DNA of 64,000 bases from sequence record OK905446.1; one strand, given 5' to 3'. Shown in pieces: positions 1 through 64,000 of this stretch. A program made the translations under genes and the position numbers. Under the pieces are notes generated by a model that saw only the letters and a list, made by a program, of their open reading frames with translations, had not been told where the DNA came from and did not search any database. Every line of letters begins with the position of its first letter. Positions within the stretch are counted from its first letter, which is position 1.

Positions 1-106
1 AGTATCTACTTAAAGAAAACTGCATGACGGAGTAGTGCTCCGACCGAATGACACACGCAAATGAGTCCGGTTGACAAACGTTATATGTCCCAAAGTGTAC
101 TTTGGT

Positions 107-183
107 GTGGCAGTGGGTGAAGTGGAAATACCTCCGGGTTGTGATTCCGGAAGATGCGGGTTCGATCCCCGTCTGTCACCCCA
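107..183 (+). tRNA. tRNA-His(GTG)
   Basis: Cloverleaf: acceptor GTGGCAG/CTGTCAC, anticodon arm CCGGG-TTGTGAT-TCCGG, T arm GCGGG-TTCGATC-CCCGT, discriminator C180, encoded CCA 181-183. Confidence 0.95.
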
Positions 184-286
184 AAGTGCATTTAGCGAAA
201 AAAGCATTGTAGTAGCGCATGGGAATTCTGAATGCTTGAAATACCCATTAAGATCGCCAGTAGCTCATGCAATGCACTAACAATTT
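184..286 (+). ncRNA. candidate structured RNA in the His-Cys spacer
   Basis: Perfect stems 185-192/271-278 (8 bp) and 202-208/231-237 (7 bp); 219-223/244-248 would form a pseudoknot; flanked by tRNA processing sites. Confidence 0.35.
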
Positions 287-360
287 GCCCGAATCGTATA
301 ATGGAAGTATGAGGGATTGCAAATCCCGCGGTCAGAGTTCGATTCTCTGTTCGGGCTCCA
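287..360 (+). tRNA. tRNA-Cys(GCA)
   Basis: Acceptor GCCCGAA/TTCGGGC, anticodon loop TTGCAAA, T loop TTCGATT, encoded CCA. Confidence 0.95.
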
Positions 361-376
361 TTTTGAGAACTATATC

Positions 377-601
377 ATGAAACCAGAAGTTAAAGAATAC
401 TTAGACAGATCTGTTAAATTTTCAATTCGCTTGACTGAAGATAGCATTCGAAGAACTTCTGTGAAGTTGCATGAGCAAAAAGCTCACTTGCATGAATTGA
501 GAAAGCAACTTGATTGTGAACATGAAATGGTTGCTGATAATAGCGGGTTTGAATTAATTACTGCAACATGCACTAAGTGCGGTTTGCAAGATCAGTATTA
601 A
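377..601 (+). CDS. hypothetical protein (74 aa, C-terminal Cys/His zinc-ribbon-like motif)
   Basis: ORF track start at 317 overlaps tRNA-Cys; ATG at 377 after GAGAA is more plausible; CEH...CTKC motif. Confidence 0.6.
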   Translation: MKPEVKEYLDRSVKFSIRLTEDSIRRTSVKLHEQKAHLHELRKQLDCEHEMVADNSGFELITATCTKCGLQDQY

Positions 602-803
602 AGACGATGCACAAGTTGGATGTGCAAAGGGGTCGGTTATGGTTCAAGACTACGGTCTAAGAGGTTAATCGCTCGGAACTGAGCATGTTTGAGTTGCTAC
701 TTGCGAGTAGTGATTAGTGCGTAAGAAGCCCGTAGCTAGTATAATGAGTTGATAACTCGGCAGCCTAGCAGTGTCGCCAACATCGACATAACGACACAGT
801 AAT
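602..803 (+). ncRNA. candidate structured ncRNA upstream of tRNA-Leu(TAA)
   Basis: No plus-strand ORF; hairpins 608-613/621-626, 647-650/655-658 (cUACGg), 671-675/680-684, 694-701/706-713, 735-739/765-769, 746-750/754-758, 771-776/792-797. Confidence 0.5.
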
Positions 804-880
804 GCGCATGTGGTCCAATTGGCAGAGGCATGAGGTTTAAATTCTCAGGGATGGCGGTTCGAATCCGCCCATGCGTACCA
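804..880 (+). tRNA. tRNA-Leu(TAA), short variable loop
   Basis: Acceptor GCGCATG/CATGCGT, anticodon arm TGAGG-TTTAAAT-TCTCA, 5-nt variable region GGGAT, discriminator A, CCA. Confidence 0.9.
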
Positions 881-886
881 AATTTC

Positions 887-963
887 GCCCAACTAGTCCA
901 ATAGGCAGAGGCGCTAGTTTCAAACACTAGATGATCCGAGTTCGAATCTCGGGTTGGGCACCA
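887..963 (+). tRNA. tRNA-Leu(CAA), short variable loop
   Basis: Acceptor GCCCAAC/GTTGGGC, anticodon arm CTAGT-TTCAAAC-ACTAG, 5-nt variable region ATGAT, discriminator A, CCA. Confidence 0.9.
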
Positions 964-1175
964 AATTAACTTAGCAACGCGAATCGAAAGAGAGTGATTA
1001 GACCGTACGACACTATGGTCTTAAAAGAAGATATAGCTGAAAGGCTATGTGTAGACCTGCTAAGAGTCCCGTGGGTCGTTAAATTATCAAATGGGATCTG
1101 CGAAGCGCGTGGCACACGCTGGCAATAAGAGCAAATATGTGTCTGAGCATGAGAGCAGCATGCCACCGATTAAAA
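964..1175 (+). ncRNA. candidate structured ncRNA downstream of tRNA-Leu(CAA)
   Basis: Closing stem 970-976/1058-1064 encloses hairpins 1000-1006/1015-1021 and 1031-1038/1043-1050 (GAAA tetraloop); further stems 1107-1111/1115-1119 and 1147-1151/1159-1163. Confidence 0.5.
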
Positions 1176-1185
1176 GTCGCTCAGT

Positions 1186-1193
1186 TATAAATA
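1186..1193 (+). promoter_or_regulatory. T4-type late promoter TATAAATA
   Basis: Exact gp55 consensus 25 nt upstream of ORF 1219. Confidence 0.8.
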
Positions 1194-1218
1194 ATATAAA
1201 CTAACTGAGGGATAAGAC

Positions 1219-1398
1219 ATGAAATTAAAAACGTTTGATGAATATCACGACTTGACTGAGAAAGTTGAGAAGCGTGGTGACAAGTGGGTTGCTCTTTCAT
1301 CTAAAGGTCGTGTACTTGGTACACATGATACCGAGAAAGAAGCAAACGCACAGATCGCGGCTGTTGAAATTAGCAAAGCAGAACGTGGTAAGAAATAA
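1219..1398 (+). CDS. small putative internal head protein (59 aa, MKLKTFDEYHDLTEKVEKRGDKWVALSSKGRVLGTHDTEKEANAQIAAVEISKAERGKK)
   Basis: Translated by hand (below ORF-track cutoff); GAGGG RBS, late promoter, N-terminus resembles T4 capsid-targeting sequence. Confidence 0.75.
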   Translation: MKLKTFDEYHDLTEKVEKRGDKWVALSSKGRVLGTHDTEKEANAQIAAVEISKAERGKK

Positions 1399-1403
1399 TC
1401 TAC

Positions 1404-1492
1404 GGAGATATGGTCTAATGGTATGACAGCACCCTGCTAAGGTGTCGGACGTTAATAGCGTTCTCTGGGTTCGACTCCCAGTATCTCCGCCA
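1404..1492 (+). tRNA. tRNA-Ser(GCT)
   Basis: Acceptor GGAGATA/TATCTCC, anticodon loop CTGCTAA, long variable arm, discriminator G, CCA. Confidence 0.95.
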
Positions 1493-1499
1493 AATTCGC

Positions 1500-1766
1500 A
1501 ATAAGACATTGTACAGCAACTATTACTAATCAAAGAAGCAAACTTTAATAGTAATGAGGCGCACTAGCTGCTTTCTCAGTGATGACGTGAGCCCGGCGCA
1601 TTCTCGTGGTAGGAAATGGCCATTAAGACGGTGTTCGTACTGTTAAACGAAATAGGTCTCATGCCGAATCATGGGTATTCTCTTGATGAGAAACATCGAG
1701 ATAGTCAATTGAGATTTAAGGAAAAGACGATAAAACAATTCTCGAATGTCTGTGTATTGCACATCT
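1500..1766 (+). ncRNA. candidate structured ncRNA at the 3' end of the tRNA transcript
   Basis: No ORF; hairpins 1575-1578/1588-1591, 1634-1638/1647-1651, 1658-1663/1670-1675, 1681-1688/1694-1701; ends at a terminator; starts with the GACATTGTACAGCAA motif. Confidence 0.5.
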
Positions 1767-1791
1767 AAACCTGCCTTGAGCAGGTTTTTTT
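1767..1791 (+). terminator. intrinsic terminator ending the tRNA array
   Basis: AAACCTGC-CTTGA-GCAGGTTT followed by a T run. Confidence 0.85.
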
Positions 1792-1844
1792 GTTTATGGC
1801 GTTTGACAAATCGTGTAATCTGAGAATAAACAACGGGAGATCAC

Positions 1845-2222
1845 ATGTTGGTTAGTAATACAAAACGAGTTTCAATTTACAAGATGAAGCGTGTAGCTAG
1901 AATGCCTGATGCTGATGTATTCTTTCAAATGAGCCAATACGAGCATTTGAACAATAACAGCGTCAAGATTACCAATAAACTGACAGCATTCATCATACGA
2001 GGTCTATTTATTTACAGAACCGTCGTAGACTGTTCTCAAGCTGATGACCCTCATACTATGTGCGAACGACTTGAATTCGTCTCACAAGACGCTCTAAAGC
2101 GTTATATGAACATGAGTGGTAGACGTAAGCGATTCAGTTTAGACGATGTGCTATACGGGAATGAACAATGCGCATTCAATAAAGAAATCGGATTGGCAAT
2201 AACTTACTCTAGGCTATTCTAA
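1845..2222 (+). CDS. hypothetical protein
   Basis: 125-aa ORF with GGGAG RBS. Confidence 0.6.
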   Translation: MLVSNTKRVSIYKMKRVARMPDADVFFQMSQYEHLNNNSVKITNKLTAFIIRGLFIYRTVVDCSQADDPHTMCERLEFVSQDALKRYMNMSGRRKRFSLDDVLYGNEQCAFNKEIGLAITYSRLF

Positions 2223-2255
2223 ATACAGTTGAACTCAAACAATTGGAGATAGGTC

Positions 2256-2459
2256 ATGAGTGATAAAACCTTTGACAAATTCATGTCAGAATTAGAAGAA
2301 TCTCGTCCTGAAGACAAGAAGAAAAAACGTTCCATTAAAGACCGTGTAAAGTCTGGGGCAAAAAAAGCTGGTAAAGCAGCAAAGACAGGCGCTAAAGTTG
2401 CAGGTGGTGTAGCAGCGGCTGGTTTAGTAAGACAAGTAACAAAGAAATCTAACGAATAA
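2256..2459 (+). CDS. small basic protein, putative internal head protein
   Basis: GGAG/AGG RBS; N-terminus MSDKTFDKFMSELEE resembles a capsid-targeting sequence; Lys/Ala/Gly-rich. Confidence 0.65.
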   Translation: MSDKTFDKFMSELEESRPEDKKKKRSIKDRVKSGAKKAGKAAKTGAKVAGGVAAAGLVRQVTKKSNE

Positions 2460-2686
2460 TGAGCATTCACAGTAAATCGCACGCACGCGAAGGTCGTGGT
2501 CTAGGCAACGGTTTTAACGATAACTGGCGCAATAGTCCGCTTTGGAAAAACATCGGTCCCGACGCTCGTAAAAAAGACGAAGCAGGTGAAGAACCGAAAG
2601 AAGAGATCAAAGAGGTGAAGACGGAAAATTTAGATGAACTGACAGAACGCGAACGTATGCGCCGTTTGATGAGTCTAGCACACTAA
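2459..2686 (+). CDS. hypothetical protein
   Basis: TAATG coupling to the upstream ORF. Confidence 0.65.
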   Translation: MSIHSKSHAREGRGLGNGFNDNWRNSPLWKNIGPDARKKDEAGEEPKEEIKEVKTENLDELTERERMRRLMSLAH

Positions 2687-2711
2687 CCTCATATTGGCGT
2701 AACTTCTCGGT

Positions 2712-2757
2712 GGGAGATATGTGGTCAAGGCAATGGGTTCGATTCCCGTGTCTCCCG
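2712..2757 (+). other. tRNA-like minihelix (acceptor stem + T arm; no D stem, anticodon arm or CCA)
   Basis: GGGAGAT/GTCTCCC acceptor, ATGGG-TTCGATT-CCCGT T arm, 14-nt linker with TGGTC; resembles both ends of tRNA-Ser at 1404. Confidence 0.65.
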
Positions 2758-2785
2758 TATTCTATTAACTAAGAGGTGAACAATC

Positions 2786-2998
2786 ATGGAAATTCTTTCT
2801 GAATCCACACTAAAAAGCATGGAACTATCTGAAGTTTGCAAAGTACGCAAAGCACTTAATAAATTTATTGCACGTCTGCGCAAAGATTTTCGACAATTTC
2901 AATGCACCCGAGTTGATGAGAAATATTACAAAGAGCATCTTATGTACTCCACGATTGTAGATCGAATGATCGAACACAAGTTACGCCATTCACACTAA
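2786..2998 (+). CDS. hypothetical protein
   Basis: GAGGTG RBS, 70 aa. Confidence 0.7.
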   Translation: MEILSESTLKSMELSEVCKVRKALNKFIARLRKDFRQFQCTRVDEKYYKEHLMYSTIVDRMIEHKLRHSH

Positions 2999-2999
2999 C

Positions 3000-3030
3000 A
3001 AAAAAGCCCCAATTAAGGGGCTTTTCTTTT
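3000..3030. terminator. bidirectional intrinsic terminator
   Basis: AAAAAAGCCCC-AATTAA-GGGGCTTTT between convergent genes. Confidence 0.85.
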
Positions 3031-3400
3031 ATAACTTCTGCCTGATCATTAGATCATGAAGACCTTCAACGGCAAAGTCGTTGAGTCTATCAAGCTCTAG
3101 ATCCAGTTTGTCCATTGCTTGAACTAGCTCTTCGCTGATACCTTTCTTATAACGAAGCTTGTGAATCAAGCGTTTCGCGTCGAGAACATTCATTTTGATG
3201 TGCTCGAAATTGTATCTCACGACTTCATAACGGTACTTGTTTTGCTTGGCTTTCTGTTCAATGTGCAGAAGCTTGGTATGCATTTTAGCAAGACGCTTGA
3301 TACTGCGAGTGTCTTCACCTGCTTTATATCTTGCCCATTGCCTTTCAAACCACCCTTCATTTAGATATTCATCAAAAGAAATAATTTTTTCGTCTAACAT
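3029..3400 (-). CDS. putative internal head protein
   Basis: Likely start MLDEKIISFDEYLNE (capsid-targeting-like); GATAAATA late-like box at 3432-3439. Confidence 0.6.
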   Translation of the reverse strand: MLDEKIISFDEYLNEGWFERQWARYKAGEDTRSIKRLAKMHTKLLHIEQKAKQNKYRYEVVRYNFEHIKMNVLDAKRLIHKLRYKKGISEELVQAMDKLDLELDRLNDFAVEGLHDLMIRQKL

Positions 3401-3450
3401 GTTGACTTCCACTTGATAATCCTGTATTCTGTATTTATCAGTCCGAACTA

Positions 3451-3813
3451 ATGAGAATTATCATGTACATTATGATTGATGATGAGCGCAACATTAACAA
3501 CTTCACGAATGAAACTGTTCGTGATGATGAAAAGATGACGTTGCGCACATTTGAAGAAGGCATGACATTCGTCAAGCACACTAATTTAACCGACATTACG
3601 TTATTCATGGATAATGACTTAGGTGATGTCGTAGGTCGTGAGGGTTACGATATTCTCTCACATGCAATCGACCATAGCAATTTCCCTAAGACTGTTGTTA
3701 TAGTCACCAACAACCCATCTGCTCGATTTAAAATGTGTATGATGCTAAATCAAACGCAGAAGTACAAGCAAGTTGGTTCGATTTTCATGAGGTATGATAC
3801 ATGTCGCACGTAA
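3451..3813 (+). CDS. cyclic-phosphate-processing receiver-like domain protein (cREC_REC-like)
   Basis: Motifs IDDERN, RTFEE, MDNDLG, EGYDIL, VTNNPSA match the stand-alone receiver family linked to RNA repair neighbourhoods. Confidence 0.65.
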   Translation: MRIIMYIMIDDERNINNFTNETVRDDEKMTLRTFEEGMTFVKHTNLTDITLFMDNDLGDVVGREGYDILSHAIDHSNFPKTVVIVTNNPSARFKMCMMLNQTQKYKQVGSIFMRYDTCRT

Positions 3814-4169
3814 ATGTGATCTCTTCTGCTGCGAATGCAATTCGCGTAACTCTACCTAATGGCGACGTGCGTGAAGTCGTTGTTGCCGATAGCTGTCACT
3901 TCGGTCGTAACATGCAATCAGTATTCAAGGTCATCAAAGAACTTGGTGGCACAATTGAGCACCGATATGAACTAGGTGATCGCGGTCAGGGATTTATTAA
4001 CTACTGCGGTGAATATTTCAATCGTGCAGACGCATATGAGATTGCGAAAGAATGCGGTCAACCGTTTAACGACAACTATACGTTGCCTGATAATGATGGT
4101 GATGGTCGCTTGCGCCTTGACAGTTCATGTATTCGCCACTTTGACAATTCGATTAAGGATTATGTATGA
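3801..4169 (+). CDS. conserved phage hypothetical protein
   Basis: QGFIN...YFNRADAYEIA motif; overlaps both neighbours. Confidence 0.7.
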   Translation: MSHVNVISSAANAIRVTLPNGDVREVVVADSCHFGRNMQSVFKVIKELGGTIEHRYELGDRGQGFINYCGEYFNRADAYEIAKECGQPFNDNYTLPDNDGDGRLRLDSSCIRHFDNSIKDYV

Positions 4170-4504
4170 CCAAGTTATACGATACATTAGTTAGTAAAGT
4201 CGCACAGAATCGTTCAACACGCGAAGAAATGTTTGTTGTTGAACTGCACAAAGCAATAGAGCGAAAAATTGGCGGCGTTCAGGGATTTTCTTTCCCTATT
4301 AGCATTCAAGTTCAATTGCAACGTAATGAATGTTGTGATGAAATGATGACTCTAATACGCGAAGTTCTGAAGAAAGAAGGGTTTCATAACTTCGACTCGC
4401 AATTTGGTCATTACAATGGCGATCCGCGTGATATGCGCGACTACTCATACTCGTATGTGAAAATCACAATCCGAGAAAACACAAAAGCGGGGTTTCAGTC
4501 ATGA
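4166..4504 (+). CDS. hypothetical protein
   Basis: ATGA overlap; weakly similar in layout to 4501-4818. Confidence 0.7.
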   Translation: MTKLYDTLVSKVAQNRSTREEMFVVELHKAIERKIGGVQGFSFPISIQVQLQRNECCDEMMTLIREVLKKEGFHNFDSQFGHYNGDPRDMRDYSYSYVKITIRENTKAGFQS

Positions 4505-4818
4505 TTAACCACAATGAATTGCGCGTTCAAATTCAAGAGCGCGAAGTTGAACTAAAACGTACTCTATCCGAGCATTACACCAAAGAATGTGAAAAAGAGT
4601 TTATGCACGCTGTCGAATCAGAATCTAACTTTCCGATTAAGATCAAGGTGCAGATTCACGCAGCCGACAAAGACAAGCGTGGTGCGACTATCATTCGTTC
4701 ATTCTTCGAAGAGCATGGTTATCGTTCACTTCGTACATCGTACGAAACAGGCGGCAGCGTACTTGTTGAGATTTACGAGAATGGTACTAACTTGACTCGG
4801 CATCACAATTACAAATAA
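4501..4818 (+). CDS. hypothetical protein
   Basis: ATGA overlap with upstream ORF. Confidence 0.7.
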   Translation: MINHNELRVQIQEREVELKRTLSEHYTKECEKEFMHAVESESNFPIKIKVQIHAADKDKRGATIIRSFFEEHGYRSLRTSYETGGSVLVEIYENGTNLTRHHNYK

Positions 4819-4830
4819 ATTCAAAAAAGT

Positions 4831-4859
4831 GTTTACACGGGTTCAAATCCGTGTATAAT
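4831..4859 (+). promoter_or_regulatory. early sigma70-type promoter with a palindromic spacer
   Basis: GTTTAC-N17-TATAAT (T4 early consensus), A-tract UP element; TACACGG/CCGTGTA inverted repeat in the spacer. Confidence 0.8.
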
Positions 4860-4909
4860 CATCACATCAAAACGACATTATACAGCAATTTAATATGAGG
4901 AAATCAACA

Positions 4910-6346
4910 ATGTCAGCATTTATGAACGCTATGCAATCAAACGATTCACGTACAGCAAACGGTGCACTTACTCACAGCACTTCAAGCAACGAGTGTCTAA
5001 ACTTGTTCTTCGGTATTGCTGCTATGCGTGGCAACGATCAGTCTAAAACTCTGTTCAGTCGTGCGTTTGCAGAAAACCCAGAACTAGCGACTCGCATCCT
5101 GCTATGGTCTCGTGACGTTCGCGGTGGCGCAGGTGAACGTGGTACTTTCCGTACTCTATTCGCTAAACTTTGTAATGAACAGCCAGACGTTGCTCGTGCT
5201 GTAATGTCAAAAGTACCAGAATTGGGTCGTTTCGATGACTTGATTGTTGCATTCGGTACTAGTCTTGAAAAAGACGCGATCACTATGTGGTCAAATGCGA
5301 TTGTCAATGACAAAAACGGTCTTGCTGCGAAGTGGTTCCCGCGTGAAAACAGCAAAAACGGTCATGTGTTCAAGCGCACAATCAAGTCTCTTGATGTGAC
5401 TGCAAAGCAGTGGCGTAAGATTCTTGCTCTTTTGTCTGACACCGTTGAACAAAAGATGTGTGCTCAAGAATGGGATGCAATCGACTTCGGTAAGTTGCCT
5501 TCTGTAGCGTCTGCTCGTTATCAACAAGCATTCGGTCGTAACGCTTCGACACGTTACACAAGCTACATCGAATCACTTCAAAAAGGTGAAGCGAAGATCA
5601 ACGCTGCTGCATTGTTCCCATACGATGTTGTTAAAAGCGTTAGTCACGGTAACGCATCTGTAGCGAATGAGCAATGGAAAGCTCTACCGAACTACATGGA
5701 AGGTTCTGATGAGCGCATCATCCCTGTTGTAGACGTGTCTGGTTCTATGAGCACGCCGATCAACGCAGGTACTGACCGTTCAGGCGTGTCTTGTAAGCAA
5801 GTTGCAATGTCTCTAGGCATCTACGTTGCTGAACGAAACGAAGGCATCTTCAAAGACCAGTTCATTTCGTTCTCAAGTGATCCGCACTTCCACCAGTTGC
5901 GCGGTAGCTCTCTTAAAGAGCGTCTTGACAACATGAATCGCTCAGGCGAAGACATGAGCACTAACATCACCAAGTGTTTCAGCGTTCTATTAGAACGTGC
6001 GAAGAAGGCAAACCTTTCACAAGAAGAAATGCCAACTAAGTTGCTTATCATGAGCGACATGGAATTCGACGAAGCAAATCGCGGTGGTGGTTGGTATGGT
6101 CGCGGCGAAATTACTAATTTCGAAGCAATCAAAGGCATGTACGCACGTGCAGGCTATGAAATGCCTCAACTAGTGTTCTGGAACATCCGTGGTCGTATCG
6201 GTAACGTTCCTGTTAAGTCAGGCGAAGCGGGTACAGCGTTGGTTTCAGGTTGTAGTCCATCAATCTTGACTTCATTGTTGGGTGGTGAACTTGAGCCAGT
6301 CAAGATCATGCTGAAAACTGTATGCGTTGATCGCTACAGCTTTTAA
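4910..6346 (+). CDS. DUF2828-family TROVE/Ro60-like helical domain plus vWA domain protein
   Basis: TANGA, RDVRGGAGER, GRFDDL, AAKWFPRE, INAAALFPYD, MIDAS DVSGS, SDMEFD and VFWN motifs; RBS GAGG favours start 4910. Confidence 0.85.
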   Translation: MSAFMNAMQSNDSRTANGALTHSTSSNECLNLFFGIAAMRGNDQSKTLFSRAFAENPELATRILLWSRDVRGGAGERGTFRTLFAKLCNEQPDVARAVMSKVPELGRFDDLIVAFGTSLEKDAITMWSNAIVNDKNGLAAKWFPRENSKNGHVFKRTIKSLDVTAKQWRKILALLSDTVEQKMCAQEWDAIDFGKLPSVASARYQQAFGRNASTRYTSYIESLQKGEAKINAAALFPYDVVKSVSHGNASVANEQWKALPNYMEGSDERIIPVVDVSGSMSTPINAGTDRSGVSCKQVAMSLGIYVAERNEGIFKDQFISFSSDPHFHQLRGSSLKERLDNMNRSGEDMSTNITKCFSVLLERAKKANLSQEEMPTKLLIMSDMEFDEANRGGGWYGRGEITNFEAIKGMYARAGYEMPQLVFWNIRGRIGNVPVKSGEAGTALVSGCSPSILTSLLGGELEPVKIMLKTVCVDRYSF

Positions 6347-6353
6347 ATAAGCG

Positions 6354-6380
6354 AGGGCGGCAATTATGCCGCCCTTTTTG
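6354..6380 (+). terminator. intrinsic terminator
   Basis: GGGCGGC-AATTAT-GCCGCCC-TTTTT. Confidence 0.85.
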
Positions 6381-6395
6381 TTTGCAGAGGTGAAA

Positions 6396-6914
6396 ATGTT
6401 CGATTGGGAAGCAATAGAAACAGCTATCAATAACAGTCACCCGAATAGTACGATCTATGTCGGGTGTGATAGCAAGCGTAAGAGTGATATGATCAGTTAC
6501 GCTACTGTAATCATCATTCACCTTGAGGGTAGTAAAGGCGCTCAAGTATTCAAAACTATCGAAACAGAACCTGCTTACATGTCTTGTAAAGACGGTATTC
6601 GAAGTCGTTTGATGAATGAAGTATACAAAGCTGGTGAGACTGCATTGCGAGTCAAACCAATGTGTGGCCCTCGCGGGTTTGAAGTTCACGTTGACATCAA
6701 CCCTGACCCGTCACATCGTTCTCACATTGCGTATAACGAAGCTAAAGGGACTATCTTGGGATATGTGGGTCAAGAGCCCGTATTCAAGCCCGATGCGTTC
6801 GCAGCGTCTTGTGCAGCGGATTATGACGCGGTGCGCCGTGCTGATAAAATAGCAAAACGAAAAGAACTGCGAAGAGCGAAGCGAAAAGCCAATAAAGCAA
6901 ATCGTAGAAAATAG
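6396..6914 (+). CDS. YkuK/DUF458 ribonuclease H-like protein with a basic C-terminal tail
   Basis: YVGCDS, YATVIIIH, EVHVDIN, KPDAFAASCAAD motifs; GAGGTG RBS before ATG 6396. Confidence 0.75.
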   Translation: MFDWEAIETAINNSHPNSTIYVGCDSKRKSDMISYATVIIIHLEGSKGAQVFKTIETEPAYMSCKDGIRSRLMNEVYKAGETALRVKPMCGPRGFEVHVDINPDPSHRSHIAYNEAKGTILGYVGQEPVFKPDAFAASCAADYDAVRRADKIAKRKELRRAKRKANKANRRK

Positions 6915-6969
6915 TTGCAATGTGTTCTCTGCCTGATATACTTCTTGTAAATCTAATGGAGAACATATT

Positions 6970-7275
6970 ATGACACGCGGCGAATTTGAAGACTGGAAAC
7001 GAATTACCGAACGTTCTACCAACAAATGGACACTAGATGAAGTGACTCAGCACAATCGAGGTAGCTATCTGTTCTATAAAGGCGGCATTGACGGGAATTA
7101 TATTCGTGTTGAAAACGGTCGAGCGTCTATAGGGAATTATGAAGGTGCGTTGCCGCATATCGGTGAAGCATGTTTCATTGAGCTATACGCAAATACTTTT
7201 GAAAACAATGATGTTGCGATTCAACGTCTTATCGAGACGGGTGGGTTGCCATTTCTTGTTGAACTATTCAGTTAA
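6970..7275 (+). CDS. hypothetical protein
   Basis: GGAG RBS, 101 aa. Confidence 0.75.
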   Translation: MTRGEFEDWKRITERSTNKWTLDEVTQHNRGSYLFYKGGIDGNYIRVENGRASIGNYEGALPHIGEACFIELYANTFENNDVAIQRLIETGGLPFLVELFS

Positions 7276-7290
7276 TCATTTGATTATCTT

Positions 7291-7315
7291 CAGGCGCCCA
7301 TGTGGCGCCTTTTTT
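7291..7315 (+). terminator. intrinsic terminator
   Basis: AGGCGCC-CATGT-GGCGCCT-TTTTT. Confidence 0.8.
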
Positions 7316-7319
7316 GTAT

Positions 7320-7327
7320 CATAAATA
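7320..7327 (+). promoter_or_regulatory. late promoter CATAAATA
   Basis: One-mismatch T4 late box upstream of tail fibre 1; same variant precedes fibre 2. Confidence 0.7.
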
Positions 7328-7365
7328 CTGTCATATGAAATATTTCAATAAATGGAATGAAACTA

Positions 7366-10300
7366 ATGGCAGAATTACGTTCAACAACCGCGATTGGCGG
7401 TAACATAGTATGGCACGGAGGTAATTTACGTTTTGATCCGCAAGGGGAAACGGTTCTTTACAACGGCTATAAACTCTATACAGAAAATGACAAGCCAGAC
7501 CCGCATACTGATTTAACCGTACCTGTTGTTAAACTTGGTGGCGATACAATGACTGGCGACCTTGTCATTGCTAAAGCAACTGCTCAACTTCATTTAAGCA
7601 GTACTGCAAACACAGACGCAAGTTTGTACTTGACTGAAGATAGTGGTAATCACGGTGTTCGCTATCATTACGAAGGCAATGTGAATCAATGGCAAATTAT
7701 TCGCCGTGAGTCTGGGGCTGAAAATGTTGTCATGTACGGTTCTCGTTCTAATAACAACGTCGTGATTAACGGCATTGGTTACGTCAACACAACTCAGAGA
7801 ATCTTTGCAGATAACTATCACCCGAATGCAGACAAATGGACGACTGCTCGTACGTTGACATTAGCAGGCGAAGTGACTGGCTCAGTATCAATCGACGGTA
7901 CATCAAACGTAACGATTAATGCTGTTCTACCGAATCATACTACATTTGCAGAAGTTGGTATCAATGCAGCATATCCAGAATATAAAGCAACCGGCGCGAC
8001 CACAGCGGGTGTTGATACTACGGTAGATTGGGATACTCTTGTTCGTGGCGGTACATACTATAAGCTATCACAAGGTACAAATCGACCATCTGGATTTACT
8101 GGTTATTGGTATCTTCAAAACTTCACATACGGGTCTACTGAGAATACTACTCAAATTGCATACCCATACGGTCTGACTGGCAACGTTGGTACGATTGCTA
8201 TGCGTACTCAGTATAGCGACGTGTGGGAAGATTGGGTGTATATGTATCATACAGATTATCACCCGAATGCAGACAAATGGACAACTGCTCGTACGTTAAC
8301 GCTCTCGGGTGATGTTAGTGGCTCGGTATCAATTGATGGTAGCTCAAACGTTACATTGACAACTGTAGTTGCTGATGATTCTCACACTCACGATGGGCGA
8401 TACTACACTGAAGCAGAAGCCGATGGTCGATTTGTAAACTCGACTGGCGATACAATGACCGGTAACTTGACAATCGGTGCAAACGATCTTATTTTCGATG
8501 TTGGTGCCAAGATTACGCGAGAAGCAAACCCAGGTACTGCTTTAATCCCGGGTAGTGACAACTCACTGAACTTATATGCGCCTACTAACGGTAACTTGAC
8601 TGTCGTTCTATCTGCGAATGATTCAAACGACTCGTTTAACGTCGTTTCATCTGAAGGAACAGAAACAACCGGTCACGTGTATACAAGACGTTCATTCTGG
8701 GTTAATGGTCAAGGTCACACATACGCTGCTGGTAACATGTATGTCAACGATTCTCAACGAGTATTTGCGGACAACTATCACCCAAATGCTGATACGTGGA
8801 CAACTGCTCGTACGTTAACACTTTCAGGTGATGTGACTGGTTCTGTGTCAATCAATGGTAGCTCAAACGTTACATTGACTGCTACAGTAGGGAACGATTC
8901 GCACACTCACGATGGTCGATACTACACTGAAGCAGAAGCTGATGCTCGATTTGCGCCTATAGCAGGTGGCGGGTATGTTCAGAAAACCGGCGATACAATG
9001 AGTTCGTCATTGACAATTGCGGGTACTGCGGGTAATACTGAACCGTCTACTGACAACGTTAAAGTCGATTACTACGGTCTAATCGGTAATCGCGGGTCGG
9101 TATATTTGCATAACGCATACGCGGCAGGCGATGTTGCTATTGGCGTTGGTGGCATTTTCGGCACAAATCGAAAGCTAACAATTGCAAGTTCTGCTATTAC
9201 TGCTACTGTAAACATCACAGCTCCTACATTCGTTGGTGCTCTGAGTGGTAACGCATCTACTGCAACTACTGCAAAACAAGAAGCTAAGTGGACAACTGCT
9301 CGTACGTTGACAGTTGGTAAAACTGCTAAGTCAGTAGATGGGACGGGTAACGTAGCGTGGTCTGCTCAAGAGATCACGGGTACATATAGTGCCGATCAGC
9401 AAACATTTGGTACAAACAACCGTGTAACAACTGATGAATTCGTTTCATTGTTGAGTTCGAAGGGTGCGTTTTCTACGTTCTACTGGGTTTGTCGTGGTAG
9501 TTGGTCATACGCTGCACAGGTTACAGTAGATACGGGATATGGCGTATTCGGAACGGCCGGTTCGGTTATTGAAGTAATTGGTAACTCAACAACGGGTTGT
9601 ACGATTCGAGTAACTACTCCGACTACAGCATCTGGTGCAACTCAGAGACAAGAGTTCATCTATGTGAGTAACGGTACATCATACTCACCGGGTTGGCGTG
9701 CACCTTATGGTTCACATTACCACCCACTAGCCGATAAATGGACGACTGCGCGTACATTAACACTTTCGGGTGATGCAAGTGGTTCAGTATCAATTGATGG
9801 TTCAGCTAACGCTACGTTGGCAGTTACTGTTGCTGATAACAGTCATAACCACTCAAGCACGACTGGTAGTTTTACTCTTGGCGGAACACTGATTCATACC
9901 GGCACTGCTTCATACGATAAACTAAGGGTGTGGTCGAGTGGCTCTTACACAATCGGGATGACTAACAACTTGTCGTTTGGTTGGCTGGGCACTGATTATG
10001 CAATGACGTTCACTATGAACAACTCAACAACTCGTGGGTTCTTGTGGCGTGATGAGTCAGACGCTGTTACTGATGGTGCAATGTCATTGACTACTAACGG
10101 AAACCTGATGGTTAAGAACGTTATTGGTCTGGGTGGTGATACTACTCGATACATGCAGAACTCATCAAACGAGGGTAGCTGGCTTTTCCGTTCTGATAAC
10201 GGGATCACATGGCATTTCGGTGCTAGAAACACGTCATGGGTTCATAACTCAACCGATGCAACGAGTGGGTTCTATTACTATCAGGCAATTCAGTCTGCTA

Positions 10301-10623
10301 GTAACATTACTGCATATTCTGATGCGCGAGTTAAAACTAACATTGAGCGAATCGAAAACCCGCTTGATAAAATTGATAGGCTGAACGGTTACACGTATGA
10401 CCGTACTGACATTGAATGTCCGAGACAAACTGGTGTAATTGCTCAAGAAGTTCTTGAAGTTCTGCCAGAAGCTGTTGTTGAAGCTGGTGGTGACGCTGAT
10501 GGGCACTATGCAGTTGCATACGGAAACATGGTTGGTCTATTAATCGAGGGTATCAAAGAAGAGAAACGCAAGCGCGAAGCTCTTGAAGAACGTCTTGCTA
10601 GACTTGAGGCACTACTAAGTTAA
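7366..10623 (+). CDS. long tail fibre distal subunit 1 (gp36-like N-terminus, gp37-like repeats, peptidase S74 chaperone)
   Basis: MAELRSTTAIGGNIVWHGGN resembles T4 gp36 N-terminus; GDTMTG and HTH/HNH repeats; YSDARVKTNI...GVIAQEV...YGNMVGLLIEGIKE S74 domain; alternative start 7357. Confidence 0.9.
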   Translation: MAELRSTTAIGGNIVWHGGNLRFDPQGETVLYNGYKLYTENDKPDPHTDLTVPVVKLGGDTMTGDLVIAKATAQLHLSSTANTDASLYLTEDSGNHGVRYHYEGNVNQWQIIRRESGAENVVMYGSRSNNNVVINGIGYVNTTQRIFADNYHPNADKWTTARTLTLAGEVTGSVSIDGTSNVTINAVLPNHTTFAEVGINAAYPEYKATGATTAGVDTTVDWDTLVRGGTYYKLSQGTNRPSGFTGYWYLQNFTYGSTENTTQIAYPYGLTGNVGTIAMRTQYSDVWEDWVYMYHTDYHPNADKWTTARTLTLSGDVSGSVSIDGSSNVTLTTVVADDSHTHDGRYYTEAEADGRFVNSTGDTMTGNLTIGANDLIFDVGAKITREANPGTALIPGSDNSLNLYAPTNGNLTVVLSANDSNDSFNVVSSEGTETTGHVYTRRSFWVNGQGHTYAAGNMYVNDSQRVFADNYHPNADTWTTARTLTLSGDVTGSVSINGSSNVTLTATVGNDSHTHDGRYYTEAEADARFAPIAGGGYVQKTGDTMSSSLTIAGTAGNTEPSTDNVKVDYYGLIGNRGSVYLHNAYAAGDVAIGVGGIFGTNRKLTIASSAITATVNITAPTFVGALSGNASTATTAKQEAKWTTARTLTVGKTAKSVDGTGNVAWSAQEITGTYSADQQTFGTNNRVTTDEFVSLLSSKGAFSTFYWVCRGSWSYAAQVTVDTGYGVFGTAGSVIEVIGNSTTGCTIRVTTPTTASGATQRQEFIYVSNGTSYSPGWRAPYGSHYHPLADKWTTARTLTLSGDASGSVSIDGSANATLAVTVADNSHNHSSTTGSFTLGGTLIHTGTASYDKLRVWSSGSYTIGMTNNLSFGWLGTDYAMTFTMNNSTTRGFLWRDESDAVTDGAMSLTTNGNLMVKNVIGLGGDTTRYMQNSSNEGSWLFRSDNGITWHFGARNTSWVHNSTDATSGFYYYQAIQSASNITAYSDARVKTNIERIENPLDKIDRLNGYTYDRTDIECPRQTGVIAQEVLEVLPEAVVEAGGDADGHYAVAYGNMVGLLIEGIKEEKRKREALEERLARLEALLS

Positions 10624-10625
10624 TT

Positions 10626-10648
10626 AAAGCTCCTTCGGGAGCTTTTTT
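10626..10648 (+). terminator. intrinsic terminator (UUCG loop)
   Basis: AAAGCTCC-TTCG-GGAGCTTT-TTT. Confidence 0.9.
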
Positions 10649-10655
10649 GTATCTG

Positions 10656-10663
10656 CATAAATA
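10656..10663 (+). promoter_or_regulatory. late promoter CATAAATA
   Basis: 30 nt upstream of the fibre 2 start. Confidence 0.7.
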
Positions 10664-10693
10664 CATGATAAATGTACTCAATGAGAAAATAAC

Positions 10694-13600
10694 ATGGCAG
10701 AACTAAGATCAACTACCGCAATTGGTGGTAACATAGTCTGGCACGGAGGCAATCTTCGTTTTGATCCGCAAGGCGATACGATTCTGTACCAAGGCTACAA
10801 AATTTACACAGAACACGACACACCACTGCCAGGCGAACTAGGTAACGGTGGTACGACTTCTGCGTTTACAAAGACTGAAGCTGATGCACGATTCGCCCCT
10901 ATAGCGGGAGGTGGTTACGTTCAGAAGATCGGTGATACAATGACCGGTAAACTGACTAACACGGCAAATGAAATTGAAATCCGTGGTAGTTCTCCGCGTC
11001 TATTGCTTCAAGATAATGACGGTACGAAGCGTTGGTATCTAATCAACGATGGTGGCAATTTCAGCGTTCGTGAGAACGACACTGCAACAACTCGTTTCCG
11101 TATTGACGCGACTGCCGCGAACTTCATGATTGAAAATATCGACATCAACTCGAAAACAGCATTTCGTGGATTCGATTCTTGGCTGCGTATCAACGATCAG
11201 CTTGCATTCACGCAAGGCGTTTACTTTGGTGCGTCGAATATCAGAACTGATGGTCAGTTGCAAGTGGGTACAACTACGACTGATGGTCTATTGGCAACAA
11301 CTGCTGTTCTGAAATACAAAAACAACAACGTGTTTCACGACGGGTATCACCCAAATGCAGATAAGTGGACTACTGCACGCACGCTCACAACGACTCTAAC
11401 GGGCGATGTGACGGGTTCTGCGTCTATGTCTATAGATGGGTCGGCTAACGCGACTGTGACCGTTACAGCGACTGTAGCGAACGATTCGCACACTCACGAT
11501 GGTCGTTACTACACTGAGACAGAATCGGATGCTCGTTTTGCAAACGTAACTGGCGACACAATTACTGGGAAATACTTCTTCACTGAGTCTGATAGTAGCC
11601 CAACTGTAGCTGTGAATGATTCGCTTCATGGTATGTCAGCTTTCCCTATTGGCGGTAATGGTATAACTGAACCAGCCGGTACGCCTTTGATATTGCACTC
11701 AGGGACTGGCGGATCTCTTGCATACTCGCCTGATGGTGGTATCACATACCCATTCTGGGTTAACTTTGGCGGGGGTGCTTACTTTGCTGCTGATGTGACA
11801 GCACAGAACTTTGTCGGCGATCTTGTAGGCAACGCATCTACTGCATCATCTGCGGCTAAGTGGACGACTGCTCGTACTCTAACAATCGGTGCAACTGCAA
11901 AGACAGTGGACGGGACTGGTAATGTTACATGGACTGCCAAAGAGATTACGGGCGACATATACGGTGCAATGTACAAGTACAGACGCGATCATAGTGTAAA
12001 CATAAACGCGCCTGCTAAATTGCTAGATCAAGATGGGTCAGCAATCACTCGTGGATCTATTAGAGTTAGAGGTGTTGTAACGGGTACAGGTACCACTGAT
12101 ACTGCATCTAGTGCAACGTTCACGAATATAAATGGTGCATGGTCGGTTATTAATACTACTCAGAGTGGCTCAAGCAGTAACCGTGTTCGATTCTTCATTG
12201 ATACTGATGGTGATCCTGCTGTTTCAACGTGGCATACATCGAACTACGTTGTTGAGGTATATCATGAATTCGTTGATACGGGTGGAAACTATCATCCGAA
12301 TTTCTGGGGTATTGATGGGGTATTGTCTGCTGTTAACGGAACGTTGAAATACGGTAGTAACACTGTATTCCACGACGCATATCACCCAAATGCAGACAGT
12401 CTAACGACTGGACGTTTGATCAACGGTACTTCATTCAACGGTACGGCTGATATTACAACTGCGAAGTGGGGTACTGCAAGAACTCTAACACTATCTGGTG
12501 ATGCAAGTGGTTCAGTTTCATGGGACGGTTCAGCTAACGCTACGTTGTCAGTTGCTGTTGCTGATAACAGTCACAACCACAACAACTTGAGACCGAAAAG
12601 CCAGAACTGGAATACTCAGACTGATGATTTCGTAACTGGTTCATCTAGCTCAGTTGCCGGTGCTCCGACGACATCATTCATCAACTGGATTCAGTGGGGT
12701 CATAACGGCGGTTCGAAATATAGACACTCATTGTATTCATTCGCTGATGGGTCTGCAATGACTCAATTGTGGTATGGTTACAAGAACAACACGTCTGATA
12801 CTACATCAAATGCAGTTGGTCAGCGAGTGTTCATGGACAACTACCACCCGAATGCAGATACATGGACAACTGCTAGAACGTTGTCTTTATCGGGTGATGC
12901 AACTGGCTCAGTATCAATCAATGGTGGCTCAAACGTTACATTGGCAGTTACTGTTGCGAATGATTCACACACGCACGATGGTCGATACTACACCGAGTCT
13001 GAATCAAACTCTAGATTCGCACAGAATACTGAGTTCTCGACTACTCAAACATTCGCGGGTATCATCAACAAGTACCTTGCAAAAGTAACATCATCTGGTG
13101 TTCTAGAAGTTGCTCGATACATCGACTTCCACACAACTAACAGCACAGCCGATTATGATATTCGTCTAGATTGTTCATCGGCTGGCAACTTGTCGGTGGT
13201 TGGCGGTACATTGACTAGTACTACGTTTAACGCGACGGGAACTACTTCTGGTCTAGGTGTGACTTACAACGGCAAGACAGCAATTGGGGGTAGCAATGAC
13301 TCTTGGTTGAGATTGAACCCACATAGTCAGTTTTCAACGGGTATCTATTGTGGTAGTGCTGGTGTGTTGAGACACGATACGTTGATCTCAGTAGGGTCTC
13401 TTGGAAACAGCGATTCGATTGGTATTCGTAAAGGTGCACACACCACATGGGGTATTGATAAAAACGCATACATTGAAATGGGTGGCGGACCGACTACTGG
13501 TTCAACTGCATCATACTTGTGGCGTTACAAAGATACGGCTGGTGCTCGACTAAACGCTATGGATGTACTCGACCAAACTGGTCAGACTCGTCTATGGGTT

Positions 13601-13990
13601 GGTAAAAACAGCAAGTACTTCACATTTGACGTTGATGGTTCATTTACTGCTCTAGCTAACATCACGGCTTACTCAGATAAACGATTGAAAGATAACTTGG
13701 AAGAGATTGACAACGCTATCGGCAAAGTCAGTCAGCTTAAAGGTTACACATACAGTCGTATCGACGATGTAAACCCTGATACACGCTACGCGGGTGTAAT
13801 TGCTCAAGACGTTCAGAAAGTGCTTCCTGAAGTCGTACGCGAAGATTCTGAAGGGATGTTGAGTGTGGACTACGGTAACATGACTGCTCTATTGATTAAC
13901 GCAATCAACGAGCTTAATGGAAAAGTTGAAGAACTTCAAACTGAAGTGAAAGAACTTAAACGTCCGTGGTGGAAACGCTTACTTCGCTGA
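10694..13990 (+). CDS. long tail fibre distal subunit 2 (gp36-like N-terminus, gp37-like repeats, peptidase S74 chaperone)
   Basis: First 27 aa identical to fibre 1; YSDKRLKDNL...GVIAQDV...YGNMTALLINAINE S74 domain. Confidence 0.9.
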   Translation: MAELRSTTAIGGNIVWHGGNLRFDPQGDTILYQGYKIYTEHDTPLPGELGNGGTTSAFTKTEADARFAPIAGGGYVQKIGDTMTGKLTNTANEIEIRGSSPRLLLQDNDGTKRWYLINDGGNFSVRENDTATTRFRIDATAANFMIENIDINSKTAFRGFDSWLRINDQLAFTQGVYFGASNIRTDGQLQVGTTTTDGLLATTAVLKYKNNNVFHDGYHPNADKWTTARTLTTTLTGDVTGSASMSIDGSANATVTVTATVANDSHTHDGRYYTETESDARFANVTGDTITGKYFFTESDSSPTVAVNDSLHGMSAFPIGGNGITEPAGTPLILHSGTGGSLAYSPDGGITYPFWVNFGGGAYFAADVTAQNFVGDLVGNASTASSAAKWTTARTLTIGATAKTVDGTGNVTWTAKEITGDIYGAMYKYRRDHSVNINAPAKLLDQDGSAITRGSIRVRGVVTGTGTTDTASSATFTNINGAWSVINTTQSGSSSNRVRFFIDTDGDPAVSTWHTSNYVVEVYHEFVDTGGNYHPNFWGIDGVLSAVNGTLKYGSNTVFHDAYHPNADSLTTGRLINGTSFNGTADITTAKWGTARTLTLSGDASGSVSWDGSANATLSVAVADNSHNHNNLRPKSQNWNTQTDDFVTGSSSSVAGAPTTSFINWIQWGHNGGSKYRHSLYSFADGSAMTQLWYGYKNNTSDTTSNAVGQRVFMDNYHPNADTWTTARTLSLSGDATGSVSINGGSNVTLAVTVANDSHTHDGRYYTESESNSRFAQNTEFSTTQTFAGIINKYLAKVTSSGVLEVARYIDFHTTNSTADYDIRLDCSSAGNLSVVGGTLTSTTFNATGTTSGLGVTYNGKTAIGGSNDSWLRLNPHSQFSTGIYCGSAGVLRHDTLISVGSLGNSDSIGIRKGAHTTWGIDKNAYIEMGGGPTTGSTASYLWRYKDTAGARLNAMDVLDQTGQTRLWVGKNSKYFTFDVDGSFTALANITAYSDKRLKDNLEEIDNAIGKVSQLKGYTYSRIDDVNPDTRYAGVIAQDVQKVLPEVVREDSEGMLSVDYGNMTALLINAINELNGKVEELQTEVKELKRPWWKRLLR

Positions 13991-13996
13991 TAGAAG

Positions 13997-14004
13997 TATA
14001 AATA
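13997..14004 (+). promoter_or_regulatory. late promoter TATAAATA
   Basis: Exact consensus upstream of 14050. Confidence 0.8.
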
Positions 14005-14049
14005 CAGTTGACAGTCAGAGAATAAGAAACGAACATAGGAACCAATACT

Positions 14050-14625
14050 ATGAGCAAAGCAGCACAATTGTTATTAGCTGTGATCGGTACGATTCTTATC
14101 CCTCTGGCTATCACCTCAATGAGCGTGGCGACTAACTACGGTAGTATGCAGGAAGCATTACAAGTTGTACAAGAACAAGGCAAGACCGCAGTTGAGCAAA
14201 ACGCTAAAATAATGCAAGAAATGACTGACATCAAACTAACAAACGCGACACAAGCACAACAATTGATCGGACTAGAAGGGGCGCAAGCCATTATAGTTAA
14301 GAAGCAAGATGAAATGCTAGTGAAATATGGTAGTATTGAAAGCGAAGTAAAAGCATTGAGGAGTTCTTCGGAATTGGGCGACAAAAATCTAGTGAATTCA
14401 GTTGAAGGTCTTAAAACAACCCAAAGCGCGATAATGACTAAGATAGACGGTACCCATACAAGATACTCTAAAATTGAGACTGATTTAGCCAGAGTCGAAA
14501 CATTAATTAACGTTGACTCATCTGACCGATTTACGGGGAAAGATGGGAAATTACTTAATACTCGTATTGATAATCTTGAGACGAAAGTTAACGAGATTGA
14601 CACACGAACTAAGAACGTACAGTGA
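14050..14625 (+). CDS. single-pass membrane coiled-coil protein, possible holin (gene t position)
   Basis: N-terminal hydrophobic helix, late promoter, lies between fibre genes and asiA as T4 gene t does; no sequence match recognised. Confidence 0.45.
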   Translation: MSKAAQLLLAVIGTILIPLAITSMSVATNYGSMQEALQVVQEQGKTAVEQNAKIMQEMTDIKLTNATQAQQLIGLEGAQAIIVKKQDEMLVKYGSIESEVKALRSSSELGDKNLVNSVEGLKTTQSAIMTKIDGTHTRYSKIETDLARVETLINVDSSDRFTGKDGKLLNTRIDNLETKVNEIDTRTKNVQ

Positions 14626-14627
14626 CC

Positions 14628-14660
14628 GAAAAAAAGGAGAGCGAATGCTCTCCTTTTCTT
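14628..14660. terminator. bidirectional terminator
   Basis: AAAAAAGGAGAGC-GAAT-GCTCTCCTTTT between convergent genes. Confidence 0.85.
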
Positions 14661-14956
14661 TATTCTTCGTGTACAATCCAATCGTCGGCTAGAATGTCTG
14701 CTTGAGACGCAACCCAGCCCGGTTGCCATTTTTGTTCAGCCGTAAACATAGCGATATACGGTTGGCTATCTAAAGGCGTGTCTTCGCCGATATGTTTTGC
14801 AGTACGGTCATTCACTTTACGCATTGTGTCCTGAGTGTTAAAAGGAGGCAAGTAAAGTGCTGGCATTAACACAATGAACATACCCTTACCATTCCAACCC
14901 TCACGTGAGAGTTTTCGACCTGCTTTTAACGATGCTAACGCATTTCCAAATTCCAT
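14660..14956 (-). CDS. tad2: Thoeris anti-defence Tad2-like (DUF2829) protein
   Basis: FGNALASLKAGRKLSREGWNGKGMFI...GWVASQADILADDW, the DUF2829 signature. Confidence 0.85.
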   Translation of the reverse strand: MEFGNALASLKAGRKLSREGWNGKGMFIVLMPALYLPPFNTQDTMRKVNDRTAKHIGEDTPLDSQPYIAMFTAEQKWQPGWVASQADILADDWIVHEE

Positions 14957-14963
14957 AATTTAC

Positions 14964-15263
14964 CTATACATAAATGCTTTCTAAGATTGATTCACTCGTC
15001 GGAATATTTCCCCACGAGAACGTTTCACGAACTTCACGTTTAACACCACGTGGAAGTCTGGCAAACATCTGTCGAAATGACATCTGTGTGAATTCTTTGC
15101 CGGTAGTTGTTCTAAATCCTGCTTCGTTGCACATTTCTACAAAGAGTTTCTGATTTGTGACACAATCATCATATCCAAGCTTGACTAATAGTGATGCATA
15201 TGCTGCAATATCAAGGGCCAGTTCTGATGATGTGTTGTAGTTGGTAACTGATACTTCTTTCAT
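14964..15263 (-). CDS. asiA: anti-sigma70 factor AsiA
   Basis: IAAYASLLVKLG...NQKLFVEMCNEAG...TQMSFRQM aligns with T4 AsiA; syntenic position. Confidence 0.8.
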   Translation of the reverse strand: MKEVSVTNYNTSSELALDIAAYASLLVKLGYDDCVTNQKLFVEMCNEAGFRTTTGKEFTQMSFRQMFARLPRGVKREVRETFSWGNIPTSESILESIYV

Positions 15264-15265
15264 AA

Positions 15266-16081
15266 TTAAAACTCTTCTTCGTCTAATGACATTAATACTT
15301 TATCTAAATCGGATACATCTGGAATAACAATCTTTTTGTGAACTTCTTCGAGTTCATTTTCGTCATTCCAATCGTCTTCATCATTATAGTCTAAACACTC
15401 AATAACATCAACCGTCTTCTTCCCGATCTGCGCGGGGCAGTTAAGGTTCGCGGTCTTATCGTATGCGTCTACAACGTATCGCAATTTACCGATAGCGAAC
15501 GCATACAGCTTGGGTTTCTGGTTCTCATCTAGAACAAGCATTGCACATGCTTTATCTGCTGAACGTCTTACGTTAGATAGTCGTAAACCGCACGTGTAAA
15601 ACGTGGGTAATTTTTCTCGCGTCTCGCCGTCGGTGTATTTCACTTTGACTTTGTTCTGTCGAAGAATTGATTTGAACCAGTCCTCTTGCTTTTGATAATA
15701 ATGATGATAGTCGTATCGTGCCGATTTGATACGTTTCATGCCGTTGTTGGCTCTGTTAGATTCAGTGAAGTTAGCATATAGATTCATCGAGTTCAGAAAT
15801 ATCAACGACTCTGCATCCATCAACGTGATTTCTGCTCTAAAGCCGTCTAGTTTTGAACCTTTGATTCTATTGTCGTACAGCGTGTTTGTTACACAGCGCA
15901 CGTGATAGTGATCAAGTTTGCTAGTATCGATCACTTCAAATTCATACCCCGCATTCCGAACGCTTTTCGTTGGAATGATGATTTCTGCTCTGTCCATTAA
16001 TCGCCCCGACGTGCTGAATCGCACTCTTGTTGAGATAATCTGTAGATATTGTGTGGAAGATTTTCGTGACAGACATATCAC
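15266..16081 (-). CDS. hypothetical protein, acidic C-terminus
   Basis: 271-aa ORF abutting asiA. Confidence 0.7.
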   Translation of the reverse strand: MICLSRKSSTQYLQIISTRVRFSTSGRLMDRAEIIIPTKSVRNAGYEFEVIDTSKLDHYHVRCVTNTLYDNRIKGSKLDGFRAEITLMDAESLIFLNSMNLYANFTESNRANNGMKRIKSARYDYHHYYQKQEDWFKSILRQNKVKVKYTDGETREKLPTFYTCGLRLSNVRRSADKACAMLVLDENQKPKLYAFAIGKLRYVVDAYDKTANLNCPAQIGKKTVDVIECLDYNDEDDWNDENELEEVHKKIVIPDVSDLDKVLMSLDEEEF

Positions 16082-16206
16082 GAAATTCGGGTAACTGCTT
16101 TAGTTGTTCTGCGATTTGAATAGAACAGCGAACTTTCAATTGTTGTGTTTCTTTCATCGACACCTCCCGTCTTGATATTTTACTTCAAATAAGAGTCATT
16201 CTAAAC

Positions 16207-16232
16207 AAAAAAAGCGCCCGAAGGCGCTTTTG
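16207..16232 (-). terminator. intrinsic terminator
   Basis: GC-rich hairpin with TTCG loop on the minus strand followed by a T run. Confidence 0.75.
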
Positions 16233-16233
16233 A

Positions 16234-16539
16234 TTAGTTAAGTTTTGTCGTTACCTGAATTCGATGACGATCATTTTTCATATCGTAATCGGGAGCTTTA
16301 CGGTCTTGAAGCAATGAACCTAGAACGGTCGTGTAATGCTTCGACGTTTTTGTAATGCTTGAGTACACACCGCCCGGTACAGTTGGGTCGTTGTATACTT
16401 TGATGTTAACAATTTCACCTTCTTCTAGAAGAAGCTCAACGGGAGTTTGCTTATCTTCAGTCGAATACCAGTGTTTGACTAGCTTGTTGAAATTGCCGAT
16501 GTCGATTATTTTGACTGTCTTGTTGTCAATAAGTTTCAT
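16234..16539 (-). CDS. hypothetical protein
   Basis: TAATG coupling to phoH. Confidence 0.75.
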   Translation of the reverse strand: MKLIDNKTVKIIDIGNFNKLVKHWYSTEDKQTPVELLLEEGEIVNIKVYNDPTVPGGVYSSITKTSKHYTTVLGSLLQDRKAPDYDMKNDRHRIQVTTKLN

Positions 16540-17246
16540 TAATAATCTGCCTTGTCGATGATGTCAAGAGCAAGCTTACACGCACCAGAACGTACAACGT
16601 CGTTGTTCGTGAATTCAATGATCTCGATACCTGCACGCTGTTGCGTACGAATTTCGTTAACCATCCACGCTAGACCACTAACTTCTTTCTGACCAGTACG
16701 ATAGATCATCTTATGGTCGTCTTGTTTCAAGTCGCCACAGAAGACCATTTTCGTATTCTCACCGATACGAGTCATGATAGTCTGAATTTCAGTCTTGGTT
16801 AAGTTCTGAGCTTCGTCAACGACAATAAAGCAGTTGTCGAAAGTCTTACCGCGAACGAACTGAATAGGTTCAGCGTGAATGCGCTTGTTCCAGTCGCATT
16901 TGAATTTGTCTGCGCCTAGTCGGTCTTTCAATGGCTGAGTCACAGTTTGAATCCACGGTTCCATTTTCTCTTCAAGCGTACCCGGCAAGTAACCAAGTTC
17001 TTCGCCGCATGAAAGTGTTGGCTTCAAGATAATGAATTGAGTGTATTCGAATGCAGAATACATGTCTGCGCCTAGGGTAGTTGCAAGCCACGTCTTACCG
17101 GTACCCGCTGAACCAATCGCAAACACGAATGCGCCTGAACCGTCTTCTGCTACTTCTTCCCACAATGCTTCAGCGTATTGCTCTTGGTTGAAAGTCAGCA
17201 ACTCGACACGTTCAATTGTGCGTTCTTCTTTCTTCTTTTTGCCCAT
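16539..17246 (-). CDS. phoH: PhoH-family ATPase
   Basis: GSAGTGKT Walker A, LGYLPGTLEEK, RGKTF, DEAQN, CGDLKQ. Confidence 0.95.
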   Translation of the reverse strand: MGKKKKEERTIERVELLTFNQEQYAEALWEEVAEDGSGAFVFAIGSAGTGKTWLATTLGADMYSAFEYTQFIILKPTLSCGEELGYLPGTLEEKMEPWIQTVTQPLKDRLGADKFKCDWNKRIHAEPIQFVRGKTFDNCFIVVDEAQNLTKTEIQTIMTRIGENTKMVFCGDLKQDDHKMIYRTGQKEVSGLAWMVNEIRTQQRAGIEIIEFTNNDVVRSGACKLALDIIDKADY

Positions 17247-17310
17247 GTAATAGACCTTTTGTTGTGTTGTTTGACAAATTTATAGTAACTGCAATATGAC
17301 GGCAGATAAA

Positions 17311-17796
17311 CTAAAGTTTTCTGCGAATTACGTCTTTTGAGTCAATGAAGCCTTCTTTCGGCGACCAGCATTGAACTTCTTCGCTGTTACGTACGTCTAT
17401 GTGAACCCACGACATTGCCGATCCGTCTGCAAGTGGCCCGCATTCAATGAATTTCACATAAGGGAATTCGTCTGGGTTCTCTAAGATGTATTTACGTACA
17501 TCTGCTGCACTATGATTTCTGAATTTGCAATCGGCTGCTCGACCGTATTTGTGCTGAGAACGACTTGAAAGATACTTTGCCGTCGATCCATAGAAGTTTT
17601 CGTCTCTGAAACCGCTGTATTTGAACGATCCGCCCCAACTCCAATCGTTTATGGTGCAGGGACCAAAGCGTGCTCTGAGAGCGTCTAGCGTGCGTAATAG
17701 ACGGTCATCGAAAAGAGCCCAACACTGTTCGCCGTATGCAGCGTGCATTTGTGGCGTAACTAGCTCTTTAATTGAGAAATGTTTGCATTTATACAT
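17311..17796 (-). CDS. peptidase M15A-family endolysin-like protein
   Basis: SGFR, SQHKYGRAAD, WVHIDVR zinc-binding motifs. Confidence 0.85.
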   Translation of the reverse strand: MYKCKHFSIKELVTPQMHAAYGEQCWALFDDRLLRTLDALRARFGPCTINDWSWGGSFKYSGFRDENFYGSTAKYLSSRSQHKYGRAADCKFRNHSAADVRKYILENPDEFPYVKFIECGPLADGSAMSWVHIDVRNSEEVQCWSPKEGFIDSKDVIRRKL

Positions 17797-17837
17797 GATT
17801 CAGTCCTAAAAAAGGGAGCGTTATTGCTCCCTAGTAT

Positions 17838-18953
17838 TTAGTCCCAATCGTCGTCTTCATCTTCATCTTCTTCATATTCGTCTTTGAGGTCATCCCAAAG
17901 CCCTTCGAAGTGTGCAATGAATTTCTCTGGTTTGTATTGATCCCAGTAATCGAATGAACGATGGTTTACCGATTCTGTGCGCATTTCTGACATATCAAAT
18001 TCGCCGTCCATTTCCCAATAAATTTCTGGCATAGACTCTTCGATAACGTCACCGTCAGCGAATATGAAATTGAAATGACTGGCAGGAATACGACCTTTGT
18101 ATCCGAAGATACCGACGCGAGTACTCAACTTGTCTAGTCTCTTGCCAAATCGTTGATGCATATCATCGTATTTGCTACCGTCACCGCGATAATTTGGTAA
18201 CTGATAGAAAATGTCTGAGTAGCCAAGTTCCATTGCTTGATCTGAATCAGCACCCATTGTATCAATTACAACGTCGTAGTCTGACACGAGCTTACTTTCA
18301 TCTGGGATGCGTAGCTCAATAATCACTGGGAACGAGTTGTTTTTGTTCGCTGAGTGAGTCGCGTGGAACATTGCTTTATCAAGTTCAGTTGTGATGAAAA
18401 CTTTGTCTTGATGCTCAATGTTATCAAATTGAGTTTCGCCTGGGTTTGGTTTCAAGCCGAACTTTAGCATAGACTCGATGAATGTAGTCGATGTGCCGTG
18501 ATAGAACGTTTTCTGTGCCAGCTTCTTGTTAAATTCATAACGACTGGTCTCGAAATCGTGTTCAACTTCATCGTAATCTGGGTTGAATGATTGCGTGCGA
18601 CGTGTAACGCCGTTCAGATTAAGAGCTTTAATCGTCTTACGAAGCGTGTCCGACGTTACAGACGGGCGGTAAGACGAGTTGCCTATCATGTCTAATCTGC
18701 CGTTCTCAATCGTCGCGTATACCGCTTGTGCCCCTTCTTCGTACCACTGATCAACGTCGTATTCTTCGTCGAAGTCTGTACCTAGCTCACGATTGATGAA
18801 TGGAGCAAGACGTTCGAACTCCCTATCGTTGTTCCACACCCAAATATTCTTGCCGTTAGCAAGCACCTTTGAACCGTTTCGTGGTCGACCGCCACGAATG
18901 AAGACTTCAGTAACTAGCTGAAGCTCTTCCATAAAAGATTTTAGATTTTTCAT
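17838..18953 (-). CDS. ADP-ribosyltransferase-fold protein (KptA/PARP-like), putatively virion-packaged
   Basis: FYHGTS...KFGLKP...VFITT...VIIEL core; N-terminus MKNLKSFMEELQLVTEVF; AATAAATA at 18975-18982. Confidence 0.6.
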   Translation of the reverse strand: MKNLKSFMEELQLVTEVFIRGGRPRNGSKVLANGKNIWVWNNDREFERLAPFINRELGTDFDEEYDVDQWYEEGAQAVYATIENGRLDMIGNSSYRPSVTSDTLRKTIKALNLNGVTRRTQSFNPDYDEVEHDFETSRYEFNKKLAQKTFYHGTSTTFIESMLKFGLKPNPGETQFDNIEHQDKVFITTELDKAMFHATHSANKNNSFPVIIELRIPDESKLVSDYDVVIDTMGADSDQAMELGYSDIFYQLPNYRGDGSKYDDMHQRFGKRLDKLSTRVGIFGYKGRIPASHFNFIFADGDVIEESMPEIYWEMDGEFDMSEMRTESVNHRSFDYWDQYKPEKFIAHFEGLWDDLKDEYEEDEDEDDDWD

Positions 18954-19068
18954 TGTCTTCCCTCAGTTTACTTTTATTTATTACAAACCTAAAAAAGCCC
19001 CGTAAATAATGTTACTATTTGCGAACATTAACGGGGCTTTTTGGTGATTATGTTACTTATCTAGAACA

Positions 19069-19341
19069 TTACGCAGTGAATTCTTCAACTCGCTTCGCAA
19101 CACGTTCTGCACGATCTTTTGATTTCGCGTGAACGTCGTTCTGTGCTGCAAGTTCTTGCGCACGACGCTCGGCTTCTTCACGAACTCGAACTGTTTCAGC
19201 TTCATTTGCTGAGATTTGTTCTTGGTCGAACTGAGCACGTGCGCGAAGTTCATTCGCTTTTTTGTTCATGTCGTCAAGAATGTCTTCAGTTGGACGTGGA
19301 GTGTTGGTGAAGATTGCTACGATTTTTTGAAAGAATGTCAT
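19069..19341 (-). CDS. coiled-coil hypothetical protein
   Basis: Likely start MTFFQK after GAG-rich RBS. Confidence 0.7.
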   Translation of the reverse strand: MTFFQKIVAIFTNTPRPTEDILDDMNKKANELRARAQFDQEQISANEAETVRVREEAERRAQELAAQNDVHAKSKDRAERVAKRVEEFTA

Positions 19342-19348
19342 GTTTTTC

Positions 19349-19618
19349 TCACTTATTGTTGAGGCGTTTAAAGCCTTTGATGATATACTCACGATATTTG
19401 AATTCGAGTGTGTTTGACCACAAGTCGATACCGTTATTTTGAATTTGTTCAGTCACAACAACAACCCGATTTGGATCGCATTGTAGACCATCATTTAACA
19501 GCACTTTGTACTGTGTAAACCCTGTTACGATGCACGGTTCGACGCATAATCTTTCTTTAGAAAGACGAAACACAATATCTTTCATTTCGATTACATTGCC
19601 GAGTACGTCTTTATGCAT
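19349..19618 (-). CDS. hypothetical protein
   Basis: Start MHKDV overlaps the upstream stop. Confidence 0.6.
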   Translation of the reverse strand: MHKDVLGNVIEMKDIVFRLSKERLCVEPCIVTGFTQYKVLLNDGLQCDPNRVVVVTEQIQNNGIDLWSNTLEFKYREYIIKGFKRLNNK

Positions 19619-19910
19619 CTTTGAAGTCTTCCCATTGTGGGCGAGGGACAACATCTTTGCCGAAGTTGGGACCGCTAAACATATGGCGACACCACGCTTC
19701 GTAAATCAGACTTCTTCGCTCACTAGTAATTCTAGACTTCAGTTGCGACAACTCGCGATTTCCACGAACCCAAACTTTGTGATCATCACTGAATTCATAA
19801 AACCAATCAAATCCAGCACAGTCGTGAAAGAATTGATGATCGTCAGATTCAGGGATGAACTTAGGTTTAGATGGCGGAAAAGGTAAACTTGGTGATACCT
19901 CAATCGTCAT
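19611..19910 (-). CDS. conserved phage hypothetical protein
   Basis: FDWFYEFSDDHKVW motif. Confidence 0.7.
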   Translation of the reverse strand: MTIEVSPSLPFPPSKPKFIPESDDHQFFHDCAGFDWFYEFSDDHKVWVRGNRELSQLKSRITSERRSLIYEAWCRHMFSGPNFGKDVVPRPQWEDFKDA

Positions 19911-20055
19911 AGGCTTTCCCTTTGTGTTTCATTTTGCGTTTAGTCAAACGCTTCGACTTCTTCTTTCTATCTTCTTCAACTGAAGCATGATTGAAAGTGT
20001 TCATATGCTTCGCAACGAAGTTCTGAGGCTTGCTGCTTTGCTTATTCTTAGACAT
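19900..20055 (-). CDS. small basic hypothetical protein
   Basis: NFVAKHMNTFNHASV...RKMKHK; GGAG RBS before MSKNK. Confidence 0.6.
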   Translation of the reverse strand: MSKNKQSSKPQNFVAKHMNTFNHASVEEDRKKKSKRLTKRKMKHKGKAYDD

Positions 20056-20122
20056 TTTAGATTCTCCAGTTTGTTTGTCGATTCGCAGTTGATTATACAC
20101 GAATCGACAATCTTATCAACTA

Positions 20123-20389
20123 CTATTTAGCGTTTTTTCGCAATTTGTAGTTTTTGTACAGCGCGGTGCCGCTGATGTAAATCCAGAATAGCTCAATCAT
20201 GAAGCTACCTAGGTTAAAGTTGATCAGCAAGCTAATCGTAAGTAGTATAGCACCCGACATATTAGTCCACAAGTACTTATCATCGGTAGGCTTGAATTTT
20301 TCACTCGTCACCATCCAGAATGCTAGACAGATTAGAATCATACCGATAGTACCAACAACGTGACCAAAAAGAATCATAATATTTCTCAC
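20123..20389 (-). CDS. CBU_0592-like small membrane protein
   Basis: Three hydrophobic helices, YLWTNMSGAILLTISL...IELFWIYIS. Confidence 0.6.
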   Translation of the reverse strand: MRNIMILFGHVVGTIGMILICLAFWMVTSEKFKPTDDKYLWTNMSGAILLTISLLINFNLGSFMIELFWIYISGTALYKNYKLRKNAK

Positions 20390-20412
20390 TTCAAAAGGAA
20401 TTAAAAGGGCAC

Positions 20413-21294
20413 TTACGTGCCCACTGCATTACCCCAAATCCATACGTGAACACGTACAGAAACGTTGTAACCACGCTCCAATGCTTTCCCTGCGATTGAA
20501 GCCATGTAACCTTGCTGCTCTTGCTCTTCTTGAGTAGCGCCGCATGGCATAATATAAACCGGTACATCGTGTAATCGGCGTTTTGCTTTGAACTGTGCTA
20601 CCACAGCGTCAAGCTCTTCCCAACAATCTTCAGTATCTACGACGACGGGTTTTAACCAGACGTTGCCGATTTGAGCATATTCGTTAACAACTTCAGGCTT
20701 TATTGCCTTTTCAGGAACTTCGCCTGTTACATTGAATAACTTCGCTGATACGCTGAAGTTTAATGTAACTGATTGCAGCGCATTCCAGTTAATTAACGCC
20801 CACTGTTCTCTGAAGTTGGGCTTGAACTTTTGTGTGCCGTTCGTTTCAATTGTGATGTTCTTTGGGAAATTGTCGATTGAAACAAAGTACTTCATCATTT
20901 CGATGATATTTGCTTGATTCATCAACGGCTCACCGCCAGTAATCACCCAGTGAATATCTCCCCATACTCGATTAGGCAGTTTGTCAAGCATTGCTTCGCA
21001 CACGTCTGAAACTTCAGACTTTGAAGCAAGATGAGCATACTTTTTAGCCCACGTGTATGAAGAGTCACAGCCACGAGTCCATACAGGTAGTTCTTCAACT
21101 GAATTCACGTTGTTAGCTTTCGGATCATAGTCTTTGAAGTCTAATACCCATGTATCTTTGTTCGTTGGATCTTCTTGACCGAAGCCGTGACATTCAAGAT
21201 TACAGCCCCAGAAGCGAAAGAATAAACTAGCGTGACCAGTGTATTTGCCTTCGCCTTGAATGCTGTAGAACATTTCTGTCCATTTTACCTGCAT
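20413..21294 (-). CDS. queE: 7-carboxy-7-deazaguanine synthase QueE (radical SAM)
   Basis: EMFYSIQGEGKYTG, FRFWGCNLECHGF...CDSSY, ITGGEPL, IETNGT, VRVHVWIWG. Confidence 0.85.
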   Translation of the reverse strand: MQVKWTEMFYSIQGEGKYTGHASLFFRFWGCNLECHGFGQEDPTNKDTWVLDFKDYDPKANNVNSVEELPVWTRGCDSSYTWAKKYAHLASKSEVSDVCEAMLDKLPNRVWGDIHWVITGGEPLMNQANIIEMMKYFVSIDNFPKNITIETNGTQKFKPNFREQWALINWNALQSVTLNFSVSAKLFNVTGEVPEKAIKPEVVNEYAQIGNVWLKPVVVDTEDCWEELDAVVAQFKAKRRLHDVPVYIMPCGATQEEQEQQGYMASIAGKALERGYNVSVRVHVWIWGNAVGT

Positions 21295-21303
21295 ATTTGC
21301 ACC

Positions 21304-21546
21304 TTACTCTGTTGGGTTCCATACGTACAAAGGCGTTTTCTTATTACCTTTGAATTCACTGTAACCAGTCGGTATTTCACCGACTCGATTAGCTTGTCTG
21401 GCTTGTGATTTTGATTTGTATAGATCAAGATGACATACCAAGTCAGTAAGATTGAAAGTGCCAGGCACTTTCAATACTTCCTCGTCGGCAAATAACGTCT
21501 CTTGATCAGTCGGCAAAATATTGCCGTTCTCAACGATGATGTTCAT
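21304..21546 (-). CDS. small protein, possibly S4-like RNA-binding
   Basis: LTDLVCHLDLYKSKSQARQA...GNKK resembles the TyrRS C-terminal S4 motif. Confidence 0.5.
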   Translation of the reverse strand: MNIIVENGNILPTDQETLFADEEVLKVPGTFNLTDLVCHLDLYKSKSQARQANRVGEIPTGYSEFKGNKKTPLYVWNPTE

Positions 21547-22832
21547 TATATTGCCTTAATGTCTTTTATAAACTCTTTCTGTGCAGTTGTTTTCTGCCAG
21601 TAAGATAGTTCTTTCGTTGCTGCTTCAGCGTCTTTCTCAAGACGAGCAATCTCATCGTCTGTCATTTTGTCGACCGACATATTTAGAAGCTCTGTCACGT
21701 GTTCGCTGAATGCTTCATCGGCTTTAAGCTCTGCTGCAACTTCAGCACGCTTCTTACCGAACAAGACTATTGTACCAGAAACAACGCGCTTGATAAACTC
21801 AACTTTTGCAATTGCAAGTGAAGCACGATTCTGTGTGCGCTCTGTAGAGTCTTGAATACGTTTAGGTAAGAAAGACATGCGAAAGTCAACAAACCACTTC
21901 ACAAGTTCTCTCACGTCGTCAAAATGACGAATCTGATAGTTCTCGTCGATTACGTTAATGTTCTGAGTAAATGTCGTTTGCAGCTTGAGCGTCTTGATGA
22001 CTGACTCTTCAGACATCTTAGCACCACGCTTAAAGCGAACACGAAACTGAAACGTCTCGCTCGTCTCATCAACATAGCTACTGATTTTACCCTTTTCTAC
22101 GAGTTTGTCAAGTTCTAAAATGTATTTCGCGTGATCAAATCCCGTTGGGATTTCAGTAACAACCGCCGTAAGACCACTGATTTCAACTGTACCAATTTGA
22201 GCATACTTGTTGTGTTCAATCTTTTCGATTTTACCGTAGAACTCAGGGAACTTGACAACTGGTTCGCTCAATTCTTTGCCTGCTAGATGTTCAAGAACAG
22301 CTTTCTTAACCCATGCAGGGTCATGCGGTAGAATATTACAAGCGAAACCCGTTGCAATACCTTGAATACCGTTCATGAGAACCATCGGCAAAACAGGTAC
22401 GTAAAACTGTGGCGGTACGTGTTCAACGTCTTTGTGCTCTGGTGACAAGTGAATGTCTTTGAAGTACAGATTGAAGTTATCGTGTAGCTTCGCATAGACG
22501 TAACGAGCAGATGCAGATTCTTTAACCATTCGCGAACCGAAGTTACCGCGACCTTGAACAATCGGTACGTTGTTCGTCCATTCTGCTGCCATTAGTGCTA
22601 GAGCGTCTTGTGCCGAAGTCTCGCCGTGGTTGTAACCAATCTTTGACACTGAGCTACCTAATGCAGCAACCTTGTCAAAACTCGTTGCAGCGTCTTTTAA
22701 GACGTTGTAGAGAACGAAACGCTGAACGGGCTTGAGTCCATCAATCCCGTTTGCCATTGCTCGATTCTCGATTGTGTACATAGCGTATTCTAACGCTTCA
22801 TCATTAACGATACTTGATAGTGTACGTTGCAT
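21546..22832 (-). CDS. 52: DNA topoisomerase II medium subunit (gp52, GyrA-like)
   Basis: DGLKPVQR, YNHGETS, GNFGS, SARY active-site Tyr. Confidence 0.97.
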   Translation of the reverse strand: MQRTLSSIVNDEALEYAMYTIENRAMANGIDGLKPVQRFVLYNVLKDAATSFDKVAALGSSVSKIGYNHGETSAQDALALMAAEWTNNVPIVQGRGNFGSRMVKESASARYVYAKLHDNFNLYFKDIHLSPEHKDVEHVPPQFYVPVLPMVLMNGIQGIATGFACNILPHDPAWVKKAVLEHLAGKELSEPVVKFPEFYGKIEKIEHNKYAQIGTVEISGLTAVVTEIPTGFDHAKYILELDKLVEKGKISSYVDETSETFQFRVRFKRGAKMSEESVIKTLKLQTTFTQNINVIDENYQIRHFDDVRELVKWFVDFRMSFLPKRIQDSTERTQNRASLAIAKVEFIKRVVSGTIVLFGKKRAEVAAELKADEAFSEHVTELLNMSVDKMTDDEIARLEKDAEAATKELSYWQKTTAQKEFIKDIKAI

Positions 22833-22877
22833 ATTACCCTCAAATGAAAATCGGGGCTTTGCAGCCCCTCAAAGAGT

Positions 22878-23882
22878 TTATTTACGCTTCTTAGATAGCA
22901 TTGTCATCTTAGCAAGCATTTCCCATTTAGTCGGTGATGTTAGCATCATATCAGCAATGTGTAAACATGTACGAAGAGATAGAGTACGCAGTTCAAGCAT
23001 GTGATTTTCGATCCAAACTAGCATTTCAGTGATTTGTGAGCCGTTTAGACCAAGGTCTTCTAGCATAGTAGTTGCAGTAACAACTTGCTTGATGCGAACC
23101 ATGATTTCTTCTTTCGTGTGAACACCAAGGTCAAGGTAGATGCTACGTGAAATCAGTGCGCTGAAGTGAGGTGATAGCTTAGTGTTTGCATCAAGTTCAC
23201 GGTCGAAATCTTTGTTAGAGATAAAGATTACAGTGCCTTCAAACAAGAATTCTTGTTCAATACCTTGCTCTTCTAGGTAAGTGCTTGCTTTGTTCCAAGA
23301 AACCCAACGCTCTTCACCAGTGTCTAGAGCAGCTTTCAAGATGTTTAGTTGATCTTCATCTTTGAAAACGTCTACGTCATCTAGAAGAAGAACTGAACCT
23401 TCGTGACGACATTCCCACAGTTTAGTGAACAGACCAATACCAGAACATGTACCAGCAACTTTCTTGAATTCGATGTCGCCGCGCTCTTGTGCGTTGTTCA
23501 GTTCACGCTCAAGCGTGAATGTTTTACCAACACCTGCTGCACCTGAAATGATAAGAGACTTAACATGACCCGCGATTGCACCTACAGTGAAGATGTCCAT
23601 TGCTTCGAACGCTTCAGTGATACGAGCTTGAATTTGCTCTTCTGATTCAGCTTCAATTACAGGCGCTAGTGCAGGCACTGCTGTTTGTGATGCGTCAGCT
23701 TCATCTACGTATTGTACGTCTTCTTTGTTAACACGAATCGTACGGACTGCACCGTCAAGCATGATTTTCATACGACCATTTTTTGGTGCTGCGTCTGAGC
23801 TATTCCAAACTTTCTCGATTAGAGTGAAAGTGCCGTTGATTTCAGTGTTGCGGTAAAGTGCGTTGGTGATGATAGCTTGCAT
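22878..23882 (-). CDS. nrdC.10: AAA-type ATPase, T4 NrdC.10 homologue
   Basis: SLIISGAAGVGKT, LLLDDVDVF, KAALDTGE, SRSIYLDLGVHT. Confidence 0.9.
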   Translation of the reverse strand: MQAIITNALYRNTEINGTFTLIEKVWNSSDAAPKNGRMKIMLDGAVRTIRVNKEDVQYVDEADASQTAVPALAPVIEAESEEQIQARITEAFEAMDIFTVGAIAGHVKSLIISGAAGVGKTFTLERELNNAQERGDIEFKKVAGTCSGIGLFTKLWECRHEGSVLLLDDVDVFKDEDQLNILKAALDTGEERWVSWNKASTYLEEQGIEQEFLFEGTVIFISNKDFDRELDANTKLSPHFSALISRSIYLDLGVHTKEEIMVRIKQVVTATTMLEDLGLNGSQITEMLVWIENHMLELRTLSLRTCLHIADMMLTSPTKWEMLAKMTMLSKKRK

Positions 23883-23919
23883 ATTTTCTCTCTTTTAAGT
23901 TAAGTCGTTTGAGATTCTG

Positions 23920-23976
23920 TATCTCGTTTCGATGTAGCTATAATAGGCAATTACTAATCACCACGCAACCACTTTT
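23920..23976 (-). promoter_or_regulatory. early promoter cassette
   Basis: TTGCGT-N17-TATTAT followed by the leader AGCTACATCGAAACGAG. Confidence 0.8.
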
Positions 23977-23992
23977 TTCATTTTTTTTAAAT

Positions 23993-24208
23993 TTATTTCC
24001 AATCAGTGTCATTGCCGACACGAATCAGACTTTGACGCTTCTTACAGTGCTTGCATTCACGCTTGCCGCCTTTTGTATATTCCCATGAGTGCCAACCGAA
24101 CACACAGAAGATTTTCAAAAGCCATTGATTGTTAGCTACAATCGCCCATGCAGTTGCCCCAAGTAGTATACTTCCCATTATAAACCTCTCATTAGTTGTG
24201 ATTTGCAA
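23993..24208 (-). CDS. small membrane protein with Cys/His motif
   Basis: TM helix, then CVFGWHSW...CKHC. Confidence 0.65.
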   Translation of the reverse strand: MQITTNERFIMGSILLGATAWAIVANNQWLLKIFCVFGWHSWEYTKGGKRECKHCKKRQSLIRVGNDTDWK

Positions 24209-24756
24209 GTTTTCAGCTTGCGCATAGTCGTGATGATTTTATTTGCGTAATTTTCAGCACGTGGCTCCCATTCTTTACCTTTGTAAAACCCGCCATTATA
24301 GCTTGCATAGATTTCACGCCAGTTGTTGTTACCGCGAATCTTTTTCCAGTATTGTAGTTCTTCTACAGCTAATTGTACTGAAACTGTGCGGTCGGTTAGA
24401 AGTATAGTCTTGACATCTTCAGGGTTATCAAGATCGTACGCACCGAAATCTCTACCAGCTTCTTGCCAACGCTTCAGACGTGTTGTAGCAGTCTTGATGT
24501 TGTTTTGCATTAAACCGTAGTCTTTGGTTCGATTGTTAATCATTTGCAACCCAGCACTTGATTCAACAATTGTAATCGACGCTAATGACCAACTCAAGTC
24601 ATTGTACCACCCGTTTAAAAAGACTGCACGCACATTGTGCCATTGTTTCTCGGACAGTTCTTGACCGTTGAATTTAACGTTGCATTGTGTACTAGCAGAT
24701 GCATTGAACGCGCAAACTGCTAGAAGCAGCGTAATTAGCTTTTTCATTTTTCTCAC
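24178..24756 (-). CDS. vs.1: secreted lytic transglycosylase-like protein, T4 Vs.1 homologue
   Basis: Signal peptide, VESSAG, YGLMQNN, ASYNGG. Confidence 0.85.
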   Translation of the reverse strand: MRKMKKLITLLLAVCAFNASASTQCNVKFNGQELSEKQWHNVRAVFLNGWYNDLSWSLASITIVESSAGLQMINNRTKDYGLMQNNIKTATTRLKRWQEAGRDFGAYDLDNPEDVKTILLTDRTVSVQLAVEELQYWKKIRGNNNWREIYASYNGGFYKGKEWEPRAENYANKIITTMRKLKTCKSQLMRGL

Positions 24757-24820
24757 TCATGTCGATTCAGCAATCACAGAATACAAAAAAGGGCTGACTA
24801 CTGTCAACCCTTTTCTTTAA

Positions 24821-25120
24821 TTATTTTATTCTAGCATCCCATCGGGACTCTTCAATAGAATGAATCTTTGCTTTGAAGTCGTCAAATCCGCCGATGTGAA
24901 CACCGTCAAAGAATACTTGCGGTAAAGTTTTTAGCTCTTTACCTAGTTCATGCATACGACGTTCAAGTTCTTCGCGATTGTGTGCATGTGATTCTGTGAT
25001 TTTTTCTTTTGCAAGCGGGATGAAGTCAAAGATCATGCCGCGAGTCTCAGCTAGTCGTTTTGCTTTTAAGCAAGGAACGCAGCGAAAATCGCTTTCGTCC
25101 CAACCAAATATTTCTACCAA
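24821..25120 (-). CDS. nrdC: glutaredoxin NrdC
   Basis: CVPC, LPQVF, HIGGFDD. Confidence 0.92.
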   Translation of the reverse strand: MVEIFGWDESDFRCVPCLKAKRLAETRGMIFDFIPLAKEKITESHAHNREELERRMHELGKELKTLPQVFFDGVHIGGFDDFKAKIHSIEESRWDARIK

Positions 25121-25121
25121 A

Positions 25122-26246
25122 TTACACCTCTAACGTTTTTAGGAATTCAGGGCGTACAGTTGAATCAATTTGACCAACTAGGTACGAACTAAGTTCAGCT
25201 TCTTGCGCTGCCACTTGTACTGAATCACTATTTAGCCACTTGCGAATCCATGGCAATGGGTGCTTACGACGAGGGTATGGGCTATTCAAACCAACCGAAC
25301 GCATACGACTATCAGCTAGGTATTCAACGTATTCACTTAGAATCTGAGCATTAAGACCTGGAACTGTGCCTTGAGCAAACAGTGAGTGTGCCCACTCTTT
25401 CTCTTGCTCAACAACTTGCATGAAAATCTTTTCAGCTTCTGATTGAAGTCGAAGAGAAATTTCTGCCATTTCTGGGTCATCTTTGTAGTTTTGCCAGATG
25501 GTGATAAGTGCTTGAGTACCTTTTAGGTGAAGCTGTTCATCACGAGCAATCAGTTTCATTACTTTCGCGTTGCCTTCCATAATACCTTGCTCTGCAAAGT
25601 TGAAAGTACATGCGAATGAAACATAGAAACGAATTGCTTCAAGTGCGTTTACTGCGTGCATACACAAGTAAAGTGCTTCTTTAACTGCACTTTCTTGCAT
25701 AAGAAAGTGAGCTTCGTCAAGATTCATCGTTTTAAGCTGGTTAAGCTTTTGCGTTTCAGAAATCAGTTTGTCATAATGCTCAGTAACTGCTTCAGCACGA
25801 GCCATGATTGACTTGTCGAGTACGATTTCGTCAAACACCGCACTTGGGTTTGAATACAAGTTACGCATGATGTGCGTGTAAGAACGACTGTGAATGGTTT
25901 CACTGAAGTCCCACGTCGTGATCCAGTTTTCAAGCGAGTTGTCACTACAGATAGGCAAGAATGCGATATTAGGCGCACGACCTTGCACAGAGTCTAGCAG
26001 TGATTGATATTTCAGGTTTTGCGTGAACACGTGTTTCCAGTGCTCAGGCATTCGATCAAATTCTTGAGAGTCAAGAGTCAAATCGACTTCTTCTGGTCGC
26101 CAGAAGAAAGAAAGTTGTTTTTCAGTAAGCTGTTCGAATACACCGTGCTTAACAGTTTCGAATCGAGAAATGTTTGGGTCTTCGCCCAAGAAAAGAGGTT
26201 GACCAAGATGGTCAACCTTATTTTTATTGAAAATCGTTTTAGACAT
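25122..26246 (-). CDS. nrdB: class Ia ribonucleotide reductase beta subunit
   Basis: FFWRPEEVDL, ETIHSRSY, LEAIRFYVSF, ARDEQLH; no intron seen. Confidence 0.97.
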   Translation of the reverse strand: MSKTIFNKNKVDHLGQPLFLGEDPNISRFETVKHGVFEQLTEKQLSFFWRPEEVDLTLDSQEFDRMPEHWKHVFTQNLKYQSLLDSVQGRAPNIAFLPICSDNSLENWITTWDFSETIHSRSYTHIMRNLYSNPSAVFDEIVLDKSIMARAEAVTEHYDKLISETQKLNQLKTMNLDEAHFLMQESAVKEALYLCMHAVNALEAIRFYVSFACTFNFAEQGIMEGNAKVMKLIARDEQLHLKGTQALITIWQNYKDDPEMAEISLRLQSEAEKIFMQVVEQEKEWAHSLFAQGTVPGLNAQILSEYVEYLADSRMRSVGLNSPYPRRKHPLPWIRKWLNSDSVQVAAQEAELSSYLVGQIDSTVRPEFLKTLEV

Positions 26247-26255
26247 CTATCTACC

Positions 26256-28481
26256 TTAAACCTTGCAACCGTCACAGTCTTCCCCGTCTTCAGTGCCGTC
26301 AGCACCGTCACGAGTGTTAGAATAGTAAAGAGTTTTGATACCGTAATGGCTACAGAACGCTAGTTCTTCGAAAATACGTTCCATCGGGATCTTACCATTA
26401 GGGAACTTTGATGGATCATAGTATTGGTTTGCTGAAATACTTTGATCAACAAACTTCTGCATGATTGCAACTAGCGTTAGATAACCGAAGTTATCTCGTT
26501 CACACACTTTCCACGCAAGACCGTATTCGTCTTTCAGCAAATCAACTTCAGGCACAACTTGGTTGAATACCCCGTCTTTTGACTGCTTAGTTGACACTAG
26601 ACCACGTGGCGGCTCAATGCCGTTCGTGCTGTTACTAATCTGAGAACTACTTTCACATGGCATGAAAGCGGAAGTTGTATCATTTCGCATACCGTAACGA
26701 ATAACGTCAGCGCGAAGTGCTTCCCATTCTAGATTATAATTCGGTTTAACAAGCTTATCAACATTTTTGTTGTACCAGTCAATTGGCAATTGACCTTTCG
26801 CCCATCGTGTCTTACGATGCAACTTGTTCGCGCCACGTTCTTTAGCTAGATGCATTGATGCTTGAATGTTGTAGTAAGACATTGCTTCCATCCATTCATG
26901 CACAAGATATTTAGCTGAAGCATCATACCCAACAAAGTTCTTAGCTAAGAAATACGCAAAGTTAGTGATACCAACACCCAATGCACGTCTGAATTTCGCC
27001 TTCTCAGCGGCTTCTACTGGATAATCTTGGTAATCAAGTAGATTGTCAAGCGCACGCATAACGATTGGAGCAAGCTTCGCGAATTCACTTGGTGATTCGA
27101 TTGCACCTAAGTTGTATGCTGCAAGTGTACAAAGCGCGATCTCTTCGTCTGCTGTACCAAGTGGGTACGTCGGAAGCGCGATTTCCATACACAAGTTCGA
27201 TTGCTTGATCGCTTCGATGTATGGCGACTGTGCATTCAAGTTGTCAACAAAGATCGGGTAGATACGACCAGTACCTGCACGCTCTTGACCAAACATACTG
27301 AATAGCTCAGTTGCTTTGATGCGTTTCTTGCGAACTTTCGGGTCAGCTTCTAGCTCAAGATACAGCCTTTCGAACTGTTCTGGGTTTGTGTGATATTCAC
27401 CATATAGAGCACCGTGACGTTCGTCAGGGCTGAACAGTGTGATGTAGTCGTTATCAACAAGACGTTGCATCATCAATCGACTGATTGAAACGCTGTAGTC
27501 TAGATGACGAATACGGTTTTCTTCAACACCTTTGTTGTTCTTCAGTACAAGCAGTTTTTCAACTTCTAAGTGCCAAATCGGGTAAGTCAACGTCGCAGCA
27601 CCACCACGTACGCCACCTTGAGAACACGATTTAACCGCAGTCTGAAAGTGTTTCCAGAATGGAATTACGCCAGTGTGACGAATTTCACCTGCTCGAACGA
27701 CTGAACCCTCAGCACGAATAGCACCACCATTCACACCAATACCTGCGCGTTTGCTGATGTAATCAACGATTGCTTCAGATACTTTGTTAATCGAACGTAG
27801 AGAGTCACCCGATTCGATTTTAACACACGAGCTAAATTGACGTGTCGGGGTACGAACGCCTGCCATGATCGGTGTTGGTAGTGAAAGTTTCTGAGTTGAA
27901 ACCGCGTTGTAGAAGTCAACAACGTGTTTGATTCTATCGTATTTCTCTTCTTGGTGTAGACACATAGCAATTAGCATATAAGCGTATTGCGGTGTTTCGT
28001 AGATTGCACCAGTACCACGGTTTTTACACAAGTACTTTTCTTTGAACTGCATCACGCCAGCGTATGCGAATTCAAAATCTCGCTCGTGTTGAATAAGAGA
28101 TTCGATATATTCTAGCTCGTCGTCAGACCATTTCTGAAGAATTTCAGGGTCATACACGCCGATGGCTGTGTTTTTCTCGATAAGTTGTTTGAATGGAATA
28201 GGGTCGAACTGACCATATACATCTTTGCGAAGACCATACATAGCAAGACGAGCCGAAACATATTGATAGTCTGGCTCGTCTACTGAAATGCTATCGGCAG
28301 CGATTTTGATCGCTGCCTTTTGAATGTCTTTGCTCGTCATACCGTCGCTAAGTTGAGCTTTAACGCGGTCAAGTAGTTGATGCGGATCGACTGTGGTGTT
28401 TTTACAAGCGTCTGCTAAAACGCGCATCAATTTACTTTCTTCAAATTCTTCTGTAATGCCAGAAGACTTCACTACAAGCAT
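26256..28481 (-). CDS. nrdA: class Ia ribonucleotide reductase alpha subunit with ATP cone
   Basis: VVKSSG ATP cone, PTPIMAG, FSSCV, SNLCMEI, MPCESSS, C-terminal CDGCKV. Confidence 0.97.
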   Translation of the reverse strand: MLVVKSSGITEEFEESKLMRVLADACKNTTVDPHQLLDRVKAQLSDGMTSKDIQKAAIKIAADSISVDEPDYQYVSARLAMYGLRKDVYGQFDPIPFKQLIEKNTAIGVYDPEILQKWSDDELEYIESLIQHERDFEFAYAGVMQFKEKYLCKNRGTGAIYETPQYAYMLIAMCLHQEEKYDRIKHVVDFYNAVSTQKLSLPTPIMAGVRTPTRQFSSCVKIESGDSLRSINKVSEAIVDYISKRAGIGVNGGAIRAEGSVVRAGEIRHTGVIPFWKHFQTAVKSCSQGGVRGGAATLTYPIWHLEVEKLLVLKNNKGVEENRIRHLDYSVSISRLMMQRLVDNDYITLFSPDERHGALYGEYHTNPEQFERLYLELEADPKVRKKRIKATELFSMFGQERAGTGRIYPIFVDNLNAQSPYIEAIKQSNLCMEIALPTYPLGTADEEIALCTLAAYNLGAIESPSEFAKLAPIVMRALDNLLDYQDYPVEAAEKAKFRRALGVGITNFAYFLAKNFVGYDASAKYLVHEWMEAMSYYNIQASMHLAKERGANKLHRKTRWAKGQLPIDWYNKNVDKLVKPNYNLEWEALRADVIRYGMRNDTTSAFMPCESSSQISNSTNGIEPPRGLVSTKQSKDGVFNQVVPEVDLLKDEYGLAWKVCERDNFGYLTLVAIMQKFVDQSISANQYYDPSKFPNGKIPMERIFEELAFCSHYGIKTLYYSNTRDGADGTEDGEDCDGCKV

Positions 28482-28513
28482 CAAAATTCCCTCGTTTGTT
28501 AATTGTTTTCTAT

Positions 28514-29005
28514 TTATTGATCGAAATCAACCTCACTCTCGTTGCCTTCAATTTCTGAAGAAGATTTCACACGAATCTTGTGGGCTTCGATGATGCGTTG
28601 ACGGTATTTGCTGTTGCGTTCTTTATAACACGTTCTCAAGTTCACATAAACTTTACCCGTTTGTGCTTTGTTGATTGTAATGCCGACCATGTATGGCGAA
28701 TCTGGCTTGTTGCCGTACACATTGATGTGCTTCGGTCGCTCGTCTGCTGGCATATTTGCAAGCTCTAAAATTTCGTCTTGGTGATTTTTAATCAAACGAC
28801 CAACGATGATTTCAAAAACACGAGCAGGGAACGAGTGATCCATAATGCGATCAATCACGTGATAGTCCATCGTGACGTAAATACCTTTGTCTACAGCACC
28901 ATGTCGATGTGCAACTTTATTGATGTACTCACGACCTTCACGAAGGACTTTGTAACGGTTAGTACCGTTGAATACTGATTCATATGCCATATCATTTGTC
29001 TCCAA
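28514..29005 (-). CDS. hypothetical protein
   Basis: 163-aa ORF in the nrd operon. Confidence 0.75.
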   Translation of the reverse strand: METNDMAYESVFNGTNRYKVLREGREYINKVAHRHGAVDKGIYVTMDYHVIDRIMDHSFPARVFEIIVGRLIKNHQDEILELANMPADERPKHINVYGNKPDSPYMVGITINKAQTGKVYVNLRTCYKERNSKYRQRIIEAHKIRVKSSSEIEGNESEVDFDQ

Positions 29006-29198
29006 TTTTCTTCAATAGAAAGTTTAATATTTTTCGCGTGCCTTCCGGCGTCTCAGAATGTTTCTCAAACGAGTATATTGTCTCGTCGTCGAGCGTGTTG
29101 AGATAATCGCATATTTTTATCTGCGTTTCAACACTTAATTTCACGAACGGTAGTTCTTCTACACGCAAGCGAACTAGGTCTTGAGATAATAGTCGCAT
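28992..29198 (-). CDS. hypothetical protein
   Basis: First gene after promoter TTGACT-N17-TAGACT at about 29231-29259. Confidence 0.7.
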   Translation of the reverse strand: MRLLSQDLVRLRVEELPFVKLSVETQIKICDYLNTLDDETIYSFEKHSETPEGTRKILNFLLKKIGDK

Positions 29199-29266
29199 TG
29201 TTTAATTCCCAGTCTGCTTGAGATACAATTAGTCTACAGAAAAACACACTAGGAGTCAACACTTTT

Positions 29267-30268
29267 ATGAAAAAAGTTCGCTACGTCGTGACGGACTTTA
29301 TGTTAGGCATTGGCGGTGGGATTTATACATTCATTCAAGACCACGTTCGATTAATGAAATCACTCAACTGTGATGCAAAGGTCATCGTACTCGGTGATGA
29401 ATCATGCCCACACGTGAAACACTGGGATTTTGGATGCGACTTCGTACTGACTCGACGCTCGTATAAAGACTATAAAGCAAATGCAATGGTCATTAAGGCA
29501 CTTGACTCTGAAGCAATCATTTACACGCATTCATATGAGGCACTTCGTGCTTGCATAGAAGCAAAACGTCATTGCTATAATCAACATCACTTTGGCGACT
29601 TGATTGTTCCCGACTCATATCGACAATACATGGACATCAATCAGATTTACAACTTACCTCAATGGCGACACATGATGTCAACATCATTGGTTACGAATGT
29701 AGCTCAATCAAATGGCATTGCTCAATGGGGAATAGAAGTAATCGGTGGCAATCACGTAACAGCGTTTGAACCATTCGAATTACCTGAAGTTACACAAGCT
29801 GATATAGACGCCGCTGAAGAATCTGATGTGATTATCGTATCTGGCGCATACAAGCGTAAGCAAATGCCTGAAATGCTGCGTGTGCTTGCACACAGCGGGC
29901 TTAAAGTTCGAGTGTTTACAACTGATCCTATTAAAGTCCCATCGGGTTTAGATTGCGTTGTAGAAACTTGTCAGAGACGCGAACGAGTAATCGCGCATAT
30001 GATGAAAAGCAAAGTTCTATTGCACATGTCTCACATTGAGATTATGCCATATGCAGTACTCGAAGCGTGCCAGTACATACCATGCATTGTTCAACATGAC
30101 GCACCGTATACACGAGATTTCATTTTCCCGGTAATGCGAGGCGATATAAACAGTGATACATTGATTGACATTATTCATAATGCAATCTCAACAAAACATC
30201 AACAATTTGACATTGAGAAGTATCGAGTAGATGCTAAAACACATTGGAAAGAACTCTGGGGCTTATGA
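29267..30268 (+). CDS. GT-B fold glycosyltransferase (GT4-like)
   Basis: N-terminal GIGGG loop, YKRKQ, SHIEIMPYAVLEA (EX7E). Confidence 0.75.
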   Translation: MKKVRYVVTDFMLGIGGGIYTFIQDHVRLMKSLNCDAKVIVLGDESCPHVKHWDFGCDFVLTRRSYKDYKANAMVIKALDSEAIIYTHSYEALRACIEAKRHCYNQHHFGDLIVPDSYRQYMDINQIYNLPQWRHMMSTSLVTNVAQSNGIAQWGIEVIGGNHVTAFEPFELPEVTQADIDAAEESDVIIVSGAYKRKQMPEMLRVLAHSGLKVRVFTTDPIKVPSGLDCVVETCQRRERVIAHMMKSKVLLHMSHIEIMPYAVLEACQYIPCIVQHDAPYTRDFIFPVMRGDINSDTLIDIIHNAISTKHQQFDIEKYRVDAKTHWKELWGL

Positions 30269-30537
30269 TGAAACCAAATTTTAAAATACTAGAAATCGAC
30301 AAATGGGAACACGCGGTAGTAATTGATTGGGGCGACAATTGCGTTTACAAACACAAGCTACCCCCTGAAATCGTCGAGAACGATTTACCACTTGAATCAA
30401 TCATATTCATTCTTGAAGATCTTCGCCCTAGACCACCAGAGATTCAGTCATTGAAGACTCTAACCGAGTTGATGACTGGCACAATCGACGCTGAACGCGA
30501 CGAAGAATTTCAATCACTATTGGACGACTTGGATTAA
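30265..30537 (+). CDS. small acidic hypothetical protein
   Basis: ATGA overlap with the GT; TAATG coupling to the rSAM gene. Confidence 0.7.
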   Translation: MMKPNFKILEIDKWEHAVVIDWGDNCVYKHKLPPEIVENDLPLESIIFILEDLRPRPPEIQSLKTLTELMTGTIDAERDEEFQSLLDDLD

Positions 30538-31589
30538 TGGACAAATTTGGATTCAAAGACGGGAAAAAGCCACTATGTGGCTCTCCCTTTAACACACGCG
30601 ACGCGAAGCCAGACGGCTATCATATCTGCTGCTCACAATTAAGTGAGCCATTTCCGAACGTTGAAGATTGGTGGCATAGTGACATCATCAACGAGCACCG
30701 CGCCAAGATGTTTGATTACGACACGCTGCCAGAGTACTGCAAAGAATGCATGAGCTACGGTGAACTGTCCGACCAGAAGTATTTCGAATATGAAGCACTT
30801 GAAGAACACCCACGGACGATTCAAATATTGATGTCGAATAAGTGTAACCTAGCGTGTCGAATGTGCTACGGCAAGAACAGCAAATCATACATGGATTTGT
30901 ACGACATCGAAGACACATACGACTACAAACAGCTTGATTTCAGTATCCCGAAAGGTGTTGAAACTGTTGTTCTGTATGGCGGCGAACCATTCATGGACAA
31001 GCGAACAGTCGAAGTTCTAACTGAAGTCATGGAAGAAACAAAAGCTGAAGTTTACATTCTGACCAACGGGACTGTACTTCACACGCCATTAGCTAAGAAA
31101 ATTCTAGCAATCTGCAAAAAGTACAAAGACCGTTTGGTATTCACAATCTCATGTGATGGTGGCAAAGAAAGGAACGAATACATTCGTCAGAATATCGACC
31201 ACGACTTGATGCTTGCTAATGTGCCGCTATTGAAAGAACACAGCAAGCACGTTTGTATGCACCACACTCTAAGTCGAATGAGTTATGACACGATTTACGA
31301 CTTCATTCAAGTTGCTGAAAAAGCTCAAGTGTTTGTTGACTTCGGTACAGTAAAAGCACCTCGTGAAATGTCAATCAAGTTCATGGATCCTAAGATCATC
31401 AAAGCTGCAATGAAAACGCAGTATGAGCAAATGAAGGGCATGGAAGAGGGGTATTACAAAGCAGAATTGTTTAGATGCTTGAAGCAAATGCTATCAGTTG
31501 AATACGAACATCGACCTGAATACGACGTTGAATTTGAAAAGAAAATGAAATACATGGACAATCAGATTCAAATCAAAATGGTGAAATAA
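30537..31589 (+). CDS. radical SAM enzyme with N-terminal twitch/SPASM domain
   Basis: CGSPF...CC...CKEC then CNLACRMC, YGGEP, LTNGT. Confidence 0.9.
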   Translation: MDKFGFKDGKKPLCGSPFNTRDAKPDGYHICCSQLSEPFPNVEDWWHSDIINEHRAKMFDYDTLPEYCKECMSYGELSDQKYFEYEALEEHPRTIQILMSNKCNLACRMCYGKNSKSYMDLYDIEDTYDYKQLDFSIPKGVETVVLYGGEPFMDKRTVEVLTEVMEETKAEVYILTNGTVLHTPLAKKILAICKKYKDRLVFTISCDGGKERNEYIRQNIDHDLMLANVPLLKEHSKHVCMHHTLSRMSYDTIYDFIQVAEKAQVFVDFGTVKAPREMSIKFMDPKIIKAAMKTQYEQMKGMEEGYYKAELFRCLKQMLSVEYEHRPEYDVEFEKKMKYMDNQIQIKMVK

Positions 31590-31618
31590 GAAAGGGAGCA
31601 TTTAGCTCCCTTTTTGTT

Positions 31619-32143
31619 TCAGTGCTCAACCCAATTTAGTTCGTATACTGGACAGAAACGGGAAGGGAATTCTTCTGGCGTCACTTCATACACTTCTTCA
31701 GTATCTTCATCAATCAGTACGAGTTTAGTACCTGCACAGTAAATAACTTTCAAAGAAACCAAGTCGTTATCACCGACAAATATATCAATGTACTCGCCTT
31801 CTTTGATTTCAACTTCTTTTCGTACTGTTTCTAATTTCTCAACTTCATACTTCATTGAAGTGTTAATAGTAACACGTTTTTCAAAATCACCGTCTACGTC
31901 ATGAAACAGCCAATCCACTTGCAACGTGCCAATGTGACCGTTGTGCATGACGAAACTCTTGTGAGTTTCTTTTTGCAGAAATACAAATGGACCAGTTGGT
32001 GATTCACTGTGTACTAGAACCAAATCTTTAAGAGTTTGCACGTTGTCTGCTTTAAAAACAACTGCTACAACTTGACCAGCCCCTGCGTGAATGCGACGAG
32101 TTTTCTTAACAGTTTCGCGTACTTCTTTAGTTGTCATGAACAT
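31619..32143 (-). CDS. hypothetical protein
   Basis: 174-aa ORF with RBS. Confidence 0.75.
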   Translation of the reverse strand: MFMTTKEVRETVKKTRRIHAGAGQVVAVVFKADNVQTLKDLVLVHSESPTGPFVFLQKETHKSFVMHNGHIGTLQVDWLFHDVDGDFEKRVTINTSMKYEVEKLETVRKEVEIKEGEYIDIFVGDNDLVSLKVIYCAGTKLVLIDEDTEEVYEVTPEEFPSRFCPVYELNWVEH

Positions 32144-32204
32144 AATGTTTCCTTCTTGATTTGTGAGGTTTGATTATGGGGCTTTTCAGCCCCGTTGTCA
32201 ATGA

Positions 32205-32477
32205 TTAAATTGCATAATCTTCGATTTTCTTACCAATTCCTTGATATGCTTCAGAGCCATAGCAAGGGTCGATTTCTGACCAATGAGCAGTATCAAGGCG
32301 ACCTGCTTTGTTGATTTTCTCAGCAAAACGCGCTGCACGTTCACCGTCATCACCGAAATTAGTGCCTTGAAGTGCAAATCGAAAACCGCATGGTAGTTCG
32401 GCTACAATGTAAAAGTACTCGTTCTCGTTGTAGTCGATGTCGCTGCGTTCAAAAGCGTGGAAGTCTGTGATAATCAT
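32205..32477 (-). CDS. conserved phage hypothetical protein
   Basis: First gene after promoter cassette; WSEIDPCYGSEAY. Confidence 0.75.
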   Translation of the reverse strand: MIITDFHAFERSDIDYNENEYFYIVAELPCGFRFALQGTNFGDDGERAARFAEKINKAGRLDTAHWSEIDPCYGSEAYQGIGKKIEDYAI

Positions 32478-32502
32478 AATGTTCTCTCTTAGTTAGTCGA
32501 TG

Positions 32503-32554
32503 TCGTTTCGATGTAGCTATAATACGAAAAAAGGGCTGCCGAAGCAACCCTTTT
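32503..32554 (-). promoter_or_regulatory. promoter/terminator hybrid cassette (PeSL-like)
   Basis: TTGCTT-N17-TATTAT overlapping hairpin GGGTTGC-TTCG-GCAGCCC-TTTTTT; 49 bp identical to 35188-35236. Confidence 0.85.
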
Positions 32555-32572
32555 ATTGTGATTCGCATCACA

Positions 32573-33292
32573 TTATTTGTTTAATTCAACTTCTAGCTTT
32601 AGCATTTCACACTGAAGAACTAGACCTTTAACTTCGTCATAGTGCTTAGTTGTTAGTTGCTCGCCAGCATCGACTACGCTCATCAATCGAACTTTCGCAC
32701 GATTACAGTCTGACACTGAACCACGTAGTTCTCGAACTAGCTCAGGTGACAGAAGAACGTCTTCGTTGATTACAACTGTGTCTTCAAGAATCTTTTCAGC
32801 TTTGATTTCTTTCTTGCTGAATTCTTGCTCTTCGATGACTACACGGTCTTTCGCTGCTTCAGCTTCAGCTTGTGCCTTTGCAATCTGAGCGTTGATTCGT
32901 GCGCGGTCAGTTTGATTACACTGATCAAGAAGAGTGATGCCGTACTTCATTTTCCACTGACCTGATAGACTGTAGTCTTTCTCTGCCATACGATGTTCGC
33001 GCTCTGCTGCGATTACAGAGTCGATTACATCACAGAAAGGCACTTCTTCATTTGCACGCGGAACTGGCTTCTGACCGAAGTGTACGCGCTGTTTGACTAC
33101 GTTAGCGTACATATCGTCGTAGCGACTCAAGAAGCTTGGTGCTGCGAACACGTTTAGCATGTCTTTTTCAGTTTGAGACATCACTGGTAGAGCAGCTTTA
33201 AGCTGATCAGTTGCTGCATTGTCGATAGTGTCAGTACAACCAGTTAGAACTACTGATGCTGCTAGGGCTGCGATTGCGATTATTTTTTTCAT
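32573..33292 (-). CDS. lipoprotein, paralogue of 45714-46418
   Basis: Lipobox VLTGC; shared PFCDVI, QWxxxYGI, DCNRAK, LEVELNK. Confidence 0.8.
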   Translation of the reverse strand: MKKIIAIAALAASVVLTGCTDTIDNAATDQLKAALPVMSQTEKDMLNVFAAPSFLSRYDDMYANVVKQRVHFGQKPVPRANEEVPFCDVIDSVIAAEREHRMAEKDYSLSGQWKMKYGITLLDQCNQTDRARINAQIAKAQAEAEAAKDRVVIEEQEFSKKEIKAEKILEDTVVINEDVLLSPELVRELRGSVSDCNRAKVRLMSVVDAGEQLTTKHYDEVKGLVLQCEMLKLEVELNK

Positions 33293-33303
33293 GATGTTCT
33301 CTC

Positions 33304-33564
33304 TTATTTTTCAAATTTGATGTAGAAGTATTGGCGACCATTTCGAGGCGCAGGTACACAAGTCAAGTAAGGTTGCATGCCTTCAGGACATTGATCAAAA
33401 AACTCAGGATTTAGGCGCTTAACAACGTACCAAAATTCGCTGCGCTTTTCTTCCCACTGTTCAAGTGCTTTCTTTCTGAATTTCATTGGTTTATGAAACA
33501 GTACAAAGTATGCACGTCGGTGTAGCCAATGATTCTGAATATGAAGCGTTACTTCGTCTTTCAT
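33304..33564 (-). CDS. hypothetical protein
   Basis: 86-aa ORF with GAGAG RBS. Confidence 0.7.
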   Translation of the reverse strand: MKDEVTLHIQNHWLHRRAYFVLFHKPMKFRKKALEQWEEKRSEFWYVVKRLNPEFFDQCPEGMQPYLTCVPAPRNGRQYFYIKFEK

Positions 33565-33625
33565 GATATTGTTCTCTCGTTAGGCGTTGAGTGACATATT
33601 ACAGCCACTCAACTACCTTTGTCAA

Positions 33626-34885
33626 CTATTTTTTGAAATGAATTTGCATATTTTCTTCAACGTCACGTAGAACGTCGTAGTCTTTAACAAATTTATCAAA
33701 CACAGAACCGTCACCGAAAGTAAAGCTTGATTGCTCTTTGATACTTTCAATCGCGTTCAGGAGATCTTGATATTCTTGGTCATCTGAATCATACCAATCT
33801 GCGAAACGGTCTTTTAGACTACTTAGAGACAGTTCTGTGCGCTCAGTACGCACGACATCAAGTTCAACGTGCTCTTCGTAATGATATGGGTTCTTCTTCG
33901 CTTCGATGATGTCAGCAAGCTTACGAAGACGTTTAGCATGTTCTGCGGTGTCGTAGTCTTGACCACAAGTCATAACAGGCGCAAATTCGTAGTTGTTGTT
34001 TTGCATCCAAAGTGCGCACCACTTAGCACCAATCACTGCTTCTGCAATCTTCTCAACCATTTCAGGCTTTTCTCTCAAATCACGATTGAATGATTTGTGC
34101 GCAAACCAATCTGAACGCTCATCGCCGAGTTCGAGTCGGTCTTCAGCCAGCCATTCAACCATTTGACTGAAGCTCTTGTCTGCTTGATCACGTGTATATG
34201 GCTCATTTGTTCGCTCATTGATCTCACCTGCGTCAGCCTTAGCATAAAGCTCGTCACGCATGTCAATCATTCGCTTCTGTTGTTGCTCAGATAGAGCGTC
34301 AAAACCCGATACAGAGCCATTGTACTTGTCTGTAAGGCGTTTCATGTCGTCAGCAAACGTGTACTTCTTCGCGTCTTCACCCCACCCCTCAGATTTAGTA
34401 CCAGCAAGCATCATTTGATACACTTCTTCGTGCATTGCCATTTTCACGACCGCAGTTTCATTACCATGACCACCCTTCACACGAAGAGAACCACTGTGTT
34501 CCATGTCTTGCAATTGAGCCATGTCTGAGATCTCGTCGATTTCCATGTAATCATGATATTCGTTGTAATCTTCGAGTGTCTTGCCTTCGGCGACGCGATT
34601 CGGCACATAACGACTGTTGATTGCTGCAAGAGTCAGTTCAGCCATTTCAGAGTCTTCGAACTCATAGTTGTTATAATCCGCGTATTTGCCGAGCAAAGGG
34701 TAGCCGATAATCGAGAAATTATCCCAAGGGTAGCAACCACATCCCATCATGATGTTTTTAAACAGACCTTGACGACCGTAATAGTTCGTAGCGAATGCGT
34801 CCATTTCTAAGAAAAAGACACGCGCAAGACTGCCTTCTTGAATTGGTGTACGAGTGATTGCGCAAGTTGTGTTAAATGAACCCAT
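33626..34885 (-). CDS. hypothetical protein (419 aa)
   Basis: Long ORF, GGAG RBS, MGSFNTTCAIT N-terminus. Confidence 0.85.
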   Translation of the reverse strand: MGSFNTTCAITRTPIQEGSLARVFFLEMDAFATNYYGRQGLFKNIMMGCGCYPWDNFSIIGYPLLGKYADYNNYEFEDSEMAELTLAAINSRYVPNRVAEGKTLEDYNEYHDYMEIDEISDMAQLQDMEHSGSLRVKGGHGNETAVVKMAMHEEVYQMMLAGTKSEGWGEDAKKYTFADDMKRLTDKYNGSVSGFDALSEQQQKRMIDMRDELYAKADAGEINERTNEPYTRDQADKSFSQMVEWLAEDRLELGDERSDWFAHKSFNRDLREKPEMVEKIAEAVIGAKWCALWMQNNNYEFAPVMTCGQDYDTAEHAKRLRKLADIIEAKKNPYHYEEHVELDVVRTERTELSLSSLKDRFADWYDSDDQEYQDLLNAIESIKEQSSFTFGDGSVFDKFVKDYDVLRDVEENMQIHFKK

Positions 34886-34894
34886 TGTTGTCTC

Positions 34895-35164
34895 CTATAG
34901 ACCGTGTTTTTCTGCGTGTTGTTTCCAAAGAGTCGGAGCAAGTTTACGTGCTTTACTGCGAACATCAGCCCAGTTTTTACCCGAAGCAACCACTTTACCA
35001 ATATCATCACCAGCAAATGAAATTACTTTGAAACCGAAATCTTTCAAGTCGTTCTTGAAAACACAGTAAATGATGTTACAACCGTTTACGGTGAATATTG
35101 TTTCTTTCTCGCCGTCAAAGTCATGTGTGCGTTGTTTGATTTTTAGTTTAGCTGCTGTAGTCAT
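34895..35164 (-). CDS. hypothetical protein
   Basis: First gene after promoter cassette. Confidence 0.75.
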   Translation of the reverse strand: MTTAAKLKIKQRTHDFDGEKETIFTVNGCNIIYCVFKNDLKDFGFKVISFAGDDIGKVVASGKNWADVRSKARKLAPTLWKQHAEKHGL

Positions 35165-35187
35165 AATGTTCTCTTTGTTTTCGTCTT

Positions 35188-35236
35188 TCGTTTCGATGTA
35201 GCTATAATACGAAAAAAGGGCTGCCGAAGCAACCCT
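35188..35236 (-). promoter_or_regulatory. promoter/terminator hybrid cassette (PeSL-like)
   Basis: 49-bp exact copy of 32503-32551; also terminates nadV. Confidence 0.85.
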
Positions 35237-35269
35237 AAATTTACGATTTTTAGTGATCTATGTCACGTT

Positions 35270-36763
35270 TTACGCAGTTACAATCTTTTTAGCAATTTTC
35301 CATTCACCTTCGTTGAGGAAATTTGCTTGTACGTCAGACAGTTTACGCGCTTCTTCAAGTGAGAAGTCAGCAACTGTTACACCATTTTCGAAGATTGTTT
35401 GCATCACGCTTTTCGGATGTACGCGATTTTCGTAATCTTCAGAAGAGAACGTCACGTAACCACGCGCTGCTGGGTTTGGATTTTCTGCATCAACTGCAAT
35501 CAAGTCCAAGAATCCCGCCTTTGATGCTTTAGTCGGATCAGTCTTTGGCATTTTGAACACGCTAACGTATTCACCATTGATGATCGCAGCACTCATTTTC
35601 ATTGCGAAACGTTGAGTATCACGGTCTAGTTGTTGAAGCAAACCACCACCCATACCGAATGCAATGTTTTCTGCTGACCAGCCTTTACTTTCCATGTAAG
35701 ACAAGATTCGACGAATTTCTTCGATGTTCACGCCGTCGCCTTGAATGATGCGGAAACTTGGGTGTAGAACTTTGTAACCTTTGCTGTTGACTGTGTAGCC
35801 AACGTTCTTACCAAGAATCTCAAGACCTTTCATTACGACATCTACAGGCACACCAGAGTCAGGACGAGCAACGAAAGTACCGCCTTTGCTGATGATTAGC
35901 TCTTTAAAGCGACCAGTTGACACACGATTCATTGCTGCTTCGTAGTCATAGCTGTCCATTACGCAAGCGTATAGACCGCCACCCCATTGCTCGATAGAGT
36001 TCAAGAACGCAAGGTCTTCACCTGCTTCTTTGTAGATTGTAGTTGTTGAGTGTTCACGTGCAGGGATAGAGAATCCCGCAATGAAATCTTCAACGTCTTC
36101 AGCGTATAGTTCTTCAACTGCAATCAACGCTTCTACAGTGTCAGTTCCCAAGAAGTTTTTCAAGTGAGCAGAGCCGCCAATAGCTGCTGATTCGCCACTT
36201 GATACACCACGCGAACCAAAGTCGTGAAGTTTGAATGGCTCGATTTGAGGAATAAGCTCATCATCAACCGTAATGTTCATGAACTGGCGAATGATTTTCT
36301 TAACTTCAAACGAGATTGTTGCTACAGTTGTTGGGTACCAAATAGCACGCAAGATAAACGTTTCAAGATAGCCAGGTAGCCAGCCGAATCGTGGATCTGT
36401 GTTTTCAACCGTCAAGATAGGGTGTTTAACTGGTACTACAGTACCTTCTTTTACCGCACGAATCTTAATTGGCAGCTTGCCTTTTAGTTCGTTAACGATG
36501 ATGTCCCAACCCTTATCATTGAAGACTTCTGAACCGAAGTGCTTTTTGAACAGACGTTTCGCACGCTTGACATCGTTCATTGAAACACCCTTTTCGAGAA
36601 TACGACACATGTATGCCATACCATCGATCATAATTTTGTCGAACTTGCCGCCCCGGCTTTCAACATAATATTGACTGTACTCTAGACCACGAGGGAATTG
36701 AGACCAGTGTGAAACTTTGTAGCTGTCAGTTGCGATTGCGATATTTTGAGTAAGATTTAGCAT
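35270..36763 (-). CDS. nadV: nicotinamide phosphoribosyltransferase
   Basis: TDSYKVSH, HDFGSRG, GTDT, PAREHST, RPDSG, IQGDG, FGMGGGLLQ, RDT. Confidence 0.97.
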   Translation of the reverse strand: MLNLTQNIAIATDSYKVSHWSQFPRGLEYSQYYVESRGGKFDKIMIDGMAYMCRILEKGVSMNDVKRAKRLFKKHFGSEVFNDKGWDIIVNELKGKLPIKIRAVKEGTVVPVKHPILTVENTDPRFGWLPGYLETFILRAIWYPTTVATISFEVKKIIRQFMNITVDDELIPQIEPFKLHDFGSRGVSSGESAAIGGSAHLKNFLGTDTVEALIAVEELYAEDVEDFIAGFSIPAREHSTTTIYKEAGEDLAFLNSIEQWGGGLYACVMDSYDYEAAMNRVSTGRFKELIISKGGTFVARPDSGVPVDVVMKGLEILGKNVGYTVNSKGYKVLHPSFRIIQGDGVNIEEIRRILSYMESKGWSAENIAFGMGGGLLQQLDRDTQRFAMKMSAAIINGEYVSVFKMPKTDPTKASKAGFLDLIAVDAENPNPAARGYVTFSSEDYENRVHPKSVMQTIFENGVTVADFSLEEARKLSDVQANFLNEGEWKIAKKIVTA

Positions 36764-36830
36764 GTTATGGCTCCCATTTTATGCATTTTGTTGAGATTCA
36801 ATTATGAATCATTTTTGACTGTTGTTAAAC

Positions 36831-38009
36831 TTAAAATTTAAACTCATTCACTGCCATTGACTTATCGGCTGCGCTCCAAATCATCGTTCCGATTTCTTGT
36901 GGCGTTAACCGATCTTTCAATTTTTTAAAGTTGCTATACACCAGTTTGTGTGCTGACATAGCTCGTTCTACGGGACAGTGACCCCGCTTAATCAACCAAT
37001 TGTTGAAATTACTAACTGCTTTCTTGATGTCAATATCAATCACATCACTATCCATATAGCAATGCGGCTCGATTATAAAGTGTCTCTTTACGCCACACGG
37101 CGGACACCAATGCATACCATGCCAGTAATTTTGAGACTTTGACAATTCAGTTGTCGAGCACATAAGTGCCGCTGCAATATGCAGTATACCAGTCGAGTGA
37201 GTGATCACGATAGATGCTTTCTGGTTGATATACTCAGCTACATCTTTCAAAGAACCCTCAATGTATTCAACGTCATTGTCAATTGAATCAACAATTTCTT
37301 TGACTGATGCTTCATTGTTGTGAATAACAAACGTCAGCTTCGGCAAACGCTTCATGTACGAATTCATTTCTCTAATAAATTCAATGTACTCATCGTTCGT
37401 CCATCGCCGTTGGGACGTTGCATCATCACATACATGAAACACAAATCTTTTTTCAATTTCAGTGTAGCTCGGTCTACCACTGAAGTTCCATTTCAAGTCA
37501 AGAAGATATGATTCTTCTTCACAATGTATACCAAAGTATTCTTCTAGAATAATTCGATTCACTTCATTGAAATGAAACCAAATTGGGAATTGTAAGCTGT
37601 TAAAGTGTGATGTGTTGATCACTATGTCGAAATAATCATAGTCAATCGGCAGATTCGCACTTAACATGCTAGTTATCTTAGTATCTGCGACAATATCGCT
37701 GCGAATGTCTCTGTACGCTATGCAGCCACTTGAAATGTTATACTGAACATACAAATCAACTTCGCCGATTTCATCGAAATTTTCGATGTTTACCAGAGAT
37801 ACTTTCCCATTTAACTCATGCAGACTTATCATATATTCGATGAGAGGAAACAATTCATTGTGAAACGTGTACGTATGCATCGGTATGAATATTTCGAACT
37901 CTTTATCGTTTTTTGATAATGCATGAGCAAATTTCATTAAAGGGGCGAATGCGATGATAGAATCACCGACATTCGTACCGGGGATGTCAGCGATTATGCG
38001 AAACATCAA
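36831..38009 (-). CDS. GT9 (heptosyltransferase-like) glycosyltransferase
   Basis: VGDSII, RRWTNDEY, SLKDVAEYI, ITHSTGILHIAAAL. Confidence 0.75.
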   Translation of the reverse strand: MMFRIIADIPGTNVGDSIIAFAPLMKFAHALSKNDKEFEIFIPMHTYTFHNELFPLIEYMISLHELNGKVSLVNIENFDEIGEVDLYVQYNISSGCIAYRDIRSDIVADTKITSMLSANLPIDYDYFDIVINTSHFNSLQFPIWFHFNEVNRIILEEYFGIHCEEESYLLDLKWNFSGRPSYTEIEKRFVFHVCDDATSQRRWTNDEYIEFIREMNSYMKRLPKLTFVIHNNEASVKEIVDSIDNDVEYIEGSLKDVAEYINQKASIVITHSTGILHIAAALMCSTTELSKSQNYWHGMHWCPPCGVKRHFIIEPHCYMDSDVIDIDIKKAVSNFNNWLIKRGHCPVERAMSAHKLVYSNFKKLKDRLTPQEIGTMIWSAADKSMAVNEFKF

Positions 38010-38022
38010 ACACCCCTTTCAA

Positions 38023-38259
38023 TTAAGCTGTCATATCAGTAGGCAGCTTAACTTCTTTCGCTTCAGCTTTTTCAGCTTCGACTTTCACTTCCGGCGCAGC
38101 TTCAACTTTCACTTCTTGTTTAGGGAAGCCGCAGTTGATTGCGCCGATGTTGCACATTTCAATACCAGGGTTACCACCTAGCGCACCAGTTGCCATAGCA
38201 CCAGTTGAGAAAGTAGCGGATAGTAAAAGTGCAGTTGCGATTGCTTTGAAGTTTTTCAT
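38023..38259 (-). CDS. small secreted protein
   Basis: Signal peptide MKNFKAIATALLLSATFSTGAMA; C-terminal EVKVEA repeats. Confidence 0.75.
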   Translation of the reverse strand: MKNFKAIATALLLSATFSTGAMATGALGGNPGIEMCNIGAINCGFPKQEVKVEAAPEVKVEAEKAEAKEVKLPTDMTA

Positions 38260-38399
38260 GTGTATTTCCTTTATATTGTTTAAATGTTATCTTTTCGTTT
38301 TGTTTAACTTCTTTCTTGAAGTTGTGATAAGTATTACATGAACAAAACGAACTGTCAATACTTTTTTCAAAAAAAATTAAAAAAAATTTCGAGGTTGTA

Positions 38400-38975
38400 A
38401 TGAAAAGGACAATCATCATAGATGTAGACGGGGTTCTGCTTAATTGGAAAGCCAACTTGCCGTTCTTCATGATGCAACTAGGCATGTTCGACAATCTGAA
38501 TATGAATGGCTCGAAAACAGATAGCGACGCACGCTCTTTATTTATGAACGTTAGCGAAATGCAGCTTGGAAAGCTCATAGGGGCATATAACGAACATGAG
38601 TGTGCAAAGTACATACCAGCATACGAAGACGCTTACGAGTCGTTACGTGCGCTTTCAGATAGGTATAACGTTATTGCTCTAACCAAGTTCAGCATGAGTC
38701 GAACAGCATGGACAAATCGAGTACACAATCTAAACGCACTGTTTCCAAACATGATCAGCGAAGTCATTTCAATTGAATACTTCGACTCAAAGGCAAAGTA
38801 CGTTGAGAAATTGCGAGAATTACATGACGTGAGATATTTCATCGACGATTCACAAGACAATATCCGAGAAATCAAAGATGCATTCAAGGATATTCAATGC
38901 ATTCACGTTGACCGTGAATCAGATCACTTGAATGCATTGAAGTACGCTATATATACAAGTAGCATTTTTAACTAA
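38400..38975 (+). CDS. 30.2: HAD-family phosphatase, T4 30.2 homologue
   Basis: DVDGVLLNW, NLNALFP, YFIDD. Confidence 0.85.
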   Translation: MKRTIIIDVDGVLLNWKANLPFFMMQLGMFDNLNMNGSKTDSDARSLFMNVSEMQLGKLIGAYNEHECAKYIPAYEDAYESLRALSDRYNVIALTKFSMSRTAWTNRVHNLNALFPNMISEVISIEYFDSKAKYVEKLRELHDVRYFIDDSQDNIREIKDAFKDIQCIHVDRESDHLNALKYAIYTSSIFN

Positions 38976-38985
38976 GGATTAACAC

Positions 38986-40110
38986 ATGAAACCACTATGT
39001 TATATGCCGTTCAAGCAACTATTGACTAGAGCCAACAACCAGATTTCATTCTGTTGTTCGGCTGATTATGAATGGTTCACTGATGAGACGACACTAGCAG
39101 ACGCATGGAACGATGAGAAGATGGTCGCATATCGTGAAGCTATGCTAAATCACGATATGAGCAAGCTATCGGCAGCTTGCCAGAAATGTATAACCGATAA
39201 CGACCCCGCACGACTTACTGAATATGATGTTCCAGTATCGCCAATCATGCCCGAAGATTCCGTTAAATGGCTGTTGGTATTCCCTAGCAATGAATGCAAC
39301 CAAGCATGTCGATACTGCTACAGCAAACTATCCGACTTGAAGGCGAGATTCTTCAACGAAGAAGACTCAAGTACAAGATTCAACGACCTGAGCACAACGA
39401 TTAACACGGTAAGCAAAGGATTATCTTCATTGACAATTCTAGGTGGCGAAATCACTAGAGCTTCAAATGGCCCCGAAGTTCTTCGTAATGTCGGTGAAAT
39501 TAACGCGCCAGTTCATATATTCACGAATGGTTCAAGTCTTACACTAGCTGATGGTTCAAGCTTGATTGATTCACTCAAAGAGGCAAACGCATCGACTATA
39601 TTCGTTTCAATCGACGGATTGAGAAAAAGCCAAGACTACATACGAATCTTCTCAGACATAGAACGAGCTAAGGCTAACATCGAGATCATGAGCAAGCACT
39701 TTGATGTGGTGATCACTGGTACGGTATCGAATGTATTACTTGAACATTTAGAAACATTCGTTTCAGATTTCTACGAGACGTATGATGGAGATCGAGTTCG
39801 TTTGTCGGTGAACGTTGTCGGTGAACCAGAAAACCCATATTCGATCTACAATATACCTGATTCATACAAGAAGATTCTCGTTGAACGTTTCAAGAAATTG
39901 CAAGAGAAATATATCGGGCTGGATAGAGAGGACTTGTCTAGACCATTCAAATTTGTCAATGAATGTCTGAATTTAGAACATAGTGAATGTAAGTTCAACC
40001 CAGAATTCTTTGTGCTGAACAATCGCATTGACCAAAAGTCAAAAACTGATTTGAAGACGACTTCACCTGAATTTTACGAACAAGTGAAGCCGTATGACTT
40101 GATTATATAA
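38986..40110 (+). CDS. radical SAM enzyme with N-terminal twitch/SPASM domain
   Basis: CYMPF...CC...CQKC then CNQACRYC, LGGE, FTNG. Confidence 0.9.
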   Translation: MKPLCYMPFKQLLTRANNQISFCCSADYEWFTDETTLADAWNDEKMVAYREAMLNHDMSKLSAACQKCITDNDPARLTEYDVPVSPIMPEDSVKWLLVFPSNECNQACRYCYSKLSDLKARFFNEEDSSTRFNDLSTTINTVSKGLSSLTILGGEITRASNGPEVLRNVGEINAPVHIFTNGSSLTLADGSSLIDSLKEANASTIFVSIDGLRKSQDYIRIFSDIERAKANIEIMSKHFDVVITGTVSNVLLEHLETFVSDFYETYDGDRVRLSVNVVGEPENPYSIYNIPDSYKKILVERFKKLQEKYIGLDREDLSRPFKFVNECLNLEHSECKFNPEFFVLNNRIDQKSKTDLKTTSPEFYEQVKPYDLII

Positions 40111-41092
40111 TCACGTTACGTTCAAATTCGCTTAGGAACTTGTTATAACCACTAGCGAATTGTTTGGCTAGTGGTAACGGCTGTTTATTGAGGTACGGCA
40201 ATTGAACATGAATTATGTCATCAATTGTCGTCTTCGGGATAGTCGTCACGCTAAGGTGATGTGGGAAAGTACACATATTCGCAATGATATTGACTTTCCC
40301 ATTTTTCAAATGGGTTGGGTTTATCTCAAACAACATTTCATCGTACAAGTCAACGAAATGATGTATGGATTTATTCGTCATCGTATACTCAACTGCCAAA
40401 TGTATGTTCGGGATGTCGTCGATTGAGTCTAGAACTTTATTGATAGTTCGGTAGATTCTTTCTTGCTTTGCCCCGAACCTCACTTCCTCATTGAATTCCT
40501 TTGGACCATCCATTGAGAAAATCAATGTCACGTCACATTTCAATCGCTGTATCGCTTTCAAAAAACGTTCAGGGAATACAGTACCATTAGACGTAAAGAT
40601 GAATCGTTCGACTTTATCAGGGTCAAGATTCTCAATGATTTCAGCAATCTTCTTGTCTAGAACTGGGTTGCCACCCGAAATCGCAACTGAGCGAGTGTCT
40701 TTCAAGAATGGAATCACATCAAAGTTGTTCTCAATAATCCCCAATTTACCATCATTGTATTTCTTGTCGTAGCTGTGAGAAATCGACGAGCTACACATTT
40801 CACATGCATACTCACATTTATTCGACCGAGCAATAAACAATTCTTGAAAATTCAACTCGACGATGGTTTCAGTTGGCTTGACTTCAGAAGTCACAAGACC
40901 GTCTCTCATGCTTTTACAAGTGCGACAAGATTCTGGGATTTCGCCAGCAATGACCTGCTTACGGAGTTCGATAATCTCATCACTATTCCAAAATGAAATA
41001 TCAGGGTACACTTTCTGACCGGGCATCGAACATATTTTGAAACCGTCTGGTGTAATAGACGGCGATAGAAATGGTGATATGCAATATTTCAT
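40103..41092 (-). CDS. radical SAM enzyme with N-terminal twitch/SPASM domain
   Basis: CISPF...C...CRTC then CEYACEMC, SGGNP, TSNGT. Confidence 0.9.
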   Translation of the reverse strand: MKYCISPFLSPSITPDGFKICSMPGQKVYPDISFWNSDEIIELRKQVIAGEIPESCRTCKSMRDGLVTSEVKPTETIVELNFQELFIARSNKCEYACEMCSSSISHSYDKKYNDGKLGIIENNFDVIPFLKDTRSVAISGGNPVLDKKIAEIIENLDPDKVERFIFTSNGTVFPERFLKAIQRLKCDVTLIFSMDGPKEFNEEVRFGAKQERIYRTINKVLDSIDDIPNIHLAVEYTMTNKSIHHFVDLYDEMLFEINPTHLKNGKVNIIANMCTFPHHLSVTTIPKTTIDDIIHVQLPYLNKQPLPLAKQFASGYNKFLSEFERNVII

Positions 41093-41094
41093 AG

Positions 41095-41988
41095 TTACCC
41101 TATATGTTTAAATCCCGCCGATGTCTGTTTGCCGGGAGTTTGTTTTGACACCGCGTGCCATTGATTGTTTCGTTTCACAGCACACACTTTGTAAATCAAC
41201 CCGTATGTATCTCGTGAAATGTTGCTGAATGCAAAGCTACCAATCCCGAAGAAAACTCGTTTGCTACCGCGATAATATTCAACGAGTGAAATCCATTCAT
41301 CTAGCGATACACTCTCCGCCTGAGCTACAAAGCATTCGGTTTCTGCAAGAACATGATCAATAGTCTCGACAATCGGCTGCGAATCAACCATCACTGTACC
41401 ACGAAAGTTCTTCTTCTTGATCAAGTCAATGCACGCTTGTTTGTCAAACGTGTCAATCATAATACCGCGATAGTTATCCATGCAATATTCTTCGCCATTT
41501 ATCAGTATGTCACTATGCATGGCTACTGGTGCTTTATCGCCAGAAGAAACATAGAATATGCGCGAGAACATGTCACGAGCTTTATCACTCTGTTCTTGAG
41601 TTGAACTAGAACGACCGATCTGAGCATAAGCTGACCCAACACCGAAATCGTTATTCTGTAGAACGTCACGGCAGTGGTGCAATATAGTACCGACTGTGCT
41701 TGAATACCACAATTCATTGTACAACAATGTTTCGATCATATTACCGTATTGCAGCTTGCTTCTGTCTCGAATAGTCACCGTTACCGCCGCCTGCCCCCTT
41801 TCAATAAACGTGCCTTCAGGAACATGCTTAATTTCGATGAAATCATACTCGTTAACTTTCTCAACTAACGAGTCAATCCCATACAGATAAAACCCGTGAG
41901 TTCGACTACCGAAGTACCATTGAGCACCTTGAACATCTTCTCGATAACTATGCTCAAACTTATCGGCTGTGTGTTCGATTAAATTCAT
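41095..41988 (-). CDS. divergent, compact NAMPT/NAPRT-like type II phosphoribosyltransferase
   Basis: Collinear with NadV: VPEGT, WYSSTVGT, AMHS, IDTFD, VDSQ, FFGIG, RDT, GKQTSAG. Confidence 0.75.
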   Translation of the reverse strand: MNLIEHTADKFEHSYREDVQGAQWYFGSRTHGFYLYGIDSLVEKVNEYDFIEIKHVPEGTFIERGQAAVTVTIRDRSKLQYGNMIETLLYNELWYSSTVGTILHHCRDVLQNNDFGVGSAYAQIGRSSSTQEQSDKARDMFSRIFYVSSGDKAPVAMHSDILINGEEYCMDNYRGIMIDTFDKQACIDLIKKKNFRGTVMVDSQPIVETIDHVLAETECFVAQAESVSLDEWISLVEYYRGSKRVFFGIGSFAFSNISRDTYGLIYKVCAVKRNNQWHAVSKQTPGKQTSAGFKHIG

Positions 41989-42649
41989 CTAAAAATTCCT
42001 TGATTTTATCTACCGTATCAGACCCAAACATGTGATTAGCCATTGCAGATATAGCAACATCATTCACAATTTCAGTAAGTCGGTCGATGTCGGGATTATC
42101 AGTGAACATAGAACTAACATGTGCATCAACACACTTACTACAACGACCGCAATTATTATCGCGATTGTAACAATGTTGCAGAGTATTTGCATCAATCCCA
42201 TATTCATGAGCTAGTTGTATAATCTCACGTTTCGTCTTGGTTATAAACGGCTGCTCTATTCTACATTCTCGTCCAAGCAACTTAGACCACATATCAGCGA
42301 TTTCGTCTGAATGTTCGATTGTCGCATCATAGTAAAAGTCGTCACCATTCAGCGTACCGCGATAAATCACAGACGGTCTAAACGCATGAAACACAGCGTT
42401 GAACATCATTGTGTTGCGACCGATTAAATCTGGATTTCGCGGAGTCTTGAACTCGTACGGATCGTGCTGAATATGCAGAAGTTCAGGCATTTCAATGATA
42501 GTAGTTTCAGGTGGTAGCTTTTCTATTTCGAATTCATCAATAGAAAAGCCCCATTTGAAATAAACAGGATGAGGCTTTCTATCGAGAAATTCATATAAAA
42601 CCAAGCTATCTAACCCCGAAACAAGTATGATTTCATCATAGCTGGTCAC
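41960..42649 (-). CDS. QueC-like PP-loop ATPase with C-terminal zinc site
   Basis: SGLDS, GRN, PFITKTKREII, CY...CGRCSKC; GTG start at 42649 after GGAG. Confidence 0.8.
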   Translation of the reverse strand: MTSYDEIILVSGLDSLVLYEFLDRKPHPVYFKWGFSIDEFEIEKLPPETTIIEMPELLHIQHDPYEFKTPRNPDLIGRNTMMFNAVFHAFRPSVIYRGTLNGDDFYYDATIEHSDEIADMWSKLLGRECRIEQPFITKTKREIIQLAHEYGIDANTLQHCYNRDNNCGRCSKCVDAHVSSMFTDNPDIDRLTEIVNDVAISAMANHMFGSDTVDKIKEFLDEFNRTHSR

Positions 42650-43286
42650 GAAGCACTCCAGATTGTCTATAGTAGATTGAATGCACAAACTTATTACAAT
42701 TAGCTACAACTCGCTCGATGTAACCTTCATCTATGAATTGACTATACATCATCATGACATGAAAGTAAATTTCCCACGGGAACACTAGCGTATACATGCT
42801 GTTTCGTTTGTTCTCTTCATCGGGCTTGAAGTCTTTGGTATTGATACTAACGCATTCTTTAACCAAATCAATAGCTCGATAGTAAGCTTCCAAATCACCG
42901 TGTTTTGAAATGTTGTAGTTGGCTATGCAGACACGAGGATTGATTAACCCTTCTCGTTCGCCATTTCTTTTCACTACAAAATCATCAACGTCTCCCGGTT
43001 GCCAAGCACAATGCCAACGACCTGCATCAATGAAACTGGATACGCCGTATGTCTTGTCCATGAAAAAGTTATCCACAGAGATATACACATACTCTTCGGG
43101 TAGTTCTCTTTCGAATGACAGTCGTGGCATTTCAAAGTCAAGTTCAAGATCAGTGATGCAAACAACTCGACCTTTTTTGTGTGTTTCTATGAATGACCCG
43201 ACAAATATAGCCAGTTGATTCAACTGGCTCATGTCATTGATCGATGTGTGAATTACGTAATCATACATTATCGAAATTACCCCCAA
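42636..43286 (-). CDS. hypothetical protein in the modification operon
   Basis: Overlaps both neighbours; no family recognised. Confidence 0.7.
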   Translation of the reverse strand: MGVISIMYDYVIHTSINDMSQLNQLAIFVGSFIETHKKGRVVCITDLELDFEMPRLSFERELPEEYVYISVDNFFMDKTYGVSSFIDAGRWHCAWQPGDVDDFVVKRNGEREGLINPRVCIANYNISKHGDLEAYYRAIDLVKECVSINTKDFKPDEENKRNSMYTLVFPWEIYFHVMMMYSQFIDEGYIERVVANCNKFVHSIYYRQSGVLRDQL

Positions 43287-44118
43287 GTTTTAGTATCGTA
43301 TCGCGATAAAGTTCGTAGTTGAATTCAACATCTTCAACACTACCATACAGACCTGACATTGGTGACGATATGATTCGATTCACAATCGTCTTATGGTCTT
43401 CGCCAGTACGTTCTGCAATGTCCCACACTGTTTTCACAAACGCTGTGTATGTACCAACAAACTTTTCTGAATCAATGAAGTCGATTTCTTTGTCATACAT
43501 CAACGCACTAAACCAGAATTCAGACGTAGTTGGTAACCAAACTCGCTTTGCCGATTTCAATACATCTATACCTGAGATTTTATTGGATAGCACTTTCTTC
43601 GAATCGTATCGAGTCTTGAGCATATTCATGTAATACACAGACGTAATCGGGTGCGGCTTAATAACAGCGTCGGGGTATTGTTCAAATACCAAATCTAGCT
43701 TGTCAAAATCAACTGCAATTTCTAATACATTTGTCCCACACAGAAACACAACGTTGTCATATTGCAGAAATCTAGGCTTTGATGATAGTTTATATTTGTC
43801 AGCGTGGTCGAACTCTCGAAAGTAGTCGTGAATGTAGTCAGACGGATTTTGGTAGGCATGTTCGAATATTTTCCGCTGGAAATCATCGTTCATGTATTTC
43901 AGGTGAATGAAACTGATTTGAGACACCCATTCATGAACACCGATGTTGCCGCCGTCATTGTGATTGATGTCGAAATTGCAAGGGATATTGTTCGAATTCA
44001 ATAAACTGACAATGTCCATGCACATGGCACGAACATTGTCTGCACAGTGACGCAGTTTAAGCGTCCCTATGCGACTCATATTATTGAAACCCGTCATTTC
44101 ATTGTTGTTTGGGTTCAT
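43261..44118 (-). CDS. KpsC/KpsS-like (capsule synthesis) glycosyltransferase
   Basis: DKY, VIKPHP, VLKSAKRVWLPTTSEFWFSALMYDKEI resemble the beta-Kdo/sialyl-transferase GT-B C-terminal lobe. Confidence 0.55.
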   Translation of the reverse strand: MNPNNNEMTGFNNMSRIGTLKLRHCADNVRAMCMDIVSLLNSNNIPCNFDINHNDGGNIGVHEWVSQISFIHLKYMNDDFQRKIFEHAYQNPSDYIHDYFREFDHADKYKLSSKPRFLQYDNVVFLCGTNVLEIAVDFDKLDLVFEQYPDAVIKPHPITSVYYMNMLKTRYDSKKVLSNKISGIDVLKSAKRVWLPTTSEFWFSALMYDKEIDFIDSEKFVGTYTAFVKTVWDIAERTGEDHKTIVNRIISSPMSGLYGSVEDVEFNYELYRDTILKLGGNFDNV

Positions 44119-44320
44119 ACTTTTCCACTATCTCACTAAGGCTATCATCATATGACTGCAAAATCATATCACGCTCACTCTCAAGTGAGGCAATGTGATC
44201 GATGATAGCTTCACTATTAGCAGTCATAGACTCAACTAAATTTTCAATAATCTTTTCTAGGCGTTTATTCGCGTCTTCGAGTTTCGAAACACGCGCCTCT
44301 AGATCTTCATTATAACTCAT
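44099..44320 (-). CDS. small coiled-coil protein
   Basis: LEARVSKLEDANKRLEKIIENL heptads. Confidence 0.7.
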   Translation of the reverse strand: MSYNEDLEARVSKLEDANKRLEKIIENLVESMTANSEAIIDHIASLESERDMILQSYDDSLSEIVEKYEPKQQ

Positions 44321-44332
44321 GTTTATTTCTCA

Positions 44333-44839
44333 CTAAACGGGAACTTGTGTTGTACGTGTTGTATTGTATGCGGTCGAACGGCTGGTATTATACGTCGTTG
44401 TCCACGTTGTAGTGTAACCAGTTGAACGAGTTGTGTTGTACGACGTTGAACGAGTTGTACTTCTAGATGTTGCATACGTCGTGCTGTAACTACCTTTTGT
44501 TACCGATGTTGTTACAGTCGTGTTGTAAGTGGTAGTATATGTCGTTGTTCTCGTTGACTGATACGTGGTATTTCGAGTAGTTGAACGTGACGTTGAATTC
44601 GACGTTGAATACGTTGTACTACGTGATGTCGAATACGTTGTACTACGTGATGAAAGACGATAGACGCCACGCAAGTTAGCTAAACTTATCGCGCCTGATG
44701 TTGGCACGTGGTTATTTTCAGTAATGTTCGGAACGATACCACCACCTCGGTAATACTGAGACAGCGAAGCAGCGCCGGTTTTGCTGAAATAATCACGCAC
44801 GGTACCAATTGAAATAGCACCAGTTGTAGGTGTTGGCAT
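44333..44839 (-). CDS. Thr/Ser-rich tetrapeptide-repeat protein with a phage fibre-tip-like N-terminal domain
   Basis: N-terminus GAISIG...SLSQYYRGG...VPTSGAISL; C-terminal 106 aa contain 66 Ser/Thr; 24-nt tandem repeat at 44607-44652. Confidence 0.8.
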   Translation of the reverse strand: MPTPTTGAISIGTVRDYFSKTGAASLSQYYRGGGIVPNITENNHVPTSGAISLANLRGVYRLSSRSTTYSTSRSTTYSTSNSTSRSTTRNTTYQSTRTTTYTTTYNTTVTTSVTKGSYSTTYATSRSTTRSTSYNTTRSTGYTTTWTTTYNTSRSTAYNTTRTTQVPV

Positions 44840-44870
44840 GTTAGTAATTCCTTATTAGTCCATATAGAAC

Positions 44871-44878
44871 TATTTATG
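44871..44878 (-). promoter_or_regulatory. late promoter CATAAATA
   Basis: Same box as before both tail fibre genes; 31 nt upstream of ATG 44839. Confidence 0.7.
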
Positions 44879-44908
44879 CGAGTTGACTGTCCAACCCGCA
44901 CTAGGAAA

Positions 44909-45757
44909 TTACTGCTTAGATTTAGCTTGAATATGTTTGGCTAGTCGTGCATAGTCTTGAGTTGTCCACATTTGCGGAAACTGAGATTTCAATACTTCAG
45001 CTTGTTTGTATTCTTCTGCGCTCACGATTTGAGATTTCGCAATACGCTGTGGATACTTTGAAGCATTCAATGCATAACAGTAATCATCATCGAACGGGTC
45101 GTCACCGATAATATAATGCTTTTCGTTCGCATGATAAACATGTTCTGGATCAAAAAGCTGAATCTTATGCGCTTCAACAAAATCAAGATCTACAAGTGCC
45201 GCAGCTTCTTCAGCTTCTGCAATTGCTGCCTCAAGTTCGTCGTCAGTTACACCATGTTCGTTATGATTAACCGGATCAGGTCGACCTTCGGCAAAACCTT
45301 GAGAGTCGTCGAACAACTCAACTGCTTGAAGTTCAGCAAGTGCTAGATGCACGTCAGTTGAATCAATGTATTGAGCATTCAACGATACAAGATCAGGTCG
45401 CCAGAATTTCACATCATCAAGATTGCCGAGATAATGCGACTGACATTTGCCAATCTCGTTTGTTGATGTCTTGTATTCAACTGGCAGGTCGCCGAGTACT
45501 GGTTCATTGAACCCGATGTCACGCCAATGAAACTCACGAACAACCCATGATGGTAGTACTGACTTGTTATAAACATCACCTGTTCGAACTTCAGGACAGT
45601 TGCGCCATTCACGCACTGAGCTTTCGTCGTTGTTTGCATTAGAGATAATGTCAAACGGGTGCATTTTGATTCTTAGTTCTTCGATTGCCTGATGTGTGTG
45701 TAGCATATGATTCTCACTTATTAAGTTCAACTTCAAGTTGATGCATTTTACATTCAA
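44909..45757 (-). CDS. hypothetical protein
   Basis: Long ORF; start may be at 45706. Confidence 0.75.
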   Translation of the reverse strand: MNVKCINLKLNLISENHMLHTHQAIEELRIKMHPFDIISNANNDESSVREWRNCPEVRTGDVYNKSVLPSWVVREFHWRDIGFNEPVLGDLPVEYKTSTNEIGKCQSHYLGNLDDVKFWRPDLVSLNAQYIDSTDVHLALAELQAVELFDDSQGFAEGRPDPVNHNEHGVTDDELEAAIAEAEEAAALVDLDFVEAHKIQLFDPEHVYHANEKHYIIGDDPFDDDYCYALNASKYPQRIAKSQIVSAEEYKQAEVLKSQFPQMWTTQDYARLAKHIQAKSKQ

Positions 45758-46418
45758 TGATTAGCTTACGTGCGTCTGAGCCGTCGGCTTGCGTCAATGG
45801 CTTGCCAGCTTGGGTAAGCGTCAACAATTTCGTTTTAGCACGGTTACAGTCGCGTGCAGACTCGATTAAGTAATCATACTCGTGCGGATCAAGTAATTCA
45901 ACCGTCGCGTCGTTGACATCGTTGAGCGTTTTGATTTGCGTCGATTGTGCTTCAGCTTCACGACGAACTAGGTCAGCTTTCATTTCAAGCTCTTCAATTC
46001 TCGCGGCTGCTTCGTCGAGTGATTCTGGCTTAACATAACCACATTGCTCATTCAAGCTAATCCCGTACTGAGAACGCCACTGATTGTTGAACGTACGTTC
46101 GTATGTGTTGCGAATGCCTTCTTCCGATTTACCAATCGCTGCAATCACGTCACAGAACGGGATTTTACTGTCGTCGCGACGTACAGCACTTTCACCGTAT
46201 TTGTTTCGAGTTGCAAGAGCCCGCCATGTTTCTTTGTACAAGTAGTTGCTACCGTCAGCGTCTGCTAACCAGTAGTTAATCATTTCTCGCTCTTTAGCAT
46301 TGACTACTTTTTCAACGACCTTGAATGTCGGGTCAGTTTTGTCTTTAAGCGTTGGGGCAGGCTTACTACAACCAGCAAGTGTTGCAACTGCTAACGCGAC
46401 TAGAATTGCTCTTTTCAT
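45714..46418 (-). CDS. lipoprotein, paralogue of 32573-33292
   Basis: Lipobox TLAGC; shared motifs with the paralogue. Confidence 0.8.
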   Translation of the reverse strand: MKRAILVALAVATLAGCSKPAPTLKDKTDPTFKVVEKVVNAKEREMINYWLADADGSNYLYKETWRALATRNKYGESAVRRDDSKIPFCDVIAAIGKSEEGIRNTYERTFNNQWRSQYGISLNEQCGYVKPESLDEAAARIEELEMKADLVRREAEAQSTQIKTLNDVNDATVELLDPHEYDYLIESARDCNRAKTKLLTLTQAGKPLTQADGSDARKLIIECKMHQLEVELNK

Positions 46419-46497
46419 CTAATACTCCTAATATTACTAACTTCACTAAAACCACTAATACTACTAAGATGAGACGGAATTTTTCCGCCTCTTTGGT

Positions 46498-46914
46498 TTA
46501 TTTCGCTTCGCTTTTCTCGATTAAACGACCACTCAAGTCTGTTACACCGTAGACGAAATCGTTGTTGAATGCTTCCCAATCGTAGAATGCTTCATGGTGT
46601 TCACACAAATCAAAACCATCGTACGTGTTAAGCTTCTTCGTTGAAATGCTACTGTAAATCAAGTTTTGTTTCTTCAGCGACAATATCTTGTTGATCAAAG
46701 ACATGTCACTGCAAGTTCCAGAATAATTGTACTCGTCGTATACAATTTTGATATTGCGACGATCATGTTTGTTAACTAGAACAACTGCACGACACTTGAT
46801 GTCACCATCACTATGCCATTTGCTATCAGTCACTGAAAATGATTGCTGCTTGGTATATCCTGCAACTCTCCATTCAGGGTCACCGGATATAGAATACCAG
46901 ATTTTCTTTAACAT
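46498..46914 (-). CDS. hypothetical protein
   Basis: GAGG RBS. Confidence 0.7.
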   Translation of the reverse strand: MLKKIWYSISGDPEWRVAGYTKQQSFSVTDSKWHSDGDIKCRAVVLVNKHDRRNIKIVYDEYNYSGTCSDMSLINKILSLKKQNLIYSSISTKKLNTYDGFDLCEHHEAFYDWEAFNNDFVYGVTDLSGRLIEKSEAK

Positions 46915-46923
46915 ATTGACCTC

Positions 46924-47172
46924 TTAAAGTGTGATGCGAGTATGACGACCGTCAAACTCAGTTTTAAGACCTGCATGGCGAAGAAGAGATTCTAAGTCAG
47001 CTAGATTTGGTACAGTGTACTTGCCGGATTCGCGTAGAACACGTGCGTAGTCTGATACGAAGTTATCTGAGCCAGCTTTCATTGCGTACTCAATAACAAA
47101 GTTCGTGAATACGCCGGCTGCTTGCTCGTTCTCGTCCCACCACATTAGAAGTTTTCGTAGATTGATTTTCAT
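46924..47172 (-). CDS. hypothetical protein
   Basis: First gene after promoter cassette. Confidence 0.75.
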   Translation of the reverse strand: MKINLRKLLMWWDENEQAAGVFTNFVIEYAMKAGSDNFVSDYARVLRESGKYTVPNLADLESLLRHAGLKTEFDGRHTRITL

Positions 47173-47202
47173 AATGTTCTCTTTTTTTGTTTAACTCGTC
47201 AT

Positions 47203-47250
47203 TTGATGTAGCTATAATACAGAAAGTGGCTGCATAGAGCAACCACTTTT
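47203..47250 (-). promoter_or_regulatory. promoter/terminator hybrid cassette
   Basis: TTGCTC-N17-TATTAT within hairpin AAGTGGTTGC/GCAGCCACTT. Confidence 0.8.
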
Positions 47251-47256
47251 CTTCAA

Positions 47257-47586
47257 TTAGTGTAAAATAACGTACATTGTTACCAAACTAGCTGCATGTA
47301 AGAACTGGTCTAAGCCAATGACTTGGAAGAACTTACGAGTTTCACCTTTCGCCCAAAGTGAGCTTGTCATTTTTGAAGTCGCATAGTCAACGACCATATG
47401 CATCATGCCAGTTAAGATTGCAAACACGATACCGAATGGCAAGAAACAGATTGCATACGTGATGCAGTGTCTTGCTAATGGCCAAATGTTTTTGCTCTTG
47501 TTTAACGCTTGATGTTCAGTCTGTACGAAGAAATCAGCGATAAAATGCACTGCGAACAGTGCAAGTAAAGTCGTTAAACTGATCAT
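47257..47586 (-). CDS. DUF3307 membrane protein
   Basis: HFIADFFVQ...K, H...D, GLDQFLH. Confidence 0.8.
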   Translation of the reverse strand: MISLTTLLALFAVHFIADFFVQTEHQALNKSKNIWPLARHCITYAICFLPFGIVFAILTGMMHMVVDYATSKMTSSLWAKGETRKFFQVIGLDQFLHAASLVTMYVILH

Positions 47587-48053
47587 TCAATCACCTTTAG
47601 TGGTTCGAATCGAACAGAATCTTCTTTGGTAGCCCATGCTTGATAAACACGCGCTTTCGAGTTTTCAGTTTCGATGCGTTTCTTAATTGCTGATTCGGCT
47701 AACGAACGTGCTTCGCTTTCTGTTTTAGCACACCAGCCGCTTGGTTTCCAATTATCGAAGATAATACCTTCGTTGAGTTCTTGCGTGTACCAGTAGTAAC
47801 CGTTACCTAAATCACCACAGTCACGTCCGTAGTCTTTGTTGTATTCATAGACTACACGATATTTCAACAATGGCTTTTCAGCTAATGGATCGGACTGAAT
47901 CACTTTAGTGCCGATTACGCCTAGCGCAACTGCGATTGCAAGTGATACAAGTGGCTTTGCTTTTACGAATTCATTCAATTTTTCTAACATTGTTTTACTC
48001 TCTTGTTGTGGTTCTGGTTGATTGACTGGTATACCGTTTTCGTAGATGATCAT
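47583..48053 (-). CDS. single-pass membrane hypothetical protein
   Basis: TM helix; ATGA overlap. Confidence 0.7.
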   Translation of the reverse strand: MIIYENGIPVNQPEPQQESKTMLEKLNEFVKAKPLVSLAIAVALGVIGTKVIQSDPLAEKPLLKYRVVYEYNKDYGRDCGDLGNGYYWYTQELNEGIIFDNWKPSGWCAKTESEARSLAESAIKKRIETENSKARVYQAWATKEDSVRFEPLKVIE

Positions 48054-48532
48054 AATTTCAAATCTGAGTAATTGATGATTACCATCGACGTGTGAATGTA
48101 CGACTGTGCAAGCTGACCGTTGTCTTCTGAATAGTTGTACGTGAATGCGTAACCTTCAGTGTGCTGGTGCTTAGTAATACCAGTCACTCGTACAATCTCT
48201 TCACCACCTTTGAATGGCTTACCGGATTTCTTGACAACTTGCTTGCCGATTGCGTGCAACGGATCGTTGATTTCGCAAAGCGTTTTGTCGATTCGTTTCT
48301 CAACGCGACTGATCTCAGCTAAGATTTTGTCGTTCATTTCGTCGCGCTTCTGCCACATGTATTGAATGTTGTCTGGCAACGCTGACATAACACGCTGACC
48401 ACGATGCGACAAATCATCGTTTAACGCTTCTTGAAACGTAATGTCAGTGTCAAACAAACCAACGGCTGTGCGTGTTCTCAGCATTTGACGTGTCATTTCT
48501 TCTTGTGATTTCATTTCCAAAACTCCCACCAA
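48050..48532 (-). CDS. hypothetical protein
   Basis: Operon packing; start uncertain. Confidence 0.65.
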   Translation of the reverse strand: MVGVLEMKSQEEMTRQMLRTRTAVGLFDTDITFQEALNDDLSHRGQRVMSALPDNIQYMWQKRDEMNDKILAEISRVEKRIDKTLCEINDPLHAIGKQVVKKSGKPFKGGEEIVRVTGITKHQHTEGYAFTYNYSEDNGQLAQSYIHTSMVIINYSDLKL

Positions 48533-48984
48533 CGTTTATCTTTTTTAGGTACATCGGCGTAATCAACACCGATTCTGCGGTCTCTATTCTTACGACGTTC
48601 ACTAGAAGATGTTTCACATTCTGCTTGAGTGTGCGTCGGTTTATAAGCTGCTTTCTTCGGCTTGAATTTATTTGCAATTTGTTCTTGAGTGCGAGTCTTC
48701 TTAAATTGCATTGCTTCATCATAAGCTTCACGCAACTGTCTTGCTTGCTCGTACGTGAATACCTTTTCAGTTGTATTCCCATTCCAGATTTCACAGAAGT
48801 TACTAAGCCAAAGGGAAACCCCGTTTTCGAAGTTGACGCGAAACGTCGTAGTTTCAAATTTATCGGGTGTCTCTCGCATAACACGACACATTTCATCGAC
48901 TGTATCTTGCATGATATGACGCTCTGGTTTAGCAGGCGAGCGACCTTCAAGTTCGTAATCTGACCAACCTTTACTCATTTTCAA
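48511..48984 (-). CDS. hypothetical protein
   Basis: Operon packing; ends WWEFWK. Confidence 0.7.
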   Translation of the reverse strand: MKMSKGWSDYELEGRSPAKPERHIMQDTVDEMCRVMRETPDKFETTTFRVNFENGVSLWLSNFCEIWNGNTTEKVFTYEQARQLREAYDEAMQFKKTRTQEQIANKFKPKKAAYKPTHTQAECETSSSERRKNRDRRIGVDYADVPKKDKRWWEFWK

Positions 48985-49396
48985 CCTCTATTTTAATTTC
49001 GTGAAGATAATTCTTCGGGGAATTACCAAACTGTTCACCGTAACCTAAACGCACGTGATACACCGTTTCAGTTGATTCAATGACAATGTGACGGTTTAAT
49101 CGTCTCATGTATGCGTTGTTATAACGATCTGAGATAGACTGATTAACAACTGAAATTACATGTTGTAGATCGTCGTGATGAAACTCAGGCAGTTCTTCAC
49201 CGTCTTTTTGAACACCCCACAATTTGTAAGTTCCACGTATTGTTTTTGTATTTGCCCAATGCTCTTCACCATGAAGAATCATTGATGCTGTCCAATCAGC
49301 ACTGTGTTCGATGTCGCCTACAGTGAGGCGACTAACGTCTTTCTTCATAATTACTTCCTGAAAATTTGAAATGATGCACATGCATATGGCGACCAC
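48971..49396 (-). CDS. hypothetical protein
   Basis: Real start probably MKKDV at about 49348. Confidence 0.65.
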   Translation of the reverse strand: MVAICMCIISNFQEVIMKKDVSRLTVGDIEHSADWTASMILHGEEHWANTKTIRGTYKLWGVQKDGEELPEFHHDDLQHVISVVNQSISDRYNNAYMRRLNRHIVIESTETVYHVRLGYGEQFGNSPKNYLHEIKIEVENE

Positions 49397-49680
49397 GACG
49401 GCTTGAACTCAGCAACGTAATCATCTGGAAGCATGTCGTTAAACTCGCGTAGAACGCTCTCAATCGCTTTCTGAGACGTTTTTCGACTAATCCCAACAAA
49501 GCGTACGCTCTTACCGTCAACGTTGCTACGATGCGTTGACGTGCGTTTCTCGCGGTACAGTTTATGATAACCAATATTGTTAGTTCGAAGCACTTCTTTA
49601 AAGAGCTTTGTAACAAGATCATTTGATGATACAGAAGCGTGACCGAAGTGCGTGTCGCTCATTACAGTGATTGTAGTCAT
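49351..49680 (-). CDS. hypothetical protein
   Basis: First gene after early promoter. Confidence 0.75.
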   Translation of the reverse strand: MTTITVMSDTHFGHASVSSNDLVTKLFKEVLRTNNIGYHKLYREKRTSTHRSNVDGKSVRFVGISRKTSQKAIESVLREFNDMLPDDYVAEFKPSWSPYACASFQIFRK

Positions 49681-49717
49681 AATTTTCTCTCTTTCTGTGT
49701 TTCGTTTCTATAGACAC

Positions 49718-49746
49718 ATATTAGGCAAATTTTAAACACTCGTCAA
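49718..49746 (-). promoter_or_regulatory. early promoter
   Basis: TTGACG-N17-TAATAT with upstream A tract. Confidence 0.75.
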
Positions 49747-49775
49747 TAACTTTTTCAATTATTTTCTTCAGACCT

Positions 49776-49802
49776 AAAAAAGCCCCAATTAAGGGGCTTT
49801 CG
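49776..49802 (-). terminator. intrinsic terminator
   Basis: 25 nt identical to 3000-3024. Confidence 0.8.
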
Positions 49803-50174
49803 TTATCGCCAATCTTTGAAAGAATCGTATGGCGTTTTCTCGATGTTAAAAACATTCTGACCGTAGATTCGATTTACTTTATCTACAGACCAACCTTTGA
49901 GAAACTTGTGAATGTACTCGCGTGGGATAATCTGATCTATCATGCAGTATCGGATGCTTGAATTGTAGTTCACTGGCGAGTCGTCAAGCATATCAAGTTC
50001 GTAATCTCGATTGCCGAATTGATCTTCTTTCAATAGCAAGCGACATTTCACTTGTGGTCGTCTAGTAGTCACTGTCCATAAATCTACCGTCTCTGAACGA
50101 CCGACGACAACCCACTTGCGCTTAGACACCATACTTTTTAGAATCTTGATCATTATACACCTCTTTGAACACAC
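49803..50174 (-). CDS. hypothetical protein
   Basis: Operon packing. Confidence 0.65.
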   Translation of the reverse strand: MCSKRCIMIKILKSMVSKRKWVVVGRSETVDLWTVTTRRPQVKCRLLLKEDQFGNRDYELDMLDDSPVNYNSSIRYCMIDQIIPREYIHKFLKGWSVDKVNRIYGQNVFNIEKTPYDSFKDWR

Positions 50175-50379
50175 GCTTTTTATGAAGCTCTTTTATGTGC
50201 TTGATTTGTAGAAATTGCACTAGCTCTTCTGGCGTGTCGCGCTCAACGATGTAGTCACCACCGTAACCGTTATCGCGCTTGACGTGTCGCCAGAATGGAA
50301 AGTACCATGTTTTAAACTGCATACGATAATAAATTCGACCGTATCCGTCTTCACACTTTACTATTCTTTGCTTCATCAC
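50122..50379 (-). CDS. hypothetical protein
   Basis: GAGG RBS. Confidence 0.65.
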   Translation of the reverse strand: MMKQRIVKCEDGYGRIYYRMQFKTWYFPFWRHVKRDNGYGGDYIVERDTPEELVQFLQIKHIKELHKKRVFKEVYNDQDSKKYGV

Positions 50380-50659
50380 GCAACCTCATGCATCTTTGAG
50401 TATTCCACCATCGATCTTTCTCTTCTCGAACGATGTTCCATTTGCTGACATGCTTCAGCAAATCTTTCCAACCGCGGTCATCACTCTTTTTAGGTACGGG
50501 AATGCTCGATGTGACTCGATGCATATCTTGACCGCAGTGTTGGCAAGTACAACTTGGTCGATCTCTCTCCCATGTCGTACAAGCAATCGAGATCTCTCGT
50601 TTTGTCGTTCTGCAATCGAAGCAGACTAACGTAGTACTAGGCATTACGATTCCAACCAT
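50351..50659 (-). CDS. zinc-finger-like hypothetical protein
   Basis: CFDC...CQHC. Confidence 0.65.
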   Translation of the reverse strand: MVGIVMPSTTLVCFDCRTTKREISIACTTWERDRPSCTCQHCGQDMHRVTSSIPVPKKSDDRGWKDLLKHVSKWNIVREEKDRWWNTQRCMRLRDEAKNSKV

Positions 50660-51171
50660 TTCAACGTGCGTTCTAAACGCTTCGGGTTAAACCAGTTGTT
50701 GATGAAGTCTTTGCAATTGCTCTGACCTTGTTTCTTCACACCACAGAAACGATGCTGATAAGACTTCTTGATGACTTTTTCACCACAACCGGGACATTCG
50801 AATTCATCACCGATATTCATTTCATCGGCAATCATATAGCGAGTCTTTGCAAGCTTCTTGCGTGCTGCATCTGACATACCAACATCTTGCATTAGATGGT
50901 TCTGATATACCTTGTGTCTAGCAACGTCAGGGTAGTTCTCGAATGTAATATCGAGATACCGTACTGATTGTTGTGACATTGCTTGTAGCAACTCGCGTTT
51001 GATTCGGAACATGTCGAACATATCATCTACGGGGTGCAATGAAATGTGCTCGTCTTCATCTTCTAAAACGTTACGGGGTGTAACGTCTCGTTTTGTTAGT
51101 TCACCAACCAATTGCTCAAGCTGGTGAACTCGCTTCTTTAACGCTAGGATTTCTGCTCGGTAACTATTCAT
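50644..51171 (-). CDS. hypothetical protein with C-terminal Cys motif
   Basis: CPGC...FC...NC. Confidence 0.75.
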   Translation of the reverse strand: MNSYRAEILALKKRVHQLEQLVGELTKRDVTPRNVLEDEDEHISLHPVDDMFDMFRIKRELLQAMSQQSVRYLDITFENYPDVARHKVYQNHLMQDVGMSDAARKKLAKTRYMIADEMNIGDEFECPGCGEKVIKKSYQHRFCGVKKQGQSNCKDFINNWFNPKRLERTLKWLES

Positions 51172-51178
51172 GATTAAC

Positions 51179-51793
51179 CTATGCTATGATGTCTTGGATG
51201 CGAGTCATATATTGCATTGTCAATACTATTCGCGTCGTGTCTTTCTCAGACATCTTAGCAGGCGCATGTAATATATCGCCGTTGAATAGTGCAATCAAAC
51301 CACGCTTGTGTTTCATCGTGTATACAAGCTGATTCACATCATCATTAGCGTAGAAATGCGTGCCTTCGTCTGAATACCCACATGGCATGTACAGAATCGT
51401 CATTTTAGCATCACGGTGATACAGAAGATTTCCACGCGCATTATCGTAGTAATGTGGCTTGTATCGGTGTATTCTCTCGCGAGAAAATAATGGCTTTAGT
51501 TCTTCGATTGTGAATTCGTGATTGAACTCACCTTTGATGAAATCGAGAACGTGCTGAAGAAGCTGCGTTGATAACTCGGTTAGCTCTTCATCGTCTGCAA
51601 GCTCGAACATATCACCTTGCAATATCGCGTCACGATCTTTAACATGATGGCAAAACTCAAAGATATTATCACCATGTTGCCAATCAAGTTCTTTATTGAG
51701 TGCGATTTCAAACGAATCGACCAACTCAGGTGGCAATAGATCTTCAATCAACACGAATGAACAACCATCAACTTTAAATTTTTCGTATTTCAT
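51179..51793 (-). CDS. 2OG-Fe(II) oxygenase
   Basis: YHRD, GTHF, ILHAP, RIVL (HxD...H...R). Confidence 0.85.
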   Translation of the reverse strand: MKYEKFKVDGCSFVLIEDLLPPELVDSFEIALNKELDWQHGDNIFEFCHHVKDRDAILQGDMFELADDEELTELSTQLLQHVLDFIKGEFNHEFTIEELKPLFSRERIHRYKPHYYDNARGNLLYHRDAKMTILYMPCGYSDEGTHFYANDDVNQLVYTMKHKRGLIALFNGDILHAPAKMSEKDTTRIVLTMQYMTRIQDIIA

Positions 51794-52422
51794 GCGATTA
51801 CTTCTCTAATCGGCTTCATATGGGGTGGGAACACAAACTGCCATACCATTTTGTAGCGATACTCATCTAACGGTGATGGTCTCGCGCTACAATGCATAAT
51901 ATCACTTGCATTGAAGATAGCAACCGATCCGCGCTTGTGTTCAAGCGTGTGAATGTGCTTGTTTCTATCACCGTCCGCATAGAAATACGTACCTTCATCG
52001 TTCTGGTCGCAAGGCATATACATGAATGTCACACCTTTGCTGTCATAGTGAAACAACATTTCATCGTTTGCATGTTCATAGTATGACGTATTGAATCGAA
52101 ATGCATATTCCCAAACGTTGATCTTACGCAGTTCGTCTTTATCATACTTGCAGTCAAATTCAGATTCAATGATCTCTAGAATTCGTTCAAGAATGGATTC
52201 AGCAAGTTCAGCAAATACGCCAGTACGCAATGGGTATTGGTCACCTTGCAATACTGCCGTTTTGTCTTTGACAATCGTATTGAACTCGAAGATATTATCA
52301 GCATGATCCCACGAAGGGATGTTTTTAAGCGTGTGTTCAATCAGATCGACGACTTCAGGTTCTAGAAAGTCGTCAATGCGAATGAATGGCTTACCGTCAA
52401 CTTGAAATTTATTGATTTTCAT
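51790..52422 (-). CDS. 2OG-Fe(II) oxygenase, tandem paralogue
   Basis: FHYD, GTYF, IMHCS, RYK; shared DNIFEF and LQGD motifs. Confidence 0.85.
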   Translation of the reverse strand: MKINKFQVDGKPFIRIDDFLEPEVVDLIEHTLKNIPSWDHADNIFEFNTIVKDKTAVLQGDQYPLRTGVFAELAESILERILEIIESEFDCKYDKDELRKINVWEYAFRFNTSYYEHANDEMLFHYDSKGVTFMYMPCDQNDEGTYFYADGDRNKHIHTLEHKRGSVAIFNASDIMHCSARPSPLDEYRYKMVWQFVFPPHMKPIREVIA

Positions 52423-52905
52423 TTATTCACCGAATGTTATTGCTCTGTTCTGTGTTGGGTTAGCAAAACGGATTAAATGGCTGAACTTCAAAATAACTTC
52501 ATCTTGGCTGAAGTAGTAACCGCCGATAAAACAACCATTATCATGGTGTGGTCGTAATGAAACACTCATCAAGCGACTACCTGCAAGCTCTTCACACTTA
52601 TCAATTGCAGCAGCAGTATCCCAAAGATTACCATGAAATTCTTCATAGTGATAACCTTTATTCTTAAATACAATACCACCTTTCATACGTAGCTTAAACG
52701 TACGACCGCCAAATCCGCCCTTCTCACCGATTGTGAAGTGACGCCAAACGCCGTCTGTGTTACTAATTAGAAAGCGTCCATGACGTTCGTAAATAGCTTC
52801 ACGAGGTAAACGGTCTACGATTAGATTAAAGCAGCCTTGCGCGATAGGTTCACCACACATCATCCCTGTGGATAAGTTGTTAATATGAATTGCATAGACT
52901 TTCAT
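52423..52905 (-). CDS. hypothetical protein
   Basis: GFGGRTF, LWD motifs; operon packing. Confidence 0.75.
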   Translation of the reverse strand: MKVYAIHINNLSTGMMCGEPIAQGCFNLIVDRLPREAIYERHGRFLISNTDGVWRHFTIGEKGGFGGRTFKLRMKGGIVFKNKGYHYEEFHGNLWDTAAAIDKCEELAGSRLMSVSLRPHHDNGCFIGGYYFSQDEVILKFSHLIRFANPTQNRAITFGE

Positions 52906-53729
52906 TACGCACCTACAATTTGTTTCAAGTCACGAGCAATTTTCTCGTAACGTTCTGCCATGATTTCGTTTGTCACGCTTTCGCGCATAGAAACAAGAGT
53001 GTCACCGCGCAATGCGTCAGCTTCTTTCTCAAGCTTCTCGATGTACATACGAAGATTAGATGAAAGACCGTCAGCAACATCATGATTCCATGCCATGCGT
53101 TTGTTGCTGAAACGCTTATCTTCAGTCACTTCGCGAATGAACTCAAACGGAGCGACGAATGAATCTGCTTCTTCTTCGTCTTTGAATTCAGCTTCGATGA
53201 TGTAAAACGGACGATTTGTTAGACGATCAGCGTCATAATGCACTTCGTCAACTTCGCCTGTCCACCGAACTTTCTGAATCAAGCCGGTCGGTTGAACTTC
53301 AGTTGTGTTTCGATTTAGCTCATCGTCTTTGTCAATCGCGTCGGTGATCAGGTCAGCATAACCCCATACTAACGGGATATTGATTTCTCGCTTCGAGATA
53401 CCATCGCCATGAGGTAGCTTGATTGTGAATTCTAGCTTGTCAAAGAACAGTTCAGAAGTCGTCAAGCGCATACGAGCACCTAGCTTGCGTAGATTAACGC
53501 CAGTTAGATCAGGACAGTCTTTAGGTGCGTCTATGACGTACTCGCGACCTTTCTTAACTTTGCTGTTAATGTGAAACGCGCCGTCGATGTAGCTAACTTC
53601 GTCTTTCTTAAAGTAACGCTGAAAGATATTAAGCTTCATTGCACCATTATCACGATAGTGCAACCAATTTACAAACTCTCGGTATTGCTCAGAAGTTACT
53701 AGCCATTTACGTTCGATTTCAATTTCCAT
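52905..53729 (-). CDS. CYTH-domain (triphosphate tunnel metalloenzyme) protein
   Basis: EIEIERKWLV, REIN, KVRW, IIEAEF, FSN. Confidence 0.8.
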   Translation of the reverse strand: MEIEIERKWLVTSEQYREFVNWLHYRDNGAMKLNIFQRYFKKDEVSYIDGAFHINSKVKKGREYVIDAPKDCPDLTGVNLRKLGARMRLTTSELFFDKLEFTIKLPHGDGISKREINIPLVWGYADLITDAIDKDDELNRNTTEVQPTGLIQKVRWTGEVDEVHYDADRLTNRPFYIIEAEFKDEEEADSFVAPFEFIREVTEDKRFSNKRMAWNHDVADGLSSNLRMYIEKLEKEADALRGDTLVSMRESVTNEIMAERYEKIARDLKQIVGA

Positions 53730-54016
53730 TATTCTGCCGCTCGTGTAATAAAGTTGTCGTTCTCATCAAGTCCGTGGTATTCTTTGTAATGCGCATCGAC
53801 TAGTTGCTTAACAATCGTTGCATTTAACCCGCGTGCTGCTTGAATGAGTTTAATATCGTGCTCGATTGATGTAATCTGCACTGCAATATCAGTGATTATT
53901 GCTTGAACCGTTGCAATGTCACTACCTTGTTTGTGAGGTAACGCGACAACCCACCCGAATTGTTCTTTCTTCAGAGATTCAAGCTTTTCGTTTAGTAAGT
54001 CAAGTGTATATTGCAT
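53729..54016 (-). CDS. hypothetical protein
   Basis: TAATG coupling. Confidence 0.7.
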   Translation of the reverse strand: MQYTLDLLNEKLESLKKEQFGWVVALPHKQGSDIATVQAIITDIAVQITSIEHDIKLIQAARGLNATIVKQLVDAHYKEYHGLDENDNFITRAAE

Positions 54017-54288
54017 TAGACAGTCTCCACAGTTTTGTCTAGCTTACCGCATTTGGCACATTTAAGAATGATGATACGCTTTCGCTTGGTAAGCTCTTCA
54101 AGGGCGTATGAATTACGAGCCGATGGGACTTTACCCGTCATTTCACCGTATTTCTCACCCATTGATTGTGATGTCTCGTCGATGACTTTGACCCAATCAT
54201 GCTTGCACTTGTCTTTTTTGGTGATAAGAAACACAGCAATGCAAGCACATACTAATGAAAATATACCCCATTCCATGATTAGCTCCAC
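54016..54288 (-). CDS. membrane-anchored Cys/His protein
   Basis: TM helix, CKHDW...CAKCG. Confidence 0.7.
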   Translation of the reverse strand: MELIMEWGIFSLVCACIAVFLITKKDKCKHDWVKVIDETSQSMGEKYGEMTGKVPSARNSYALEELTKRKRIIILKCAKCGKLDKTVETV

Positions 54289-54743
54289 TTACGGTCGAAA
54301 GAAACAGTGTTGATGATGTAATCTTGAATATCACTACACCACTCGATTGTGTAACGCTGCTCGTGTGTGCATATACGATCTTCGTTCCACGTGACTGAGC
54401 ATTCATTGATTAGATTCTCAACGTCAGTGATTGTACGTTCGCTTGCACGCTCTGAGAACAACACGTCGAATGAATCTTCAGTGATGATAACAATCGTGTA
54501 GCTATTGCTATGAAAGTTGATTGTCGCGTCAACTGGATCAAGCACATTGAAGTGTTCATAAAGAGACACGCGAGGGTGGATCGCTTCGAATACGAATTGA
54601 TTGTACTTTGCAGCGTACAAGCGAATGGCAGTACCTTCGACATTGTGAATCATTTCTTCCCAAATACGAAGCCCAGTTTCGCGTTCAACATCGGTGTAAG
54701 ACCAAAGTACAGGTGATAGTGGGTTAATCATAAGTTTCTCCAA
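54279..54743 (-). CDS. hypothetical protein
   Basis: Operon packing. Confidence 0.7.
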   Translation of the reverse strand: MEKLMINPLSPVLWSYTDVERETGLRIWEEMIHNVEGTAIRLYAAKYNQFVFEAIHPRVSLYEHFNVLDPVDATINFHSNSYTIVIITEDSFDVLFSERASERTITDVENLINECSVTWNEDRICTHEQRYTIEWCSDIQDYIINTVSFDRKWS

Positions 54744-55034
54744 TTAAAGTGAAATACCGTAAACGCGGTCAGTGTCGTTTTCTTCGTAGATTTCAAGAAG
54801 CAGTTCTGACATAGATTCGTTGAAGATTAGACCGCATTCATCTTCAAAGTCAAAGTCGCTTTCTTTTACTGCATTTGCAAGAGCAAGAACATCTTCACGA
54901 GACATTACTAGATGGTACAACGTGTAACTAGAAACATGCTTCTTTTGAACGAAGTTCATGATTGGCGCGCTTAATGCTGAATCAAGAGTCGCAAAGATGG
55001 CTAGTTGTTCTTGGTTAGTAGATAGTGTAATCAT
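54744..55034 (-). CDS. hypothetical protein
   Basis: Start MITLST after the conserved GAGAACATT leader. Confidence 0.75.
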   Translation of the reverse strand: MITLSTNQEQLAIFATLDSALSAPIMNFVQKKHVSSYTLYHLVMSREDVLALANAVKESDFDFEDECGLIFNESMSELLLEIYEENDTDRVYGISL

Positions 55035-55046
55035 AATGTTCTCTTT

Positions 55047-55106
55047 CGTATCTCGTTTCGATAAAGCTATGATACGAAAAAGGGCTGCACAATGCAACCC
55101 TTTTTT
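55047..55106 (-). promoter_or_regulatory. promoter/terminator hybrid cassette
   Basis: TTGCAT-N17-TATCAT within hairpin GGGTTGCA/TGCAGCCC-TTTTT. Confidence 0.8.
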
Positions 55107-55108
55107 GA

Positions 55109-55264
55109 TTATTTTTTGCCTTTAGCGTGACACTTATCACAAAGCATTAGACCGACACCATCACTTGATGCATCGTCAGCCCCACATACTTCGCATTTGA
55201 TTGGCTTTCTACCTACGCAAATCCCGATCAGTACGAATGCCAACACGATTAACAGTGTTTTCAT
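55109..55264 (-). CDS. small membrane zinc-finger protein (51 aa)
   Basis: Hand translation MKTLLIVLAFVLIGICVGRKPIKCEVC...CDKC; ATGA overlap. Confidence 0.6.
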   Translation of the reverse strand: MKTLLIVLAFVLIGICVGRKPIKCEVCGADDASSDGVGLMLCDKCHAKGKK

Positions 55265-55539
55265 AGAACCACACCTACATCTTTCAAGAACACTTTGTTA
55301 CCTTTGTATTCAAAGTATTTCCCACGTTTGCGATCATCGAGAACAGCAGTGAAGCGAACAATACCAACTCGACCTGTAATGTTGTTTCTAAGTGCATACG
55401 CGATTCGGTTTGCATTTCTAGAAATCTCGGCAATCACGAGTTGCTTATTACCTAGATTAACATTGGTGTACGCGAATGGCACATGAAACCAGTTGTATTG
55501 CATTTCAGTACCAGACGCATTGAAGAACGTAGTTTTCAT
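55261..55539 (-). CDS. hypothetical protein
   Basis: Operon packing. Confidence 0.7.
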   Translation of the reverse strand: MKTTFFNASGTEMQYNWFHVPFAYTNVNLGNKQLVIAEISRNANRIAYALRNNITGRVGIVRFTAVLDDRKRGKYFEYKGNKVFLKDVGVVL

Positions 55540-55540
55540 T

Positions 55541-55912
55541 TTAGTACTCGTAGTTTTCTAGTTCAGCGCGAAGCTCTTCGGTGAGTTCAACTTCGGTGTT
55601 CGTTGTTTCATTGCAAGTAACAAACCACTTGCCGTCGCGGAACATGTAGTCGTATTCTTGTTCTTGAACGTCAGCGTAGATCTCAAGTTCTTCGCCGCGA
55701 TCACGATGATAGAAAACACTGTCTTCAATCGTACCGCTAAGTGAGCTACAGTTACCTTGATCGATAAGTGCGTTGACTTCGCTTTCAGTACGATAGAACT
55801 CGATTAGAGTTTGTGCTACGCCACCATCCCACATACCGCCATCCCAGTGACAGTAGATTGAACGAATTGTGCCGTCGATGTTTGTAATGCTAATGCTTGA
55901 ATTTGTGCTCAT
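55541..55912 (-). CDS. conserved phage hypothetical protein
   Basis: SIYCHWDG, GNCSSL, EYDYMF. Confidence 0.8.
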   Translation of the reverse strand: MSTNSSISITNIDGTIRSIYCHWDGGMWDGGVAQTLIEFYRTESEVNALIDQGNCSSLSGTIEDSVFYHRDRGEELEIYADVQEQEYDYMFRDGKWFVTCNETTNTEVELTEELRAELENYEY

Positions 55913-56024
55913 TAAATCTTCCTCAATATGTTAACGATTGAATTTTCGTTCATTATAACCCAAGGAGCTTAACAGTGTCGCAAGACACTGAGCTCCGCAG
56001 GAACGCCGATTTTTTGTACTATTT

Positions 56025-56768
56025 CTATACAGGTACGTATTCAGTTGCCGAGCCGTGTGCGCCTTCGATGGTACGTGGCACGGCTTTCTCAACAACCCCG
56101 TTGAAATTAAAGTCAGCAAGCGAGATTGCACCTTGCTGATCGTCACCATTTCCGAATTCATTCACTGGGTTTACGTCTACCTTGATGATGTCTTCGGCAG
56201 GGTACACCTCGTTTTCGGGAATTGTGTAGAAAACACCGCCCGTGTGATACAGAAGCTTCCATCTTCCCCAACCATCCTCGGTAAACGTCTGAACACGGAA
56301 GATAGCGTTGCGCCTTGGCATCTGAATCGTGTAGCGAGTGTCACACTCAGGGCAATGGCGTACTGAACGACCTTTATTGTCCCACGAACGTGCGCTAAGA
56401 ACGCTGTAGTCGTCAGTATCGCATAGACATTTATCGTCTGGGGTTTGATAGTGATAGCGCATGATCTCAACGGAAGTCGCAATACCGCAGAAGTATGGCG
56501 CGTGAATTGCTTCTTTTGGCACACGCTCGTCAATAACGTAGGCATAACGATAGTTTTGTTGCTTATTGTCTCTAAACAATAGCACTTCGATTTGCCCGTC
56601 AGGCAAGTAACCGTTAGCGACTAGATGTTGAAGATTCTCTGCCCATAGATTGACAAAGTAATAGCCTTGTGTGTTGCTACAGTAATTGCCGTGTGCGAAT
56701 GGGAATGAACCTGATACACCACATAGAGACATCATACCAACTTTCGCGTCTATTTTAATTTTTTTCAT
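56025..56768 (-). CDS. Cys-rich hypothetical protein
   Basis: Likely start MKKIKID; CLC...CPEC. Confidence 0.7.
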   Translation of the reverse strand: MKKIKIDAKVGMMSLCGVSGSFPFAHGNYCSNTQGYYFVNLWAENLQHLVANGYLPDGQIEVLLFRDNKQQNYRYAYVIDERVPKEAIHAPYFCGIATSVEIMRYHYQTPDDKCLCDTDDYSVLSARSWDNKGRSVRHCPECDTRYTIQMPRRNAIFRVQTFTEDGWGRWKLLYHTGGVFYTIPENEVYPAEDIIKVDVNPVNEFGNGDDQQGAISLADFNFNGVVEKAVPRTIEGAHGSATEYVPV

Positions 56769-56917
56769 TTGATACCACATCTGAGATAAGTGAAACACCG
56801 AATCCGATTACAACCATAGCAGGTGCGACAAGCATCATAGGGTTGTGTGCGTATAGAGTAGGCGACATTACGCCTACTGCATAGATTGATACTATTCGAA
56901 ATAGCGTGAATATTGCT

Positions 56918-57190
56918 TTAGGCATCTTTCTTACCACGCTTGAGCTTACCAATCAGAACCTGAAATGGCTTTTTAATATCACCAAAGAACGTTTCTTTGT
57001 TCTTGTCATACATGAACATGACTAGCACTACACTCATACCGATACTCATTCCCGGCATTAGACCGATTAGCATTGGTACATACGACTCATACATTGATGA
57101 AGCAGTCCACAAGTTTAGGAGAACAAGACTCGCATGAAGATAAGTCAATACTACGTGTGGTAGCCAGATAGTTTGCTTTGCTTCAGTCAT
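56918..57190 (-). CDS. membrane protein
   Basis: Two hydrophobic helices; GGAG RBS. Confidence 0.7.
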   Translation of the reverse strand: MTEAKQTIWLPHVVLTYLHASLVLLNLWTASSMYESYVPMLIGLMPGMSIGMSVVLVMFMYDKNKETFFGDIKKPFQVLIGKLKRGKKDA

Positions 57191-57192
57191 TG

Positions 57193-57432
57193 TTAGTCTC
57201 CCAACTCAAGTACTTCGATGATTTCTGAAATTGCCATGCCAGCCGCGACATCTGCGCCTAGTCGTGCAATAGCCATACCTCGGATTTCACCTTCAGTTAG
57301 ACCGTCGATGATCTCAACTGCGTCGCGAATCGGAGATGTTGCGTGATACACAGTCTGACCAACTGGATCGTCAATGAAGTCGTCTACTGTGCGTGATACG
57401 CTGTCTACTACGCTATCAAAAATACCAAACAT
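57193..57432 (-). CDS. hypothetical protein
   Basis: GAGG RBS. Confidence 0.75.
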   Translation of the reverse strand: MFGIFDSVVDSVSRTVDDFIDDPVGQTVYHATSPIRDAVEIIDGLTEGEIRGMAIARLGADVAAGMAISEIIEVLELGD

Positions 57433-57443
57433 GATGTGTCCTC

Positions 57444-57746
57444 TTAGTGAAAAGTAAGTGTTGCGTTGTCTGCTAGGCGAAATAGATTTGACTCATCGAG
57501 TCTTGAATCGCCGACGAATGTGTAAATGCTGTCTTCGTCGAACACTGCAACATATGCACCACGAATCAACCCGACGTGAGTGGTGAACACTTCTTCAGTG
57601 CGAATGTTCTGTACTCGAATCGGCATACCGACTTGTACAATTTGTTCGATGTCAAAGGCTGTTAACTTCAGCATATCAATTTCCTTATTTGAATAGTTCG
57701 TTTTTAGAGTCTGCGTATAGTGAGCGATACTTTGAAGCACGCTCAA
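57444..57746 (-). CDS. hypothetical protein
   Basis: Real start probably MLKLT at about 57675. Confidence 0.6.
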   Translation of the reverse strand: MSVLQSIAHYTQTLKTNYSNKEIDMLKLTAFDIEQIVQVGMPIRVQNIRTEEVFTTHVGLIRGAYVAVFDEDSIYTFVGDSRLDESNLFRLADNATLTFH

Positions 57747-58038
57747 ACTTGTACATGCCAGTTTCCATTAGTTCAGCGTTGTCAAGAAACGCATATGTTT
57801 CTTTTTCTACGTTGATGCGACACAAGCTAGTACGGTCATCATTCATTACGCGGTACACGTTTGAGTGATCAATTGATGCATTCTCAAGAAAAGCTTTTTC
57901 GAACTCATCAAGTGCAACGATAACCCAGCCGTCAGCTTGGTTGAATTCATTGTTGAACCAACCTAGTACTTCGGTTGTGATTTCAAGTTCGATGTGAGTT
58001 GTGCTTGTTACTGCGTTGTCTCGTAGAAAAGTTCTCAT
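57685..58038 (-). CDS. hypothetical protein
   Basis: Start MRTFL after the conserved leader. Confidence 0.75.
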   Translation of the reverse strand: MRTFLRDNAVTSTTHIELEITTEVLGWFNNEFNQADGWVIVALDEFEKAFLENASIDHSNVYRVMNDDRTSLCRINVEKETYAFLDNAELMETGMYKFERASKYRSLYADSKNELFK

Positions 58039-58049
58039 AATGTTCTCTT

Positions 58050-58110
58050 TCGTATCTCGTTTCGATGTAGCTATATTAAGGCTATTCGACATTTCATGCA
58101 ACCGTTTTTT
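58050..58110 (-). promoter_or_regulatory. early promoter cassette
   Basis: TTGCAT-N17-TAATAT; leader shared with the 55047 cassette. Confidence 0.8.
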
Positions 58111-58150
58111 GCAATTTTTTCAATAAACCGAAAAAAGACGCCTCGGCGTC

Positions 58151-58372
58151 TTAAAAGTATGATGGTTCATAGAACTGACCGAAGTACACGATACCAATAC
58201 ACGTGAAAAATGTCACGATGCAGATTTTGATGATCGTTGGTCGGTCTTCGTCGTTGCTTGGCAAGTCGCCAAGTGCGCCCGCGGTCATGAATGCCAAGAA
58301 CCCACTAATAATCGCCAGTAGAGTAAAGATTAATGGCGATTTGATGATCATGAAGTGAATTGCGTCAAACAT
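58151..58372 (-). CDS. small membrane protein
   Basis: Two TM helices. Confidence 0.7.
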   Translation of the reverse strand: MFDAIHFMIIKSPLIFTLLAIISGFLAFMTAGALGDLPSNDEDRPTIIKICIVTFFTCIGIVYFGQFYEPSYF

Positions 58373-58374
58373 TA

Positions 58375-58641
58375 CTAACCTCGTCTAGGTGCTAGTTCTG
58401 GTAAATGACTCATGACAGTATCCTTCGACCATGCCATGCCGTATGCGATTACATAATCCCAATCGACACCTTTCTTCATTGTGCCGTTTAGAATCTCACT
58501 GCGTTCGATGTCGTCTGCAATATCTGCAAGGAAATGCTCTTCATGGAAGAACCAGCCGCAGTTGCAGAAAATATGACCTAAGTGTTCGCGTTCACCGTTT
58601 TCATGAACGGCAAAGAAATGTGCAGTACTAGGTGCGCTCAT
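58375..58641 (-). CDS. hypothetical protein
   Basis: Operon packing. Confidence 0.7.
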   Translation of the reverse strand: MSAPSTAHFFAVHENGEREHLGHIFCNCGWFFHEEHFLADIADDIERSEILNGTMKKGVDWDYVIAYGMAWSKDTVMSHLPELAPRRG

Positions 58642-58837
58642 TTTTCAAGTCCTTAAAGTAGAAGTTGCCACCGTGTGCTATCTTCATATAAGAATGAGCA
58701 GCACGCTTTTTATCCGGGTTGCCGTGAAAGAAGCTAAGATCGCGCATTATCTCTTCCATGAGTAATGTTTTCTCGCGATTATTCAAGTCCCTTAACTTGC
58801 TTCGTATGTCATCAAGCTTTGATTCGTCTATTTGCAT
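58628..58837 (-). CDS. hypothetical protein
   Basis: TAATG coupling. Confidence 0.7.
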   Translation of the reverse strand: MQIDESKLDDIRSKLRDLNNREKTLLMEEIMRDLSFFHGNPDKKRAAHSYMKIAHGGNFYFKDLKNERT

Positions 58838-59340
58838 TACATTAAAAACCGTCGTTCGAGTTTTTCACGAACTTCATCGAAGACATTCATCATCGTTTCG
58901 AGGTGATAGCGATCACGTTTAAGATAACGACCGTCAGCGTATCGACTTTTCTGAAGAGCGATTTCGATGATCTCAATGTCTTTATCGCAGTAGCTAACCC
59001 ACCATTCAGCATGAATCGGGTACTCTTCATCGACAAGATGATGCGGGTAATACAAGTAAAGTCTAGATGTATCGCCATTGTAAATGCGATCTGCTTCTTC
59101 TTGTCGTAGTCGAGTCATGATTTTATGACGTTTGCCGTCGATGATTGCGTTTTTCAACGTGCGAGACACTGCCATTGTATGACATTGAGCCATTCTAAAA
59201 CGCTGCTCTTCAGTTAGCATTTTACAATCACGCCAATACGGTTCGACTTTATCAAATACGTAATGCAGACATTGCATTTCTTCATGAGTGCTGTGCTCGA
59301 AGTTCTCACGTAAATTGAATTTCTTATACGCCATCGCCAA
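58837..59340 (-). CDS. hypothetical protein
   Basis: Operon packing. Confidence 0.7.
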   Translation of the reverse strand: MAMAYKKFNLRENFEHSTHEEMQCLHYVFDKVEPYWRDCKMLTEEQRFRMAQCHTMAVSRTLKNAIIDGKRHKIMTRLRQEEADRIYNGDTSRLYLYYPHHLVDEEYPIHAEWWVSYCDKDIEIIEIALQKSRYADGRYLKRDRYHLETMMNVFDEVREKLERRFLM

Positions 59341-59617
59341 TCCAACCTTTTGTACGCAATTGCTCGTAGCCGTTAAGCATTACTTGACAATCAACGCTAT
59401 TACGGTCGAGATCGTGAATGAATGCAAGCTGTAACGCTTTGTCGAGTGCTTGCGGTAGTGCGTTATCAAAGACAACTGCCACAACGTCTGTGTCTGGGAA
59501 ACGTTTTGTAAATTCACCGGTTGTTTTGAAGACGCCATTTACGGCGTCTTTTACTTCGTCCCACGTGTTCATGAGTTTGCCTCTTCGTATTCGTTTTTCA
59601 TGCCTTCTTTGTGCCAT
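59324..59617 (-). CDS. hypothetical protein
   Basis: Real start probably MNTWD at 59572. Confidence 0.6.
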   Translation of the reverse strand: MAQRRHEKRIRRGKLMNTWDEVKDAVNGVFKTTGEFTKRFPDTDVVAVVFDNALPQALDKALQLAFIHDLDRNSVDCQVMLNGYEQLRTKGWIGDGV

Positions 59618-60243
59618 ACGTAAATTGCGTATGCTGCGTTGGCTAAGAATACACAGTATTCAGCAGCGACTACAATCACACCTTGAGTGCTGTAATTCAC
59701 GATACACACGACGTTTACTGCTAACCAGAACCACCACGCTTCGACTTTACGTTGGATCATGAGCATGAATGCCATTACGCTTGCAACGGTCGTAAATGCA
59801 TCTTGAACAGCGAGTTCAGCCGGCACGTGAACATAGTCTGTCACGAGCAGAGACCCACTGAAATGCATGATTGGGTCGATGAAGTACGCGAGTGCAGCAG
59901 TACCAACCAAAGTCGTTACAAGAGCAGCTACGAACTTTCGCATTTTCAAGTATCTGATCTTGACTTCGTTCTCACCTTGCTTGTTCCATTGATAGAAGCC
60001 GACTATCGACATAGCAATGAAGAATCCCTGCAAGAGAACGTCGCTATACAACTGAATCTGGAAGAACAGAATTGCAAACCCGATACAGTTCACAATGCCG
60101 ACGGTGAAGTTGTGCTTCATGTTCATTCGCGCCATGATTACGCAAACTAAACCAGTGATTGTAGCCCAAAGTTCTAGACCTGAGACTGCATATGTACCGA
60201 TTGAAAACACGGTATGGTTGATATTAAACAGTAGTTCAAACAT
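59569..60243 (-). CDS. pnuC: nicotinamide riboside transporter PnuC
   Basis: ELWATITG, LYSDVLLQ, GFYQW, DAFTT, QRKVEAWWFW. Confidence 0.95.
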   Translation of the reverse strand: MFELLFNINHTVFSIGTYAVSGLELWATITGLVCVIMARMNMKHNFTVGIVNCIGFAILFFQIQLYSDVLLQGFFIAMSIVGFYQWNKQGENEVKIRYLKMRKFVAALVTTLVGTAALAYFIDPIMHFSGSLLVTDYVHVPAELAVQDAFTTVASVMAFMLMIQRKVEAWWFWLAVNVVCIVNYSTQGVIVVAAEYCVFLANAAYAIYVWHKEGMKNEYEEANS

Positions 60244-60267
60244 AATATATTTCTCTCAAATTGATTG

Positions 60268-60534
60268 TTAGCGACGTAGTTTGTTCAGCTTGTCGAACAC
60301 ATCATTGCCATATACGAGTTGCATTAGCTGCTCATATGCCCATTGCGTGTCGAGTTCTCGTTCGTTAAGCTCGTCTTCAAGATAAGATTGTGCAAGTTTC
60401 ACGAGTTTTGATTCGATTTCTTGAACTGGTGTCTTGTCAATTACGACTTTGATACTACCAAGTAATTCGCGTTCAGCTTCACGTCGCGCTAGTTCTTCGC
60501 GAAGATCGTTTTCAGTGTAATTTTTCAAACTCAT
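60268..60534 (-). CDS. hypothetical protein
   Basis: GGAG RBS; promoter TTGACA-N17-TAACAT at about 60562-60590. Confidence 0.75.
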   Translation of the reverse strand: MSLKNYTENDLREELARREAERELLGSIKVVIDKTPVQEIESKLVKLAQSYLEDELNERELDTQWAYEQLMQLVYGNDVFDKLNKLRR

Positions 60535-60574
60535 TCTTAGTTCTCCTGTGTTGATGTCATCATGTTACATGGGT

Positions 60575-60599
60575 TATAAATACCTGTCAAGTATAAATA
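60575..60599 (+). promoter_or_regulatory. tandem late promoters
   Basis: TATAAATA at 60575-60582 and 60592-60599. Confidence 0.65.
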
Positions 60600-60630
60600 C
60601 AGTATATCTTATCAAAATAAGGAGAAAGAT

Positions 60631-60651
60631 ATGACAACTCCAACACATTAA
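60631..60651 (+). pseudogene. 6-codon mini-ORF (MTTPTH), possible remnant of a deleted late gene
   Basis: AAGGAG RBS and two late promoters but stop after 6 codons. Confidence 0.35.
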
Positions 60652-60671
60652 TCTAACTGACTAGCATTGCG

Positions 60672-61031
60672 CTAGCCTTTTTTAATGTATTTCTTCCCGA
60701 CTCCCGTGAGGAATCGAACAATGAATGGTGTGGCGATTAACAACCAAACGACTGCGCTCTGCTCTAGTACGAATAAGCTGATTAGCATTAAAACCGTACC
60801 GCAGATCAAGTCAAGCATGAAATACGCTATCGCGTGATCGTCAGATTCCATGTAATTGCCAAACAGCCAACTCCACTTGAACGACTGGTATTTGTCTGCA
60901 TACTCAACGAACGGGAATTCAGTTCTGAACATGAAGTTCACAAGAAACCCACCAGCGCATAGCACAACTGGTATTAGCAAGTTGATAAGCCACGCCAGAA
61001 TCACAATTGATGCTATCGTTTTCATTAACAT
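60672..61031 (-). CDS. membrane protein
   Basis: Three to four hydrophobic helices. Confidence 0.7.
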   Translation of the reverse strand: MLMKTIASIVILAWLINLLIPVVLCAGGFLVNFMFRTEFPFVEYADKYQSFKWSWLFGNYMESDDHAIAYFMLDLICGTVLMLISLFVLEQSAVVWLLIATPFIVRFLTGVGKKYIKKG

Positions 61032-61423
61032 TTCTTCACCTTAATAACGACTGTTCGAATCACTGCAAACAATAGAATTGCAGCAGGGATGATTGGGAAT
61101 AAGTTGCCTAGTAGAAATAACACGCCAAGCACTACCACATCAAAACATATGAATGTGAAACACCAGAATGGCAGATCATCGTACGAATTCTTTTCGAAAT
61201 GCGCTCGTTGCTCTTCAGTAAACAACCCGCCGTATTTGAAACCCTGCAAACGGTCGAGATAGTGACCCCATTCGATGTTCATCATGAACGCGCCTTTTAA
61301 AAACAGCGTGACTACGATTGCAATTACAACAATTGCTAAGTTAATACCCCAGACTATGAACATTTTACTTTCTCTTTTAGCATTGATACATGACAAGCGG
61401 TCTCGTGAAGACGCTCTTCCCAA
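61025..61423 (-). CDS. membrane protein, similar in layout to 60672-61031
   Basis: Real start probably MFIVW at about 61363. Confidence 0.6.
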   Translation of the reverse strand: MGRASSRDRLSCINAKRESKMFIVWGINLAIVVIAIVVTLFLKGAFMMNIEWGHYLDRLQGFKYGGLFTEEQRAHFEKNSYDDLPFWCFTFICFDVVVLGVLFLLGNLFPIIPAAILLFAVIRTVVIKVKKC

Positions 61424-62334
61424 TTCTGACCTTTCTGAACAGTCATAAACGGCTTACCGGTTTTAATCAAGAGTTCTCGTGCGATTTCAAACCACAGTTC
61501 TCGTTCACCTTGCGATTGAGTACGAGTGCCGTCTTGAACAAACTCACAGTTCGGGCGAAACAGCACATACGCATCAATGCTTTCATATGCAGCTAGTGCT
61601 TTCAGCAATGTTGGTGTTTCATTGAACTGAAAGTGACTGTAAACAGCCGACGTAATGGCAGAAGAATCAACGATTACAGTGTCACTTTCTTTGCCAGTTG
61701 CTTCAATACGTGCAGTTTGTGCAATTGCGAACTCTAGAACGTCGTGCTCAGTGTAGTGATTGTCGCTCATGATGTCGCGTGCTGCTTCAAGCACGAGTTC
61801 ATAACCGTTTGCAGCCGCGATTGATGCTGCGTTCCATGACTTGCCGCATGACTCGGGACCGATGAATGCAATACGTGTTACTCGATCTTGCTGTGCGCTC
61901 GGGCTGTAGAACTCGTGTGAATTGTTCTCGCGAACCGACGTGCTTGAGCAAGGTGTGATCTCGCGTTCTTCGTCGTAAATGATTCCATCAAAGTTACCGT
62001 ACTCAGCACAGTAATTGATGTATTGTTCTGAACCAACGAACGCATCAATTTCTGGATAGTTGTCGTCGATGTACGCTGCCCATTGCTTCGATACTTCGCG
62101 ATCCGATTCTGACTTGTTAGACAAACCTTCGTCGCTTGGACAAATCACACTAATGCGAATGCGATTCCCGAAATCTTGGTGCATCCACTTCATGCGAGTT
62201 TCGACATCAATCGGATCGCTGTCTTCAGTGCAAAGCAGTACGGTAACTTTATCTGCTAATGACAATGCGTATTTGATTAGCTTAAAGTGACCTTGATGGT
62301 AGTTGTTAAATTTTCCAATTACACCCGCGTGCAT
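61354..62334 (-). CDS. nadR: NadR-like NMN adenylyltransferase / ribosylnicotinamide kinase
   Basis: GKF...HQGH, GSEQY, GPESCGKS, VDSSAITS, DGTR. Confidence 0.92.
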   Translation of the reverse strand: MHAGVIGKFNNYHQGHFKLIKYALSLADKVTVLLCTEDSDPIDVETRMKWMHQDFGNRIRISVICPSDEGLSNKSESDREVSKQWAAYIDDNYPEIDAFVGSEQYINYCAEYGNFDGIIYDEEREITPCSSTSVRENNSHEFYSPSAQQDRVTRIAFIGPESCGKSWNAASIAAANGYELVLEAARDIMSDNHYTEHDVLEFAIAQTARIEATGKESDTVIVDSSAITSAVYSHFQFNETPTLLKALAAYESIDAYVLFRPNCEFVQDGTRTQSQGERELWFEIARELLIKTGKPFMTVQKGQNWEERLHETACHVSMLKEKVKCS

Positions 62335-62702
62335 ACTTTATTCCTCAGATAGTCAAGATGTTCAGCAAATTCTTCGTATGATTTGATGTCATTCTCCCTG
62401 AAATAAATGATCATGTCAAGAGAATGTTTGTCATCGTCGTACGTTTGAATCAATTCATCTTCGTAGAACAGTCCATTAGTGTTCACAATCGTCAGTCTAT
62501 TCATATCCATTCTATGATGCGAACGGATATGCCAACGTCTCAATTCTTTAACACGCTCTTTGATTTGTGGTTCTACTCGCTTCATGATGTTATGCAAGTT
62601 ATGCAGACGACGAATATCATGCGGCTTTCGTTTTAAATTTGCAACCGCTGTTTCTAACAAGTCGAAATCAGCAGGCAACCCTTTGCGTTCGTTGTCGTTC
62701 AT
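62319..62702 (-). CDS. hypothetical protein
   Basis: GAGG RBS; overlaps nadR start. Confidence 0.7.
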   Translation of the reverse strand: MNDNERKGLPADFDLLETAVANLKRKPHDIRRLHNLHNIMKRVEPQIKERVKELRRWHIRSHHRMDMNRLTIVNTNGLFYEDELIQTYDDDKHSLDMIIYFRENDIKSYEEFAEHLDYLRNKVCTRV

Positions 62703-62813
62703 TTTCGAAGACCTCGTTCCTTTTTATCGTCTTCGACTGTTTTACTTGCATGACTCACAACGGGTTCGTCTGCGTAAACCTTTTCACCTCGCTTCACTAC
62801 ACCATGATATGAA

Positions 62814-63029
62814 TCAGCCTGCTTCGTCGAACCATTCTTTCCAACACGAAAGTTCGTCTTCTGTGCAAAGCGAAGTTTCACAACTAGACCCTTCTCGTGT
62901 TTCGTTGCATTCTCGTATACTACTTTCATAATTATTTTCCCACATTTGATCAACAGCCTTGTTGAATTCGTCGAATCCCATCGGTGTTAAGTCTTGCAGG
63001 GATAGCGTTGACTGCATACTATCCCACAT
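62814..63029 (-). CDS. acidic hypothetical protein
   Basis: Follows 63033 ORF; overlaps alternative ORF 62699-62953. Confidence 0.5.
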   Translation of the reverse strand: MWDSMQSTLSLQDLTPMGFDEFNKAVDQMWENNYESSIRECNETREGSSCETSLCTEDELSCWKEWFDEAG

Positions 63030-63032
63030 AAA

Positions 63033-63464
63033 TTAGTTATCGTAATTGTCGTAACATGGCATCCACGAGTGACAAACACTATTCGAGCGAATGTATCCGT
63101 TGCGACCTCGATATGTTTCTACGCGATCATTGTAAATCTTGTTCTCAGTAAAAATATGATCGCCTACGTATAGCATATCATCACCAGGGAAATCAGTCAC
63201 GCGCAACGTCATTGAATGACCTTTCGTCGTTTTGATAAGACAACGTGTAGATCTCTTTGATGCTTTACAATGACTCACGGAAGTTATTTTTCCATAGTCA
63301 TATGTCGTTGTCTTTATAACGTCGTCTGATTTAGTGGCTGCTGAGAAAACCAACAGACCAATAAACATAATCCCAACAATACACGCAAAATGAATTGCTG
63401 AAAGGCAGAACGTTAACGCTGGGTCTTCTTTATAGTCTTTTTTGAAGTCTTCGATGAATTTCAT
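63033..63464 (-). CDS. membrane-anchored hypothetical protein
   Basis: GAGAACATT leader; TM helix; early promoter at about 63492-63519. Confidence 0.75.
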   Translation of the reverse strand: MKFIEDFKKDYKEDPALTFCLSAIHFACIVGIMFIGLLVFSAATKSDDVIKTTTYDYGKITSVSHCKASKRSTRCLIKTTKGHSMTLRVTDFPGDDMLYVGDHIFTENKIYNDRVETYRGRNGYIRSNSVCHSWMPCYDNYDN

Positions 63465-63552
63465 AATGTTCTCTCTCTAGTTGATGAGTTCATTATACGT
63501 ATCTGATATTAATTTGCAACCATTAAAAACAAAAAAAGACGCCGAAGCGTCT

Positions 63553-64000
63553 TTAAAAGTGAGGAACTTCACGTATTTCAATAAATGAAGCGAAGTTACC
63601 CACTCGATAGTCAGGTGAGTTGAACGCCTGACCGTTGTTGATCTGAAATGCAGGAACTGTAGTCACTGTTCCCGTTCCATTTAATCGACCGTATAGACTA
63701 ATTCGAACCCAACTATTAGCAGGTGCTCTGAACGACCCATTGAACTCAGCGGTTACAATAAACCCGTCCCCTGATATATTGAACGAACGCCCGTTGCTCC
63801 CGATTGGAGGTCTAACTTGCGTCCACGTCCCGTCAATCCCGTTTGTTGAATCCAATGAAACCTCAATGACGTTACTAAAGTAAACAGATGCCGCCGCCGC
63901 ACTACCCGCAGTCTTTTGTAGCATAATCGAACCTACGATCTGAACACCCTTGCCTCGTTCATTATACATGATAATTCGATTCGAGTCGTCTACAGAAAAC
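63553..64000 (-). CDS. partial CDS (C-terminal beta-rich domain), runs off the window
   Basis: Frame stays open to the window end; terminator hairpin just downstream. Confidence 0.7.
   Translation of the reverse strand, partial: FSVDDSNRIIMYNERGKGVQIVGSIMLQKTAGSAAAASVYFSNVIEVSLDSTNGIDGTWTQVRPPIGSNGRSFNISGDGFIVTAEFNGSFRAPANSWVRISLYGRLNGTGTVTTVPAFQINNGQAFNSPDYRVGNFASFIEIREVPHF

Follow-up and report, generated by a model that had tools for sequence, protein, structure and literature searches.

The window analysed here, a stretch of 64,000 nt from record OK905446.1, belongs to Vibrio phage VS1, a KVP40-like schizoT4 phage. It raises the question of what a second, much shorter NAMPT-like gene does in a phage that has a canonical one. 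The two genes are as follows:

41095-41988, minus strand: compact NAMPT-like gene (297 aa), the orthologue of KVP40.0259 and ORF97 of the VS1 paper
35270-36763, minus strand: canonical NadV/NAMPT gene (497 aa), a component of NARP2, lying outside the module and used here as the reference paralogue

VS1 NadV matches PF04095 (E 2e-47) and NAMPT_N (E 8e-40), aligns with the Xcc NAMPT at E 4e-118 with every active-site residue kept, and clusters with ordinary NAMPTs in the tree. The compact ORF begins with ATG, 8 nt downstream of a Shine-Dalgarno AAGGA, and its public label is nicotinate/nicotinamide phosphoribosyltransferase. A preliminary description of the sequence had instead proposed a compact NAMPT-fold enzyme with altered base-specificity residues, which would act on a different base or acceptor, perhaps together with the adjacent QueC-like enzyme.

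The homology of the compact protein to NAMPT is far above chance level. Searches with the protein gave a PF04095 (NAPRTase) match at E 3e-7 (30.7 bits against a gathering threshold of 20.8) that covers residues 173-285 only, a match to phrog_448 at E 5e-31, and a BLASTP match to VS1 NadV at E 3e-8, while hhalign of the compact family against 30 NAMPTs returned a probability of 100 and an E-value of 1.2e-57 over 353 columns. The AF2 model of the protein (pLDDT 80) matched human NAMPT in Foldseek (E 2e-14), and its VIA superposition, a check that the preliminary description had suggested, gave Z 22.5 and an rmsd of 2.4 Å over 280 of the 297 residues, onto residues 9-416 of the human enzyme. These results bear out the proposed fold; as judged from the predicted structure, the protein carries the two-domain fold of type II phosphoribosyltransferases. 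No match to PF18127 (NAMPT_N) was found in its 297 aa, compared with about 470-500 in full-length NAMPT, and its score in the NCBIfam equivalog NF006629 is 67, against a cut-off of 405.

Intact full-length orthologues, down to 48% identity, are present in 34 of the 35 matching Vibrio phage records, the lone exception being phi-pp2, in which the orthologue is split in two pieces. The gene is under strong purifying selection (pN 0.13 and pS 0.80 between VS1 and KVP40), and in the tree the compact family forms a clade apart from the ordinary NAMPTs, including VS1 NadV, with the compact forms nested among intermediate-length ones. A pseudogene or decayed copy of NadV is rejected on the selection, the intact orthologues and the separate clade. 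The family is truly rare: a word-indexed search returned 4 clusters only, an exhaustive HMM search only 12 representatives at E below 1e-10, and scans of IMG/VR and GTDB only KVP40 itself, besides ordinary full-length NAMPTs in L014-L016. Members outside the schizoT4 phages lie on phage-type contigs, and related modules also hold pseudoenzyme paralogues (L012_439, L017_445 and L018_441) that have lost nearly all catalytic residues.

The active sites of 30 ordinary NAMPTs were compared with those of 15 catalytic-type family members, namely 11 compact or intermediate ones and 4 longer paralogues (from L012, L017 and L018), using the residue numbers of human NAMPT. The residues considered are present in 30/30 ordinary NAMPTs, except D219, E246 and D354 (29/30) and D282 (24/30). 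All 15 family members keep H247, D279, D313, R392, K400 and K415; position 40 is R in 14 and K in one, and K423 is kept in 13. Position 196 is R in 10 of the 11 compact or intermediate members and K in the other, and G in 3 of the 4 longer paralogues. The VS1 counterparts are the phospho-His H158 (H247), the ribose/Mg acidic residues D179 (D279) and D202 (D313), and a phosphate-binding Arg/Lys set made up of R29 (R40), R126 (R196), R259 (R392), K267 (K400), K282 (K415) and K287 (K423). Nearly all motif correspondences drawn earlier by alignment to NadV hold up on this comparison, that is, TDSY>ADKF (D9 for D16, F11 for Y18), EHS>MHS (H158), DSYD>DTFD (D179), PDS>VDS (D202) and the retained RDT (R259). 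The stretch around R196 was misplaced there, as it is in BLASTP; the arginine is kept as R126, within QIGRSS.

In NAMPT, the nicotinamide ring is sandwiched by F193 and Y18', D219 hydrogen-bonds the amide and R311 lines the pocket, while the ribose moiety with its phosphate is bound by the counterparts of D313 and R392 (PMC12774641). R311 is kept in none of the 15 catalytic-type members (M, I, L, V, C, A or G in its place) and is M200 in VS1. The stacking F193 is replaced by Q, K, C, H, I or Y in 13 and remains F in 2, the VS1 residue being Q123. The segment of D219 is deleted or variable, with D in 2/15, and is deleted in the compact protein. The Y18 position, F11 in VS1, is F, V or M in the schizoT4 orthologues and Y, M or A elsewhere. 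The altered base-specificity residues postulated at the outset, including the lost Asp of GTDT and the lost Arg of RPDSG, are therefore real. At the level of aligned residues, the phosphoribosyl/pyrophosphate/phospho-His half of the site is conserved in the compact family and the nicotinamide-binding half is lost, so that the compact enzyme probably adds ribose-phosphate to an acceptor that is not nicotinamide. In Namat, the ribose too is contacted by R311, and catalysis could suffer from the loss of this residue.

Immediately upstream lies the gene with which the compact one is paired:

41960-42649, minus strand: QueC/Cap9-like PP-loop ATPase gene (229 aa) with a four-cysteine zinc motif, overlapping the start of the compact NAMPT-like gene by 29 nt

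The start codon of this partner is GTG (PMC10473537; P0154). The protein matches Pfam QueC at E 6.5e-9 and the PADLOC model of Cap9-type QueC at E 1e-11 over residues 7-177, and the profile of the partner family reaches both QueC (2pg3, 5e-13) and Cap9 (9nto, 1e-12) in the PDB. In NCBIfam, it scores 30.6 for QueC, where the cut-off is 150. The canonical QueC signature comprises SGGxDS, YxQxHxxE, VPxRN, YPDC, K165 and C(x)8CxxCxxC (PMC13329287). The partner family keeps the equivalents of R99, Y131, D133 and K165 and the four zinc cysteines; in most of its members, Y35 is replaced by W or L, Q37 by F, M or I, and C134 is lost. The PP-loop, S-G-x-D-S, is one residue shorter than SGGxDS. The replacement of Y35 and Q37 and the short PP-loop imply that the substrate of the partner may not be a 7-deazaguanine.

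A QueC-like gene is adjacent to the NAMPT-like gene, or in the same block, at L004-L006, L008, L009, L011, L012, L017 and L018 and in all schizoT4 subgroups. Apart from schizoT4, no fewer than four unrelated lineages of phages have the pairing; one family member, P0006 (L010), has no QueC-like neighbour. The partner proteins are homologous to one another, the start and stop of the paired genes overlap by 4-29 nt, and the two families co-diverge (Mantel r 0.94, a value reached in 0/5000 permutations; r 0.80 once within-genus pairs are removed). The functional link with the adjacent QueC-like gene that had been suspected is strongly backed by this recurrent, overlapping and co-diverging arrangement. 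While the gene and its family label have been annotated before, the function and the conserved pairing appear to be undescribed in the papers searched. No account of the pairing was found in this literature, which covered the Aravind NAD/ADPr survey, the survey of the QueC family, and the papers on NARP and on schizoT4 genomics.

The other genes around the pair in VS1 are listed below:

43261-44118, minus strand: phrog_30602 protein gene (285 aa; E 3e-142), the first gene of the overlapping string
42636-43268, minus strand: phrog_30897 protein gene (210-216 aa; E 3e-108), overlapping the QueC-like region from upstream
40103-41092, minus strand: radical SAM enzyme 1 gene (329 aa; N-terminal-twitch type), beginning 2 nt past the stop codon of the compact NAMPT-like gene
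38986-40110, plus strand: radical SAM enzyme 2 gene (374 aa; N-terminal-twitch type), converging on radical SAM enzyme 1 with an 8-nt overlap
38400-38975, plus strand: HAD-family phosphatase-like gene (191 aa) with a DVDG motif, related to T4 30.2
36831-38009, minus strand: GT9 (heptosyltransferase)-like gene (392 aa), between the cluster and NadV

Both radical SAM enzymes match PF04055 (E 7e-11 for enzyme 1 and 2e-11 for enzyme 2) and NF033640 (E 8e-32 and 4e-38), and show pVip-like (E 5e-8) and viperin-like (E 8e-11) matches, respectively. The HAD-like protein matches phrog_420 at E 8e-37 and PF00702 weakly, and its profile found no informative relative in the PDB; schizoT4 phages conserve this gene together with the cluster, and in phage D479 it directly adjoins the NAMPT-like gene. 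In schizoT4 phages, the phrog_30897 gene is likewise conserved along with the QueC-like gene, upstream of it, and its product may have a GT-A-like fold, as suggested by weak Atlas look-alikes that include Nucleotid_trans and GT8. The 285-aa phrog_30602 protein may be a KpsS/LipB-type GT-B glycosyltransferase: it has an Atlas score of 0.97 to viral clusters, and the cluster model matches Capsule_synth at TM 0.64. Profile searches with it against the PDB gave no match, and its AF2 model, made from a 3-sequence alignment, was unusable (pLDDT 36). The GT9-like protein matches TIGR02193 at E 9e-6 and PF01075 at E 7e-4, the latter below the cut-off, and the gene is unannotated at the corresponding position in KVP40. 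The VS1 cluster sits in an early/middle-type region; no T4-type late promoter (TATAAATA) was found near it, and scans for sigma-70 promoters and terminators there stayed at background level.

In the other carrier phages, flanks of about 8-10 kb were examined. The pair lies inside tail-fibre or virion blocks in L004, L008, L009, L011, L012, L017 and L018, and in L017 it is interleaved with a 926-aa tail-fibre gene. This placement, together with the glycosyltransferase-like neighbours in schizoT4 phages, fits a macromolecular acceptor better than a free base. Upstream low-complexity proteins with a doubled G-x-I-S-L...L-R-G N-terminus occur in L009, L011 and L004. A Ser/Thr-rich ORF of VS1 scored E 1.4 against an HMM of that N-terminal domain, ranking 5th among 1650 ORFs, which is suggestive of homology to these proteins. 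Radical SAM genes often accompany the pair. A QueE-like radical SAM partner would have clinched a 7-deazapurine pathway, but none was found: the partners in L004, L011 and L012 are RlmN/Cfr-like, and the two enzymes of VS1 give one weak PDB match to QueE (enzyme 1 to 5tgs, E 1e-3). A substrate with a conserved N-terminal glycine, of the Cap9/QatC type, was not seen among the neighbours of the pair, nor was any CD-NTase or TGT-like gene at the pair loci.

Our tentative reading of these data is that the compact protein is an active phosphoribosyltransferase with a new acceptor and a working partner in the QueC-like ligase, the most plausible substrate being a carboxylate of the 7-deazaguanine type. 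The donor site and the ATP/phospho-His machinery would be intact, and the acceptor pocket would have been rebuilt such that nicotinamide is no longer a substrate. From the residues kept, we infer catalysis with PRPP as the donor. The compact enzyme and the overlapping QueC/Cap9-like PP-loop zinc enzyme would then form a two-enzyme unit, in which the latter adenylates a carboxylate on the way to an amide or nitrile and the former joins a base to ribose 5-phosphate from PRPP. Their shared substrate would most likely be a carboxylated heteroaromatic base of the 7-deazaguanine type (CDG, ADG or preQ0). This choice of substrate is indirect, since it is made because the partner keeps part of the QueC/Cap9 signature and because the phage makes CDG/preQ0. 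Elsewhere in their genomes, KVP40-like phages carry genes for the whole preQ0 pathway (PMC8056088, PMC12028318), and the phage makes these bases with its separate FolE, QueD, QueE and QueC genes. The reaction would yield a modified nucleotide or, where the base had first been ligated to something else, a ribosyl-phosphate adduct of it; either product could then be tailored by the radical SAM enzymes and HAD phosphatase of schizoT4 phages.

Other explanations account for parts of the same evidence. The public label and the split phi-pp2 orthologue would suit an ordinary second nicotinamide phosphoribosyltransferase or a decaying NadV copy, which is extremely unlikely given that pocket residues (near-)invariant in the 30 NAMPTs are replaced, that the equivalog score and the separate clade set the protein apart from VS1 NadV, and that purifying selection has left the orthologues intact across the genus. 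Salvage of a pyridine carboxylate is a more specific proposal: the compact enzyme would make NaMN, and the QueC-like enzyme would amidate NaMN to NMN, feeding the NadV/NatV (NARP2) route to NAD+. NadE is a PP-loop enzyme that amidates a nicotinate nucleotide, and the NMN-synthetase type of NadE amidates NaMN. The NAMPT/NAPRTase fold (PF04095), the loss of precisely the D219 equivalent that hydrogen-bonds the nicotinamide amide, and the position of the cluster about 4 kb from NadV agree with this scheme, and another PP-loop enzyme, LarE, acts on a pyridinium carboxylate mononucleotide (PMC13329287). We consider it quite unlikely, however, because both ring-stacking positions (F193 and Y18), kept in 30/30 NAMPTs, are changed, so that a flat pyridine would probably not bind as it does in NAMPT. 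In addition, the partner resembles the zinc-motif enzymes QueC and Cap9, not NadE (best PDB match to an NAD_synthase domain, E 0.26), and the tail-module context elsewhere and the radical SAM partners would be left unexplained. A non-catalytic derivative, either a regulatory or scaffolding subunit such as a heterodimer partner or a protein that binds PRPP, ADPR or a nucleotide without turnover, would be compatible with the loss of R311, F193, D219 and about 200 residues, including the C-terminal part of domain A. Pseudoenzyme paralogues do exist in related modules, and the QueC-like Cap9 of type IV CBASS has as its partner a TGT-fold protein whose remodelling lets it bind a modified N-terminus (bioRxiv 10.1101/2025.04.06.647259). 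Nevertheless, six catalytic residues are strict in 15/15 members, and R40 and K423 are almost invariant, even at about 25% identity; this is the pattern of a catalyst, in sharp contrast to the pseudoenzyme paralogues in the same modules, and makes a non-catalytic role improbable.

A different acceptor is the main issue in the remaining alternatives. In one of them, the compact enzyme would take ribose 5-phosphate from PRPP and place it on a macromolecule, either a glycan or a protein such as a tail fibre or one of the upstream Ser/Thr-rich or Gly-rich low-complexity proteins. The HAD enzyme would strip the 5-phosphate, and the QueC-like enzyme, as a WbpG/PseA-like sugar or side-chain amidotransferase or a Cap9-like ligase, would work on the same acceptor. 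We regard this as possible but doubtful. The tail-fibre and virion blocks, including the interleaved arrangement in L017, the doubled-motif proteins in L009, L011 and L004 and possibly VS1, and the HAD gene beside the NAMPT-like gene in D479 all point in this direction, as does the deletion in the compact form of segments around the active-site entrance. The gPRT-PRP ribofuranosylation of bacterial polysaccharides, reportedly described by Kelly et al. in Nat Chem Biol in 2022, would be a precedent, although we know of no type II phosphoribosyltransferase with a macromolecular acceptor. QueC-family enzymes modify proteins (Cap9, QatC) as well as sugars (WbpG cluster) (PMC13329287). On the other hand, the glycosyltransferase assignments in schizoT4 phages are weak, being Atlas look-alikes only, with an unusable model for the 285-aa protein. 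The HAD and glycosyltransferase-like genes are missing from the modules of the other phages, and the match of the VS1 Ser/Thr-rich ORF stands at E 1.4. The early/middle-type position of the VS1 cluster, with no late-promoter motif nearby, also fits poorly, and in the 6E35-1a supplementary table the row of the 297-aa orthologue is blank where the NadV row has a value. The two acceptors could also be combined as in a phage version of the Cap9-Cap10 logic, which we think unlikely: the ligase would link a CDG-type base through an amide to a glycan or protein of the phage, of which a tail fibre and an upstream low-complexity protein are examples, and the NAMPT-like enzyme would phosphoribosylate the tethered base to give a protein-linked nucleotide.

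To our knowledge, NAMPT-fold enzymes are known almost solely as nicotinamide/nicotinate salvage enzymes, and the sole documented phage repurposing that we know of is Namat, in which the donor was changed. The family described here is a small clade in which the machinery for the donor and for energy coupling is retained and the acceptor pocket has been exchanged, and its pair with a QueC/Cap9-like ligase spans T4-like, T5-like and podovirus-like phages. Were a 7-deazapurine the acceptor, the pair would provide a nucleotide-level route to modified bases in phages, beside the DpdA base-exchange route. A protein or glycan acceptor would mean new modification chemistry on virion proteins, and a tethered base would be a new post-translational modification made by a type II phosphoribosyltransferase on a macromolecule. 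Either way, the pair is a concrete two-protein system open to testing, and annotation and anti-defence finders should not score the compact gene as a second NadV.

Compared with NAMPT/NadV (EC 2.4.2.12; for example human NAMPT 2G96 and Xcc NAMPT 7YQO), the compact protein shares the two-domain fold, the phospho-His, the ribose/Mg acidic residues and the phosphate-binding Arg/Lys set. However, it is 200 residues shorter, lacking the helical insert of the N domain, the GTDT helix, the stretch after RPDSG and the C-terminal ~70 residues, and it differs in its rebuilt nicotinamide pocket, its separate clade and the QueC-like gene beside it. A likeness in chemistry may be drawn to TubE, whose fold is that of a type I phosphoribosyltransferase unrelated to NAMPT. 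TubE, which has been described as a purine phosphoribosylpyrophosphate transferase, uses PRPP to phosphoribosylate CDG, and the tubercidin/toyocamycin cluster also holds QueC- and radical-SAM-type genes (PMC6112128). By analogy with TubE/ToyH, the compact enzyme would convert CDG or preQ0 and PRPP to a 7-deazapurine ribonucleotide. The pair also resembles Cap9-Cap10 of type IV CBASS and QatC-QatB, in that the partner matches Cap9 as well as QueC and that a QueC-family ligase stands beside a protein of an N-glycosidic-bond family, a TGT in CBASS and a NAMPT here. It differs from them in being a phage-encoded module and no part of a host defence operon, in containing a type II phosphoribosyltransferase, not a TGT, and in having no adjoining CD-NTase or QatB-like substrate with a conserved N-terminal glycine. 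Namat of NARP1 (9W5W/9W5X; Z 21.2), put forward earlier as the precedent, is likewise a phage NAMPT fold moved away from plain NMN synthesis. It is full-length (491 aa), with a complete nicotinamide pocket, its donor has been shifted from PRPP to ADPR-PP through an adenine-binding selectivity clamp, and its partner is the PRPS-like Adps (PMC12774641); no PRPS-like gene was detected among the VS1 neighbours scanned with Pfam and PHROGs. The parallel is only loose: Namat changes the donor, whereas the compact family keeps the donor side, alters the acceptor side and has a QueC-like PP-loop enzyme as its partner.

The window matched Vibrio phage VS1 (OK905446.1), a KVP40-like Schizotequatrovirus, with 100% identity, and the compact NAMPT-like gene proved to be exactly the open reading frame described from the sequence, with a Shine-Dalgarno AAGGA 8 nt 5' of its start. 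This gene, its overlapping partner and the ordinary NAMPT gene of the same phage are as follows:

41095-41988, minus strand: compact NAMPT-like open reading frame, ATG start, 297 aa
41960-42649, minus strand: QueC/Cap9-like PP-loop zinc enzyme (partner)
35270-36763, minus strand: NadV, 497 aa

The VS1 genome paper lists the compact gene as ORF97 'Phosphoribosyltransferase' and its neighbour as ORF98 'PP-loop superfamily ATPase' (PMC10473537), and the KVP40 orthologue, KVP40.0259, carries the annotation 'hypothetical protein; match to PF04095'; thus, the gene call and family label are already public, but the function is not. Full-length matches occurred in 35 Vibrio phage records (48-100% identity), with the gene in a single piece in 34 of them. 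Between VS1 and KVP40, pN was 0.13 against a pS of 0.80, at which synonymous sites are saturated, indicating strong purifying selection and ruling out the decayed pseudogene that the preliminary description had considered. The sole disrupted copy seen, in phi-pp2 (JN849462.1, about 133480-134371), aligned as two pieces, reflecting either a frameshift or a sequencing error of that record; the protein representing this orthologue in a viral structure library is just 210 aa long.

The compact protein matched Pfam PF04095 (E 3e-7), phrog_448 (E 5e-31) and NF006629 (E 1e-18, yet with 67 bits against a cut-off of 405), as well as NadV by BLASTP (E 3e-8). An hhalign comparison of an 11-sequence family profile with a 30-sequence NAMPT profile gave a probability of 100 and an E-value of 1.2e-57 over 353 columns. 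When its AF2 model (pLDDT 80, pTM 0.79) was searched against the PDB using Foldseek, NAMPT structures ranked first (E 2e-14, TM 0.76). The compact NAMPT fold proposed earlier was borne out by superposing this model on residues 9-416 of human NAMPT with VIA-align (Z 22.5, rmsd 2.4 A over 280 residues); Namat, the NAMPT-fold enzyme of the phage system NARP1, came next (Z 21.2). The best AlphaFold DB match, cluster A0A7U0SE31 (398 aa, E 2e-18, TM 0.76 by query), probably belongs to this family as one of its intermediate-length proteins.

Residues were then mapped from family-NAMPT alignments, with human numbering taken through the NadV-to-human register. The motif changes read by eye in the preliminary description held for TDSY>ADKF (D9 = D16, F11 = Y18), EHS>MHS (H158 = H247), DSYD>DTFD (D179 = D279), PDS>VDS (D202 = D313) and RDT (R259 = R392), and the Asp of GTDT (D219) and the Arg of RPDSG are indeed lost, the former by deletion and the latter by replacement (R311 to M200). 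R40, K400, K415 and K423 are also kept, as R29, K267, K282 and K287. Two corrections were needed: the earlier alignment around R196 was misplaced, as was that of BLASTP, and its equivalent is kept as R126 in 'QIGRSS'; moreover, the stacking Phe193 is Q123. The parts of NadV missing from the compact protein are a helical N-domain insert, the GTDT helix, a segment that follows RPDSG and the C-terminal ~70 residues.

When 1.84 billion representatives were searched exhaustively by HMM, only 12 proteins scored at E <1e-10, comprising compact forms of 296-303 aa and intermediate forms of 386-405 aa; other searches added nothing except ordinary NAMPTs. In a maximum-likelihood tree, these proteins formed a clade separate from 30 ordinary NAMPTs, including VS1's NadV, and the compact forms were monophyletic (100/98) and nested within the intermediates. 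This topology rules against a recent copy of NadV and indicates that the compact form arose by stepwise reduction of a longer ancestor.

All 30 ordinary NAMPTs keep D16, Y18, R40, F193, R196, H247, D279, R311, D313, R392, K400, K415 and K423, and 29 keep D219. Among 15 catalytic-type family members (11 compact or intermediate proteins and four longer paralogues from the phage loci L012, L017 and L018), H247, D279, D313, R392, K400 and K415 are kept throughout, K423 in 13, and R40 in 14 with Lys in the other. The R196 position holds Arg in 10 and Lys in one of the 11 compact or intermediate proteins, and Gly in three of the four longer paralogues. R311 is kept in none of the 15, F193 is replaced by Q, K, C, H, I or Y in 13 (F in two), and D219 is deleted or variable (D in two). 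Since the D313 and R392 equivalents bind ribose and its phosphate (PMC12774641), the pattern reads as a conserved donor, ribose-phosphate and phospho-His half and a replaced nicotinamide half.

The longer paralogues belong to modules of T5-like vibriophages (L012, L017, L018) with two to three NAMPT-like paralogues and two QueC-like genes. In a third paralogue class there (L012_439, L017_445 and L018_441, at L012:4383-5702, L017:8490-9827 and L018:10812-12137; 439-445 aa), almost no catalytic residue survives. Members of this class resemble pseudoenzymes, perhaps serving as heterodimer partners, and by contrast the conservation among catalytic-type members carries more weight. Another NAMPT-like paralogue in L012 is divided into pieces of 123 aa (NAMPT_N) and 307 aa.

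A QueC-family gene adjoins the NAMPT-like gene, or shares its block, in every phage lineage found (all subgroups of the KVP40-like group, hereafter schizoT4, and loci L004-6, L008, L009, L011, L012, L017 and L018). The partners from different loci are homologous to one another, and the stop and start codons of the two genes overlap by 4-29 nt. The lone exception is P0006 (L010:8001-8912, compact, 303 aa), which lies on a 196-kb bacterial-looking contig without a QueC-like neighbour, near a transposase, a group II intron reverse transcriptase and DUF4238 and DUF4365 genes. The two families co-diverge (Mantel r 0.94, as high in 0 of 5000 permutations; 0.80 without within-genus pairs), and co-variation is expected for any two genes of the same genome. 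Because the carriers are otherwise unrelated phages, the pair appears to travel as a unit.

The partner keeps the PP-loop, four zinc cysteines and, from the QueC signature established by experiment (PMC13329287), counterparts of R99, Y131 and K165; at the positions of Y35 and Q37, most members have other residues. In the partner alignment (A4), the PP-loop of most proteins reads S-G-x-D-S, one residue short of SGGxDS, which is full only in L012_QueC261. The partner profile matched QueC (2pg3, E 5e-13) and Cap9 (9nto, E 1e-12) equally well, and the VS1 partner matched the PADLOC Cap9-type model over almost its whole length (E 1e-11). As KVP40-like phages encode the canonical preQ0 pathway elsewhere (FolE, QueD, QueE, QueC, DpdA2 and QueF; PMC8056088, PMC12028318), the partner is a second, divergent paralogue distinct from the preQ0 synthase.

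In phages other than schizoT4, the pair is found within tail-fibre or virion modules: following Peptidase_S74 fibres and gp38-type adhesins (L004, L009, L011, L017, L018), flanked by tail and internal-virion genes (L008) or after a 3406-aa protein (L012); in L017, a 926-aa tail-fibre gene splits the block. In L004, L011 and L012, the pair is joined by radical SAM genes of RlmN/Cfr-like type. The schizoT4 genes run in a conserved order: a 285-aa and then a 216-aa protein, the QueC-like gene (followed in some phages by an extra 224-aa protein), the NAMPT-like gene, two radical SAM genes of N-terminal-twitch type, variable genes, a HAD phosphatase and NadV; the first two resemble KpsS/LipB-type and GT-A-type glycosyltransferase proteins, respectively, by Atlas look-alikes only. 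In VS1, genes for RNR, topoisomerase and PhoH are close by and the region is of early/middle type; a search around the cluster gave no T4 late-promoter motif. Other VS1 genes considered here are:

38986-40110, plus strand, and 40103-41092, minus strand: two radical SAM genes, convergent and overlapping, both in NCBIfam NF033640 (N-terminal twitch domain)
30537-31589, plus strand: third radical SAM gene, 350 aa, PF04055 E 2e-13
20413-21294, minus strand: Fer4_12 protein, 293 aa
44333-44839, minus strand: orthologue of KVP40.0254 (72% identity), 168 aa

The two convergent genes matched prokaryotic viperin (pVip) models (E 3e-12 and 5e-8), and the schizoT4 genomics paper flags a 6E35-1a orthologue as 'Defense?/Viperin'. 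The Fer4_12 protein may be the QueE counterpart of KVP40.0284. The extra ~224-aa protein, present in the F86 and 6E35 subgroups (L003:7325-8002, L020:6323-6994), weakly matched an FlmC-family 2OG-Fe(II) oxygenase (E 6e-5), and a nearby 441-aa protein in F86 has a weak likeness to sugar-1-phosphate nucleotidylyltransferases. In the 168-aa protein, an N-terminal motif is present twice (TGAISIGTVRDYF ... SGAISLANLRGVY), and the next ~110 residues are almost only S, T, R, Y and N. In L009, L011 and L004, proteins encoded just upstream of the module have a similarly doubled N-terminus (G-x-I-S-L...L-R-G) and a Gly-rich tail; an HMM from the L009 and L011 proteins matched that of L004 (E 5e-4), but the VS1 protein only at E 1.4. 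The cluster might act on the latter, or the likeness could be coincidental.

From a selected NAMPT-fold protein with a conserved donor side, a rebuilt acceptor side and an obligate QueC/Cap9-like partner, we infer an active phosphoribosyltransferase for an acceptor other than nicotinamide, with both proteins acting on the same molecule. A 7-deazaguanine-type carboxylate would be the most economical acceptor, a tentative but serious candidate, because the QueC/Cap9 substrate signature partly persists in the partner, CDG and preQ0 are both made by the phage, and for CDG a PRPP-dependent phosphoribosyltransferase is known (TubE; PMC6112128). The tail-module and glycosyltransferase contexts would also agree with a macromolecular acceptor, a protein or glycan that is ribosylated before the HAD enzyme strips the 5-phosphate, which we regard as rather unlikely.

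Nicotinate salvage is improbable, given that both ring-stacking residues are lost and that the partner is QueC-like, not NadE-like; a non-catalytic binder fits poorly with the conserved catalytic residues and is just as improbable. An ordinary second NAMPT or a pseudogene is effectively excluded, and the leftover weight falls to some explanation outside these five.

The gene is known, as is its fold label; no paper describing the altered pocket, the clade or the pairing with a QueC-like ligase was found in the literature searched, the coverage of which was incomplete. In Namat, it is the other half of the active site that is changed. The VS1 pair resembles Cap9-Cap10, in which a QueC-family ligase is likewise combined with a remodelled enzyme from a nucleobase-handling family.

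Follow-up and report, generated by a model that had tools for sequence, protein, structure and literature searches.

Among described systems, the closest to the gene considered here are the gp38 tail-fibre tip adhesins of Straboviridae of the T2, T6, S16 and PP01 type (PF05268; PDB 6F45 chain D, 9V85), small proteins which combine a conserved N-terminal part with a variable distal part. They are built in modules, an N-terminal domain serving attachment and a C-terminal one conferring specificity, and their partner is a gp37-type fibre from which an S74 chaperone is cut off; in S16, autocleavage of the chaperone exposes the surface on which gp38 docks (PMC7917993). [quoted passage not shown] 2011, PMC3157838).

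The locus that we have analysed lies in a window of 64,000 nucleotides from Vibrio phage VS1 (OK905446.1, 100% identity), which resembles KVP40 and belongs to the genus Schizotequatrovirus of the Straboviridae. Its layout resembles those of RB49 and Aeh1, with two tandem g37-like genes, a 191-aa ORF after them and, elsewhere, a gene for a small protein that begins with a conserved domain, denoted here the N-module. It differs from them in that the VS1 protein has no recognisable g38 sequence and is related to g38 via the N-module family alone. Like the gp38 adhesins, the protein is small, its N-terminal part is conserved and its distal part variable, and its putative partner is a gp37-type fibre. 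The binding domain of gp38 is, by profile and model comparison, homologous to glycine-rich sister proteins that share the N-module, and in most N-module relatives a fibre gene is followed by a small gene, as for gp38. The VS1 protein differs from the gp38 adhesins in carrying a 106-aa Ser/Thr hairpin and no polyglycine sandwich, and its gene is located about 30 kb from the fibre genes, in VS1 as in KVP40.

Some structural likenesses extend beyond the adhesins. Two-stranded or single-layer beta-sheets, designed or natural, such as tryptophan zippers and OspA-type sheets, are polar, Thr-rich ribbons which lack a hydrophobic core and carry cross-strand aromatic/cation pairs; the proposed arms of the VS1 hairpin are far longer, at 52 residues (possibly about 158 in one relative), and no homology is implied. 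In the needle of T4 gp37, each chain runs out and then returns. This needle is also a long, thin, up-and-back beta structure, the distal end of which meets the receptor (PDB 2XGF, PMC12028318), but it is an obligate trimer with metal-binding motifs lying within gp37, whereas the VS1 hairpin belongs to a separate small protein, is laddered with basic/aromatic pairs and lacks His motifs.

The Gene and Its Orthologues

The gene occupies positions 44333..44839 of the window, on the minus strand, and encodes 168 amino acids and a stop codon from an ATG start. Orthologues, collected via tblastn and IMG/VR, include KVP40.0254, the annotation of which is overlong by 21 codons, pp2_249 of phi-pp2, QD01_260 and p0320 of 6E35.1a. 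The gene is under purifying selection, with dN/dS values of 0-0.06 for the N-terminal domain and 0.17-0.26 for the repeat, and indels among the orthologues are in frame and multiples of 12 nt. These low ratios, together with the indel lengths, establish the ORF as a real, constrained gene composed of two parts.

The protein matches phrog_30374, for which no function is assigned, at E 2.7e-66. It yielded no Pfam match even at E<=1, and searches of Pfam, NCBIfam and PDB sequences with both the protein and a 68-member family profile produced zero matches. Some records carry the label "cell wall mannoprotein", a name that points to yeast Tir-type proteins and which we rejected as a composition-driven artefact of automatic RAST annotation. 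Radical-SAM, QueC and NAD-salvage genes surround the gene in VS1 and likewise in KVP40. Each of these genomes carries one N-module gene, and a search for a second copy within the 64-kb VS1 window found none. The nearby candidate for a glycosyltransferase is a single GT9-like ORF, 6 kb away, with a sub-threshold match.

A Long Antiparallel Hairpin in the Ser/Thr-Rich Region

An earlier inspection of the DNA without database searches (the sequence-only reading) had described a 62-aa N-terminal domain followed by a Ser/Thr-rich repeat with a periodicity of four residues, one register shift at KGSY and six N-x-S/T sequons, and all of these observations were reproduced. Residues 1-62 are of ordinary composition, and residues 63-168 (106 aa) contain 44 Thr and 22 Ser (66/106, 62%), with one Pro and two Gly. 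Scored against 5000 shuffles, the positions of the non-Ser/Thr residues give autocorrelation z values of 4.8, 5.3, 4.6 and 4.9 at lags of 4, 8, 12 and 16, and the repeat DNA shows 12- and 24-nt tandem periodicity. The repeat has six Asn in all, each of which begins a sequon (residues 81, 90, 106, 135, 151 and 159); with Ser/Thr making up 62% of the region, the chance expectation is about 0.06, and the sequons carry no significance by themselves. The register shift falls at the exact middle of the repeat, such that 52 residues precede K115-G116 and 52 follow it.

This central position proved to be a centre of mirror symmetry. When the second half is reversed and aligned with the first, residues other than Ser and Thr fall at matching positions, and every fourth cross-strand pair then places Arg or Lys opposite Tyr, Trp or Phe, while the remaining positions are mostly Ser or Thr. 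Two arms can therefore be delineated by the mirror pairing, one of residues 63-114 (44498..44653, minus strand) and the other of residues 117-168 (44336..44491, minus strand), joined by a turn at K115-G116 (44492..44497, minus strand), where Lys-Gly or Gly-Lys is retained in all orthologues. For each of eight orthologues and relatives, all possible fold centres were tried and the occurrences of Arg/Lys opposite Tyr/Trp/Phe were counted; in all eight the scan gave a single maximum, at the central Lys-Gly. There are nine basic/aromatic pairs each in VS1, QD01, KVP40 and phi-pp2, 12 in 6E35.1a, 13 in D479, 11 in F86 and five in the metagenomic relative L015, with zero like-with-like pairs in every case. 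The pairing was equalled in 0/500 shuffles, whether residues or period-preserving blocks were shuffled.

Comparison of repeat lengths across relatives, a check that the sequence-only reading had proposed, yielded arms of about 30, 52, 54, 56 and 60 residues, the two arms being equal within each protein and changing in concert between lineages. Moreover, the arm that carries the basic residues switches between lineages while the basic/aromatic pairing is kept, which is compensatory covariation. In three lineages, 6E35.1a, D479 and F86, a Cys pair brackets the turn. AF2, run with a 68-sequence alignment, places strands at residues 93-114 and 117-138 on either side of the K115-G116 turn, at a low hairpin pLDDT of about 50-57. 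Overall, the 106-aa segment has the properties of a single extended antiparallel beta-hairpin with 52 + 52 residues, which AF2 reproduces with low confidence, and since the pairing spans the entire Ser/Thr region, the C-terminus would come back to the N-module.

The subfamily with Ser/Thr hairpins also takes in L015, L038, P0001 and L011, and probably P0008. In L011, a relative of 379 aa, Lys and Trp replace Arg and Tyr, and the best fold centre would give each arm about 158 residues (p = 0.002 and 0.016). The hairpin test failed for P0005, P0006, P0007, P0028 and P0080, which are more distant relatives. A Foldseek search of the PDB with the VS1 model gave nothing significant, the long hairpins of pore-forming toxins ranking highest, and a fold search of BFVD retrieved only members of the protein's own family. 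Kinship with the stems of beta-pore-forming toxins (CDTb, complement MAC, lysenin) was rejected, as their E-values were 1.4 or worse with no sequence similarity; only the geometry of a long hairpin is held in common, and the VS1 hairpin has neither the alternating hydrophobic face nor the oligomerisation domain of these toxins.

The N-Module and Its Family

The N-module, residues 1-62 (44654..44839, minus strand), is modelled by AF2 with pLDDT 90-97 and is the presumed fibre-attachment domain. It has a Y-Y-R-G-G-x-x-V-P core flanked by two G-x-I-S half-repeats, and Y30, R31, G32, G33, P46 and G49 are nearly invariant throughout the family. In a phmmer search of 1.84 billion representatives, the module was found in at least 874 clusters at E<=1e-3. 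It nearly always occupies residues 1-60 of its host proteins, which range from 73 to 612 aa, and the best matches align residues 1-60 with residues 1-60. The C-termini that follow are variable and include SBBP beta-propeller, PKD, BACON, Calx-beta, Hint and polyglycine types, with polyglycine motifs present in 32 of the 140 family proteins scored. A family member in BFVD bears the name "Phage tail protein", and a few members belong to PHROGs annotated as tail fibre or as virion structural protein. The module alone matched neither the N-terminal domain of gp38 nor any solved structure in profile, PDB and fold searches. The family is both large and uncurated, with no Pfam or NCBIfam model.

Gene Neighbourhoods in Related Phages

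An 11-member alignment used as query retrieved 337 relatives from IMG/VR, and neighbourhoods were compared for the best 80 of these loci, which represent 58 distinct proteins; the contigs retrieved for P0081 and P0008 were too short to show any gene neighbourhood. Among these best 80 of 337, the family genes sit in tightly packed, co-oriented arrays, and a neighbour belonging to one BLAST cluster occurs in 49/58 loci, in 41 of them directly upstream. The larger members of this cluster that were tested are tail fibres; for two small ones, of 160 and 268 aa, no match to a fibre was obtained. All six neighbours tested for Peptidase_S74 passed the Pfam threshold. S74 endings were called more widely with a local HMM, the match terminating 0-19 aa from the C-terminus, and for the same best 80 of 337 loci an S74-ending protein was located at most three genes upstream in 34/58 and adjacent in 25/58.

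The order of a fibre gene followed by a small gene also occurs in the cultured Xanthomonas phages RTH11 and phiXF1 and Stenotrophomonas phage BUCTxx99, a comparison that concerns gene order only. In Burkholderia phage JC1, gp59, whose best match is an endo-N-acetylneuraminidase, is followed by gp60, and in Stenotrophomonas phage DLP_6 the order is similar with one gene intervening. The N-module family is thus tied by synteny to S74-ending fibres.

Relationship to gp38 Adhesins

A link to gp38 emerged from the glycine-rich branch of the family. Its polyglycine member P0081 gave a sub-threshold match to Pfam GP38 (20 bits against a cut-off of 25), and its AF2 model (pLDDT 76, pTM 0.73) matched, in Foldseek, PP01 gp38 at E 4.4e-12 and the gp38 chain of the S16 gp37-gp38 tip complex at E 2.2e-9 with probability 1.0, the first match beyond gp38 appearing only at E 0.9. 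A profile of 18 polyglycine proteins aligned its positions 90-288 with residues 71-234 of S16 gp38 (E 6.1e-9) and also matched PP01 gp38 (E 1.2e-4). On these profile and predicted-fold comparisons, the glycine-rich subfamily members are gp38 homologues from about residue 90 onward, which implies that the N-module stands in the place of the tip-attachment domain of gp38.

The C-terminal region of the VS1 protein itself is without the glycine-rich motifs and polyglycine sandwich of gp38, and gp38 was absent both from the fold matches of its model and from its PDB sequence matches. The gp38-type position, directly downstream of an S74-ending gp37, is occupied by the family gene in 25 of the 58 loci compared and not in VS1 or KVP40.

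The VS1 Fibre Genes and a Late-Promoter-Like Signal

Two gp37-like distal long tail fibres are encoded on the plus strand of the window, at 7357..10623 and 10694..13990, and either could be the docking partner of the N-module. The sequence-only reading had assigned an S74 chaperone to both fibres, and Pfam Peptidase_S74 indeed matches near both C-termini. It had further stated that no gp38-like gene follows them; Pfam GP38 has no match downstream of either fibre, in line with this, but a 191-aa ORF at 14050..14625, which fills the slot after both genes, had been overlooked. A pre-cleavage tip motif was considered as a mark of the specific partner fibre and set aside, since, although shared, it appears to be generic to S74 fibres.

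An 8-mer, CATAAATA (44871..44878, minus strand), lies 39 nt upstream of the ATG of the VS1 gene and recurs 37-38 nt upstream of both fibre genes. We take it to be a T4-late-like element, on a match to the consensus only. It is invariant in QD01, phi-pp2 and KVP40; 6E35.1a and F86 show only a related element and D479 none that is clear. The identical 8-mer and its spacing before both fibre genes in the VS1 window constitute the argument for a late signal, and no sigma-70-like site was found near the VS1 gene. Abutting CATAAATA is a conserved 11-bp stem-loop (44876..44901, minus strand; intergenic RNA fold z = -5.4), which may either terminate transcription of the upstream gene or mark the boundary of a cassette.

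Virion Proteomics and Receptor Dependence

Two sets of virion data bear on the family. The orthologue is not among the 94 proteins of the published particle proteome of 6E35.1a, but the database used for that search had no entry for the ORF, as its annotation shows three small, spurious ORFs at the locus instead, and the absence from the proteome is therefore uninformative. The records of D479 and F86 likewise contain no intact ORF. For JC1, mass spectrometry of virions detected neither the homologue gp60 nor the adjoining fibre gp59, and since the neighbouring fibre was missed too, the absence of gp60 is equally uninformative.

Phage T6 recognises Tsx via its gp38. OmpK is Tsx-like, and 16 of 18 Schizotequatroviruses of V. 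crassostreae need OmpK, while K566 and K567 use LamB instead (PMC12028318). The same study did not obtain a phage candidate for OmpK binding across the 18 relatives, and its gene set lacks an ORF of the VS1 type because gene callers break on the repeat (PMC12028318). By tblastn, we found the gene in exactly the 16 OmpK-dependent phages and additionally in D479, and it is absent from K566 and K567, both of which were present in the collection searched. In these two phages, similarity to 6E35.1a ends 2 nt past the upstream gene's stop codon and gives way to a different block at least 9 kb long. The correlation with OmpK is only suggestive, given that K566 and K567 represent one ancestral event in which at least six other genes were also replaced, and that the authors ascribe the receptor switch to an allele of the collar fibre (PMC12028318).

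Interpretation and Alternatives

We consider the chances about evenly balanced that the product of the VS1 gene is an accessory protein of the long tail fibre, made late and carried in the virion, that is, a displaced and domain-swapped relative of the gp38-type tip adhesins. Several lines of evidence converge on this reading: the hairpin, the N-module family and its synteny with S74-ending fibres, the link to gp38, the late signal, the precedent of a displaced adhesin gene and the distribution among relatives. The N-module would dock on the tip of the cleaved gp37 fibre, and the hairpin would project from it as a thin rod which, at about 3.3 A for each of 52 residues, would measure roughly 15-18 nm, such that the Lys-Gly tip, the Tyr/Arg face or both could contact the cell surface. 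OmpK as the receptor target is a more speculative step. The sequence-only reading had guessed that the protein is a stand-in for gp38, and this guess now gains some comparative support from the N-module family. Counting against a tip adhesin are the lack of linkage between the gene and the fibres, the failure of the N-module to match the N-terminal domain of gp38 or any solved structure, the low pLDDT of the hairpin, an OmpK correlation that reflects one ancestral event and a promoter motif recognised by consensus match only. The fuller proposal, that the protein is the OmpK adhesin, a single two-stranded ribbon of about 17 nm with an Arg/Lys-Tyr/Trp ladder and a Lys-Gly cap, sometimes bracketed by a Cys pair, which an alternative attachment module mounts on the cleaved gp37 tip, and that its module marks a vast family of gp38 sisters, is doubtful at present.

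Synteny alone cannot separate an adhesin from a helper, and genes directly 3' of fibres often encode chaperones (PMC7289586), so that the protein might instead be an intermolecular assembly factor or chaperone of the fibre which is not retained in the virion, like T4 gp38 or gp27 of Alteromonas phage V22; the lack of a detected homologue in JC1 virions would fit such a role. We nevertheless find this rather unlikely, because the neighbouring fibres have their own intramolecular S74 chaperone, and because the hypervariable, binding-type C-termini of the family (propeller, PKD, BACON, gp38-like sandwich) are adhesin-like whereas chaperones are conserved; the "Phage tail protein" of BFVD and the members in tail fibre and virion structural PHROGs also argue against a helper. 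Moreover, the VS1 protein matched none of the chaperone families (Tfa, T4 gp38 and V22 gp27 types) in Pfam, NCBIfam and PHROG. A decoration protein on another part of the particle (head, tail, whiskers or fibre shaft), the flat Ser/Thr and Tyr/Arg ribbon of which sticks to environmental polymers such as chitin, mucus or capsule and not to the primary protein receptor, would accommodate both the unlinked gene of KVP40-type phages and the late-promoter-like motif, and ladders of aromatic residues and Arg with arrays of hydroxyls may resemble carbohydrate-binding surfaces. The synteny of the family, however, indicates S74-ending fibres in particular and the N-module is placed like the tip-attachment domain of gp38, and we judge a decoration role quite improbable.

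The neighbouring auxiliary metabolic and radical-SAM genes could also indicate that the gene is non-structural cargo of a variable island, serving host takeover, defence or counter-defence and reusing a widespread N-module, the more so as K566 and K567 exchange the entire block for another island and the authors who studied them report a new anti-defence island in that subclade. Such cargo would hardly be expected to share a late-promoter-like motif with the fibre genes, to have relatives inside tail and fibre modules, to belong to a family homologous to gp38 adhesins, or to show strong conservation and to occur in D479 as well as in the 16 relatives that depend on OmpK, which renders this explanation distinctly improbable. 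Least probable is the proposal, originating in the sequence-only reading, of a mucin-like, glycosylated Ser/Thr array or else a TxT beta-solenoid resembling ice- or surface-binding proteins. The 62% Ser/Thr content, the six sequons, the automatic mannoprotein labels and the weak GT9-like ORF could be cited in its favour, but the labels reflect RAST composition matching, the sequon count is as composition predicts and the glycosyltransferase match is sub-threshold, which undercuts a modifiable array. A disordered, mucin-like region is further contradicted by the single Pro and the ordered, mirrored periodicity. A period of four or eight residues is too short for a solenoid of this type, in which coils of about 12 or more residues stack to form a flat Thr face, AF2 yields a hairpin and not a solenoid, and ice-binding proteins were absent from the fold matches of the VS1 model. 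The symmetry of the repeat is that of a mirror and not of translation, which neither a mucin-like coil nor a solenoid accounts for, and in combination with the basic/aromatic complementarity, the concerted arm lengths and the Cys-bracketed turn it demands an antiparallel hairpin.

Implications

KVP40, for which OmpK serves as receptor, has been a model for vibriophages of broad host range since the 1990s. The link to the gp38 family, the chaperone-shedding fibres of relatives and the match with OmpK dependence together make the VS1-type ORF a concrete candidate for binding OmpK. Furthermore, the N-module flags hundreds of uncurated proteins encoded beside fibre genes, and it could aid the annotation of receptor-binding proteins in metagenomes. 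The hairpin, if confirmed, would be a beta-ribbon of unusual length that has no core and bears a clear signature of covariation, which makes it relevant to both protein structure and protein design. If the OmpK reading is true, the ribbon would represent a new receptor-binding architecture, and the family to which the protein belongs would constitute a sister group of gp38 extending across marine and soil phages.

Tandem gp37-like fibre genes and the following ORF

Both tandem gp37-like paralogues have a dedicated unit in front of them, at 7320–7357 and 10656–10694 (+ strand) respectively, consisting of a G+C hairpin, a T-run and CATAAATA, with the last of these lying 37–38 nt 5' of the ATG in both genes. 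Since each paralogue carries a separate unit, the sequence arrangement suggests that they constitute alternative distal fibres which are transcribed separately. In the KVP40 RefSeq record, about 3.4 kb located 3' of gp37 (L096 5765–9143) carries no annotated feature, and this stretch matches the second fibre gene in position.

The slot usually taken by gene 38, immediately 3' of the second fibre gene, holds a 191-aa ORF (14050–14625, + strand; phrog_15749) which yielded no matches in Pfam or NCBIfam and has a perfect late-promoter-like 8-mer in front of it, at 13997 (+ strand). KVP40.0297 is its orthologue, and the homologue in 6E35.1a, VP6E351A_0364, was detected in the virion proteome of that phage with counts of 2 and 2. 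The product could be another fibre accessory protein.

Divergence and annotation of the hairpin gene

The hairpin gene encodes an N-terminal module followed by a Ser/Thr repeat. Between VS1 and QD01, synonymous divergence reaches 0.76 in the repeat (44336–44653) against 0.14 in the N-module, a difference of about 5-fold which suggests either recombination or slippage inside the repeat, or ambiguity of the alignment. A metagenomic relative of 379 aa (L011:8001–9140) carries a Ser/Thr repeat of about 317 aa, with Lys/Trp in place of Arg/Tyr, and the best fold centre in this protein corresponds to arms some 158 residues long. A fibre gene ending in S74 lies two genes upstream from it.

Intact hairpin ORFs are unannotated in the 6E35.1a re-annotation (177 aa), in D479 (170 aa, L091:4001–4513) and in F86 (185 aa, L092:4001–4558), where they are replaced by short spurious ORFs on both strands, VP6E351A_0311–0313 in the case of 6E35.1a; the protein is therefore absent from proteome databases derived from these annotations. 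For KVP40.0254 (L003 3667–4260), the RefSeq start was probably mis-set, because it falls 21 codons 5' of the conserved Met that opens the N-module in all relatives.

Genomic neighbourhood and possible cassette exchange

A 73-aa coiled-coil-like ORF (44099–44320, − strand; phrog_5851) begins 12 nt past the stop codon of the hairpin gene, with which it is probably cotranscribed, and this placement is maintained in KVP40, QD01, phi-pp2 and 6E35.1a. Two genes upstream of the hairpin gene lies a predicted lipoprotein gene with a lipobox signal (45714–46418, − strand; phrog_8733), whose 6E35.1a homologue, VP6E351A_0309, is present in the virion proteome with low counts (4 and 2). A 392-aa ORF (36831–38009, − strand), situated among radical-SAM, QueC and NAD-salvage genes, weakly resembles GT9 heptosyltransferases at a sub-threshold level (Pfam, 19 bits with a cut-off of 22; TIGR02193, E 8.7e-6). 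Five clustered tRNA genes (His, Cys, two Leu and Ser) are located at the start of the window (107–1492, + strand).

In K566 and K567, which lack the hairpin gene, the replacement block, bounded by comparing K566 (L097, from 9752) with 6E35.1a (L090, from 3951), starts precisely within the intergenic region where VS1 has its stem-loop and promoter-like motif. This starting point is consistent with cassette exchange occurring at stem-loop/promoter-like elements.
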